37,438 nucleotides of DNA, from contig CAWGHH010000005.1 in the NCBI GenBank assembly GCA_963822405.1, positions 1 through 37,438 of the forward strand. Direction: 5' to 3'. The translations under genes were made by a program, and so were the position numbers. The notes below the pieces were generated by a model that saw only the letters and a list, made by a program, of their open reading frames with translations, had not been told where the DNA came from and searched no databases. Origin of the DNA: Candidatus Uhrbacteria bacterium. GTDB lineage: Bacteria > Patescibacteriota > Patescibacteriia > UBA9934. Below are positions 1 to 37,438 of the stretch, in pieces; the first letter of the stretch is position 1; the number at the start of each line of letters is the position of its first letter.

Positions 1-201
1 GAGGTTGCCACCCGAACCCTGGGGTCTAGGTACATTACTACGACCATGTGCCGAAAATGACTGTGTGCCCTCATTTGTCATTACATAGATACCTCCGACA
101 CGGGCATCTCCACCAATAAATAAACAATTGTTAAAGCTAAGTACAGGACGGTCTCCCATCCCAGATGAAGGATCGTGCTTCGGCATCGACTCCTCAGACA
201 T
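1..201 (-). CDS. hypothetical protein, partial (3' end beyond left window edge)
   Basis: The minus-strand frame is open from ATG 201-199 to position 1 (MSEESMPKHDPSSGMGDRPVLSFNNCLFIGGDARVGG...). The ATG lies 1 nt after the TAG of the 203..574 gene. It is missing from the ORF track because no stop falls inside the window. Confidence 0.4.
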   Translation of the reverse strand, partial: MSEESMPKHDPSSGMGDRPVLSFNNCLFIGGDARVGGIYVMTNEGTQSFSAHGRSNVPRPQGSGGNL

Positions 202-202
202 A

Positions 203-574
203 CTAGGCTTCGACCACGTCCAGAATAGTTTCACCGATCTGAGTTCCATCAACAAGAAGCTCGGCGCGATACTTCCCAACAAGAGGGAGGGTGAGTCCTA
301 CTACCTGTAAAATATTGTTTATTCTGTCGCTACCAACGTTCAACCTGACCGGCTGAACATGCTTCACGACACTTTGACCAGATGCAACATGAACAACCTC
401 GAGTTCGAGATTAGCCCCTTCTTTAGGCTCAATCACCTCATAAACCAGTGTAGCCGCAGGCATTACGACCGGAAGACCCTTGGTGGTGATGCGGTTATAA
501 ATGCCGTGAATCATCATTCTTCCGTCTACCGCCATCGCTGCAGCCTCTGCAAAAAGTAAATAGTTCAATTTCAT
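203..574 (-). CDS. hypothetical protein (123 aa)
   Basis: The ORF starts 3 nt after the dnaK stop, so it is packed like an operon member. I recognise no motif. Confidence 0.6.
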   Translation of the reverse strand: MKLNYLLFAEAAAMAVDGRMMIHGIYNRITTKGLPVVMPAATLVYEVIEPKEGANLELEVVHVASGQSVVKHVQPVRLNVGSDRINNILQVVGLTLPLVGKYRAELLVDGTQIGETILDVVEA

Positions 575-577
575 ATT

Positions 578-2503
<1,926 letters not shown>

Positions 2504-2512
2504 TCAGTCTTT

Positions 2513-2589
2513 GCGAGACCAGACGTAATCGTCTGAGTCGAAGCAATCTCGTGAGGTTGCTTCGAGCTGCCGTCAGACGGCACTCTCGC
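2513..2589 (-). other. 77-nt cloverleaf-like structured element in the grpE-dnaK spacer
   Basis: On the minus strand, an outer stem GCGAGA/TCTCGC encloses three hairpins: TGCCG-TCTGA-CGGCA, CGAAGCAA-N10-TTGCTTCG and CAGACG-ATTA-CGTCTG. No U tract follows, and there is no T-loop or CCA. Confidence 0.35.
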
Positions 2590-2596
2590 AATGACT

Positions 2597-3166
2597 CTAT
2601 AGTTCGTTCACTATCACCTTCGCCGGTCTCAGTATTACGTCGCCAAACTTCCAGCCTTTAATTAGTTCTTCGAGCACTTCACCGTCGGGCTTCGACGAAT
2701 CATTCTTCGACCCGCCAGCTTCATGAAGTTTTGGATCAAATGGTTTGCCGACGGATTCGATGGCTTCGACGCCGAGACCTTTAAGAGCCTCGGTGAATTG
2801 TCGATCGATATGCTGAATGCCGGTGAACCAAGTGGCGAATTTTTTCTTGAACTCGTCGGAACACTCGGTCGTATCGGGCACGTGTTTTGTGACGTAGCCG
2901 AAGTTGTCGATCACTGGCAGAAGGTCGTCAGCCACGCCCATGCGAACTCGACGACGATCTTCTTCGCGGGTTTGTGTATTCATCTTTTGGAGATTCTCGT
3001 AGTCGGCCAAGGCACGTTTCCAACCGGAGAGATATTCTGTGCACTTCGTTTCGAGGTCTGAGGGTGTAGCGTGTAGGGTGTTGGGTGTAGAACCCTGACC
3101 GACTACGCCCTCCTCTACGACACCCGACTCCCTACTCCCTACACCCTGTTTGTCTTGTTCACTCAT
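2597..3166 (-). CDS. grpE: nucleotide exchange factor GrpE
   Basis: 189 aa with a GrpE-like core ([18 protein letters not shown]..., C-terminal [10 protein letters not shown]). Its ATG overlaps the hrcA stop (ATGA). Confidence 0.93.
3061..3146. repeat. imperfect 28-nt inverted repeat inside grpE codons ~7-35
   Basis: The left arm 3061-3088 (AGGGTGTAGCGTGTAGGGTGTTGGGTGT) matches the reverse complement of 3119-3146 at 24 of 28 positions by hand alignment. The coding strand also carries GGG-N4-GGG-N4-GGG-N4-GGG at 3123-3146. Confidence 0.7.
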
Positions 3167-3873
3167 ACTAATAATGGTTGTTCAATCATTTTCTTTGCCT
3201 TGTTGAGGAGGGCGATGTTGCGGCCGTAGTCCATGCGCATGGGGCCGACAATGCCCATAATGCCTCGCTCACCGTCAGGCATGCGGTGGCGAACGACCAC
3301 ACTTGCGAGATCAGATCCGAAGGGATTGTCCTCGCCTAGAATTACTTGCACGTCATCATCGGTTTTGTGCAAAAACGTTCGCATGGCTCCGTCGAATTGA
3401 TCTAGTGACTCGGCTAAACGCAGGATCGATTCTTCTGTACGGAAATCTGGTTTGCGCAGGAGGTTCGGAATCCCGAGCGTGGCACTCCACGGCTTAGTCG
3501 TTGCGAGCATGACTGCGTCGCCTGAAGCGTCCGCTAAGGCCTCGCCCAAATTCTTAAACCGCTCTTCAAAATCCGGTGCCCTACCAGCTGCCTTAATTGT
3601 AATGTTGATATTTACCGTTCTCGGCTGATCTGACGAAATAGTGTTCGCAATGTAGTACCGGTAACCAAGTTCCGTTGGCACGCGCCCGGCAGAAGTGTGG
3701 GGCTGGGTGATGAGACCCTCGCCCTCAAGCACTGCCATGTCATTTCTCACCGTGGCACTCGAACAGTCCAGTGAATAGCGGTCGCAAAGACCCTTAGAGC
3801 TGACCGGTTCGGCCGTTCTGACGTATTCGTCAATGATATAGCGCAAGACTTGTGTTTGTCTCTCGTTCAACAT
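3163..3873 (-). CDS. hrcA: heat-inducible transcription repressor HrcA (short form, 236 aa)
   Basis: The N-terminal winged helix [28 protein letters not shown] is typical of HrcA. The gene sits upstream of grpE-dnaK and downstream of a CIRCE-like site. Confidence 0.88.
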
Positions 3874-3886
3874 AAAAGAGAGTGGG

Positions 3887-3913
3887 TTAGCACTCTCAAT
3901 TATAGACTGCTAG
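3887..3913. promoter_or_regulatory. CIRCE-like HrcA operator
   Basis: TTAGCACTC-N9-GACTGCTAG compared with consensus TTAGCACTC-N9-GAGTGCTAA. The left arm is perfect and the right arm has 2 mismatches. It lies directly upstream of hrcA. Confidence 0.75.
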
Positions 3914-3926
3914 ATTTTGGTGTCAA
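3899..3926 (-). promoter_or_regulatory. sigma70-type promoter of hrcA-grpE-dnaK
   Basis: The minus strand reads TTGACA (3926-3921), a 16-nt spacer, then TATAAT (3904-3899). The -10 box sits inside the CIRCE spacer. Confidence 0.7.
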
Positions 3927-3930
3927 GCGC

Positions 3931-4578
3931 CTAAGCTGCTTTTAACCTCTTCTGAACTAGTCGTTGTTCCCTAGACAGAGGAACAAGCTTTCCCGGAACT
4001 ATTTCACCGCCTACAACTTGAGCCAACCTCTGACCCTCATCGTCTGGTTCTCCCTGTAGAGGATTGCTTTCCTCGATTTCATCGGCTGAAGGTAACTTCG
4101 AGCCCATTATCAATGCATCATTGGCGGCATCCATACGCGCTATAAATTCTTTACCTGCGCTTCCCGCAAGTGGAAGCGACGAATCTCGATCTTCTGCTTC
4201 ACTTTCCATAATAGCCACACGAAGCTGGCTAAGGTTTTCTACATCTCGTGCCGCACGTTCCTTGCGCATAGCAATCGTCGCATAAGATTCTCCCTTTGGT
4301 TCTTGAAGTTCAGAAACGCGAGCTCCCTGAACCTCTGCATGTTGACCCTCCATAGCTTCAGTCGTCAGCGCAATTTGTCCACGAAGTTTGATCGCTTCCG
4401 AATCATCCTTCAGGCCCGCCGTCTCAAGTCGTTTGAGTTCAGCATTAAGCTCAGCCAACTCCTCCTGTAAATTCAAAAGTTCAGACCGTCGCTCAGGCGT
4501 CATAACTACACGCGGCTCGCGTTTTGCTTTAAATTCCCTTGCGCTCTGTGGTACTTCTCTGCGTAAATCAAGGTTCAT
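3931..4578 (-). CDS. hypothetical acidic coiled-coil protein (215 aa)
   Basis: The ORF starts 3 nt after the upstream stop. It is rich in E, L, A and R in heptad-like stretches (ELAELNAELKRLE). Confidence 0.7.
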   Translation of the reverse strand: MNLDLRREVPQSAREFKAKREPRVVMTPERRSELLNLQEELAELNAELKRLETAGLKDDSEAIKLRGQIALTTEAMEGQHAEVQGARVSELQEPKGESYATIAMRKERAARDVENLSQLRVAIMESEAEDRDSSLPLAGSAGKEFIARMDAANDALIMGSKLPSADEIEESNPLQGEPDDEGQRLAQVVGGEIVPGKLVPLSREQRLVQKRLKAA

Positions 4579-4581
4579 ATT

Positions 4582-5163
4582 TTATTCAACAATCATTTCC
4601 TTAAGCTCGGCCGCATCAACTAGATATTCCGTATCTTCATCTTTTGATGAAGCCAAATGAATGCCATCTTTAGCGATCTTCGCTATTGTCACTTCTTCTG
4701 GCTCACCGTCTTCCGCTACCTGAATCTTAAATGTGTCACCGACTGCATAAGAATCCGTCTTTTCGACCCCCTCTATTTTCTTAGAAGAAGATTGCTCCCC
4801 TGGAGGCGGTGGCGGAGCGAGCTCGTCGTCTTCTTCTGCCTCGTCGTCAATAACTTCTACCTCCTCTTCTTTGTCTTTAACTTCCGGAACCATTGGTTCG
4901 GTTTCGATTGGGTCGACAGAGACGTCGACGTCCTCACCTTCTTCGGTCACTCTTCCCTGTTGCATTGCCTCGATCCATGCCAGCTGCTTCTCATCGAGTC
5001 CATGCTTAGGATATTTCAATTCTAACTTTACAAGATCAATGGTGCCATCGTCTTTGAGAATCTTTTCATAATCAAGCAACACGCGCCACTCCTCATACGT
5101 GTTACGGTGTTCGACCGGGAGCTCAGAATGATTGGGACGTCCGATATGTCTTGGTTTATGCAT
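4582..5163 (-). CDS. hypothetical acidic protein (193 aa) with N-terminal YExWR...DGTI...KYP...QL motif
   Basis: The ORF is tightly packed with its neighbours. Its N-terminal ~50 aa are paralogous to the 64-aa product of the gene upstream. The middle has poly-E/D and PPPPP stretches. Confidence 0.7.
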   Translation of the reverse strand: MHKPRHIGRPNHSELPVEHRNTYEEWRVLLDYEKILKDDGTIDLVKLELKYPKHGLDEKQLAWIEAMQQGRVTEEGEDVDVSVDPIETEPMVPEVKDKEEEVEVIDDEAEEDDELAPPPPPGEQSSSKKIEGVEKTDSYAVGDTFKIQVAEDGEPEEVTIAKIAKDGIHLASSKDEDTEYLVDAAELKEMIVE

Positions 5164-5166
5164 ACA

Positions 5167-5361
5167 TTATTTTGCGTGTCTCTGGAGCTTCTGGATTTCT
5201 ACCAGGTGCTTTGGAGTCAAGTCTGGATATTTTTCGAAAAAGTAAATATCAGGGATAGTTAAGTCCCCATTCTCATCCATGTCACGCACTTCATCCACAA
5301 GGTGATGCCGCCAGTGCTCATATACGGAACCTTGCGCTGTTGAAAGTGGTTTTGGGGGCAT
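5167..5361 (-). CDS. hypothetical small protein (64 aa), paralogous motif
   Basis: VYEHWRHHL...ENGDLTIPD...EKYPDLTPKHLVEIQKLQ aligns with TYEEWRVLL...DDGTIDLVK...LKYPKHGLDEKQLAWIEAMQ of the next gene. Confidence 0.6.
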   Translation of the reverse strand: MPPKPLSTAQGSVYEHWRHHLVDEVRDMDENGDLTIPDIYFFEKYPDLTPKHLVEIQKLQRHAK

Positions 5362-5363
5362 AT

Positions 5364-5819
5364 TTAAACTGTTGCACGATTATACATTTCTCGAGCCTTT
5401 TGGGTCGCAATTCGACCGAACTTAGCACGCATGTCTTCACGCTTTCTTTTTGCCTCTTCAGCTTGCTGATCTTTCCACGCTTCCCCCTGACGAGCAGCAA
5501 TATAATTCAATTGTTCGGAAGTAAGTCGAAATTTTGTTGTATCTGTATCCTTAATAGTACCGTCCGGGGAAATGACGCCAATACCTAATAACTTCTTGGT
5601 CCAACCGTCCCATATTTCATTATCTGAGGCTTCCGCTTCAGCATTTTCTGCCGCGTCTTCAGTAGTCCGCTCACTCGTTCTTTCCCGAGCATCCGCCAAT
5701 CTACGTTCGGTCGGATCATTCCCTCGACGATCTCGTTCACCGGCAAGTCCAGCAGCATTTCTCGCCGGTGCATGCTCGCTCAAATTAGATTCACGACGTC
5801 CGAATGATCGTTCAGCCAT
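5364..5819 (-). CDS. hypothetical protein (151 aa), charged and Arg/Glu-rich
   Basis: I trimmed the 267-aa track ORF to the internal ATG at 5819-5817 (MAERSFG...), because the upstream 116 codons run through two tRNA genes and their terminator. Confidence 0.6.
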   Translation of the reverse strand: MAERSFGRRESNLSEHAPARNAAGLAGERDRRGNDPTERRLADARERTSERTTEDAAENAEAEASDNEIWDGWTKKLLGIGVISPDGTIKDTDTTKFRLTSEQLNYIAARQGEAWKDQQAEEAKRKREDMRAKFGRIATQKAREMYNRATV

Positions 5820-5830
5820 ATAACCAACAG

Positions 5831-5864
5831 TATACAAGAAAAACGACCGCTTGTGCGGTCGTTT
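5831..5864 (-). terminator. rho-independent terminator after the tRNA cluster
   Basis: The minus strand reads AAACGACCGC-ACAA-GCGGTCGTTT followed by TTCTTGTATA. The stem is 10 bp at 5841-5850 and 5855-5864. Confidence 0.8.
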
Positions 5865-5868
5865 CTTC

Positions 5869-5944
<76 letters not shown>

Positions 5945-5972
5945 TGGATTCTATATAATTTCTAAAATTTTC

Positions 5973-6060
5973 TGGCGGAAGAGGAGGGATTCGAACCCTC
6001 GGTGAGTTTCCCCACACACGCTTTCCAAGCGTGCGCACTAGGCCACTATGCGACTCTTCC
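5973..6060 (-). tRNA. tRNA-Ser (anticodon GGA), long variable arm, CCA encoded
   Basis: GGAAGAGTCGCATAGTGGCCTAGTGCGCACGCTTGGAAAGCGTGTGTGGGGAAACTCACCGAGGGTTCGAATCCCTCCTCTTCCGCCA. The anticodon loop is TTGGAAA. Confidence 0.93.
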
Positions 6061-6068
6061 GTAAAAAT

Positions 6069-6115
6069 GCCTTCTTGCACCCCATGCAAGCGCGCTACCA
6101 CTGCGCCACAGCCCG
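6069..6115 (-). pseudogene. truncated tRNA-Pro (anticodon GGG): 5' 47 nt only, T arm and 3' acceptor strand missing
   Basis: CGGGCTGTGGCGCAGTGGTAGCGCGCTTGCATGGGGTGCAAGAAGGC supplies the acceptor 5' strand, D arm, anticodon arm and variable loop. It is followed by ATTTTTAC and then tRNA-Ser begins. Confidence 0.6.
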
Positions 6116-6138
6116 GTTGTCTGCTGTGAACGCCCAAA

Positions 6139-6167
6139 ACTATACTCGCCCAGCCTCCTTTTCGCAA
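6139..6167 (-). promoter_or_regulatory. sigma70-type promoter of the tRNA cluster
   Basis: The minus strand reads TTGCGA (6167-6162), a 17-nt spacer, then TATAGT (6144-6139). This is about 25 nt upstream of the first tRNA-like sequence. Confidence 0.65.
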
Positions 6168-6209
6168 GTTTAGCTTTGTGCTAACCTCCCCCAGCCCCCA
6201 GGAGAACCA

Positions 6210-6875
6210 ATGTCATCACCCACCAGAAGGGAAACGCTGCCCACACAGCACTTTCCCCTGCTCTTCCCCCACCCAAGCATGAGGCTTAAAGAGTTTCCTT
6301 ATCCGCAACTCGCGCCCCAGCGAAAGCAGATCAGGAGCTCAATAGTCATTGCTGTGCAAACTGGAACCGTAAGGATGGTACGTTTCGCATTCGGCTGGGC
6401 CGATGCCGAAAAAATTACTTCCTACCCAGGAATCACCATCTGCCTAGGCGATCCACTAGACAGCCTGGTACCGCAGTCTTCGACGAGAAACGTGCTGACC
6501 CTGCCCGAACCGTACGTAGCTTTCTTCGAACGGCTAAACAGCGCCCGGCCAAATCCGAACGAAGACGAGCGCGGTGTGGTGTTCGAAAGACATCTGCCAG
6601 CTGGAGTTTGGCTGGCATTCAAGCCAGCAGGCCCACAAGAAACGTACGGTGTCATGGAAATTTCTGATGGCCAAGGCGAGAACAACGTGTTCTTCTTTGC
6701 GTCAAAGGAATCCGCAGACCAAATCCTGGCCGATCACAAACAGCTCAGCCATGAGAATGTGCTCCACGCAATCGATGACAGCGCGCTCCCGGAACTGTCC
6801 AGGGAACGGCACATCGAACTGACCGGAGACCTGGCCGACTGGATCATGGTCAACGATTTCTTGTCCCGCCCTTAG
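6210..6875 (+). CDS. hypothetical protein (221 aa), GC-rich, SD-preceded
   Basis: AGGAG at 6200-6204 lies 5 nt before the ATG. The gene has its own terminator and higher GC than its flanks. I recognise no motif. Confidence 0.6.
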   Translation: MSSPTRRETLPTQHFPLLFPHPSMRLKEFPYPQLAPQRKQIRSSIVIAVQTGTVRMVRFAFGWADAEKITSYPGITICLGDPLDSLVPQSSTRNVLTLPEPYVAFFERLNSARPNPNEDERGVVFERHLPAGVWLAFKPAGPQETYGVMEISDGQGENNVFFFASKESADQILADHKQLSHENVLHAIDDSALPELSRERHIELTGDLADWIMVNDFLSRP

Positions 6876-6905
6876 CTCCTCGTCGTCCGCGTACGACGTT
6901 CCATG

Positions 6906-6935
6906 CCCGCCGGCTAAACACCGGTGGGTTTTGTA
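6906..6935 (+). terminator. rho-independent terminator
   Basis: CCCGCCGG-CTAAACA-CCGGTGGG (one G-T pair) followed by TTTTGTATTTT. Confidence 0.65.
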
Positions 6936-6959
6936 TTTTGGGCGATGTGAACACCGCCC

Positions 6960-7844
6960 CTACGTAAACAACTCCGCCTCAAACCCCGCCGATTTTTCGA
7001 CTGAATAATCCGCAAACAAAATCAAATATTCAAACTGATACTCGCGTCGTAAAACGTTGCCGTCGGCGAACATGAGTGCAGTAGTCATAGCGTCGGTGAG
7101 CATAGTTGTGTCGGCGACAGTCCAGACGGCGATGATATGTCGAGGGCTTTCGAGTTTGAACGGGTCGATGACGTGATGGAACCGTCCCCAGGCTCGACGA
7201 TTGCCGGCGGAACCGCAAATACTTTTATTGCCGAGCATACAAATACCGATTGCCTCATCAAGATTTTCGGGATGTTCGAGCGCAACACTAATCGCCTCCG
7301 TCCCTCGATGCCTTATGTCTCCCCCGGCGTCAACGATGTAAGACAAGAATCCTTCGCGTTCGATCAACTCACTCACGATGTCGATCAAGTAACCCTTCCC
7401 GGCTGCCCCGAAGTCGAGTGAGACGCCTTCTTGAAATACTTCCAGCGTATTCGTTGCCGGATCAAACTTCATCGCCTCGTCCCATGTTGGCGGGGTCGAC
7501 AAAGTGCCCTCGGCCAAAGAATAATGCGCGTCATAACCAGCCTCAGTCATGACTTGTCCAATAAGCGGAGTGACTCGACCATCTGTCGACCGATACACTT
7601 GCTCATACAACGCAAAAAGAGGCGCAGCGTCCGGTGGAAACGCGTACACGCCTTTTGCTTTTGCCACTTTAGAAACTAATGAGTCAGCTCGAAAACGGGA
7701 ATATGTTTTGTCGAACTCTTTTATTCGCGCGTCGATTAACGGCTTAAGGCGAGCCTCGACCAGTTCACCCTGAACCCCCTTTAATCCCCCTGGAAGGGGG
7801 AATTCAATTGTCCAATGAGTTCCGATGGCGTCGAAAACGAGCAC
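6960..7844 (-). CDS. apbE: FAD:protein FMN transferase (ApbE family)
   Basis: 294 aa with ApbE-like motifs: FGAAGKGYLID, DAGGDI and SAGNRRAWGRFHHVIDP. Confidence 0.88.
   Translation of the reverse strand: MLVFDAIGTHWTIEFPLPGGLKGVQGELVEARLKPLIDARIKEFDKTYSRFRADSLVSKVAKAKGVYAFPPDAAPLFALYEQVYRSTDGRVTPLIGQVMTEAGYDAHYSLAEGTLSTPPTWDEAMKFDPATNTLEVFQEGVSLDFGAAGKGYLIDIVSELIEREGFLSYIVDAGGDIRHRGTEAISVALEHPENLDEAIGICMLGNKSICGSAGNRRAWGRFHHVIDPFKLESPRHIIAVWTVADTTMLTDAMTTALMFADGNVLRREYQFEYLILFADYSVEKSAGFEAELFT
7764..7805. repeat. degenerate copy of the G/C-rich palindromic in-frame element (in apbE)
   Basis: TTCACCCTGAACCCCCTTTAATCCCCC-TGGAA-GGGGGA. The 5' part aligns with TCCACCCTGCCCTCCCCCCCTACCCCC of the ligA copy. 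It encodes PLPGGLKGVQGE. Confidence 0.5.
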
Positions 7845-7847
7845 AAT

Positions 7848-8387
7848 TTATGCCTTTGCCTGTGACTGGATTTTGGACAAGGCAGCGTTCAAACCAATAG
7901 TTGTCAAAGAAGAACCGGAAACACGCATTGGGTTAATGTCAGAAAGTTTCTTGCCGGTGACGAACGGACCGAATGCGTCAACGATTAAATTTTGATACTG
8001 CTGGGAAGTTCCGTTTCTTGCTTGATTCTGAATTGACGCGCCTGTGACAACATCATCTTTAACAGTAACAGTAACGCCAATTGTTTCTGGTTCCCCTTCA
8101 GTAAAATAGTTTCCAGAAGCCGAATAGGTTCCATTCTTATAAGAAAAAGTTGTCACCGGAGTTGGTGTTGGAACTGGTGTAGGAACAGGAGTTGGAGTCG
8201 GAGTTGGCGTTGGGACAGGTGTAGGCGCTGGAACTGGTGTCGGAGTTGGGGTCGGCGTGTTTATGGCGGTCGGGGTCGACGAAACTGACGGTGCGGTCTG
8301 CGCACATCCGGCGCCAATAACCACTAACGAAGCCATGACAACAGCACCAAGAGTAGCCAAATATTTATCAAAAGATGATCGAGCCAT
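7848..8387 (-). CDS. lipoprotein with Thr/Pro linker and FMN-binding domain (probable ApbE substrate)
   Basis: Signal peptide ending in a Cys (VVIGAGC), then a (TP)n linker at aa ~41-78, then an FMN_bind-like domain (YKNGTYSASG...VTVTVKDDVVTG). An SGSS-LT flavinylation-type motif sits at nt 7908-7919. Confidence 0.8.
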   Translation of the reverse strand: MARSSFDKYLATLGAVVMASLVVIGAGCAQTAPSVSSTPTAINTPTPTPTPVPAPTPVPTPTPTPTPVPTPVPTPTPVTTFSYKNGTYSASGNYFTEGEPETIGVTVTVKDDVVTGASIQNQARNGTSQQYQNLIVDAFGPFVTGKKLSDINPMRVSGSSLTTIGLNAALSKIQSQAKA

Positions 8388-8470
8388 AAAGAAAAGTAAT
8401 AATGAATCGGGACAATGATAACAGCCTTACCATATGCCTACAATCAATCTTGGTGATATATTTCAGCTGT

Positions 8471-8842
8471 ATGAAAAAGTCCTACCCGATTGACGTTGTC
8501 CAAAACCCCCTAGCGGTCTTACGAAAAGCCGGCTACTCCCCCTTCCGCGATCCCCAAACGGGTGACGAAAGTTTTATCGTTCGACTATCGAGTGACTTCT
8601 ACCCACGCTTTCATCTTTACGTCGAGTTGAACGCCTCGACAGTTTCATTCAATCTACACCTCGACCAAAAGAAACCCAGCTACGGCGAAGGCCACGCCCA
8701 CTCCGGCGAATACGAAGGCTCGACCATAGAAAATGAAATGGCGAGAATTGACGGGTGGGTGAAACATGAAAGCAAGACGAATCAATCAAAGAACCAAGAA
8801 CCAAAAACCAAACAATCTTGGCTGGCGAGACTGTTCAGTTAA
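8471..8842 (+). CDS. hypothetical protein (123 aa)
   Basis: I trimmed the track ORF (8402) to ATG 8471 (MKKSYPIDV...). A TACAAT -10-like box at about 8446-8451 lies between the two candidate starts. Confidence 0.55.
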   Translation: MKKSYPIDVVQNPLAVLRKAGYSPFRDPQTGDESFIVRLSSDFYPRFHLYVELNASTVSFNLHLDQKKPSYGEGHAHSGEYEGSTIENEMARIDGWVKHESKTNQSKNQEPKTKQSWLARLFS

Positions 8843-8848
8843 CAGAAA

Positions 8849-8864
8849 ACCGGCCGAAGCCGGT
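8849..8864. terminator. hairpin between convergent genes
   Basis: ACCGGC-CGAA-GCCGGT. On the minus strand it is followed by TTTCTGTT, which suits the 8874..9284 gene. The + strand version is weaker. Confidence 0.5.
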
Positions 8865-8873
8865 CTTGCATGT

Positions 8874-9284
8874 TTATTTGTATTGATCCAGCCGACGATG
8901 AATAACATCCTTTCGCGCCTCGGCATCATTCAACCTTTTAACGGCTTCCGCTCTTGCCTCAGGACTCAAGCCCTCCAATGTCTCGTCCATCCCCTCTTCC
9001 TTCATGAATGCTTCCGTATTTGACGCATCCTCCGCAAATTGTTTTGCCTCAGCTCTTAACCTATTTAATTCATTTGTTTTATCAATGGTGTGTTGATAAT
9101 CCTGCGCGGCCTTCTCGCCGGTATCCTCGCCCATCTGCAACATCGCATTTCGCTCATCAACCCCAACCTCTGTTTCTTCGGCCTGCCCTTCTCTACGTGT
9201 AGCAGCTTCTTTAGCTTCCCTCATCTTATTCTCATATTTCACTGCCTCCATAGCCCCCACGCCTCTTCCAGCCTCTATGTTCAT
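8874..9284 (-). CDS. hypothetical acidic coiled-coil protein (136 aa)
   Basis: The ORF has a downstream hairpin and an E/A/K-rich composition. I recognise no motif. Confidence 0.55.
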   Translation of the reverse strand: MNIEAGRGVGAMEAVKYENKMREAKEAATRREGQAEETEVGVDERNAMLQMGEDTGEKAAQDYQHTIDKTNELNRLRAEAKQFAEDASNTEAFMKEEGMDETLEGLSPEARAEAVKRLNDAEARKDVIHRRLDQYK

Positions 9285-9498
9285 AGAAAATATATCGATT
9301 TCTCAATATCCGCAGAATACTGAGTAATATATATATATACAAACGTGTCTGTGGACTAACGGTAGTATTTACAAAATCTTCAATAACGTGCTATTCTCTA
9401 ATCAACAAGAGCCCGCAACAAATCCCAGTGGGAAAGTCCACACGGACTAGCGGTCACTCTGGCCTCGCGCAAGCGGGGCGTTTTAATTACATACAAAA

Positions 9499-9529
9499 CA
9501 TCGAGCCCAGGTGGACTCGATGTTTTTTT
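9499..9529. terminator. bidirectional rho-independent terminator
   Basis: CATCGAGCCCA-GG-TGGACTCGATG (one mismatch), flanked by T7 on the + strand and TTTTGTATG on the minus strand. It lies directly downstream of the 9537..9974 gene. Confidence 0.75.
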
Positions 9530-9536
9530 GAATCTA

Positions 9537-9974
9537 TTAGTTAGCGCGCTTGACGCTCTTAATGATATCTCTAGCTTCATCAAGAGTGATGGCAGTCTTT
9601 GGGCTACCGGTTACGCGGATCTTCCAGAAGCCGTTGTCCTTTGTGTCCAGGAATCCGTAGCAAGCAACTGGACCGGTACAGGAGGCTGCGGGGTACAGCT
9701 CGCCAACGCCTTCGATCTTGGATTCTGGCGGACCAACTGGATCACTTACGTCCATGGTCATTTCAAAGAGTGCTGAACCGTTACTGGTTGTAATGGCGAC
9801 GATTGAGCTGTCATTCTTATTAGTCAAAGCTGACCAGGAAGAATTTGGAAGAGTGAACGTGTGACCCTGGAGAGTGAACGTCTTAGCGGCCTTTGCCCCG
9901 CCCGTCGACGCACCCGAACAACCAGCACCAAGGAGCATAACTACGGCCACCGCTGCGAAAAGAACTTTCTTCAT
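9537..9974 (-). CDS. putative lipoprotein (145 aa)
   Basis: The signal peptide MKKVLFAAVAVVMLLGAGC ends in the same GAGC lipobox-like sequence as the FMN-binding lipoprotein. Confidence 0.7.
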   Translation of the reverse strand: MKKVLFAAVAVVMLLGAGCSGASTGGAKAAKTFTLQGHTFTLPNSSWSALTNKNDSSIVAITTSNGSALFEMTMDVSDPVGPPESKIEGVGELYPAASCTGPVACYGFLDTKDNGFWKIRVTGSPKTAITLDEARDIIKSVKRAN

Positions 9975-9988
9975 AAAGAAGTGATTAT

Positions 9989-10750
9989 TTATTTAGCGAG
10001 CTCGGCGTCGATCATTGACTTCAAGGTAGAGTACGGAACCGCACCGGACACAAGCTGACCATTAATAAACGTAGCCGGTGTACCGTTCACGCCGGCAGTC
10101 TGACCACTAGCAGCGTCAGCGTCGATCACTGATTGATATTTCTTGCTCGAATAACAATTGTTAAACTTAGTCATGTTCAACTTCAAGTTACCAGCAACTG
10201 TCTTGTAATAGTCGTCGCTCAAGGAAGTCTGGTTTGCCATCAAAGTGTCACCGAACTCCCAGAACTTACCCTGCTCTGAAGCACACTCAGCGGCATTAGC
10301 AGCTGGTTCGGCGTTAGGGTGAATGCTGGTCAACGGGAAGTTACGCATAACCCAAACTACCTGGTCGCCGTAATCCTTCACCATCTGCTGAAGTGATGGG
10401 TGATGCTGACCACAGAATGGACACTGGAAATCTGAATACTCGACCACTACAACTTTAGCTTTCTTCAAATCACCCTTAATGTGTTCATTGGCCTGAACTG
10501 CAGCAAGCGGACCAGCTGGTGGCTGAGTGCCTGGATCCACCTGCGCTGGAGGATTAGTGTTATTTGTCAACGGCGTACGACCGCCATTCGAAGCAAATGA
10601 AACACCGGTAAAGTTATTTAAAAGTAACGCAAGCGCAAGACCAGTAACAAGACCAAACGCGAACATGGTTCTTGGATTTCCATCAAAGAAACCATTCTGT
10701 GACTGAGGAGCTACTGGCTGTGGCTGGATTTGTTCATTCATACTGGCCAA
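9989..10750 (-). CDS. membrane-anchored DsbA-family thiol:disulfide oxidoreductase
   Basis: One N-terminal TM helix, a CxxC active site (FQCPFCGQHH), and GVNGTPATFING near the C terminus as in DsbA/BdbD-like proteins. Confidence 0.85.
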   Translation of the reverse strand: MASMNEQIQPQPVAPQSQNGFFDGNPRTMFAFGLVTGLALALLLNNFTGVSFASNGGRTPLTNNTNPPAQVDPGTQPPAGPLAAVQANEHIKGDLKKAKVVVVEYSDFQCPFCGQHHPSLQQMVKDYGDQVVWVMRNFPLTSIHPNAEPAANAAECASEQGKFWEFGDTLMANQTSLSDDYYKTVAGNLKLNMTKFNNCYSSKKYQSVIDADAASGQTAGVNGTPATFINGQLVSGAVPYSTLKSMIDAELAK

Positions 10751-10761
10751 GTTTACTGTAT

Positions 10762-11520
10762 TTACGCCTTTTCCTGGCTATGTGTTATCCACATGCGTCT
10801 AAAAAGCCATGTCCCAAAAATTACGAGAACGATTGAAAGATATTGCGCCGGGGTAAGACCGAAATATTTTGTATCAGCGGTTCGGAGGAAGTCTAGGAAG
10901 AAACGAGAGATGCCGTACCAAAGAGAAAAAGTTGCGAGATAGATTCCTGTTGGTCGAGGTTTTCGTGACAGCCACAAAAAGAGAAGACCGAGCAATGCCC
11001 CGTCGATCGCGTGATATAGACCGAGGTCGTGTCGAACTACGCCGTCAGGATATTTCACGCCGAGAATAAAATGCGTTACGGTCCCGGGATGATCGTGAAT
11101 CAAGAAACAACCAACTCGACCAAGCGCGTAACCGAACGGCAAACCGAAAGCTAAAATGTCGGCGTATTTCCAAATATCAAGTTGTTTCTTTCGCAGATAC
11201 CAAATAACAACTAGCGCGCACGCAATGAAGCCGCCGAAGAAACTGGCTCCCCCGTGCCAGAGCATGATGATCTCGACGGGGTGCTGTAAATAAAACCCAG
11301 GACGATAAAACAGTACGTCGCCAAGCCTGCCACCAATCAAACCAGCCAGAATCAACCACGGCCCAAGATCATAAATAACTTTTGGATCCTCGCCCCTAGC
11401 CTTTGTCATGCGTGCGGCCATGTAACCACCAAGCAAAAATCCAGCAGCCACAAACATGCCCCAAACCTGAAGGGTGATCGGACCAAGCTGGATAGTGTGC
11501 CAATCAATAAAGGGGATCAT
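10762..11520 (-). CDS. lgt: prolipoprotein diacylglyceryl transferase
   Basis: A 252-aa polytopic protein with Lgt-like motifs: GGRLGDVLFY, WHGGASFFGG and GRVGCFL. Confidence 0.92.
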   Translation of the reverse strand: MIPFIDWHTIQLGPITLQVWGMFVAAGFLLGGYMAARMTKARGEDPKVIYDLGPWLILAGLIGGRLGDVLFYRPGFYLQHPVEIIMLWHGGASFFGGFIACALVVIWYLRKKQLDIWKYADILAFGLPFGYALGRVGCFLIHDHPGTVTHFILGVKYPDGVVRHDLGLYHAIDGALLGLLFLWLSRKPRPTGIYLATFSLWYGISRFFLDFLRTADTKYFGLTPAQYLSIVLVIFGTWLFRRMWITHSQEKA

Positions 11521-12965
11521 GTTTTTGGATAATATTTATTCCAACCCGTCTGTTTCTCGTAAGCATCAGCGGCGCGGAACATGACTGCTTCGCCGAAAGG
11601 CTTAGCCTGGAGCTGGAGACCAACTGGCAAGCCATGAGCAAAACCGCACGGAATCGAAATACCAGGAATGCCGGCAATATTTCCAGCGGTCGTAAAGATA
11701 TCAGCCAAGTACATGGCGAGTGGATCATTAAATTTCTCGCCGAGATTCCACGCAACAGTTGGCGAAGTTGGTCCGATGATTACATCGACCTGCTTAAAAG
11801 CCTCGTCGAATTCTTTTCTAAGGGCAGTCCGAACAGCTAACGCCTTCTTGTAAAACGCATCAAAATATCCAGCTGACAAAATAAATGTACCGAGCATGAT
11901 GCGTCGTTTTACCTCTGCACCAAAACCATCGCCACGAGCGTTCAAATAACTTTCTTCAAGTGTCCCCGGTGCTCGCGTGCCGTAACGCATGCCGTCGAAT
12001 CTCGCCAAGTTGCTCGAAGCTTCAGCTGGCTGAATGATGTAATACATCGGCAACGCATAAGGCGTAAGTGGTAACGAAATTTCGATAATCTCTGCTCCGC
12101 CTTTTTTAAACACTTCTATCGCCTCTCGAGTGAGCTTAGCAATATCCGCATCCATGCCATCAATAAAATATTCTTTTGGCACGCCAACTCGAAGTCCCTT
12201 AAAATCCGGGGTCAGTAATTCGCCAACAGTCGTTTCTTCAAGGTCGACGCTTGTCGCATCATGTACATCTCGTCCCTCTATAGCCTCAAGAATCATCGCA
12301 GCATCTTCAACGGTGTGAGCGAATGGACCAATCTGGTCGAGACTCGACGATAACGCAGTGACGCCGTAACGCGACACGCGACCATACGTCGGTTTCAAGC
12401 CGACAATGCCCGTGAGAGATGCTGGCTGACGGATCGAACCTCCAGTATCAGAACCAAGCGACGCTGGCACAAAACCAGCAGACACGGCGGCGGCCGAACC
12501 ACCAGAAGAACCTCCAGGAACTTTCTTCAGATCCCATGGGTTCATCGTATTTCCATACGCCGAAGTCTCAGTCGATGATCCCATAGCGAACTCGTCCATG
12601 TTTGTTCGGCCGATAATGATTGCACCGGCATCGATTAGTCGCTGGACCGCAGTACAGGTGTACGCACTTCTATACTCGGCGAGCATCTTTGAACCACAGC
12701 TTGAAATATGTCCCCTGTAGAGCATGTTATCTTTGATCGCTACCGGAACACCAGCGAGCGACGGCAAAGATTCCCCGTTCTTTTTCATCTCGTCGATCTT
12801 CTTGGCTTGGGCGAGGGCATCAGCGTCGAACAGCTCCAAAAACGCATGAATTTCTCCGTCGCGCTTTTTGATATCAGCGAGTGTTGCTTCGGCGATCTCG
12901 ACGGCCGTCATTTTCCCATCACGAACTGCATCACGAATTTGTCTCACGGTCATGAAAGCATCCAT
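11517..12965 (-). CDS. gatA: Asp-tRNA(Asn)/Glu-tRNA(Gln) amidotransferase subunit A
   Basis: 482 aa with the amidase signature GGSSGGSAAAV and GSDTGGSIRQPA. Confidence 0.97.
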   Translation of the reverse strand: MDAFMTVRQIRDAVRDGKMTAVEIAEATLADIKKRDGEIHAFLELFDADALAQAKKIDEMKKNGESLPSLAGVPVAIKDNMLYRGHISSCGSKMLAEYRSAYTCTAVQRLIDAGAIIIGRTNMDEFAMGSSTETSAYGNTMNPWDLKKVPGGSSGGSAAAVSAGFVPASLGSDTGGSIRQPASLTGIVGLKPTYGRVSRYGVTALSSSLDQIGPFAHTVEDAAMILEAIEGRDVHDATSVDLEETTVGELLTPDFKGLRVGVPKEYFIDGMDADIAKLTREAIEVFKKGGAEIIEISLPLTPYALPMYYIIQPAEASSNLARFDGMRYGTRAPGTLEESYLNARGDGFGAEVKRRIMLGTFILSAGYFDAFYKKALAVRTALRKEFDEAFKQVDVIIGPTSPTVAWNLGEKFNDPLAMYLADIFTTAGNIAGIPGISIPCGFAHGLPVGLQLQAKPFGEAVMFRAADAYEKQTGWNKYYPKT

Positions 12966-12968
12966 AGA

Positions 12969-13253
12969 TTATTTTTCAAAAACTCCAGGAACTTCTAAAG
13001 CATCTCCCCCCTTCTTTGGAAAACCAGCCACTACCGCATCACGTTCTCCGGACACAACAACAATCTCATCTTCACGAAAAACATTCGTTGCGTCTGTTAA
13101 ATACGCGCGAGCATCGATGTCGTTCGTGTTCACCTCTTGAAGCTTGGCGATGTAATTCACAATTTCTGGCAACTGCTCCGCCAACGCTTTTTGTTCGGCA
13201 TCGGTGAGCTTAAGTCGGGCGAGTTTGGCAACGTGAGAAATGTCTATGTCCAT
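12969..13253 (-). CDS. gatC: Asp-tRNA(Asn)/Glu-tRNA(Gln) amidotransferase subunit C
   Basis: 94 aa beginning HVAKLARLKLTDAEQ, located immediately upstream of gatA. Confidence 0.9.
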   Translation of the reverse strand: MDIDISHVAKLARLKLTDAEQKALAEQLPEIVNYIAKLQEVNTNDIDARAYLTDATNVFREDEIVVVSGERDAVVAGFPKKGGDALEVPGVFEK

Positions 13254-13259
13254 AATGTT

Positions 13260-15257
13260 TTAATTCCGCCCAACCATACGCAAAAAATCTGATTCCGACA
13301 ATATCTGTACCCCGAGCTCTCTTGCCTTCTCGGCTTTGCTACCGGGATTTTCGCCAACTACAACGTAATCTGTTTTTTTACTGACGGATTCTGAAACGCC
13401 GCCGCCGAGCATGCGGACGGTATCTTTGGCTTCTTCCCGGCCGAGCTTTTCGAGGGTGCCGGTGATGACAAATGTTTTGCCGTCGAGCACGCGCTTAATT
13501 GCTTTGGCCTGTGAAACCGTGACGCCGACCTGCCTATATGCCTCGAGCATGTCTTTACCGCGTTGGCTCTGGAAGAATTCGAGAATTGACTCGGCTACTA
13601 CATCGCCAATGTCTGGAACATTTTCAAGTTCGGCTTTCGTGGTCGCCGCGAGTTTGTCGATAGATCCGAAACTTGTCGCAAGTGAGAATGCCGTCTCTTC
13701 GCCGACATGACGAATTCCAAGCGCGACGATGAACTTATTAAAATCAATTTCTTTCTTGGACTGAATTTGGTCGAATAGTTTCTTGCTCGACAGCTCGGCG
13801 AAACCTTCGACGTTCAATAAATCATCCGGCGACAAACGGAAAATATCCGGTGCGGTTTTAATTAGACCGGCCGTTAGTAATTTCTCGATAATCTTCCAAC
13901 CTAATCCGTCGATCTCAAATGCTTTCGCTGCGTGAACAAGATTCTCTTCTTCCATGGCAAAGCAACTTTTATTCGTGCAGTAGTACGCCACTTCGCCCTC
14001 TCGTCGCTCGATTGGCGATCCGCACACCGGACACTTCTCTGGAATCTCAATGATCTGTTCTTTGCCAGTTCTCATCTCCGTCAAAACTTTTACAATTTTT
14101 GGAATAATATCGCCGGCCTTCGTCAAAATAACCGTATCGCCAACTCTTACGCCAAGTCGCTCAATCTCGTCGGCGTTGTGAAGTGTCGCGTGCGTGACAG
14201 TCGTACCCGCAATGAACGTAGCGCGTACAGTAGCGACAGGTGTGAGCGAGCCAGTTCGGCCAACAAACCAATCGACAGACTCGACAGTAGTAGTTGCTTC
14301 TTCTGGTGGAAACTTGAAAGCGATAATTCCCCGCGGCGTTTTCCCAACTACACCGAGTTTCTGAAACACGTCGAGGTCATTCACTCGGACTACTACACCG
14401 TCAATCCAATAATCAAGTTTCTCACGCTGTTTCTGCATTTTCTTATAGAAGTTCTCGACGTCAGCGACAGTACGAGTCAGCTCTCCTGGCGAAGTCTTGA
14501 AACCAAGAGCATGTAGCTTTTCGACGGCTTGAGTTTGCGTTCGAGTTTGACCGTCGAGAACCTGCCACGCGAAGAAGTTCAACGGCCTGCTCGCCGTCAC
14601 CCGTGGATCTAATTGTCGAATACTGCCAGCGCTGACGTTACGCGGATTTGCAAAAGTTTCTTCGCCACGGGCAGCGCGTTCGGCGTTCATCTTTTCAAAG
14701 GCTTTACGAGGCATGTAGATTTCACCGCGGATATCCACCCTGCCCTCCCCCCCTACCCCCTCCACTGCGTGGAGGGGGAGGAGCAATGGAATTGCTTCTA
14801 TAGTCCTGATATTCAAAGTTACATCCTCACCGATTTTGCCGTCGCCTCGAGTCGCCGCCGTCATGAGTTGGCCATCGACGTAAACTAGGGACACTGCCAG
14901 ACCGTCGATTTTTAGCATTGAGTACATCTCCTGCGGTTTTCCTTCTTCAAGCTTAGTAATTCGTTTCGCCCACTCCTCAAACTCGGCAATAGTAAAAACA
15001 TCTTCCATGGACAACATGGGAGTGACGTGTTCGATTTTCGAGAACTTGTCGAGCGCAGTTCCAGCTACTCGCTGAGTTGGCGAGTCGGCGGTGATCAAGT
15101 CAGGGAACTGATCTTCTAGTAGTTTGAGCTCGTGCTTGAGTGCATCAAGAGCAGCCTCGGGAATTGAGAGCCGATCGAGGACGTGATATTCGTAACGATA
15201 TTTATTGATTGCCTCCCGGAGCTTCAAAATACGCTCGCTGGCCTCTTGCTTTGACAT
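13260..15257 (-). CDS. ligA: NAD-dependent DNA ligase LigA
   Basis: KIDG adenylation motif (LKIDGLAVS), TRGDG, a 4-Cys zinc finger (CPVCGSP...YCTNKSC), HhH and BRCT regions. Start set at ATG 15257 (MSKQEASERILKLRE). The track's 39-codon N-terminal extension does not look ligase-like. Confidence 0.96.
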   Translation of the reverse strand: MSKQEASERILKLREAINKYRYEYHVLDRLSIPEAALDALKHELKLLEDQFPDLITADSPTQRVAGTALDKFSKIEHVTPMLSMEDVFTIAEFEEWAKRITKLEEGKPQEMYSMLKIDGLAVSLVYVDGQLMTAATRGDGKIGEDVTLNIRTIEAIPLLLPLHAVEGVGGEGRVDIRGEIYMPRKAFEKMNAERAARGEETFANPRNVSAGSIRQLDPRVTASRPLNFFAWQVLDGQTRTQTQAVEKLHALGFKTSPGELTRTVADVENFYKKMQKQREKLDYWIDGVVVRVNDLDVFQKLGVVGKTPRGIIAFKFPPEEATTTVESVDWFVGRTGSLTPVATVRATFIAGTTVTHATLHNADEIERLGVRVGDTVILTKAGDIIPKIVKVLTEMRTGKEQIIEIPEKCPVCGSPIERREGEVAYYCTNKSCFAMEEENLVHAAKAFEIDGLGWKIIEKLLTAGLIKTAPDIFRLSPDDLLNVEGFAELSSKKLFDQIQSKKEIDFNKFIVALGIRHVGEETAFSLATSFGSIDKLAATTKAELENVPDIGDVVAESILEFFQSQRGKDMLEAYRQVGVTVSQAKAIKRVLDGKTFVITGTLEKLGREEAKDTVRMLGGGVSESVSKKTDYVVVGENPGSKAEKARELGVQILSESDFLRMVGRN
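14734..14784. repeat. G/C-rich palindromic element inserted in frame in ligA
   Basis: TCCACCCTGCCCTCCCCCCCTA-CCCCCTCCAC-TGC-GTGGAGGGGG-AGGAGC. The perfect 10-bp stems are 14756-14765 and 14769-14778. A near-identical copy lies at 27219-27272. Confidence 0.85.
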
Positions 15258-15378
15258 ATATATAAAGAAATTGTAGCAAATCCTGATTTCTTTTAATAGG
15301 GAGCGGACGTCGTAGTCGGCGTCTGGCTGTTCGTCGACATCCGAGAGCACAGTATGTTCATTTCGAGACCCCAAAAGA

Positions 15379-15412
15379 TACTACGTAGCACGTAGTACGT
15401 CTGACGTAGTAT
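15379..15412. promoter_or_regulatory. candidate operator in the ligA/padR divergent region
   Basis: ATACTACGT (15379-15387) and ACGTAGTAT (15404-15412) form a perfect inverted repeat. A third ACGTAGTA copy lies between them. Confidence 0.45.
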
Positions 15413-15504
15413 ACTTTTCGTGCTTCAAGAGACATGTCATGCCTTCCTCTTCTTGATTTTCAGAACCCCCTCTTAACTTAAAAGAATCCGGATAGATTCA
15501 TACT

Positions 15505-15849
15505 ATGCAATTCTCGAAAGAACTACTCAACGGAACGCTTGAACTAACTATTCTCGAAACCCTTTCGCATGGTCAATCATACGCGTACGAACTTATCCAA
15601 AACATTAATCTTAAAACGGCCGGTGCATTCGAACTAAAAGAAAGCACGGTATATACCCTTCTCTACAGACTCGAAGATCAGGGAATGGTATACAGTTCAT
15701 TCAAATCGACAATTACTTCAAAACCTCGACGCTATTACAAACTGACCAACGACGGAAAAGCGCGACTCAAAGAAAAGACTTTAGAATATAATTTCTTCAC
15801 TAGGGCAATGAAGGGTATACTTTCTGCGTATGTCAGTGCCAACCAATGA
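15505..15849 (+). CDS. PadR-family transcriptional regulator
   Basis: 114 aa with a PadR-like winged HTH: LELTILETLSHGQSYAYELIQ...STVYTLLYRLEDQGMV...RRYYKLT. Confidence 0.88.
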   Translation: MQFSKELLNGTLELTILETLSHGQSYAYELIQNINLKTAGAFELKESTVYTLLYRLEDQGMVYSSFKSTITSKPRRYYKLTNDGKARLKEKTLEYNFFTRAMKGILSAYVSANQ

Positions 15850-16234
15850 AATCCAAATCACCTTTGCTCGTTCCAGTGGTCCCGGTGGCCAGAACGTCAA
15901 CAAAGTCTCTTCGAAGGCCCAGCTCCGCTGGGATATTTGGGGATCTCGCGGTTACTCGACAGATGAAAAGGCTCGACTAGTCAGAGAACTAACTTCCTAT
16001 CTAACCTGGAAGAACGAAGTTGTCCTGCAGTCCGACGAAACACGCTCGCAACTCCAAAACAAAGAACGGGTCATTCGAAAATTAAATACACTTGTCGACA
16101 AAGCCCTCCTCCCCCTCAAACTCCGCGTCCCAACTAAACCAACTCGTGGTTCAAAAGAAAGAAGAATAGAAGGCAAAAAACTCAACACCCAAAAGAAAAG
16201 ACGAAGAAGTATTATTGAATATCTTTTTTTCTAG
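15830..16234 (+). CDS. arfB: alternative ribosome-rescue factor ArfB (peptidyl-tRNA hydrolase, GGQ domain)
   Basis: GGQ motif (SSGPGGQNVNKVSSK) and a basic C-terminal tail (KPTRGSKERRIEGKK). It overlaps the padR 3' end by 20 nt. Confidence 0.88.
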   Translation: MSVPTNEIQITFARSSGPGGQNVNKVSSKAQLRWDIWGSRGYSTDEKARLVRELTSYLTWKNEVVLQSDETRSQLQNKERVIRKLNTLVDKALLPLKLRVPTKPTRGSKERRIEGKKLNTQKKRRRSIIEYLFF

Positions 16235-17025
16235 CTAAACAGTCCCATGTACCAGCCGAGCAGACGCTCGCCGTAGAGCATGCAGATAAAAGTCGACAAT
16301 GCGAGGAACGTACCAAACGGCACATGGCTTTCAAGCTCACGCTTTTGAACGGTTAGGAGGAAGATGCCAATAATCGAACCGAGAATATAGGAAAGAAATA
16401 GTCCAACTACGCCAAGCACGGGGCCGAGCAAGAAACCCATCAGCATACCCATGCGAACGTCACCGCCGCCAACCCATCTACCATTAGACAAAAGATATTG
16501 CACCGCAAAGAATCCGCCAATAATCAGGCCGCCCAGCAACATCATGCCAACATCCATTCCGAGCCAAAAGTTCAACAGGATGGCAATAATAATAGCCGGA
16601 ATAGTCACTCGATCAGGGATGACTGAAGCTCTGTAGTCAAACATGAACACCAGCACGAGCGCAATCGTCATGATGGCATCCCGCATGAACAAGAGGAACG
16701 TTTCATTGGACGTAACGAAGTCTGGTAGCTCGACATGCAACAATGCTCGCGCCGCAAACAAAGCGAACAAGATACCAACTGCCAATTCTGTAGCCGGATA
16801 CTGCCATGGCACAACAGACTTACACTTTTTACATCTCCCCTTCATGGCCATGTAGCCAACTATTGGGAGCATTTCCGAATTCGACAACGGCACGGCACAT
16901 AAGCCGCACTTTCGCTCGCTAGTAAATTCAATAGATTCTTCAGAGCGTAAAATCTTTGCGTTCATGATCGCTCCCAAGAAGAGACCAAGAATACCGGCAG
17001 CCAGTGTGAGAAGGGCAATAGTCAT
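16231..17025 (-). CDS. pilD: prepilin peptidase (A24 family)
   Basis: An N-terminal Cys pair region (CGLCAVPL...CKKCKS), polytopic helices and GGGDVRMGMLMG. Confidence 0.88.
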   Translation of the reverse strand: MTIALLTLAAGILGLFLGAIMNAKILRSEESIEFTSERKCGLCAVPLSNSEMLPIVGYMAMKGRCKKCKSVVPWQYPATELAVGILFALFAARALLHVELPDFVTSNETFLLFMRDAIMTIALVLVFMFDYRASVIPDRVTIPAIIIAILLNFWLGMDVGMMLLGGLIIGGFFAVQYLLSNGRWVGGGDVRMGMLMGFLLGPVLGVVGLFLSYILGSIIGIFLLTVQKRELESHVPFGTFLALSTFICMLYGERLLGWYMGLFS

Positions 17026-17028
17026 AAA

Positions 17029-17514
17029 TTAGTAAGCTGGACAAGCACCAGGCTTAAAGCCGGATTCCGTGGCGCAGTTCGCGCCCTTAACTAAACCAAG
17101 TAGCTTGTTAGCCGCCTCAAGTTCAAATTGAACTCTGTATGTAGAACTGTTCGTAGCGTAACAGTAGGCGTTCTTCAAGCCACCACAGGAAGACTTTCCA
17201 GAAAGACCAGTGCTGGTTGATGATGGGATGAACTCGATAAAAGGCGCTTGCACACTGCCAGCAGAACAAGGACCAGAAAAACCATTTTCTGATAAACAAG
17301 CAGTGGTCGCCTGCCCAAGTGGAACAACGCCCTCCGCTACCGGGTAGGCACCGTGCTGATTAAAAAATAATTCTAAGCCAATGCCAACTTCCTGAACATG
17401 CGCCAACCGCGCTACGTCTCTTGCATGTGAACGCGCACTCATGATGGACAGTCCAGATGCGACGCCTACTACGCCAATGATAAGGCCAACCGTCAGTAAT
17501 TCTACTTTTGTCAT
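17029..17514 (-). CDS. type IV pilin-like protein, atypical N terminus
   Basis: MTKVELLTVGLIIGVVGV has Glu at position 5 followed by a hydrophobic helix, then ...ARDVARL...GLELFFNQHGAYP and three Cys pairs. ATG 17514 overlaps the stop of the upstream gene (ATGA). An alternative start at 17571 would add a 19-aa leader ending in Arg rather than Gly. Confidence 0.6.
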   Translation of the reverse strand: MTKVELLTVGLIIGVVGVASGLSIMSARSHARDVARLAHVQEVGIGLELFFNQHGAYPVAEGVVPLGQATTACLSENGFSGPCSAGSVQAPFIEFIPSSTSTGLSGKSSCGGLKNAYCYATNSSTYRVQFELEAANKLLGLVKGANCATESGFKPGACPAY

Positions 17515-17888
17515 ACGGCTAATAATTTTGTGAAAAATTTGATCATGTCTTGAGGCGACAAACTCCCCCATAGCATAACGCCATCAGCTCCAGCCTTATA
17601 TGCTTCATCAACATATTCACGAGACGGACTCTTCAGGAGGAAGACGATCTTAGCCGTATGCAACGTAGGCAATGACCTAAAATGTTTCAATAATTTCTTG
17701 ATTGGCTCGCCGGCTTCTAATTGCTCGACCACGAACACCTTCGGCCTAAAACGAACTGCCTTGCGCTCGCCCTCCTCAACGTCTTCCGCTCCCTCAACTT
17801 TCCAATTTTCTTTTTCAAACCGAGCCGTAAGAATTGTTCTCAGTTTATGATCCTTCATGACAAACATGACGGAAGGTTTAGCGTTCAT
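17511..17888 (-). CDS. CheY-like receiver-fold protein, probably a pseudo-receiver
   Basis: The alternating beta/alpha pattern resembles REC. The expected phospho-acceptor Asp aligns to Glu (KVFVVEQ) and the conserved Lys is not evident. The start is either 17888 (1 nt after the pilM stop) or 17906. Confidence 0.5.
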   Translation of the reverse strand: MNAKPSVMFVMKDHKLRTILTARFEKENWKVEGAEDVEEGERKAVRFRPKVFVVEQLEAGEPIKKLLKHFRSLPTLHTAKIVFLLKSPSREYVDEAYKAGADGVMLWGSLSPQDMIKFFTKLLAV

Positions 17889-17889
17889 A

Positions 17890-19023
17890 CTAACCCTTCT
17901 CCTCAAGCCTCTCAGCTAAGCCAACCGCCACAGTAAATCTTGGCCCAATCTCCTCAAGGATACCGCGCAATCCAGCTGGCGCTAAAACACGCGCCCATGG
18001 ATCACCCAAGTACACATTCATATTCAAAGATTGCGTCAGATACTGGCTCAACCCCGGCAAGTGCGCAGAGCCTCCAGTCACTATAATCTTCTCAACGGGC
18101 TTACCCGCTCCGCCAATCTGTTCCGCGTAAAGTCCAAGCGCATACCGAATCTCATGAACAATTGGTTTCAAAGCCTCAAGAATAGGCGCTGGCAATTTTC
18201 CATCTGCAGAAAAACCAAGATCACGCTTCATCGCGTCAGCTTCATCAAAACCTATGCCCATAGTTTGGGCGAGGGCCTGCGTGATAGCATTCCCACCTCC
18301 CTTAATTACTCTGGTAAGAAGTGGAATGCCTTGATCGACTATAGCCAAGTTGGAGCGTTCCGCGCCGACATCTACCAGAAGAACATGTGACCTCTCTTTT
18401 CCCACTAATGAACGGGTCATGGCGAAAGTCTCCGTTTCAAGAGAAACAAGTTCTAAACCGAGATCCTTAAATAGGGTCACGTAAGAAGCCACGAGAGTCT
18501 TCGGCGCAGCCGTCAGAAGCACCCGCATGAATTTTGTCTCCATCCCATTCCCTACAGCGACACCAGTGGCACTAGTCGCCTCCGGAGAAATAGTCTCAGT
18601 CAACAAATGTTTATCCAGAATATTCGTATCAAGAACCATGTCCTCAAGAGGCAACGGCAAAAGCTTACGCGACTGCTGTTCTATAAGTGCTTTTAGTTCT
18701 TCTTTTGGATTCTTAGGAACAGGAATAGAAATAATAGCGTGAAAAACATTAGTAGTAGGCAAAGCCGCTACTGCTCGTTTAGCCGTAAATCCACCTTCAC
18801 TCAAAATTTTCCGCAAAACGGCCTCTGTCTTAGGCAAGTCATCAAGCGGAGTGGCTCTGGCACCCACTGGCACAGACGGCTCAGCGTATCCGTACGTCAC
18901 GAGCTTCATGCGTCCGCCTTCCGCGGGCGCGAGCTCGACAATTTTCATCCCAGCAGTGCCTAGATCAATGCCAAGTAAACCTTGGCTGACGGGCTCTGTT
19001 TTATTTCCTCCAAAGATGGCCAT
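17890..19023 (-). CDS. pilM: type IV pilus assembly protein PilM (actin-like ATPase fold)
   Basis: 377 aa with GIDLGTAGMKIVEL, VDVGAERSNL and IIVTGGSAHLPGL. Confidence 0.87.
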   Translation of the reverse strand: MAIFGGNKTEPVSQGLLGIDLGTAGMKIVELAPAEGGRMKLVTYGYAEPSVPVGARATPLDDLPKTEAVLRKILSEGGFTAKRAVAALPTTNVFHAIISIPVPKNPKEELKALIEQQSRKLLPLPLEDMVLDTNILDKHLLTETISPEATSATGVAVGNGMETKFMRVLLTAAPKTLVASYVTLFKDLGLELVSLETETFAMTRSLVGKERSHVLLVDVGAERSNLAIVDQGIPLLTRVIKGGGNAITQALAQTMGIGFDEADAMKRDLGFSADGKLPAPILEALKPIVHEIRYALGLYAEQIGGAGKPVEKIIVTGGSAHLPGLSQYLTQSLNMNVYLGDPWARVLAPAGLRGILEEIGPRFTVAVGLAERLEEKG

Positions 19024-19050
19024 AGTTGGGAAAAGTATAGCACATTATGC

Positions 19051-19482
19051 CTAAGATCTAGCCAAATTTTCATCAATCGTTTTATTTACCAGGGCATCCG
19101 CATCCGTATTATATTCCCGACGAACGTGCGTAAACTTTACTGACCTAAAATGAGTCTTCAAGTTATGGATCTCTAAAAATAGTTTAGCGAGCGCCGGATT
19201 CTTCACCCGGTAAATCCCTAGTTGCTGTTTTACGGCGAGTTCTGAATCAAGGAAATACTCAACTACGTTATAACCAAGCTCATGAGCCTTCTGCAGACCC
19301 ACAATAATCCCCGTGTACTCAGCCACATTGTTCGTCGCATGATCAAAATACCTAAAAGCCTCACCGACTCTTTCTCCTCGACTACCGTCATCATTCTTCG
19401 CAAACAAAACCGCCGCTCCGGCCGCTGGTCCAGGGTTTCCTCGGGCACCTCCATCGGCATAGATGATTACATGCTTCAGCAT
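19051..19482 (-). CDS. rnhA: ribonuclease HI
   Basis: IYADGGARGNPGPAAGA, NNVAEYTGII, DSELAVKQ and REYNTDADAL match the DEDD catalytic pattern. Start set at ATG 19482 (MLKHVIIY). Confidence 0.87.
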   Translation of the reverse strand: MLKHVIIYADGGARGNPGPAAGAAVLFAKNDDGSRGERVGEAFRYFDHATNNVAEYTGIIVGLQKAHELGYNVVEYFLDSELAVKQQLGIYRVKNPALAKLFLEIHNLKTHFRSVKFTHVRREYNTDADALVNKTIDENLARS

Positions 19483-19516
19483 ATTGCAAATGTACGGATT
19501 TGGCGACGCCAAATCC

Positions 19517-21212
19517 TTACGCCTTAATATCAATTATACGATACTGCACCTCCTTTCTCCCATTCCACTCATTCTCCCCCGCTTCATAGACCACATCGAT
19601 CATATCGCCAATCTTCAAAGTGGTCAGGAGATGACCCATAGAAAAACCAACTAACTTAAACTGCGCCCCTGTTTGGTCAAGGACATTCAGCCGGACATGC
19701 GCGCCAGTTGCTCCCATTGGCATCACCTCGCGAACTTTAAGTTTTGTCGCCGCGAACATTGGCGGACGGTTCCCCTCACCAAACGGCTGACAAGCGTTCA
19801 GTGAATTAATAAGGTCGAGCGTTACTTCGACGAGCGGAACCTCAGCATCAATCAATAATTTGTCGATTGGCCCAGCTTCCCCAAAGTGAATATGCGCGAA
19901 GTCATTCATCTTCTCGCGAAAAATAGACAGGTTTTCCATTGACGGCAAAGTCAAACCACACGCCTGCGGGTGTCCGCCTTTTTTCACAAAAATATCACCG
20001 CAAGAATTCATCGCTTCGACTAGATGCAAGCCACCAAGTGATCGTCCAGAACCAACAAAATGCTCGCCAACATTTGTAAACGCAAACGCTGGCTTCCCAA
20101 ACTCGCTCACTAGCCGGCCAGCTACAAGACCGACAATTCCGGGGAGCCACGCATCAGAATGCACAACGAGTACGGGCAAGGCGCCGCCTTGCCCCTTCAC
20201 CTGCTCTTTAGCAATCTTGTACATGTCAGCAAACAGCCCCTGCCGTTCTTTATTCAGTTCTTCGAGTCTCACAACTGGCCCCATAGCTTCCTCAAAAGTC
20301 TCCGCAGACAACGCATCAAACGCAATTTTTGCACTCGCAATTCTCCCCGCCGCGTTTAGTCTAGCGACCTATCCTATAACCAACCGCCTGCGTATCAATG
20401 TCGCCCGCTTCAACACCCGCCGACGCAATAATCGCCTTGAGCCCAGGACGCCGCGTCTTCTGTAAAACTTTAAGGCCGAAAAATTCGAGCGCACGATTCT
20501 CACCCAAGAGTGGCATCACGTCAGTCACCGTCGCAACAGCCACAAGGTCAAGCATCCACTTCTCGTACCCCACCGGAATATCCGCGCCATGATTCCGTGC
20601 CTCAGCAACCAAACCACACGCGAATTTATACGCTACACCTGTTCCGCAAAGTGTCTTATTCGGGTACGTCTCCCCCGGTGCCAATGGATGCAAAATTATC
20701 GAGTGGTCAGGAAAGTGCGTTCCCATCTGGTGGTGATCACAAACTATCGAGTCGACACCCAGCTCATGCGCCCGCCCAAGCTCAAGTCCGTTCGCAATTC
20801 CGCAATCAACCGTAATCAGTAGTCGAATTCCGTCACGCGCGAACTGTTCAACATTGTGCATCGCGACACCGTAGCCATCCTTCTCACGGTCAGGCAGAAA
20901 GGCCTCGACGAGAAACTCGATCTCAAGTGCCTTACAGATATCCCGAATGGCACAATACAAAACCGTTGTCCCGGAAACGCCGTCCGCATCATAGTCACCA
21001 TGAATCACGATCTTCTCCTCATTAGCCAGCGCGTCAAATAATCGAGCTACCGCTTCCGGCATCTTTGTAAATTTATCAAACGAAAAAGTGTCGCGCTCAA
21101 AATTTGGTGCCAAAAAATTAGCCACGTTCTCCGTCGCTACTCCTCTATTCGCGAGTATCTGATGCAGCAAGGACTCCTCCGTCCTCGGCCTAATATCCCA
21201 AAGTTTTTTCAT
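19517..21212 (-). pseudogene. recJ: single-stranded-DNA exonuclease RecJ, interrupted by a 1-nt frameshift near 20366
   Basis: The N-terminal ORF (20361..21212) has the DHH domain (IHGDYDADGVSG, VDCG, CDHHQ) and ends ...AVGYRIGR-stop. The +1 frame continues ARLNAAGRIASAK into the DHHA1 ORF (GGHPQACG). Confidence 0.75.
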
Positions 21213-21213
21213 G

Positions 21214-21312
21214 TTAGAACCCCAGCGCCACCATAGACACAATCATCGAAACCAAAATCAACCCCGCAATCACTGCCCAAAACCTTTTAATTGTTTTTTC
21301 CGTGATTTTCAT
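21214..21312 (-). CDS. possible 32-aa single-pass membrane peptide
   Basis: MKITEKTIKRFWAVIAGLILVSMIVSMVALGF. Its TAA lies 1 nt from the recJ ATG. Support comes only from hydrophobicity and packing. Confidence 0.3.
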   Translation of the reverse strand: MKITEKTIKRFWAVIAGLILVSMIVSMVALGF

Positions 21313-21410
21313 GTGGATATGGTAGCGAAGTTGGTCGATGCGCGGTAGAGGGGAGGTGGATGAAAACAAAGAACCGTACCGCGAAGGCCGGTGGGCTCTT
21401 CGGGGTGCGG

Positions 21411-21692
21411 TCAGCGTTTCTGAGGTGGTTTCTTGAGGATGGTGATGTGGTCCGGCAGCGTTCCGCCGGGGAGATTCGGGGAATAGCCTCCGCACTCGCC
21501 ATCGTAACAGCCGAGCTTGAAGACCTCGTCGGTCTTGGGACGGTAGACGATCGCCCACCACTCGCACGGGTTGTCTCTGATGTGCCACACATCAACGTTC
21601 AGGGCCCCTTCCTTGAGATACCAGTCAGATTTCTGAGGAATGCTGTCGATCGAGGTGAAGATGATCAAGCGGGGCTTGGCTGCAGCGGTCAT
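21411..21692 (-). CDS. hypothetical protein (93 aa), GC-rich, SD-preceded
   Basis: GGAGG (21702-21698) lies 5 nt before ATG 21692 (MTAAAKPRLIIF...). Its composition is unlike that of neighbouring genes. Confidence 0.55.
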   Translation of the reverse strand: MTAAAKPRLIIFTSIDSIPQKSDWYLKEGALNVDVWHIRDNPCEWWAIVYRPKTDEVFKLGCYDGECGGYSPNLPGGTLPDHITILKKPPQKR

Positions 21693-21808
21693 TTGAACCT
21701 CCAAACGGTGTGAGGAAACCATGTCAGTATAACAAAAAAATGGCCTTTTGTCAAGGCCGATAACGCATAAAAGTGGCTAATAATAGCTAATAAATAAGCG
21801 CCGTGTCA

Positions 21809-21837
21809 TTGACAAAACCGGCAAATTCTGCTAATAT
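21809..21837 (+). promoter_or_regulatory. sigma70-type promoter
   Basis: TTGACA (21809-21814), a 17-nt spacer, then TAATAT (21832-21837), ending 30 nt before ATG 21868. Confidence 0.65.
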
Positions 21838-21867
21838 TTCCGGTTATCTAAAATTGGCTATTGCCTT

Positions 21868-22722
21868 ATGAATAAGTTTCGCAACGTACTTTTTGGAATA
21901 CTTCTGCTTGCCGGCATCGTCTGTACAACATCAGCGAATGCCCTCGCCTACAATCCTCGAGCAAATCCGGGTCCAAATGGCACATATCAGACGTACTTCC
22001 CGAACCACGGGGATATTGTGATGTGTGACGAATCACCAGCGGTTTATCGTGTTTTGAAAGAAATTACGAATATCGATGACGGATCAAGCGACGTTCGCCA
22101 TCCGTATGTGTTAACTTTTAAAGCGGTTCAGTACCCAAATGAAGCAGTATTCCGTAAAGATGGCCAGTCTTTCTCCAAGATTCAGCATATTAGTTGCGAT
22201 GATCTTCATGACTTTTACTTTGGTGGGATCGCAAACTCATCAGACATCGGGGGGATCCTGAATGAGGAACCATTCTCTAGTCTCATCAAATTCCCTGATT
22301 CACCAACGGTCTACCTTCTCAATGACCGTAGCGGTGGATGTTTTGACGATACATGTCTAACAAAGCTTCGAGCATGGGCGATCCCAGACGAACAGACCGC
22401 CGCTCTCATTGACGGACAGAATTGGAACAAACACATAGTTGTCCTGGATTCCTGGACGCGTGCTGACATTGAAATAATTCCAAACTTCGCTGAGTGGAAA
22501 GCGAAAAATATCTATTACCCGGTTGTCACCTTCTTTAAAGCATCAGATCATTCTCAAGCCTACATGATTGATGACTTCGATCTCAAAACGCTCGTGAGTT
22601 ATTACACGAATGGATTGGATTCGCTGGCATCGCGCAACTTCGTTTATGTCATCTCCGATGAAGAGTTTGCGAAATGGGTCGTGGTTAGACACTACGGTCA
22701 ATACGGTATCCGGATCGATTAG
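21868..22722 (+). CDS. secreted hypothetical protein (284 aa)
   Basis: The signal peptide MNKFRNVLFGILLLAGIVCTTSANALA is followed by several Cys residues. The gene has its own promoter and terminator. Confidence 0.72.
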   Translation: MNKFRNVLFGILLLAGIVCTTSANALAYNPRANPGPNGTYQTYFPNHGDIVMCDESPAVYRVLKEITNIDDGSSDVRHPYVLTFKAVQYPNEAVFRKDGQSFSKIQHISCDDLHDFYFGGIANSSDIGGILNEEPFSSLIKFPDSPTVYLLNDRSGGCFDDTCLTKLRAWAIPDEQTAALIDGQNWNKHIVVLDSWTRADIEIIPNFAEWKAKNIYYPVVTFFKASDHSQAYMIDDFDLKTLVSYYTNGLDSLASRNFVYVISDEEFAKWVVVRHYGQYGIRID

Positions 22723-22742
22723 TACGACCATAAGATAAAAAA

Positions 22743-22767
22743 ATTCACCGACACAACGTCGGTGAAT
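22743..22767. terminator. bidirectional terminator between convergent genes
   Basis: ATTCACCGAC-ACAAC-GTCGGTGAAT, flanked by A7 on the left and T5 on the right. Confidence 0.8.
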
Positions 22768-22772
22768 TTTTG

Positions 22773-24572
22773 TTATCGCCTCAGCACCTTCATATACGCC
22801 TCGCTTGGGATCTCGACGCTTCCCACGCCCATCGCCATCATCTTCGCTTTACCCTTTTTCTGCTTCTGCAAAAGTTTTAGTTTTCGAGTGTAGTCACCGC
22901 CGTACAGGTCACCGGTCACGTCTTTACGCATGGCAGAGATTCTCTCGGCGGCCACAATTTTGCCACCTACGGCAGCTTGGAGTTTGATCACGAACTGCAT
23001 GCGCGGGATTGTCTCCTTGAGAATGTCGAGAACTTTACGGCCAACGGGTTCACACTCGTCGCGGTAAACTAACATCGCGAAGGCATCGACGGTGTCGTCT
23101 GCAACCATGATGTCGAGCTTAACTACGTCAGCTACTCGATAATCAAAAATTTCATAGCTCATGGAACCGTAGCCACTCGACGCACTTTTCAGTCGGTCGT
23201 TGAAGTCGACGATGATCGCCGAAAGTGGCAACTCGTAATGCAACATCGCGCGACCTTCAGACAAATAATCCGTGTTCACATAAATGCCGCGACGCTCTTG
23301 GCACAACGTCATGACGTTACCGATATAGTCGGCAGGAGTAATGATATCGACCTTGGCCCACGGCTCTTCGATCTTCGAGATATGTGATGGGTCTGGTAAG
23401 TCGAGCGCGCCCTTGATCACTCTAAACTCGTCGGTACCGGCGGTATATACCCGGTACGCCACGCTCGGCAAAGTGACAATGAGATCAATTGTATACTCGC
23501 GGGACAAACGTTCCTTCAAAATTTCAAGGTGTAGCATGCCCAGGAATCCACAACGAAAACCATAGCCAAGTGCGGGCGAATGTTCAGGCTCGAACATGAG
23601 AGCCGCATCGTTCAGTTTCAAACGATCCATCGCGTCACGAAGCGCACCGTACTCATCCCCCTGTGCCGGAAAAATACCGGCGTACACCATCGGCTTAACC
23701 TCGCGATAACCGGCGAGTGATTCAGCGGTTTCGCCCAAATGTGTAATCGTATCGCCTACTCGACAAGAACGAATGTCCTTGAGACCAGTGACAACGTAAC
23801 CGATCTGACCTGTTTCTAGTTCTTCAAGTGGATGAAACTTTGGTTTGAGCGCACCGATCTCAAGAATTTCGCCGTCAGACTGCGTGGCGTTCATGTGCAA
23901 TTTCTCGCGCTTCTTAAACGTGCCGTCGACAACTCGAACATATGCCACAACTCCCTTGTAGTCGTCGTAAGCCGAATCAAAAATCAACGCACGAGGTGCA
24001 GCGTCAGGATCTCCTTGTGGAGCTGGAATTCGGTCGATAATTACGTCGAGCAACTCCCGCACGCCCTCCCCCGTCTTGCCAGAAACTGCCAGCACGTCTT
24101 CTTCTTTACAACCAAGTAACTTTACAAGTTCTGCTTTTCTTCGAGGAACATCAGCCGCCGGCAAGTCGATCTTGTTCAGTACAGGAATAATTTCGAGGTT
24201 CTGTTCTATCGCCAAATATAAGTTCGCAACAGTTTGCGCTTGAACACCTTGCGTGGCATCGACCAAAAGAACTGCGCCGTCGACGGCCGCCAGTGATCGA
24301 GAGACCTCGTAGTTAAAGTCGATGTGTCCTGGAGTGTCGATCAAGTTCAAAGTAAACTCTGTCTCCCCCTTCTTCCAGTTCATTCTGGCCGGCGCGAGCT
24401 TAATAGTGATTCCTCTTTCGCGCTCGAGGTCCATGGAGTCCAATAACTGGTCTTTCATGTTCCGGCTCGCCACTGTCCCTGTAATCTCAAGTAACCGATC
24501 CGAAAGGGTCGATTTGCCGTGATCCACGTGCGCGATGATACAGAAATTTCGGATCTTATCTTGGGGAACCAT
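22773..24572 (-). CDS. lepA: translation elongation factor 4 (LepA)
   Basis: 599 aa with the GTPase motifs AHVDHGKST, DTPGH and NKID, and a LepA-type C-terminal domain. Confidence 0.98.
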   Translation of the reverse strand: MVPQDKIRNFCIIAHVDHGKSTLSDRLLEITGTVASRNMKDQLLDSMDLERERGITIKLAPARMNWKKGETEFTLNLIDTPGHIDFNYEVSRSLAAVDGAVLLVDATQGVQAQTVANLYLAIEQNLEIIPVLNKIDLPAADVPRRKAELVKLLGCKEEDVLAVSGKTGEGVRELLDVIIDRIPAPQGDPDAAPRALIFDSAYDDYKGVVAYVRVVDGTFKKREKLHMNATQSDGEILEIGALKPKFHPLEELETGQIGYVVTGLKDIRSCRVGDTITHLGETAESLAGYREVKPMVYAGIFPAQGDEYGALRDAMDRLKLNDAALMFEPEHSPALGYGFRCGFLGMLHLEILKERLSREYTIDLIVTLPSVAYRVYTAGTDEFRVIKGALDLPDPSHISKIEEPWAKVDIITPADYIGNVMTLCQERRGIYVNTDYLSEGRAMLHYELPLSAIIVDFNDRLKSASSGYGSMSYEIFDYRVADVVKLDIMVADDTVDAFAMLVYRDECEPVGRKVLDILKETIPRMQFVIKLQAAVGGKIVAAERISAMRKDVTGDLYGGDYTRKLKLLQKQKKGKAKMMAMGVGSVEIPSEAYMKVLRR

Positions 24573-24613
24573 AATTGGCCGATAGCTTACCGAATTACCG
24601 GCTCCTTGTCCAA

Positions 24614-24642
24614 GAAATTATTTGGCCTGAAATTATTTGGCC
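24614..24642. repeat. tandem direct repeat GAAATTATTTGGCC x2
   Basis: Identical 14-mers at 24614-24627 and 24629-24642, in the lepA/pyrF divergent spacer. Confidence 0.8.
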
Positions 24643-24749
24643 CCGAATTCACGCTTGTGTTTTTTTGACCCATCAAGTAATCTACCGACGGATTTCGACT
24701 CGATAGCCGAGCCGTGAACATCCGTTCTCAATTTCAAAGGAAGGGTAAA

Positions 24750-25580
24750 ATGAGCAATCGAAATTTTCGAGCACTTCTGGAAAACCAGTGGGATCGCGAA
24801 AACTTCGCCTGCGTTGGACTCGACAGCGAGTTCGGCAAGATTCCTGAGTCCGCACGCTGGGACGGCGTTGCTAGCACAATTGTGCAATTCAACCGGACTA
24901 TCGTCGAGGCGACAAATGACCTCGTCTGCGCATACAAGCCGAACGCGGCGTTCTATGAAGCACACGGTAGCGAAGGCATGATTGCGCTCCAGCGCACGAT
25001 CGCGGACATCCACGCCATCGCGCCGGACGTGCTGGTGATCCTGGATGCCAAGCGAGCGGACATCGGTAATACGAACGCCGGGTACGTGAATGCAGCCTTC
25101 GACTTCCTGCAAGCGGACGCCATCACCGTGCATCCGTACCTCGGAGCCGAAGCACTCCAACCGTTCCTCGCGCGAGCCGACAAGGGCGTCATTGTCCTCT
25201 GCCGCACGTCCAACCCCGGCGCGGGCGAGTTCCAGGATCTGCGCGTGGACGGCGAACCGCTCTACAAGATCGTCGCCCGCAAGGTGGCGACCGAGTGGAA
25301 CAAGAACGGAAACTGCGCGCTCGTCGTTGGCGCTACGTGCCCCGAGGAACTCGGTGAAGTCCGCGAGATCGTCGGCGACATGCCAATCCTCATCCCTGGC
25401 ATCGGCGCCCAAGGTGGCGATGTCGAGAAGGCCGTCACCGCTGGCAAAACCAAGAGTGGCAAGGGCATGATCATCAACTCGTCCCGTGGCATCATCTTCG
25501 CCTCCAAAGGCGCGGACTACGCCGAAGCCGCTCGTCGGGAGACGATCAAGCTCCGCGACCTCATCAACCAGTACCGATAG
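24750..25580 (+). CDS. pyrF: orotidine 5'-phosphate decarboxylase (long, type-2-like)
   Basis: VGLD, DAKRADIGNT and PGIGAQGG motifs. Start set at ATG 24750, after the purine-rich GGAAGGG. The gene is very GC-rich compared with its neighbours. Confidence 0.88.
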   Translation: MSNRNFRALLENQWDRENFACVGLDSEFGKIPESARWDGVASTIVQFNRTIVEATNDLVCAYKPNAAFYEAHGSEGMIALQRTIADIHAIAPDVLVILDAKRADIGNTNAGYVNAAFDFLQADAITVHPYLGAEALQPFLARADKGVIVLCRTSNPGAGEFQDLRVDGEPLYKIVARKVATEWNKNGNCALVVGATCPEELGEVREIVGDMPILIPGIGAQGGDVEKAVTAGKTKSGKGMIINSSRGIIFASKGADYAEAARRETIKLRDLINQYR

Positions 25581-25601
25581 GTAGAACCAAACTCGACCTA
25601 T

Positions 25602-25647
25602 CACCGATACCTCCCGTACGCCCAGCGCTGCGGGAGGGTTTTTATTT
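25602..25647 (+). terminator. terminator hairpin, copy 1 of a 45-nt direct repeat
   Basis: CACCGATACCTCCCGTACGCCCAGCGCTGCGGGAGGGTTTTTATTT has stem CCTCCCG/CGGGAGG followed by a T run. Confidence 0.75.
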
Positions 25648-25660
25648 GACGAAAAAGTAA

Positions 25661-26128
25661 ATGGCGACTAGTATTTCCCCTTCCGTGAACCGAAACGGAA
25701 CAGGAGACACCGTGCCCGAAATCATTAACGAACTTGCCATGGTGCTGGATAGGCTCTTTAATGAGCGCGCCACCGAAAATGCACCGCTCGATTCCATTCG
25801 TTCGCAAGCAATGTTCGTAGACATATCAGCTCCACAAATGAGCAGACTACGGACCGGCAAAGCGCCACTGACGAGGCGGATGGTGCGGAAGTTTTCTCAA
25901 AAACTCGGTCGCACGAGCGAAGAGAAAGACAACATCTACCAACGACTCATAGGGCTGAGCAACCATACAATCCAAGAAGTTCCGACGCATCAAGAATTAA
26001 ATGACAAGATCAAGTACCATACTGACGCCATCAAGGAACACCAAAAGCAATTGAAGGATCTGCACTGGGCTGAACAAAATTACGAGGTCTGGGCAAAGGG
26101 CTTCGAGATTCTCAGGAGACTCAAGTGA
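25661..26128 (+). CDS. XRE-like helix-turn-helix protein
   Basis: An HTH-like segment (FVDISAPQMSRLRTGKAPLTRRMVRKFSQKLG) and a coiled-coil C terminus. The start is uncertain: a TTGACG-N17-TAGTAT promoter-like pair (25646-25674) would favour ATG 25739 over 25661. Confidence 0.6.
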   Translation: MATSISPSVNRNGTGDTVPEIINELAMVLDRLFNERATENAPLDSIRSQAMFVDISAPQMSRLRTGKAPLTRRMVRKFSQKLGRTSEEKDNIYQRLIGLSNHTIQEVPTHQELNDKIKYHTDAIKEHQKQLKDLHWAEQNYEVWAKGFEILRRLK

Positions 26129-26150
26129 CATCACGTAATTCACACACGAC

Positions 26151-26196
26151 CACCGTCACCTCCCGTACGCCTAGCGCTGCGGGAGGGTTTTGTTTA
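26151..26196 (+). terminator. terminator hairpin, copy 2 of the 45-nt direct repeat
   Basis: CACCGTCACCTCCCGTACGCCTAGCGCTGCGGGAGGGTTTTGTTTA differs from copy 1 at only a few positions. Confidence 0.75.
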
Positions 26197-27118
26197 TGCA
26201 ACTTTTCGAACATCTCTAAACGAACGCCACACAAAATATGCGATTATCAAAGTAGTGATAGTTGGGCTCACCCATTCTGGAACGTCAACGCCGAATGCCT
26301 GGGCGAGCATGACGATCCCAAGCGCGAGGACAGAATACATGGCACCATTTTTCAAAAGTGCATATTTCTTGATTCGGTCGATGTTCGACACGGTGATCCA
26401 ACGAACGACTATTGCGCCGAGTCCGTTGCCAAGGAGAATAAGTGGAACAGCGAGAGTAAAAGCAAAAGCTCCGAGTACGCCATCAATTGAAAACGTCATG
26501 TCGATAATTTCCAGATACAAAATTTTGCTCAAATCGGACATGCCATTATTACCGTGAACGAGCTGTTGCTCAGCCGACTCCGCGTTCTGCTTGAAACCGT
26601 GGGTGATGAAGAAAGCCGTTCGAGCCGACTACTGCACCAAACGCGAGCATGGGACTTTCTTTCATGGCGAACCAAACGATCGTCGTCAACAAGATCGAAA
26701 CGACGGCGTAGAACCAAACACCTTGTCGCAAAACAAATTTCTCACCGGGAAGACCGAATGTTTTCGGTTCGAGGAAAAGCCAGTGGAGAAAAAGGAACAA
26801 CAGGAACACTCCACCACCCATAAGCAAAATTGGCGAGGACGATTCGATCGCCGCTAAGACACTCGGATCATTGCTGAACGTCGCAGTTAGCGAACCAAGC
26901 AGACCTAGTGATGGCGTCGCCGCCCAAACGATGAGCCACGGTAGGGTTCCTCGAACAATAAAGACCGCAAATAAGATTCCCCAAAACAAAAACCATTTCT
27001 TAGCCTTTGCACTCATGCCACTCAACACCTCGGCGTTAATAATGGCGTTGTCGATGCTTGAAATAACCTCGAACAGAGCTAAACCGATAACGGTGAATAA
27101 GACAGAGAAAGTGAACAT
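26194..27118 (-). pseudogene. DUF475/TerC-like integral membrane protein, interrupted by a 1-nt frameshift near 26620
   Basis: The N-terminal ORF has EVISSIDNAI and ends ...GAVVGSNGFLHH... In the +1 frame the text reads TAFFITHGFKQNAESAEQQLVHGNNG and runs straight into MSDLSKILYLEIIDMTFSIDGVLGAFA of the second ORF. Confidence 0.7.
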
Positions 27119-27121
27119 AGA

Positions 27122-28237
27122 TTACGCAATGATACCCGATCCAAGCAATTCCTCGCCATCATAAAAGGCGACGAATTGACCGGGAGCGACGGCGCGCTGG
27201 GGAGCGTCGAAGGTCACCTCCACCCTCCTTGCCCTCCCCCCGACCCCCTCCACTTCGTGGAGGGGGAGGAGCGCGCATCCTGATACAGGCTGGCGGTAGC
27301 GAACGCGAGCCTGAATCTTTTTGCCGTAATAGTTTTTGAGATTGCCGGGGATGGTTTCAGAGATGTCGGTTGCGGTCAGTTCGGTGCGATACAAGGCAGG
27401 ATCCTCGTCGCCAACGGCAACAATGACCTCATTCGTTTCTGGTCGGCGTTCGACGACATACAAAGGAGTGCCGCCGCCGATTCCCAACCCTTCGCGTTGG
27501 CCGATAGTATAAAATTCAAAACCCTGATGCTGACCGATAATTTTACCGTCGGTCGTAACAATATTACCGGTGTGTGGCGTAATACGCTCGGCAAGGAAGT
27601 CCTTCATCGTCACTTGTCCGATAAAACAAATCCCCTGACTGTCTTTTTTATTGGCCACCGACAAACCAGCCTTCTCGGCAATCTTTCGGACCTCTGGTTT
27701 TTCGAGATGGCCGATTGGGAACAATGATCGAGCGATTTGCTCCTGTGTCAGCTGGCACAAAAAATAACTTTGGTCTTTATTCGCATCGACGCCAGCGAGC
27801 AAATGAGCAACGCCTTTCTCATCGACAATCTTCCGCGCATAATGTCCGGTTGCAATAAAATCACAGCCAAGTTTATCGGCCTCGCGCATAAACAAATCAA
27901 ACTTCATGTACTTGTTACAAAGTACGTCCGGGTTTGGCGTTCGGCCAGCTTTGTACTCGGTGATCATGTACTCGTAAACCAATTTACGGTACTCGTCCTC
28001 AAAATCGAATGTGAGGAACTCGATGCCCAACTGGGAGGCGACGCGCATCGCATCTCTTCGCTCATCTCGCCAATCGCATTCCTCGGTCCCCGCCCCCGCC
28101 GACCAATTCTTCATGAATCCCCCAATAACCTCATATCCCTGTTCCAATAGCAAAACGGCCGACACGGAACTGTCGACACCACCGCTCATGCCAAGTAATA
28201 CCTTGCCTTTGGCCATAGAATTTGCCATTTGTATCAT
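27122..28237 (-). CDS. mnmA: tRNA 2-thiouridine(34) synthase MnmA
   Basis: PP-loop GMSGGVDSS, plus TGHYAR and RYRQ motifs. Alternative in-frame ATGs lie at 28228 and 28216. Confidence 0.95.
   Translation of the reverse strand: MIQMANSMAKGKVLLGMSGGVDSSVSAVLLLEQGYEVIGGFMKNWSAGAGTEECDWRDERRDAMRVASQLGIEFLTFDFEDEYRKLVYEYMITEYKAGRTPNPDVLCNKYMKFDLFMREADKLGCDFIATGHYARKIVDEKGVAHLLAGVDANKDQSYFLCQLTQEQIARSLFPIGHLEKPEVRKIAEKAGLSVANKKDSQGICFIGQVTMKDFLAERITPHTGNIVTTDGKIIGQHQGFEFYTIGQREGLGIGGGTPLYVVERRPETNEVIVAVGDEDPALYRTELTATDISETIPGNLKNYYGKKIQARVRYRQPVSGCALLPLHEVEGVGGRARRVEVTFDAPQRAVAPGQFVAFYDGEELLGSGIIA
27219..27272. repeat. G/C-rich palindromic element inserted in frame in mnmA
   Basis: TCCACCCTCCTTGCCCTCCCCCCGA-CCCCCTCCAC-TTC-GTGGAGGGGG-AGGAGC. 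The 10-bp stems are 27244-27253 and 27257-27266. It is near-identical to 14734-14784. Confidence 0.85.
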
Positions 28238-28276
28238 TTTTTGCTAATTTTCGCAATGTTCACCTAGGAGGACACC

Positions 28277-28639
28277 GTGAATACTGCACTCATGACACCT
28301 GGAATAGCCACGCTCGTCGAGGGGTTCATAGCTGCCAATCACGAAACAATGGGATCAGAGGCAAGAGATGATCTCGATGAACTGATTGGAGAGCTTTACG
28401 TCATTTTCGCTGAAGATCCATGGGGAAACAAGGTTCGACGCTCCGGGCATATCGGAGAACCGGCCTTGTTCGAAAAGGCTAACGGCGAGTGTTGGCTCGA
28501 ACTTTCCGTGGAAACGAAGCGGCTCTCAACGTTCGATCTGCACCATCTTCGCTGGGACGTGAAGAAGGGCTGGACGGCGCATCACGACAACACAGGTGGA
28601 GTGATTCCGCTCGAATCACTCATTATCGCCTTCGTATGA
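28277..28639 (+). CDS. hypothetical protein (120 aa), GC-rich, SD-preceded, GTG start
   Basis: AGGAGG (28266-28271) lies 5 nt before GTG 28277. The gene has its own terminator. I recognise no motif. Confidence 0.55.
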   Translation: MNTALMTPGIATLVEGFIAANHETMGSEARDDLDELIGELYVIFAEDPWGNKVRRSGHIGEPALFEKANGECWLELSVETKRLSTFDLHHLRWDVKKGWTAHHDNTGGVIPLESLIIAFV

Positions 28640-28654
28640 AGGTTGCTCGGTGCT

Positions 28655-28684
28655 ACCGACTCCTTCACGGGGGTCGGTTTTCTT
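28655..28684 (+). terminator. rho-independent terminator
   Basis: ACCGACTCC-TTCAC-GGGGGTCGGT followed by TTTTC. Confidence 0.6.
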
Positions 28685-28701
28685 ATTGCAACTATGTTGC
28701 G

Positions 28702-29379
28702 TTAAGAAAGAAGGGAGTTGAAAATGGGAAGAGTGGGCTCTGCCGTCGCCGTAATTCGTTCTTTCGTAGTTGAACCGTCGAAGGCAAAAGCTCGAGCGAA
28801 GAGGGCAATGTCGTGATCGAGTTTTATTTTTGCGCCGTACTTCACGTCACCAATAATTGGCGTTCCTAGTGATGCCATGGCAACGCGGATCTGATGCGGT
28901 CGGCCAGTTTTGGGATGGATTTCGACGAGAGTAAGGTGGCCGACATTGGAGTCGGCCCTTACTCCCAAGACCTTATAAGTCAGCTCAGCTTTCAGTGATC
29001 CGGCGACTTCATGATCATATGGCGTGACGACGTTCTTTCCTTCGTCTTTTACGAGCCACTGGATCACCTCGCCGGCTTGTCGTTTAGGCGTGCCCTCGAC
29101 CACTGCCCAATAAGTTTTTTCGACAGTGTGATTTCTGATCTGTTCGGAGATTCTGCTCGCACCCTTACTCGTCTTCGCGAATAGCACAACGCCGCCGACT
29201 GGTCTATCAAGCCGGTGAAGCAAACCAATAAAAACATTTCCAGGTTTATTATCCCGTTCTTTGATGAACTTTTTTACCTCGTCCATGAGGCACACATCGC
29301 CCGTATTATCCCCCTGCGTCAGCATTCCGTGAGGCTTGTTTACGGCAATGACGTGGTTGTCTTCGTAGAGTACGATCAC
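28702..29379 (-). CDS. RluA-family pseudouridine synthase
   Basis: HRLDRPVGGVVLFAKT, HQIRVAM and VNKPHGML motifs. I prefer the GTG start at 29379, right after the upstream stop (reads IVLYEDNHVIAV). The track ORF extends to 29529 but would overlap the upstream gene by 149 nt. Confidence 0.82.
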   Translation of the reverse strand: MIVLYEDNHVIAVNKPHGMLTQGDNTGDVCLMDEVKKFIKERDNKPGNVFIGLLHRLDRPVGGVVLFAKTSKGASRISEQIRNHTVEKTYWAVVEGTPKRQAGEVIQWLVKDEGKNVVTPYDHEVAGSLKAELTYKVLGVRADSNVGHLTLVEIHPKTGRPHQIRVAMASLGTPIIGDVKYGAKIKLDHDIALFARAFAFDGSTTKERITATAEPTLPIFNSLLS

Positions 29380-29380
29380 A

Positions 29381-30235
29381 TTACCAAGTAGCTCGGACAA
29401 CAACGCCGGTTGGTAATTCAAAACCTCTTTCGCTTTGCTCTTTGAGCGTGAGTTCGACGCTCTCAATGTTCTTAGCAAATGGAACTGTCGACCGAACGAG
29501 ATTCTCGATCGCGAGCGCAGGATAACCAAGCGAATACGCGTTCACGAGCAACATTCCTTTTTCTTTATTCAAAATTTGTGTGCAAGCCTCAACAAGTTCT
29601 GGCAAATTATTTTCGAACTGCCACACCTCCCCTTCAGGTCCCCTACCAAACGCCGGCGGATCCATGAGAATAGCGTCATATACATTGCCTCGGCGAATTT
29701 CTCGCGCCACAAAAGCCATAGCGTCGTCCACGATCAATCTCACTTTCTTATCACCGAGTCCCGACGCTTCGAGATTCTCCTTTGTCCAAGTGACAACCGG
29801 CTTGCTCGCGTCCATGTGAGTCACCTCAGCATCTCTCGACGCCGCCGCGACAGAAGCGCCACCCGTATAACCAAATAAGTTCAAAACTTTCATCCCAGGC
29901 TTCACGTACTCACGCAAAAATTTCCAGTTACTAGCCTGCTCAGGAAATAAACCAGTGTGCTTGAAGTTTGTTGGTCGAACAATAAAAGTGAGGTCCTCCC
30001 ACTTCACTTCCCACGATTCCGGAACTTCACTATTCACCTGCCACTCCCCTTCTTTGCCTCTTCGCGAGTAAACCAAATGAGCCGCATCCCAGTGCTTGGT
30101 CGAGTCTGCCTTCCGCCACAACGCCTGCGGTTCCGGTCGAACCATCAGCACGCCACCAAAAAGCTCGCACTTTTCTCCGTCGCCGGAATCAAGTAGAGCG
30201 TAGTCTTTCCAAACTGCAGATTCTCGGTTCAGCAT
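29381..30235 (-). CDS. class I SAM-dependent methyltransferase (RlmI/COG1092-like, no PUA domain seen)
   Basis: VLNLFGYTGGASVAAA (SAM motif I) and ILMDPPAFGRGP (motif IV-like). Confidence 0.8.
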   Translation of the reverse strand: MLNRESAVWKDYALLDSGDGEKCELFGGVLMVRPEPQALWRKADSTKHWDAAHLVYSRRGKEGEWQVNSEVPESWEVKWEDLTFIVRPTNFKHTGLFPEQASNWKFLREYVKPGMKVLNLFGYTGGASVAAASRDAEVTHMDASKPVVTWTKENLEASGLGDKKVRLIVDDAMAFVAREIRRGNVYDAILMDPPAFGRGPEGEVWQFENNLPELVEACTQILNKEKGMLLVNAYSLGYPALAIENLVRSTVPFAKNIESVELTLKEQSERGFELPTGVVVRATW

Positions 30236-30236
30236 A

Positions 30237-31031
30237 TTATCGGAGAGCGATAATCAATAAAATCACCCCGAACACTACCCGATAAATAGCGAATGGAGCA
30301 AATGACCACTTTTTAATGAGGAGAAGCAGGAAACGAATAGATAATATGCCTCCAATAAAAGCCGCGATAAAACCAGCCACAAGAGAGGCAACGGGCACGT
30401 CTAAGCCTTTTTCAAGTACATGGATAAGTGTCACAGCGCCAGCTCCAGCAATGGCTGGAATAGCCAAGAAAAAAGAAAACTTAGCTGCTGTTTCTTTAGA
30501 AAATCCCGCAAACAAACCGGCGCTCATGGTCACACCGGATCTAGACGTGCCAGGAATAAAAGCGAGCACCTGCATAAGACCAACAAACATAGCGGACGAC
30601 CAAGACATTTCATTTGAGTGTCCAACATGTTTCGCGAGACTCTCACCGTACTTCTCCGCGATGAACAAAATTACCCCCCACACAATAAGTGAAATGCCAA
30701 CGACAGTCATCGTTCTGAACGATTCCAGCTGATCAGAAAACAAGCCGCCAATAACAACAGCCGGAATAGTGGCGAGAGCAATCTTCCAAAACAAATTCGT
30801 CATTTTTTTCTCTCGCTTAATGATGCCTTTTCCAATCTCCAGAATGTCAGCTCGCAAAGCAACAAGAATAGCGAGTAAAGTCGCAAGATGAATCGTTACG
30901 TCGAATGTTACGCTCGACACATCCCAATGTAAGAGTTCGGGGAAAACAATCAAATGTCCAGAACTCGACACCGGCAAAAACTCCGTTAGGCCTTGAACCA
31001 GCCCAAGAATGATGGCGTGAAAAATTGGCAT
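30237..31031 (-). CDS. uppP: undecaprenyl-diphosphate phosphatase
   Basis: 264 aa, polytopic, with LTEFLPVSSSGHL and PGTSRSG motifs. Confidence 0.95.
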   Translation of the reverse strand: MPIFHAIILGLVQGLTEFLPVSSSGHLIVFPELLHWDVSSVTFDVTIHLATLLAILVALRADILEIGKGIIKREKKMTNLFWKIALATIPAVVIGGLFSDQLESFRTMTVVGISLIVWGVILFIAEKYGESLAKHVGHSNEMSWSSAMFVGLMQVLAFIPGTSRSGVTMSAGLFAGFSKETAAKFSFFLAIPAIAGAGAVTLIHVLEKGLDVPVASLVAGFIAAFIGGILSIRFLLLLIKKWSFAPFAIYRVVFGVILLIIALR

Positions 31032-31034
31032 AGA

Positions 31035-32915
31035 TTATTCCCCGAACGAAATTCGTTCACCGGGCAAAACAGCCTTAGGCAATAAATTAGGAGAAATAGA
31101 TGGTGGAGTCGGGTGCGGAGTAGACATCGGATAAATAACTGGCGCACCTGGACCAGCAACTGACGGCTTCTTCTTTCTTCGTCGACGTTTCTTTTGAGCG
31201 TCTGATTCAGTTGCTCCCATGGGGCTAGCAACTGCAGGTCTCGGCGATTCAGCAACTACTGGCCGAGTAATTATTGGTGCAGGTTTTAGTGATTCGAGTG
31301 ATGCCGAAGGAACAACGATGATCGGTTTTTCGATGACTACACCATCAGCAATTTTTGGTGCAGGAAGTGAGGCGGCTGGAACTGGAGAGTCATACCGTTT
31401 ACCGCCGCGATCTTTGGATTTCTGACGTTCAGCGTCAATGATTGGCTTACATTCTTCGCAATAAATCGGTCGCGCTTTATCAAGCTCGATTGGCAACGTA
31501 AAACTCTTGCTACACCGCGTGCAAGTGTACTCAAAACTAAACCGTGCTTTTTTTGCGTCTTTCTTAGCTTTAGATACCTCGGCCATTTTTTCTTCAATGT
31601 TCACGTCAGGACCAAAACCACTCCAAACCGAAACTCTCTCTTCAATCGCCTCCCTGTTACCCGCATACCGCTCACGAGATTGCTCGACAATTTTCTGCGA
31701 GCTGTCCGTTTTCTGACTAATTGACGGCAAAGTAAAGGCTGAAAAAGGCTGACTAGAAACTCCATCAATCATGAGTTTCAAATAGATGCCGTACTTTGGC
31801 AGATTGATCAGGTCATCCGGCAAGAACCGAGGCATAAACTCATTCTCCATGAAAATAGCGTCCGGTGAACCTACGCGGAACGTAATAATTGTCCCAACGT
31901 TACCAAAAACTGCGTCACGCACGGCGGTGCTATTCGCATTATCAAGCTGAGCAATGTACTGGTGCGCCATGATCAAGTTAAGACGATATTTTCTGGCTTC
32001 AGACAGGATGCTTGCAAAAGAATCAACCGCAAAGTTCTGGAATTCATCAACGTACAAATAAAAATCAACGCGATCCTTCTCAGGAATATCTACGCGTTCC
32101 ATGGCCGCAATCTGAATTTTAGTAATCAACATGCCTCCGAGCAAACGCATAGCGTCCTCCCCAACTCGACCCTTAGATAGGTTAATAACAAAAATCTTCT
32201 GCTGGTCCATCATCTCCCGAATGTTAATGGAAGACTTAGCCTGGGCCACAATATTTCTCATGACCGAACTCGACAAAAACTGACCGACTTTATTTTGAAT
32301 AGGTGCTACAGCTTCTGAAGCAAACTTTGCGTCATAGGCCGCAAACTCCTGAACCCAAAATTGTTTAACGATTGGATCCTGAATGTTCTTCACGATTTCT
32401 AGTCTGTAGTCTTTATCTGACAACATGCGGTTTACACCAAGCAACGTGGTTCCCGGGGTATCAAGCAACGCCAAGATAGTATTGTTCAAAATGTACTCCA
32501 TGCGAGCGCTCCAAACGTTCTCCCAAATCTTCTTGAAGATAGACATGAGGGCAGCGGCCACCAAGTTCTTCATCTTTGGATCAGTTGCCTCAAGAATGTT
32601 GAAGCCTATTGGGTGCTCAACATCAGACGGATTAAAATACACTACATCGTTAATGCGCCAAGACGGAATGTAATCAATGATCTTCTCCGCGGTATCACCG
32701 TGCGGGTCTACATAGCAACAACCATGCCCAGCGTAAATATCAGCCAGAATCATGTTTTCGAGCAAAGTTGTTTTGCCCATACCTGTCTTCCCAATCACGT
32801 ACATGTGGCGCCGACGATCATCTGTCTTAATGCCAAATTTCCGCATCGCATTGCGGAAATTTGTTTGTCCAAAGTAGATAATGTCAGATTCGTGATCGTG
32901 TTCGTACCGCATCAT
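31035..32915 (-). CDS. VirD4/TraD-like (type IV coupling protein family) P-loop ATPase with C-terminal zinc ribbon; no TM anchor
   Basis: Walker A GKTGMGKT, Walker B-like FYLYVDEFQNF and a TraG/TraD C-terminal-like segment RKYRLNLIMAHQYIAQL. A CxxC-N17-CxxC motif (CTRCSKSF...YCEECKP) is followed by a Pro/Ala/basic low-complexity tail. Confidence 0.82.
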   Translation of the reverse strand: MMRYEHDHESDIIYFGQTNFRNAMRKFGIKTDDRRRHMYVIGKTGMGKTTLLENMILADIYAGHGCCYVDPHGDTAEKIIDYIPSWRINDVVYFNPSDVEHPIGFNILEATDPKMKNLVAAALMSIFKKIWENVWSARMEYILNNTILALLDTPGTTLLGVNRMLSDKDYRLEIVKNIQDPIVKQFWVQEFAAYDAKFASEAVAPIQNKVGQFLSSSVMRNIVAQAKSSINIREMMDQQKIFVINLSKGRVGEDAMRLLGGMLITKIQIAAMERVDIPEKDRVDFYLYVDEFQNFAVDSFASILSEARKYRLNLIMAHQYIAQLDNANSTAVRDAVFGNVGTIITFRVGSPDAIFMENEFMPRFLPDDLINLPKYGIYLKLMIDGVSSQPFSAFTLPSISQKTDSSQKIVEQSRERYAGNREAIEERVSVWSGFGPDVNIEEKMAEVSKAKKDAKKARFSFEYTCTRCSKSFTLPIELDKARPIYCEECKPIIDAERQKSKDRGGKRYDSPVPAASLPAPKIADGVVIEKPIIVVPSASLESLKPAPIITRPVVAESPRPAVASPMGATESDAQKKRRRRKKKPSVAGPGAPVIYPMSTPHPTPPSISPNLLPKAVLPGERISFGE

Positions 32916-33035
32916 ATAGGCTAGATCGGCAAGTTAGCAGGAGGCTCATCAGAAACCGGAAAAGTCTCATGATGCTCTGACGGAGATTGAGGCGTAGGCA
33001 GAGAAAAATCCTTTGACCGCTCCTCTTCAACAGCC

Positions 33036-34430
33036 TCAGATTCCTTTCGGACCATGGGTCTTTTTCCAATCAACCATGTCATTATCCCCAAGTGGTGCCA
33101 TTGGCAATCCACCCGGCGCCTCAGCTCTACGCGAACCAAGAGAAGTCAGAGCCGGAGTACGTGCGTCAGCTGCTGGGAAGTGCCATAGCGTAGCCAACTC
33201 CTCAGAGTTAAGCATGTAAAGTGTTGCTCCAGCTCCTAATGCCCGTTTGGCATAACGTTTAGACAGTTTAGTTTGCTTACCAGCATACTGCCATTCCATC
33301 CAGAAGTAATCGTCCTTTGGAATTGATGCATTATGCATCCCAAACTGGTTCAAAACAGAACTTGCATAAGGGATCATCATGCCCTTCATACCAGCTGCCA
33401 TCATGCCTTTTCTAAACGTAGTCTTCTTGGCAGAATACATCACCCGAATCTTTGACTGCCAACCAATTTTAGAAATCTTGTCCGTCACTCCCTCAATCTG
33501 GGTCTTTTCTCCTGGAGTAATTTTAAACATTCTAAAATCATCTTTTGCATGCTTTTCGGCTCCAGCTCCCGAACCAGCACCAAATAATTGCTTAGCGGCT
33601 TCAAGCGGCATCCCTGAAACCATATCGCCAAACTCCTGCATCATGGTTTTCTTATGCTTCTTCTCATTTCCCATGGTCTTAGAAACAAACTCCAGTCCCT
33701 CTTTTGTCCAGTCCTGGTTATCCGGCATGCGAAGAAGGATTTGAATCCAAAAGTTTTCTCCAGCTCGCATTTTGCCCATGAGTTCAAGAATTGAAAACAT
33801 TGGGTCCTTAAATCTACCCTCTTTTTCCCCCTGGTGCTCGAACGACTCGTAAGTACGAATCGGGAAATATTGTGGCCTACTGAGCACAAACTCAGCCCCG
33901 AATGTTTCCCACTGCTCATCAGGATACTTGTGCGGAATGTTATTCACGTAATCCTCCACCAAAGTAATCTGTGCTTCCGGGTACTGCGCGTATAAGTCAG
34001 CCTCGACTAAATCTTGAACTTTCTCAGTGCAACGAATGTAAAAATGAATACTGCCCTCATGGCTAGCAATCTCAAAAGAAAATACAGCTTGCTCTTTTCC
34101 CTGTAACCAATGTTCCTTCCAAGTAATTGAACTTCTTGTTCCAGCTAAGTTAGCAAAAAAGTTATCCATGCCCATTGGAGTCTGAATAACATTCTGCGGA
34201 ACTTTTACTTCAAGAAGTACAAATTTTTGATGATGATCGTACTGCTCCTGTTTGTAATCAACCCAGACATGGGTCATGCCCCACACAATAACCCCGAAAA
34301 CCGGGATCCAACCAAACACTAGTAGGGCCTGAGCGGCCATGACTTCCGGCGGCGTCACAGAAAGATATCCCGTAACCGCGGGCGGAAGATTGAGGATTAT
34401 TCCGAGCATAATATGCACATAGGATAGCAC
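33036..34430 (-). CDS. membrane protein partner of the ATPase (N-terminal TM helices plus large soluble domain)
   Basis: The hydrophobic N terminus (AAQALLVFGWIPVFGVIVWGMTHVWV) is followed by a ~400-aa domain ending in SEELATLWHFP. The start is either the track's GTG 34430 or ATG 34409. The gene is tightly linked to the ATPase gene. Confidence 0.72.
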   Translation of the reverse strand: MLSYVHIMLGIILNLPPAVTGYLSVTPPEVMAAQALLVFGWIPVFGVIVWGMTHVWVDYKQEQYDHHQKFVLLEVKVPQNVIQTPMGMDNFFANLAGTRSSITWKEHWLQGKEQAVFSFEIASHEGSIHFYIRCTEKVQDLVEADLYAQYPEAQITLVEDYVNNIPHKYPDEQWETFGAEFVLSRPQYFPIRTYESFEHQGEKEGRFKDPMFSILELMGKMRAGENFWIQILLRMPDNQDWTKEGLEFVSKTMGNEKKHKKTMMQEFGDMVSGMPLEAAKQLFGAGSGAGAEKHAKDDFRMFKITPGEKTQIEGVTDKISKIGWQSKIRVMYSAKKTTFRKGMMAAGMKGMMIPYASSVLNQFGMHNASIPKDDYFWMEWQYAGKQTKLSKRYAKRALGAGATLYMLNSEELATLWHFPAADARTPALTSLGSRRAEAPGGLPMAPLGDNDMVDWKKTHGPKGI

Positions 34431-34469
34431 AAAAACAAAACACCGAGAACCACTATTGATTCTCGGTGT
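34431..34469 (-). terminator. rho-independent terminator after secDF
   Basis: The minus strand reads ACACCGAGAA-N10-TTCTCGGTGT followed by TTTGTTTTTGT. Confidence 0.75.
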
Positions 34470-34524
34470 TAGTGTACGGATTTGGCGTTGCCCTCGGGCG
34501 TAGCCCTACGGGCGAGCCAAATCC

Positions 34525-35418
34525 TTATTTTTTCCCCCACTTCTGCATCGCTACAAGGAGTGGGCTCGCCACGAAAATAGAAGAATAAGCTCCAGAGAAA
34601 ATACCGATAATCAAAGCGAGAACGAATGGTCTGGTGGTCTCACCTCCCAAGAAGAAAATGGCCACAAGCGGAAGAATGGTAGCAAACGTTGTATTTAATG
34701 AACGAGCAAGCGTCTCAATAATACTAGTATTCACAATCTCGCCAAAGGTCTGATCAGCGTAACGATGACGGAACAAGTTCTCACGAGTTCTATCAAGTAC
34801 TACGATTGTATCGTTAATTGAATAACCAAGGATAGTGAGCATGGCCGCGACAAAGGCGGTATCAACCTGATAACCAAAGGCCTTACCTAGGATGGCAAAC
34901 GCACCCATCGGAATAATGACGTCATGGAAGGCAGCCACCATGGTAACCACACCATACTTCCAGCTTTTTACCGGATACGAAACCTTACGGAAAGCCCAAG
35001 CAATATAAGAACCGATAGCCACCAACAGAACTACAAGCGCAATAACGGACGCGCGCTTGAGCTCGTTTCCAATGGTCGGACCAACTGAATCAAATTTTGT
35101 TTCTTCTGCCTTAGGAGAAATCTTGGTGATCGCTGCCAGTACTTTCTGATGTTCTTCTTCAGTGATTGGTGACAAACGAACAAAGTACGCACCAGTATCA
35201 CTCTGCTGAACAGTTGCCTCGTGTCCTTCGTCAGCAACCGCCTTACGAACTTCCTCAACGGAGGACGTAATACCATGAATTTCAAGCAAGCTTCCACCAG
35301 TGAAGTCAATTCCGAAGTTCAAGCCGAATATGGCAATAAACAAAACGGAGAGACCAACAACAGTACCAGATAAGGCTAACCAAACTTTTGAGTAACCAAT
35401 AATGTTCACCTTTTTCAT
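34525..35418 (-). CDS. secF: protein translocase subunit SecF
   Basis: 297 aa with GIDFTGGS, a six-TM pattern and INDTIVVLDR. Confidence 0.96.
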   Translation of the reverse strand: MKKVNIIGYSKVWLALSGTVVGLSVLFIAIFGLNFGIDFTGGSLLEIHGITSSVEEVRKAVADEGHEATVQQSDTGAYFVRLSPITEEEHQKVLAAITKISPKAEETKFDSVGPTIGNELKRASVIALVVLLVAIGSYIAWAFRKVSYPVKSWKYGVVTMVAAFHDVIIPMGAFAILGKAFGYQVDTAFVAAMLTILGYSINDTIVVLDRTRENLFRHRYADQTFGEIVNTSIIETLARSLNTTFATILPLVAIFFLGGETTRPFVLALIIGIFSGAYSSIFVASPLLVAMQKWGKK

Positions 35419-35422
35419 AGGA

Positions 35423-37438
35423 TTATTTGGTGGTTACTACCCGTTTGTAGCCTCTGTAAAAGAACCGAGTTCTAAGCTTCTTAATCTTGGCCACGCGAAC
35501 CATAATGTAACGCGTCACAATCATGGACGAGAACATAGAAACAAGCACACCAATGGTCAAAGTAAGAGCAAAGCCGCGAATGAAACCAGTGCTCATTGAG
35601 TAAAGAACCATGGTAGCAATGAGAGTGGTGAAGTTACCATCACGAATAGACGGCCAAGCACGATGGAATGCTTCTTTAACTGCACTTGGCAGATCTCGAC
35701 CACTCCATAATTCTTCCTTCAAGCGTTCAAACACCAGCACGTTCGCGTCAACGGCGATACCGAAGGAGAAGACGAAACCAGCAATACCGGAAAGTGTCAT
35801 TGTTACGTGGAAGGCCTTGAAGAGAGCAAGAACGGCCACCGCGTAAAACGCGAGAGCAAAGCCAGCCATGAGTCCAGGCAAACGGTAGTAAAGAAGCATG
35901 AAGAGCGCGATCAAAACTATACCAGCTAAACCAGCCTCAACGCTCTTAGTGAGAGAAGACATGCCAAGCGCAGCGCCAATTGTCTGCTGGCTAACCACCT
36001 TAATTGGCACCGGCAATGCGCCAGCGTTCAAACGCTGAGCAGTAATTTTTGCTTCCTCAAGCGAATAGGAACCAGTAATCTGCGCGGTTCCGCCGTAGAT
36101 CGCCTCGTTCACCGTTGGTGTTGTAACCGGATTTCCATCAAGGAAGATTCCAATTACCTTACCAACATTTTCACTAGTCAACTTACCGAATAGATCAGCG
36201 CCCTCAGCGTTGAAGTCAAGCACGATATATGGCGCGCCAGTGTTCTGGTCAAAGGCCACTGAAGCGTGCTTAACATCCTTTCCAGAAAGGGCCGTGTTCT
36301 TCCATGGGTTAACTTTTACAATGTCTGAAGCCGTAGTCCACGGCATTTCAATGTGAGCCAATTCGTAAGCTTTCACCGTCTGACTCTTAGATCGATAGAT
36401 GATGTGGTATCCAAAATCTGATTCAAAAACATCAGAGATCTGTCCATTCTTAAGGGCAAATAGTGCGTCTTCAAACGGCTTGACCATCATACCTTCCTTA
36501 ACAAAGCCAAGCTCCCCGCCCTGTTCTTTGCTTCCACCGTCATCACTATTCGCCTTTGCCAGCTCTCCAAAGTTTGCCTGAGTAGCCTGATTCTTAAGAT
36601 CAGTAATTAACTTAAGCGCTTCTTCTTTAGTCCGTTCGCTAGTACAGCTCTGTGCGCCTTTATAACAAATCAAGATGTGCGCAGCGTCAGGCTCGACCAC
36701 ACTCTTTTTTGAAACGTACTTCATGATGTGAATCCGGCTTGTGCCTTCGTACAGACCATTAATAACACCCGGACGCAAACCTTTCTTAACGATCTCATCA
36801 ATAAATCCTCCGTACTCTGGATCGTCATTTGTTAAAAATCCCAAATCGCCACCATTGCCGGTAGTGACCGTAGCATTACCGCTGTCAGTAGTGATTGCTG
36901 GCGCACCTGCGCCACCCGCTGAAAGATCAATAGATTTTTCACGCGCGAGTGCCGCAAAGTCAGCGCCCTTTTTAAGAGCTAGTTCAAGAACAGCCAAGGC
37001 GTCAGCCCGTTCCGTTTTCTGAGCTGTATCAATCTGAGCCTTTTGAGCATCAGTTGTTTCAACGCTTGGATTTTCATCTGGCGTCTTAAATTCAAGCACC
37101 GGAGTTTCTCCAATGTTCTTAACTGCCTCAGCTACGTTCGTAATCCCAGGAAGATCTACAATGATGCGATATTTGTTTTCAGCAATAGTTGTCTCAACTA
37201 ACGGCTCGGAAACACCAAAGGCGTTTACTCTGCGCTCTACCACGTCGCGAACGCCGGCCAAAGCGTCAGTCCGATCACCGTCAGGAATGAGGGACATATC
37301 CGCTTCATAGACCAAATGTGCCCCACCCTTCAGGTCAAGCCCGAGGGTAAACGGCAGATCCGGTATGTACGGAAGGTGAAAGCCAACCTTTCCCTGCATG
37401 GCTTTCATGCCAGTATTCCAGGGCTGTGGGTAGCTAAA
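35423..37438 (-). CDS. secD: protein translocase subunit SecD with inserted parvulin-like domains; 5' end beyond right window edge
   Basis: LGLDLKGG, a P1-head-like region, and a TM bundle with AVDANVLVFERLKEE. The frame stays open for the 10 codons upstream of the track ATG 37408, up to the window end, and TM1 is missing, so the true start lies outside the window. Confidence 0.94.
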   Translation of the reverse strand, partial: FSYPQPWNTGMKAMQGKVGFHLPYIPDLPFTLGLDLKGGAHLVYEADMSLIPDGDRTDALAGVRDVVERRVNAFGVSEPLVETTIAENKYRIIVDLPGITNVAEAVKNIGETPVLEFKTPDENPSVETTDAQKAQIDTAQKTERADALAVLELALKKGADFAALAREKSIDLSAGGAGAPAITTDSGNATVTTGNGGDLGFLTNDDPEYGGFIDEIVKKGLRPGVINGLYEGTSRIHIMKYVSKKSVVEPDAAHILICYKGAQSCTSERTKEEALKLITDLKNQATQANFGELAKANSDDGGSKEQGGELGFVKEGMMVKPFEDALFALKNGQISDVFESDFGYHIIYRSKSQTVKAYELAHIEMPWTTASDIVKVNPWKNTALSGKDVKHASVAFDQNTGAPYIVLDFNAEGADLFGKLTSENVGKVIGIFLDGNPVTTPTVNEAIYGGTAQITGSYSLEEAKITAQRLNAGALPVPIKVVSQQTIGAALGMSSLTKSVEAGLAGIVLIALFMLLYYRLPGLMAGFALAFYAVAVLALFKAFHVTMTLSGIAGFVFSFGIAVDANVLVFERLKEELWSGRDLPSAVKEAFHRAWPSIRDGNFTTLIATMVLYSMSTGFIRGFALTLTIGVLVSMFSSMIVTRYIMVRVAKIKKLRTRFFYRGYKRVVTTK

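Follow-up and report, generated by a model that had tools for sequence, protein, structure and literature searches.

A short G/C-rich hairpin repeat with a mirror G-tract, inserted in frame in ligA and mnmA of a Candidatus Uhrbacteria genome

A G/C-rich palindromic block in the NAD-dependent DNA ligase gene (ligA) of a Candidatus Uhrbacteria bacterium recurs, almost unchanged, in the gene for tRNA 2-thiouridine synthase (mnmA). We consider it probable that this block is a copy of a short, dispersed and non-autonomous repeat which permissive protein loops tolerate in translated form. The analysis covered the window, by which we mean the whole 37,438-nucleotide stretch of DNA containing these genes, together with loci and proteins from other genomes, cited below by handles such as L117 and P0002.

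The repeat and its copies in the window

The block common to ligA and mnmA is a real, non-random dispersed repeat. The window holds two copies of it (family 1) and one copy of a related family (family 2), all inside Pfam-confirmed genes:

13260..15257, minus strand: ligA, NAD-dependent DNA ligase, 665 aa, ATG at 15257; hosts the reported element
14739..14784, minus strand: family-1 element in ligA; triplex-motif match 14744-14779; +24 nt relative to L117 and L118
14756-14778: hairpin of the ligA copy, 10-bp arms and 3-nt loop
14739-14755: G-tract tail of the ligA copy, read on the minus strand
14779-14784: common 5' flank of the ligA copy, GCTCCT
27122..28237, minus strand: mnmA, tRNA 2-thiouridine synthase; hosts the second family-1 copy
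27219..27272, minus strand: family-1 element in mnmA; triplex-motif match 27233-27267; +39 nt relative to L117
27244-27266: hairpin of the mnmA copy
27219-27243: G-rich tail of the mnmA copy
6960..7844, minus strand: apbE-family gene; hosts the family-2 copy
7770..7803, minus strand: family-2 element in apbE; triplex-motif match 7774-7802
7785-7801: hairpin of the apbE copy, TCCCCCT-TCC-AGGGGGA
7770-7780: tail of the apbE copy, GGGGGTTCAGG

A sequence check found the ligA block where the initial annotation had placed it, with a shared core of about 46 nt at 14739-14784. The base of this shared block is a perfect palindrome, CCCCCTCCAC-NNN-GTGGAGGGGG, a pattern matched by none of 100 dinucleotide-preserving shuffles. 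Read on the coding (minus) strand, the ligA copy is GCTCCTCCCCCTCCAC-GCA-GTGGAGGGGG-TA-GGGGGGGAGGGCAGGGTGGA, and its very high G/C content makes it a composition outlier in a genome of 49% GC. The translation of the block, LLPLHAVEGVGGEGRV, falls between the TRGDG...IPL and RGEIY segments of a ligase confirmed by Pfam, in agreement with the position first proposed for it between the TRGDG...IPL and RGE(I/V) motifs. LigA residues 159-172 or thereabouts (LLPLHAVEGVGGEG) are the product of the element.

The near-identical repeat claimed for mnmA is there, on the same strand and in the same orientation: the ligA copy and mnmA positions 27227-27272 are 87% identical, ungapped, over 46 nt and 95% identical over 37 nt. 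Both copies are read in the same frame through LLPLH[A/E]VEGVGG, after which a 1-nt difference in a G-run makes the two peptides diverge; the product of the mnmA element is ALLPLHEVEGVGGRARRVE. The block that had been taken for a degenerate third copy in apbE (TTCCCCCT-TCC-AGGGGGA-TTAAA-GGGGGTTCAGG, 7770-7803) is also a real repeat, but it represents the separate, related family 2, with other copies in L117 and L133. It is translated near the N-terminus of the protein as FPLPGGLKGVQ.

The assembly carries 1-nt frameshifts in recJ and terC, so the lengths of G-runs are to be taken with care. (A 1.9-kb insert breaking terC was considered and rejected in favour of the single-base frameshift.) These two frameshifts could be cited in favour of the idea that the block is an artefact, such as an assembly chimera, or a segment that the ribosome skips or that is cut out of the mRNA, and in some yeast mitochondria the ribosome reportedly bypasses GC-rich hairpin elements known as byp (Lang et al. 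2014). We regard both readings of the block as barely credible. The same architecture is present in assemblies produced independently (JGI, NCBI and Logan), and 46 nt is less than the length of a typical sequencing read. Moreover, each of the intragenic copies examined changes the length of its gene by a multiple of three and contains no stop codon, as translation needs and bypassing does not; nor does a stop codon follow the take-off codon, unlike at known bypass sites (T4 gene 60, byp). The inserts are probably translated, not removed.

Empty sites and the loops that host the inserts

The orthologous ligA and mnmA sites are empty in the closest relatives: aligned with their DNA, the window has 24 nt more in ligA and 39 nt more in mnmA, both in frame, and the insert is absent from the LigA of P0002 (92% identical) and P0004 (89%). 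Judging from these alignments, the gain of both inserts is recent, and the original description of one repeat lodged in frame in unrelated genes stands. The further statement that it is always in frame holds for the copies examined, but it is weaker evidence than it sounds, since the ligA copy has no stop codon in five of its six frames and out-of-frame copies in essential genes would not survive.

Family 2 occupies a different place in each genome: apbE in the window, mnmA in L133 and, in L117, the intergenic space between pilM and the next gene (7329-7361). The L117 insertion provides a clean 42-nt filled-versus-empty comparison, in which no target-site duplication was found, and the TGA stop codon of pilM comes from the end of the element. 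An element in gatA of L128 takes the place of host sequence and adds only 6 nt net. A composite (dimer) of elements was seen in L136.

The LigA insert lies in a length-variable loop ahead of the EVRGE strand. Other LigA proteins had been said to have a shorter loop there, and alignment to solved structures confirms this, with 8 fewer residues in 1B04 and 5 fewer in 4UCO; the loop of the closest relatives is shorter than in either structure. Ortholog alignment combined with a structure, the check that had been proposed to see whether the insertion falls in a surface loop, places it in a variable loop, which an AlphaFold model of LigA renders as coil, with a pLDDT of 65 over the block and of 83 and 88 over its flanks. 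In MnmA the insert falls in the C-terminal barrel domain, within a loop that is variable among 120 homologues; element-like P...G peptides occur in these homologues at three or more MnmA loops. As read from the alignments and the model, the inserts sit in permissive variable loops of LigA and MnmA.

Elements are also present in the LigA loop of L128 (CTCCCCCTT-ACG-AAGGGGGAG..GGAGGGGG), L130 (CCCCCTTCTT-ACG-AAGAAGGGGG..GGGGGGAAG) and L131 (CTCCCCCCAT-TT-ATGGGGGGAG..GGAGGGGGG), with a degenerate one in L129. One MnmA loop holds family 1 in the window, family 2 in L133, family 3 in L134 and nothing in L117; the three families occupy this loop in MnmA proteins that are about 84% identical. Invasion of the LigA and MnmA loops by several sequence families, as traced in these alignments, recurs across Patescibacteria.

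Reuse of the same loops could reflect an old occupied site with turnover, as against independent insertions: LLPL or SLPL persists at the ligA site of P0004 and P0006, and the corresponding site of L118 holds a 6-bp palindrome (TCCTTT/AAAGGA). Alternatively, the copies might not be transposed at all but be written in by recombination or by repair, through short-patch gene conversion or through repair templated by other dispersed copies, at sites that resemble the element ends or already hold an older element, which would explain why different families reuse the same loops, as the three families do at one MnmA loop. Several junctions are consistent with such writing. The relatives' ligA site encodes LLPL...GR[IV]E without the core; the LLPL codons of the window, CTC CTC CCC CTC, equal the 5' end of the mnmA copy, a coincidence with a probability of about 0.0016 by codon usage if they were ancestral; and the 3' junction GGCAGGGT(G/T)GA is common to the empty L117 site. 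The lack of a target-site duplication in the L117 pair and the replacement in L128 gatA point the same way. We nevertheless consider it unlikely that the copies arose by recombination or repair: the argument is built on a junction or two, the mnmA and L117 intergenic insertions share no obvious microhomology with their empty sites, and the first arrival of a family at a new site or phylum is left unexplained.

A different helical insert of about 25 aa is found at the same LigA loop in many Uhrbacteria, which suggests that this loop can host functional additions. The elements, being in frame and in loops, might likewise encode adaptive features, that is, flexible Gly-rich loops that tune LigA, MnmA and ApbE, with the nucleotide similarity being secondary. 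This we hold to be very improbable. The same 37-46 nt, synonymous positions included, occur in unrelated proteins and in intergenic DNA, and the same sequence is extragenic in other phyla; the peptides part after the 1-nt G-run difference, and the closest relatives do without them. Nucleotide-level identity in such unrelated contexts largely refutes an adaptive role for the peptides.

Triplex-motif architecture and comparison with known repeats

The elements are about 35-55 nt long and G/C-rich, and consist of a C-rich arm, a loop of 2-4 nt, the complementary G-rich arm, a linker of 2-5 nt and a mirror G-tract. The class II rule of ITxF (Holder et al. 2015, PMC4666352) describes a pyrimidine block, a loop, a complementary purine block, a loop and a third block that pairs antiparallel to the purine block through G.GC, A.AT or T.AT triads, with stems of 6-15 nt, at most one mismatch and short loops. 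We re-implemented an ITxF-style class II scan (stem of at least 8, at most one mismatch, first loop of up to 7 nt). Within the window it returned only 14744-14779, 27233-27267 (9 triads, 1 mismatch) and 7774-7802 (8 triads, 1 mismatch), three matches, where 60 first-order Markov shuffles gave 0.017 on average and never more than 1; scanning 177 kb of other Patescibacteria DNA gave 11 further matches. By sequence, the elements qualify as class II "potential intrastrand triplex" motifs (the BoxC/PIT/TM class), with the reservation that both family-1 matches have a 7-nt first loop, one nucleotide over the published 6-nt limit.

Within families, stems and tail cores are identical and loops and linkers vary, and when IMG/VR was scanned with the family-3 stem alone, GAGGGGG followed 2-5 nt downstream in 17 of 21 loci. 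Both observations suggest that constraint acts on the nucleic acid, not on the peptide. Across 13 families a mirror tail fitted better than a direct repeat in 8, equally well in 4 and worse in 1 (shuffle-based Fisher p 0.06). For the sense-strand RNA, folding predicts a stem of 15 bp, with energies of -39.8 and -44.4 kcal/mol (z about -3). The G-quadruplex (G4) suggested by the initial annotation is indeed predicted in the ligA copy (G3-N1-G3-N1-G3-N2-G3; minimum free energy of -53.6 versus -39.8 kcal/mol with G4 terms on), but it is not a general property of the elements, the predicted potential being limited to that copy and lacking in other families.

The element could be kept for its structure. 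A DNA triplex or G4 formed by the non-template strand, or else a highly stable hairpin in the mRNA, might stall replication, transcription or translation, or locally increase recombination or variation. The pattern of conserved stems and G-tails with variable loops and linkers, the stable RNA stem, the three-layer G4 predicted for the ligA copy and the reuse of the same loops across lineages are all consistent with such a function, and Holder et al. tied triplex motifs to genomic instability and speculated on an adaptive role (PMC4666352). We find it rather unlikely, however. Recognition by a copying machinery would conserve stems and tails equally, and G4 potential is not common to the other families. 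The closest relatives lack inserts in the same essential genes, in which G-runs are a frameshift hazard with no obvious benefit, and BoxC shows neither promoter or terminator activity nor, by DMS footprinting, a triplex in vivo (PMC4666352).

The initial annotation likened the block to the palindromic elements of Rickettsia (RPEs). As a functional analogy this holds, since the elements are dispersed, in frame and in variable loops, and their families recur in Patescibacteria LigA and MnmA; the closest structural class is instead BoxC/PIT. Repeats of BoxC/PIT architecture adopt a triplex structure in vitro and serve as markers of unstable loci (Holder et al. 2015, PMC4666352). They share with the window elements a single-strand anatomy (C-rich block, loop, G-rich block, short loop and antiparallel-matched G-rich block, a class II purine motif), a length of about 35-40 nt, highly conserved dispersed copies in many phyla, presence and absence that differ among close relatives, and the lack of a known linked transposase. 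Three differences separate them. The TM_ECO pattern, CCCTCNCCC-N3-6-GGGNGAGGG-N3-GGGNGAGGG, had no match in the window and 163 loci; in E. coli K-12 the BoxC copies are "always intergenic" (PMC4666352), whereas the window copies lie in frame within essential genes; and the triplex, measured in vitro for the BoxC/PIT architecture, is a sequence-based prediction for the window elements.

RPEs (Ogata et al. 2000, 2002) are palindromic repeats that lie in frame in conserved genes, are absent from the orthologues of relatives and are tolerated at the protein surface; like the elements described here they comprise several families with no known transposase, in a host with a small genome and a host-dependent lifestyle. 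In LigA and MnmA we likewise found in-frame insertions that are absent from close orthologues and placed in loops. RPE-1 measures about 100-150 bp, and the window elements are 35-55 nt, G/C-rich, translated as a Pro/Gly coil, furnished with a G-tract tail and resident in another host phylum. With element size, composition and host all different, RPEs serve as an analogy only and are set apart by description.

Yeast mitochondrial GC clusters and mitochondrial hairpin elements offer a further comparison: the GC clusters are short G/C-rich hairpin repeats in an A/T-richer genome, occasionally in coding sequence, but they are organellar, unrelated in sequence and different in target-site behaviour. 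MITEs, defined by terminal inverted repeats and a target-site duplication, differ as well, given the missing duplication in the L117 pair and the fact that the whole element here is a single stem-loop plus tail. Closer to our elements are REPs, stem-loops of 20-40 nt that are mostly extragenic and in some species lie wholly within ORFs, often of replication, repair or tRNA modification genes (PMC3733652). REP ends can supply stop codons, as family 2 does for pilM of L117, and REPs form dimers, as in L136. The elements described here, however, have no conserved GTAG/CGTC tag, their linker being TA, TC, TT, AA, GTA or CC, and carry a mirror G-tract that is outside the REP definition. Short palindromic repeats within genes are, as a kind of event, already known outside Rickettsia, since Di Nocera et al. 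(2013) described such intragenic repeats, one of them in the DNA ligase gene of Opitutus terrae (PMC3733652). Our literature search found no report of in-gene palindromic repeats for Patescibacteria, and searching for the element sequence strings led only to unrelated eukaryotic primers.

Distribution and a model for spread

Among the matches listed, near-identical family-1 copies occur in Myxococcota, SAR324 and Rhizomicrobium, where they are mostly extragenic, and copies in genomes of 60-74% GC are about 94% identical over 36-44 nt. A metagenome scan with a lineage-specific pattern gave at least 9 matches, all in soil contigs of 64-74% GC, with no CPR among the matches listed. IMG/VR contigs carry related families. 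Many comparison loci were picked for their LigA or MnmA insert, which makes coding fraction and orientation bias unreliable as estimates; sense-strand orientation was seen in 10 of 13 overall, a bias that vanishes (4 versus 3) without the loci chosen for inserts, and we therefore make no claim about orientation.

No transposase, RAYT/Y1 included, was found in the 37-kb window, and all-against-all clustering of ORFs from 47 element-bearing loci revealed no linked mobility gene, the only recurrent clusters being abundant Ser/Thr kinases. A gene between two copies in L096 resembles a Uma2-type endonuclease by eye, which we take to be a coincidence. Rfam contained no fitting family, with only sub-threshold matches to microRNA-like hairpins, and a plasmid search for the element gave nothing meaningful. 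A concatenated element peptide, searched against an index of 5.8 billion proteins, returned 11 word-sharing candidates, none scorable. In exact-protein searches meant to extend the contig of the window, DnaK matched no more than a 2.5-kb contig of a different sample, and SecD had no record. A 12-nt match in an arfB-like gene (16106-16117) was considered as a remnant or target site and rejected as native coding sequence, because the LLPL encoded there is conserved in relatives.

In the dispersed-repeat explanation that we favour, several triplex-type repeat families would have been copied into new sites in the Patescibacteria lineage, with many copies falling within genes because the genome is almost all coding. 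The intragenic copies that survive would be those that add 3n bases in permissive surface loops, where their product would be a Pro/Leu-rich and then Gly-rich coil (LLPLH.VEGVGG). Spread would depend on the single-stranded DNA structure of the element, whether hairpin or triplex, and an enzyme or repair pathway not encoded beside the copies would act on that structure in trans. We infer such structure-dependent, trans-acting spread, and the elements would be selfish or neutral, not useful to the host.

A bolder proposal, which we regard as doubtful, is that the elements built of a hairpin plus a mirror G-tract all belong to one cross-phylum superfamily of mobile DNA, defined by structure, triplex-dependent and, in CPR genomes, homing repeatedly to the same few protein loops. 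If true, this superfamily would range over Patescibacteria, Myxococcota, SAR324, Alphaproteobacteria, Bacteroidota and phage-like contigs, would spread via an intrastrand triplex of single-stranded DNA without an element-encoded or linked transposase, and would move between genomes, possibly those of epibiotic CPR cells, their hosts and phages. It would then be a new mechanistic class of gene-invading repeat that drives the evolution of loops in essential proteins.

The finding brings both intrastrand-triplex repeats and gene-invading palindromes, each a known phenomenon, to a new lineage, the ultrasmall Patescibacteria/CPR bacteria: an architecture described as strictly intergenic for BoxC/PIT in E. 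coli here resembles RPEs, with essential genes invaded in frame. CPR genomes, having almost no intergenic space, show where such repeats are tolerated, and their many pairs of filled and empty sites could allow the insertion mechanism to be derived. The inserts inflate the apparent divergence and loop length of CPR orthologues and place slippage-prone G-runs in essential genes, and they could be used as strain markers.

Family-1 and family-2 elements of the window

The window has a G+C content of ~49%, and its minus strand holds nearly all genes. Three hairpin-plus-G-tract elements are at issue:

14734-14784, family-1 element in ligA; the plus strand reads ...CCTGCCCTCCCCCCCTA-CCCCCTCCAC-TGC-GTGGAGGGGG-AGGAGC
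27227-27272, second family-1 copy, in mnmA, same orientation as the ligA copy
7770-7803, family-2 element in apbE, TTCCCCCT-TCC-AGGGGGA-TTAAA-GGGGGTTCAGG

The ligA block described in the initial annotation is present and lies in an ORF that Pfam identifies as NAD-dependent DNA ligase (adenylation, OB, Zn, HhH and BRCT domains); its coding-strand translation, LLPLHAVEGVGGEGRV, falls between TRGDG...IPL and RGEIY. The mnmA copy, reported there as near-identical, matches with 87% identity ungapped over 46 nt and 95% over 37 nt, and the family-1 palindrome pattern had no match in 100 shuffles. An element likewise exists in apbE, but rather than a degenerate copy of the same repeat it belongs to a distinct, related family. 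The ligA and mnmA copies share a frame through LLPLH[A/E]VEGVGG, after which one base in the G-run (G7 vs G6) and an extra A give different downstream peptides, with both genes in frame.

Because recJ and terC each contain a single-base frameshift in this assembly, homopolymer lengths are uncertain. The recJ gene (19517-21242, minus strand) is two ORFs split by a +1 frameshift near 20355-20365 (GGTCGCTAGAC); its RLNAAGR motif runs on in another frame, and tblastn with RecJ of the close relative L117 finds residues 1-282 in frame -3 and resumes in frame -1 for 284-564; either the gene is a pseudogene or the assembly has an indel there. The terC/DUF475 gene (26203-27118, minus strand) has one extra A near 26620 that shifts the frame (GGCTCGAACGGC vs GGCTCG-ACGGC in L117). 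As conserved genes of the window thus contain two 1-nt indels, indel errors in the assembly or gene decay in progress are suggested.

When LigA is aligned by HMMER with adenylation domains of solved structures, the insert falls in a length-variable loop directly before the EVRGE strand. As the initial annotation had stated for the E. coli enzyme, this loop is shorter elsewhere, by 8 residues in 1B04 and by 5 in 4UCO. An AlphaFold2 model built with 51 homologues has residues ~159-172 as coil, with a pLDDT of 65 in block 161-170 and 83 and 88 in the flanks. The MnmA insertion site is a highly length-variable loop of the C-terminal barrel domain.

Other features of the window and its relatives
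25602-25642 and 26151-26191, 41-nt direct repeat, 93% identical, hairpin CCTCCCG...CGGGAGG then TTTT; looks like a reused intrinsic terminator behind two plus-strand ORFs of unknown function; core also in the close relative L118 (382-406)
3061-3147, 87-nt inverted repeat in grpE (2597-3166, minus), 28-nt arms 86% complementary, in the region coding for the GrpE N-terminus, which is probably disordered; perhaps a further coding palindrome of greater length, with no second copy in the available loci
8149-8258, 12/18-nt periodic tandem repeat in an ORF (7848-8387, minus) with no Pfam match
9402-9464, plus, DUF3800-II RNA motif (Rfam, 56.8 bits, above gathering threshold)
35423-37408, minus, SecD with a PPIC-type peptidyl-prolyl isomerase (rotamase) domain between P1 subdomains; same architecture in relatives L133 and L136
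L117:13314-14715 (closest relative), ligA to gatC, diversity-generating-retroelement-like pair (bAvd and reverse transcriptase); the window is without it

Presence, absence and recurrence in Patescibacteria

Close relatives differ by presence or absence of elements, in both directions. LigA homologues with names belong to 'Patescibacteria group' and Candidatus Uhrbacteria MAGs. In an alignment of 120 homologues the insert is missing from the nearest relatives, which read IPLSIET-TGRVEVRGE (92% identical) and IPLLLPL-KGRIEIRGE (89%), where the window reads IPLLLPLHAVEGVGGEGRVDIRGE. At the DNA level, the window ligA is 24 nt longer than in the contigs of these two relatives (L117, L118), and the mnmA 3' end, covered in L117, is 39 nt longer (RQPLAGCVFDGSAVTFD vs RQPVSGCALLPLHEVEGVGGRARRVEVTFD). 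Conversely, an element-like HTPPPYQGGGR that is missing from the window sits at a different loop of the L117 MnmA (P0123). The ApbE alignment has FPLPGGLKGVQ in the window and a shorter, unrelated stretch in L118. In L117, family 2 also sits in the spacer that separates pilM from the gene after it, and the corresponding site of the window is cleanly empty, GGGTTAG|TATGAAC; the insertion is 42 nt, supplies the pilM TGA stop, and shows no visible target-site duplication in this filled-versus-empty comparison. The repeat moves, or is copied, into new sites.

Other Patescibacteria hold different elements of the same design in the LigA loop used by the window insert, and further copies lie inside other genes.

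Elements in comparison loci
L128, same LigA loop, CTCCCCCTT-ACG-AAGGGGGAG-TC-GGAGGGGG...
L130, same LigA loop, CCCCCTTCTT-ACG-AAGAAGGGGG-AA-GGGGGGAAG
L131, same LigA loop, CTCCCCCCAT-TT-ATGGGGGGAG-TT-GGAGGGGGG
L129, same LigA loop, degenerate element
L128 gatA, intragenic copy, opposite orientation, net +6 nt
L136 traG-like gene and rluA, intragenic copies
L063 (Magasanikiibacteria MAG), copy inside a 1047-aa ORF

One MnmA loop is occupied by family 1 in the window, family 3 in L134, family 2 in L133 and no element in L117, each of these three relatives being ~84% identical to the window MnmA. Across 120 MnmA homologues, Pro...Gly peptides (PPPYQGGG, PLLTKEGVGGG, PLPLIEGESEG, NPSFAGGEA) occur at at least three loops. 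In one Uhrbacteria genome, a nearly identical ~85-nt two-hairpin composite sits in frame in the traG-like gene and in mnmA (L136:6730-6820 and 10935-11015); its hairpin units have opposite tail orientation, its outer C-run and G-run are complementary, and by analogy it resembles a REP dimer. In-frame element invasion is thus general in this clade. Because several comparison loci were picked for having inserts, figures for coding fraction and for orientation are biased, and a sense-strand preference (10/13 overall) is gone in the unbiased subset.

Element anatomy and mode of spread

Every family has a pyrimidine arm with a C-run, a 2-4 nt loop, a complementary purine arm, a 2-5 nt linker and a G-tract. 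Within a family the arms and tail core are constant, while loops and linkers vary (GCA vs GAA and TA vs TC in family 1; ACG vs TCC and TC vs GTA in family 3; linkers TTAAA, TAAA or CTCGA in family 2); arms and tail are thus the conserved parts of the element. The tail mirrors the purine arm (...GGAGGGGG with GGGGGAGG; ...GGGGGAG with GAGGGGG; AAGAAGGGGG with GGGGGGAAG). Across 13 families, mirror beat direct repeat in 8, tied in 4 and lost in 1 (shuffle-based Fisher p = 0.06), a test that is no more than suggestive, the sequences being of low complexity. Two other results are stronger. When IMG/VR was scanned for nothing but the family-3 stem, 21 loci matched, some of them redundant, and their loops vary greatly; 17 of the 21 have GAGGGGG, absent from the query, 2-5 nt downstream. 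A scan built on the published rules of the class II intrastrand triplex motif, with the first loop allowed to reach 7 nt (published limit 6; both family-1 matches use 7), matched the three window elements and nothing else there, the expected number being 0.017; a further 11 G/C-rich elements were matched in 177 kb of related DNA, together ~1 per 15 kb. The viral-collection contigs (L137-L163) with family-3 or family-2 type motifs span G+C of 0.36 to 0.70, and in the A/T-rich ones T-rich sequence often follows the motif.

Surviving intragenic copies are in frame and in loops. Each alters the length of its gene by a multiple of 3 and none contains a stop codon, which favours translation over bypass or excision. 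The proposal of a selfish palindromic element inserted in frame is supported; the element would be selfish or neutral, and would be translated. Its mRNA has a predicted 15-bp stem in family 1, and the ligA copy also a predicted three-layer G-quadruplex, in agreement with the structures first suggested for it. Purine-motif triplexes do not form in RNA (PMC4666352), so any triplex would be a DNA-level feature. Copying would be carried out by machinery acting in trans on the structure of single-stranded DNA; the window contains no transposase, and no genes other than Ser/Thr kinases recur beside copies elsewhere. There are hints of a rival sub-mechanism, homology-assisted insertion or turnover at occupied sites: the ligA element junctions fall on host-like LLPL and GRV[E/D] codons, and the LLPL codons of the window ligA are those of the mnmA copy (P ~0.0016 from codon usage).

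Wider distribution and relation to known repeats

The family-1 palindrome occurs at >116 loci in the species-representative genome set. Among the matches listed, ~44/120 occurrences have a GGGGGAGG-type tail within 60 nt, directly or behind a second small hairpin, and a few MAGs (Myxococcales MAG-87, Polyangiaceae, SAR324, Rhizomicrobium) contain multiple copies of such tailed palindromes. Some of these copies are ~94% identical to those of the window over 36-44 nt, a figure in which the palindrome is fixed by the query and the tail is constrained; the cross-phylum identity reflects either transfer or structural convergence. In these genomes, of 60-74% GC, 45/46 copies among the matches listed lack flanking coding-like GC3 in a common frame, and by this crude heuristic they look extragenic. 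Matches in Streptomyces and similar genomes were rejected, having longer loops and extended stems that look like ordinary terminators. Palindromes of ~150 nt that resemble MITEs or REPINs are present in the Rhizomicrobium MAG (L042:1227-1374, L093:3382-3523); they consist of inverted pairs of family-1 units plus an additional inner hairpin and GGGGGAGGATCG/CGATCCTCCCCC segments that are complementary.

Many bacteria have abundant, conserved intrastrand triplex motifs, among them BoxC of E. coli (PIT, TM_ECO; CCCTCNCCC-N3-6-GGGNGAGGG-N3-GGGNGAGGG) (Holder et al. 2015, PMC4666352). They form triplexes in vitro as single-stranded DNA, whereas no triplex was detected in duplex DNA or in vivo; they lack promoter or terminator activity and transposon linkage, are 'always intergenic' in E. 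coli K-12, and mark loci that are variable (PMC4666352). The window elements share their layout of C block, G block, G block. The exact TM_ECO pattern has no match in the window or in any of the 163 fetched loci, which makes the elements new sequence families within that structural class. Short REPs wholly inside ORFs are known from several species, frequently within genes for replication, repair and tRNA modification, one of these being a DNA ligase of Opitutus terrae, and Rickettsia RPE-4 and RPE-6 have been equated with CGTC REPs (Di Nocera et al. 2013, PMC3733652). We found no literature linking Patescibacteria to intrastrand-triplex repeats or intragenic REPs. Thus, the elements are best filed under two known kinds, BoxC/PIT-type intrastrand-triplex repeats and gene-invading palindromes of the RPE/intragenic-REP type; what is new here is the sequence families, the phylum and the intragenic niche.

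Follow-up and report, generated by a model that had tools for sequence, protein, structure and literature searches.

The window, i.e., the whole stretch of 37,438 nucleotides of a Candidatus Uhrbacteria contig that was analyzed, carries a short repeat inside mnmA (Table 1). The 371-aa product of this gene was identified as MnmA by three Pfam domains (PF03054, PF20259 and PF20258) and by its PDB match (2HMA, E 3e-106). Read on the coding (minus) strand, the repeat has the structure GCTCCT-CCCCCTCCAC-GAA-GTGGAGGGGG-TC-GGGGGGAGGG-CAAGGAGGGTGGA. It encodes (A)LLPLHEVEGVGGRARRVE and contains no stop codon in any of the six frames. At the protein level the insert peptide is ALLPLHEVEGVGGRARRVEV, flanked by RYRQPVSGC and TFDAPQRA. 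The sequence quoted in a first-pass annotation of this DNA was indeed found at 27219-27272, in frame within mnmA (located on the plus strand, the ORF being on the minus strand). There, the corresponding E. coli loop had been given as about 8 residues shorter; the segment containing the insert turned out to be 9 residues longer than in the MnmA of S. pneumoniae, a close value.

Table 1. Coordinates of the repeat copies, of the parts of the mnmA copy and of the host genes within the window.
Feature	Position	Strand	Description
mnmA (host gene)	27122-28237	-	tRNA 2-thiouridine synthase; intact ORF, 371 aa
mnmA repeat copy, whole	27219-27272	-	54 nt; G/C-rich; MnmA residues ~322-340
5' extension GCTCCT	27267-27272	-	present in both window copies
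Pyrimidine arm CCCCCTCCAC	27257-27266	-	Watson-Crick hairpin with 27244-27253
Hairpin loop	27254-27256	-	3 nt, GAA on the coding strand; GCA in the ligA copy
Purine arm GTGGAGGGGG	27244-27253	-	other half of the hairpin stem
Linker TC (2 nt) and purine tail GGGGGGAGGG	27232-27243	-	tail mirrors the purine arm core GGAGGGGG
3' extension CAAGGAGGGTGGA	27219-27231	-	also in the ligA copy except for a 4-nt indel
ligA (host gene)	13260-15257	-	ORF; repeat copy inside, in frame on the coding strand
ligA sister copy	14734-14784	-	51 nt; encodes LLPLHAVEGVGGEGRV; in the adenylation domain, directly ahead of the VDIRGE motif
Smaller member of the same class	7774-7801	-	TCCCCCT-TCC-AGGGGGA-TTAAA-GGGGG; in frame, ApbE residues ~14-23

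The mnmA and ligA copies are identical at 48 of 50 aligned bases. They are separated by two substitutions, one in the hairpin loop (GAA vs. GCA) and one in the linker, and by a 4-nt and a 1-nt indel, so that the pairwise alignment agrees with the near-identical ligA copy of the first-pass annotation (the same two indels and a few substitutions, loop included). As the two indels total 3 nt, the frame between them differs (EGR vs. RARR) and is then restored. By contrast, the 40-nt flanks share 10/40 and 9/40 positions (~25%), i.e., they are at random level, indicating that the boundaries of the element are sharp. For a 19-nt core, 0 matches were expected (100 dinucleotide shuffles). In ligA, the GGC-AGG-GTG-GAT (GRVD) of the element takes the place of resident GRVE/GRIE codons, so that a simple insertion does not describe the event.

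An artefact of assembly had been named by the first-pass annotation as a danger to its reading; such an artefact, or one of binning, would be a chimeric repeat collapsed into two genes. The genome is of the uncultured type and its exact MnmA protein has no record in other assemblies. However, a sequencing read is longer than the 54-nt element, the substitutions and indels just described set the two copies apart, both ORFs are open and alignable on either side, and sister elements are present, at this and other loops, in relatives that were assembled independently. For these reasons we consider an artefact extremely improbable.

Absence from close orthologs and effect on the proteins

Three close LigA orthologs, L190 (89% amino acid identity), L191 (86%) and L221, have 5 residues where the window has 13, a net gain of 8 codons. 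In the case of MnmA, the ortholog of L221 (84%) has a minimal RYRQ..QRA segment of 24 residues vs. 37 in the window, and among 120 MnmA homologs the length of this segment ranged between 24 and 60 residues. The signature PLHxVEG was absent from all 120, i.e., the peptide is not widespread, which is what the first-pass annotation had proposed to check by ortholog alignment. The closest MnmA relatives have a minimal loop (L221), an unrelated sequence (L110 and P0002) or an element of this kind in another variant (L220 and L222). This ortholog comparison, with PLHxVEG missing from the MnmA homologs and the insert missing from the close LigA sequences, points to a secondary duplication of DNA and not to convergent protein evolution. 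Mobility instead of convergence had been claimed before; the duplicated secondary insertion holds, but mobility has to be understood only as copy-and-paste and as presence or absence between genomes.

In an AlphaFold2 model the MnmA insert makes up two strands, 319-331 and 334-348, of a lengthened β-hairpin (pLDDT 76-86), and it is predicted to extend a β-hairpin of the C-terminal barrel. An ordered extension, as opposed to a disordered loop, is what would be expected if the peptide were an adaptive protein feature, such as a β-hairpin in contact with tRNA or with a partner, in which case the resemblance of the mnmA and ligA DNA would be secondary. The preservation of the resident GRVE motif by the GRVD that the ligA element encodes fits as well. 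We find this very improbable nonetheless: the same 50 nt are found in two unrelated enzymes, the identity includes positions that are not relevant to coding, the internal frameshift is compensated, and the peptide is missing from all 120 homologs, in a loop that is hypervariable in both length and sequence. Most likely, the effect of the insert at the protein level is neutral or mildly deleterious.

Hairpin, mirror tail and G-quadruplex motif

The stem is a perfect one of 10 bp, CCCCCTCC(AC)/(GT)GGAGGGGG, made of complementary pyrimidine and purine blocks around the 3-nt loop. It is followed, after a linker of 2-4 nt, by the tail GGGGG(G)AGG, and in both window copies 8 of 8 triads are possible. 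The tail mirrors the core of the purine arm and could thereby serve as third strand in an intrastrand triplex of class II (the purine motif) with 8 triads. The mirror symmetry of the G-runs around GGAGG could be due in part to low sequence complexity. The first-pass annotation had described extra G tracts here, and they are present, but we reread them as a mirror repeat of the purine arm, which it had not recognized. The Watson-Crick hairpin has z-scores between -2.1 and -3.5 (ViennaRNA, which models no triplexes). In the window copies GCTCCT is able to pair with part of the tail, resulting in an extended bulged hairpin. The use of the tail as an outer stem was rejected as a feature of the family, as the 5' flanks of the other members are not complementary to it.

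The 3' extension, peculiar to the subfamily of the window, is the source of the third and fourth G-tracts of a G-quadruplex motif. This canonical G3+ motif, already pointed out in the first-pass annotation, is real in both window copies, yet it is found in only 4 of the 17 members of the family described below and is therefore not a defining feature of it. As RNA, a 69-nt segment of mnmA forms a strong hairpin (-34 kcal/mol), and when G-quadruplex folding was allowed the RNA model kept the hairpin and added a quadruplex in the tail.

A dispersed family in related Patescibacteria and other phyla

Copy number, coding fraction and strand bias come from a clade sample of 165 kb with a bias toward the surroundings of mnmA. 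A formal motif scan of this DNA gave 17 motifs (exactly three in the window) vs. 0.00 in 30 shuffles per locus, with at least 13 of the 17 within recognized genes. The motifs are thus over-represented, multi-copy and dispersed within the clade sample, far more common than expected by chance, and mostly genic. Their distribution is patchy, with none in L222 and L223 and six in 7 kb of L117. A hairpin-only scan, which did not select for tails, provided 14 informative hairpins; 13 have the purine core repeated as a perfect mirror image at a distance of 24 nt or less, against only two in which it is perfectly repeated in direct orientation. Furthermore, the position of the single A co-varies, the arm GGAGGGGG being accompanied by the tail GGGGGAGG and the arm GGGGGAG by the tail GAGGGGG.

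The same loops are hit in different relatives. At the RYRQ loop of MnmA we found, besides the type of the window, CTCCCCCTT (L220), CCCCTCCTT (L116) and an element in the opposite orientation (L117), while the KNW loop of the same protein contains one palindrome read in two different frames, SPLLTKEGVGGG in L115 and TPPPYQGGGRGE in L221. Other genes hit repeatedly are those of LepA (L117 and L112) and RluA (L110 and L116). A near-identical copy of the ApbE member is located in an intergenic spacer of the relative L221 (17826-17852). The loci that bear elements turn over fast, and the insertions that persist are in frame, in a few permissive surface loops. Neither a target-site duplication nor a donor site was identified, and scans of genome and metagenome contigs found no other Patescibacteria record of the exact version of the window. 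There was a weak tendency to have T before the element and TC after it.

In most genic copies the purine strand is the sense strand, and in all three window copies it lies on the G-rich strand, presumed from GC skew to be the lagging-strand template. The sense bias, together with the quadruplex motif of both window copies and the stability of the RNA hairpin, would fit a function as nucleic acid within the gene, by which a G-quadruplex, an mRNA hairpin or a Shine-Dalgarno-like GGAGG pauses transcription or translation and, for example, times the folding of a downstream domain. However, most members lack the quadruplex motif, both orientations and different frames occur in one loop, the copy in the L221 spacer is intergenic, close relatives are entirely devoid of the insert, and the host genes are functionally unrelated. 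In addition, the PIT elements of E. coli are cited in PMC4666352 as having no promoter, terminator or polymerase effects in vivo. Altogether, a pausing function appears to us quite improbable.

Outside the clade, near-identical elements with hairpin and mirror tail were detected in Myxococcota, SAR324, Alphaproteobacteria, Planctomycetota and Chloroflexota, in addition to Patescibacteria. Of 113 copies of the identical hairpin in genome contigs, 75 bore a one-sided GGGG+AGG tail, which a second hairpin sometimes set apart from the first. These copies with hairpin and tail came from Polyangiaceae, Myxococcales, SAR324, Rhizomicrobium, Phycisphaerae and Anaerolineae. The pattern hairpin plus AGGAG(C) was restricted to SAR324 copies among genome contigs and to one soil contig among metagenome contigs, where a Polyangia-type copy adjoins a group II intron reverse transcriptase. 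The idea that the tail is a Shine-Dalgarno site was dropped, as only a minority of the Polyangiaceae copies have a long ORF within 80 nt after them, with no fixed spacing. At the gathering score, Rfam gave no family for the element, whether in the window or in the seven loci examined in other phyla, and blastn gave no match among 5,426 E. coli genomes (E ≤ 10). Carriage of the window element by phages was likewise unsupported: its hairpin was absent from the IMG/VR viral contigs and BLAST against phages gave chance 25-nt matches only. Other types of triplex motif do occur in IMG/VR, in GC-rich contigs that are not from Patescibacteria. A literature search on CPR/Patescibacteria (palindromic, in-frame, MITE) gave no description of this phenomenon, and a search by sequence strings retrieved only unrelated eukaryotic primers and motifs.

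Origin of the element and comparison with known repeats

The element is probably a selfish, copy-pasted piece of structured DNA that is tolerated in permissive protein loops. A short, non-coding, G/C-rich dispersed repeat would have been copied into mnmA and, separately, into ligA, in both cases later than the split of these genes from the nearest relatives sequenced. As a single strand, the DNA would fold into the hairpin and the tail would bind the purine arm via G.G-C and A.A-T triads. Such structures would arise transiently on the single-stranded DNA exposed in replication, repair or transcription and could stall or break the fork. Recombination or template switching may then duplicate, exchange or delete elements, with no need of a transposase encoded nearby, and hypervariable protein loops would be a by-product.

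Alternatively, this could be an element of the REP/MITE type, mobilized in trans by a RAYT or an IS200/IS605-like Y1 enzyme that recognizes the single-stranded hairpin, in which case the mirror tail would serve for recognition by a protein or as a guide, and not as a triplex strand. The element shares with REPs its nature of short, G/C-rich palindrome (20-40 bp in REPs) dispersed in many copies, and Di Nocera et al. (2013, PMC3733652) document occasional REPs within ORFs, notably those for replication and repair, a DNA ligase gene being one of them. The purine strands of the window would also lie on the presumed lagging-strand template, where Y1 transposases act. On the other hand, neither window copy has a GTAG or CGTC tag at its ends, the mirror purine tail is not a feature of REPs, and no RAYT was seen; a transposase or Y1_Tnp domain was found neither in the 37-kb window (Pfam) nor among the listed genes of the syntenic L221-L223 (~60 kb). 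The E. coli BoxC/triplex motif repeats, with the same architecture, have no associated transposase. Mobilization by a transposase is therefore rather unlikely.

Returning to selfish structured DNA, a broader reading, which we put forward only tentatively, is that triplex repeats are a general kind of self-propagating structured DNA that moved into coding sequence and drives the diversity of protein loops. In gene-dense Patescibacteria genomes devoid of intergenic space the repeats would enter coding sequence. Hairpins or triplexes formed on single-stranded DNA would cause the same sites to be broken and repaired again and again, and a few loops on the surface of essential enzymes (MnmA, LigA, LepA, RluA and ApbE) would become hot spots of indels, with insertion and erosion of elements and their exchange through gene conversion among members of the family. 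If true, this would provide an in vivo read-out of triplex-induced instability, lacking so far. Should the phenomenon be genome-wide, it would offer a natural system for reading the consequences of non-B DNA from protein alignments and account for part of the unusual insertions in Patescibacteria proteins. For annotation and structure prediction it would be a warning that loop insertions of this sort are driven by DNA and are not functional features of the protein.

Several known systems share part of these features. The uptake sequences of Pasteurellaceae (USS) and Neisseria (DUS) are motifs of 9-12 nt with a fixed core, found about once per kb. They are likewise short and dispersed, and they accumulate where a protein is permissive and poorly conserved, in reading frames that are tolerated, but they do not have the architecture of hairpin plus mirror, and nothing observed here connects the element with DNA uptake. 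The Rickettsia palindromic elements (RPE; Ogata et al., 2000, as described in PMC3733652) are in-frame palindromic repeats of reduced genomes, found in functional genes that include essential housekeeping ones and tolerated in surface-exposed parts of the proteins. According to the same secondary account, RPEs are A/T-rich, 100-150 bp long and without a homopurine mirror repeat. The window element (51-54 nt, G/C-rich) has a host from another phylum, the Patescibacteria, and no sequence similarity to them, so that in-frame insertion alone is shared.

The G/C-rich intrastrand triplex motif repeats (TM), one of which is the BoxC or PIT element of E. coli (TMECO), are a published class (Holder et al., 2015, PMC4666352) that was described also by Hoyne et al. 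(2000), as cited in that paper. TM repeats form a stable triplex in vitro as single strands, have no link to a transposase, and are associated with local instability, their copy number varying strongly between close strains (PMC4666352). Motifs of this kind are not known to form triplexes in vivo; DMS footprinting in E. coli was negative, and as a duplex the motif gave no triplex signal (PMC4666352). In this class the complementary pyrimidine and purine blocks measure 6-15 nt, and a third, purine block that can lie antiparallel to the purine arm follows 1-6 nt downstream. The element described here has the same order of blocks (pyrimidine arm, short loop, purine arm, short loop, second purine block) and the same class II purine motif, capable of 8 perfect triads, the complementary strand being the pyrimidine-motif version. 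It is likewise G/C-rich, multi-copy and dispersed over variable loci, with very uneven copy number between close relatives and no transposase found in the window or the syntenic loci. There is, however, no sequence similarity: the window arms are C5TCC and not CCCTCNCCC, and the TMECO consensus, CCCTCNCCC-N3-6-GGGNGAGGG-N3-GGGNGAGGG at an intergenic location, does not describe the window element. The TMs of E. coli are always intergenic and often in inverted pairs, whereas the Patescibacteria members are mostly single, intragenic and in frame, in a small host genome of ~49% GC, with additional 5' and 3' extensions in the window subfamily. Intergenic triplex repeats linked to instability and in-frame palindromic repeats in Rickettsia proteins were thus known separately. 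What is new here is a triplex-type architecture located mostly inside essential genes of a lineage of the candidate phyla radiation, and recurring, across many relatives, at the same protein loops in several frames and either orientation.

The repeat shared by mnmA and ligA and its absence from orthologous sites

The duplicated repeat in mnmA and ligA is real. In a global alignment 48 positions of the two copies match, the hairpin loop and the linker each have one substitution, and there are a 4-nt and a 1-nt indel, in keeping with the first-pass annotation. A repeat search of the window also recovered the pair, and the 19-nt core had no matches in 100 shuffles, i.e., the match is beyond chance. 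The 40-nt flanks of the copies are identical at 10/40 and 9/40 positions, which is the random level, and therefore the ends of the repeat are sharp. The 5' part is translated in a common reading frame in both genes (LLPLH[E/A]VEGVGG), the frames differ between the indels (RARR vs EGR), and the indels total a 3-nt difference, so that the frame is restored. Stop codons are absent from all six frames of the mnmA copy and from five of the six of the ligA copy.

Repeat copies, formal-scan motifs and other features of the window
Feature	Position	Purine version	Sequence	Context
mnmA copy	27219-27272		TCCACCCTCCTTGCCCTCCCCCCGACCCCCTCCACTTCGTGGAGGGGGAGGAGC	inside 371-codon ORF 27122-28237 (minus)
ligA copy	14734-14784			inside NAD-dependent DNA ligase 13260-15257 (minus)
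Formal-scan motif	27233-27266	minus		MnmA
Formal-scan motif	14744-14778	minus		LigA
Formal-scan motif, smaller variant	7774-7801	minus		in frame, ApbE residues about 14-23
Imperfect palindrome, 87 nt	3061-3147		arms AGGGTGTAGCGTGTAGGGTGTTGGGTGT / ACACCCGACTCCCTACTCCCTACACCCT	grpE 2597-3166 (minus)
Degenerate tandem repeat	8149-8258		GTTGGN	ORF 7848-8387 (minus)
Rfam DUF3800-II RNA motif	9402-9464			intergenic, plus strand
recJ split	about 20311-20361			ORFs 20361-21242 (DHH) and 19517-20311 (DHHA1 + OB), minus
ORFs without Pfam match, about 2 kb	24573-26570			between lepA and terC
Two terminator-like hairpins, 41 nt	25602-25642; 26151-26191		CCTCCCG...CGGGAGGGTTTT	after plus-strand ORFs

The genomes nearest to the window are those of uncultured Patescibacteria (CPR), with best matches of 82–84% identity for MnmA and 86–89% for LigA. 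The order SecDF to LigA is kept in three relatives (L221, L222 and L223). At the loop where the window LigA reads PL-LLPLHAVEGVGGE-GRVDIRGE, three close relatives are free of the insert (PL-SIETT-GRVEVRGE in L221, PL-SINAA-GRIEIRGE in L191 and PL-LLPLK-GRIEIRGE in L190). The net gain in LigA is 8 codons, less than the 51 nt of the repeat, and therefore the event replaced resident codons; the G-R-V-D of the conserved strand is now encoded by the GGC-AGG-GTG-GAT of the repeat. The host of the other copy was identified as MnmA (Pfam PF03054, PF20259 and PF20258) and resembles solved MnmA structures (2HMA, E 3e-106; 2DER, E 4e-100). Its RYRQ...QRA segment has 37 residues, 9 more than in Streptococcus pneumoniae, against 28 in Pseudomonas and 24 in L221 (minimal hairpin CVFDGSAVTF), and ranges from 24 to 60 over 120 Patescibacteria homologs. 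The peptide PLHxVEG was found in none of these 120, which together with the short loops of the orthologs indicates that the MnmA insert is secondary and lineage-specific, as the first-pass annotation had expected. The sharp-ended copies and the orthologous sites without insert likewise support the view that the repeat is mobile or duplicated DNA. A transposase moving the element in the manner of RAYTs is the less likely reading; none was seen in the window or among the genes of the syntenic loci.

AlphaFold2 modelling of the window MnmA (61-sequence alignment, mean pLDDT 86.4, pTM 0.87) yielded two long antiparallel strands, 319-331 and 334-348, with GG at the turn (block pLDDT 76–86), and thus the insert is predicted to lengthen a β-hairpin that the C-terminal barrel already has. 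The LigA insert sits in the loop preceding the conserved (V/L)(D/E)(I/V)RGE strand in the adenylation domain; Escherichia coli LigA reads HGENIPAR there.

The closest MnmA ortholog, that of L110, has no palindrome in its RYRQ loop (about 3960-4005); the loop carries four tandem units of ~10 nt, ACCCTYTNTN, encoding TITLSNPFSPSITLL, so that this site has also received a DNA-driven insertion of another type.

A hairpin followed by a mirror tail

The coding-strand sequence of the mnmA copy is GCTCCT / CCCCCTCCAC / GAA / GTGGAGGGGG / TC / GGGGGGAGGG / CAAGGAGGGTGGA, in which the two 10-nt blocks pair without mismatch as a hairpin. Folded as single-stranded DNA, segments of 61 nt gave energies between -13 and -17 kcal/mol (z-scores -2.1 to -3.5). 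Beyond a 2-nt linker, a purine tract mirrors the core of the purine arm (GGAGGGGG vs GGGGGAGG), and the opposite strand bears the matching pyrimidine mirror, CCTCCCCCC-NN-CCCCCTCC. Judging from the sequence, this tail could pair antiparallel with the arm in 8 G.G-C or A.A-T triads with an effective loop of 3–4 nt.

We scanned the window and 14 same-clade loci for C-rich/G-rich hairpins, ignoring the flanks, and then sought a mirror or direct copy of the purine core within 24 nt of each hairpin. A perfect mirror copy was found at 13 of 14 informative hairpins and a perfect direct copy at two, one of them also mirror-tailed and the other being the remaining hairpin. The position of the single A co-varies between arm and tail: the arm GGAGGGGG goes with the tail GGGGGAGG in both window copies and in relatives (L115, L116:4012, L221:10136, L117:2953 and L117:4011), and GGGGGAG with GAGGGGG in others (L220, L117:7041, L117:893, L116:2877 and L117:2901). 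A formal scan for this triplex-motif architecture (at least 7 triads, at most one mismatch in the third block) detected 17 motifs in 165 kb, an enrichment over the 0.00 per locus of 30 first-order-Markov shuffles. Exactly three are in the window, and in each of them the coding strand carries the purine version.

The first-pass annotation had also stressed G tracts that might form a quadruplex. Both window copies do have the canonical motif (G3+N1-7 x4), and an RNA model with G4 folding allowed retained the hairpin and added a G4 in the tail. However, only 4 of the 17 family members have the motif, and therefore G4 formation neither defines nor maintains the family.

Distribution and turnover among relatives

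Recognisable genes hold at least 13 of the 17 motifs. MnmA has eight (window, L110, L115, L116, two in L117, L220 and L221), a sample skewed to this gene because the loci were retrieved via mnmA; LepA has two (L117 and L112), and LigA, ApbE and RluA (L116) one each. Of the rest, one falls between called genes (L221 17826-17852) and three belong to L117. Four loops have been struck repeatedly: RYRQ...QRA and KNW...CxW in MnmA, GDTIT...GYREVRP in LepA and ...KYG... in RluA. In 77 of 118 homologs the KNW...CxW loop is 8 residues long, and in others it reaches up to 29, with peptides including SPLLTKEGVGGG, TPPPYQGGGRGE, SPSFKEGGKGES and PPYEGGVGGG; here one palindrome is read in two frames (L115 vs L221). 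In the RYRQ loop the purine strand is the sense strand in the window, L116 and L220 and is reversed in L117, and the hairpin sequences differ. Turnover is fast, with no motifs in 18–21 kb of the close relatives L222 and L223 and six in 7 kb of L117; the MnmA of L222 keeps a shortened version, SLPGGLEGV. This pattern fits repeated insertion or conversion, rapid erosion and a selective filter sparing only in-frame events in permissive loops. A function of the insert at the protein level is at odds with the pattern of loops, orientations, frames and turnover.

Independent hairpin-plus-tail inserts were seen in the LepA loop (L117 7041-7072 and L112 5545-5580), and independent inserts in the loop of the RluA-type pseudouridine synthase (L110 2855-2875 and L116 2866-2897), that of L110 having a direct-repeat tail without mirror and standing outside the 17 motifs. 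The window LepA and RluA have no insert at these loops. A smaller triplex-type family, GAACCCCCTTTA(A)TCCCCCTGGAAGGGGGAA, is in frame in ApbE (6960-7844, minus) and intergenic at L221 17826-17852, beside pilM.

The window has several other features. The grpE palindrome (arms 86% complementary, about -45 kcal/mol as RNA) is another in-frame palindromic element, located in the N-terminal region of GrpE mostly before the Pfam match, which starts at residue 29. The DUF3800-II motif scored 56.8 bits (gathering score 43.2). recJ is split by an in-frame stop (...LVIG*VARLNAAG...), being a single gene of 563–583 aa in relatives; pseudogenisation, recoding or a sequencing error could each explain the split. 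TerC/DUF475 is short (182 aa; 318 and 311 aa in L221 and the P0006 locus). The two terminator-like hairpins between lepA and terC are 93% identical, and in L223, too, this place is occupied by small genes, two on the opposite strand. The GTTGGN repeat (periods 12 and 18) encodes a low-complexity tract in an ORF without Pfam match.

Possible mechanism and known repeat classes

In all three window copies the purine strand coincides with the G-rich strand, and GC skew would make this the lagging-strand template. The hairpin or triplex may form on transiently single-stranded DNA, and members might spread or be replaced through repair of stalled forks or of breaks, through template switching, or through gene conversion among them, with protein loops perhaps serving as the sole "intergenic-like" space of a dense genome.

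A scan with CCCCCTCCACNNNGTGGAGGGGG, taking one genome per species, found at least 109 loci, and many matches are ordinary terminator-like hairpins of GC-rich genomes. Among the matches listed, 75 of 113 copies have a one-sided G4+AGG, and these cluster, many per genome, in few lineages. In copies of Polyangiaceae and Myxococcales a 2-nt linker leads to GGGGGGAGGAATCCAC, and in those of Rhizomicrobium, SAR324 and Phycisphaerae a second, variable hairpin separates arm and tail; Anaerolineae and one Saccharibacteria contig also have copies among the matches listed. A mirror tail that stays conserved while the connector varies would be expected if the tail made a tertiary contact with the hairpin.

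The only metagenome match to the window-type hairpin plus AGGAGC (contig L219, 1-44) is Polyangia-style and directly adjoins a group II intron-type reverse transcriptase gene (185-1537). IMG/VR contigs labelled viral (L230-L239, GC 0.55–0.70) have triplex-type repeats as inverted pairs ~70 nt apart, TCTCCCCCTT...GAGGGGG with TCCTCCCCCT...GGTGGGGG, resembling the type A/type B pairs of E. coli BoxC.

A blastn search of 5,426 E. coli genomes gave no match to the window element, and no Rfam family matched it either. Palindromes inside genes have precedents in intragenic REPs, one of them in a DNA ligase gene, and in the in-frame Rickettsia palindromic elements (PMC3733652); unlike those REP superfamilies, the window element lacks the defining GTAG or CGTC tag. 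In the limited collection of literature searched we found no description of in-frame triplex-type repeats or of such a family in Patescibacteria, and this in-frame, loop-targeted lifestyle appears undescribed. Triplex motif repeats as such are abundant across many bacteria, and E. coli BoxC (PIT, TMECO) has 23 copies in K-12 (Holder et al., 2015; PMC4666352). TMECO is always intergenic, frequently in inverted pairs and without associated transposase; CD and NMR show that its isolated strand adopts a stable triplex, but it has no triplex footprint in vivo and neither promoter nor terminator activity; its loci are unusually rearranged between strains, and its copy number is drastically unequal among close relatives (PMC4666352). 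Purine-motif triplexes do not form in RNA (PMC4666352), and therefore any importance of the triplex would lie in the DNA. With TMECO the window element has the architecture in common but not the sequence, and by architecture it belongs to this described, poorly understood class of bacterial repeats.
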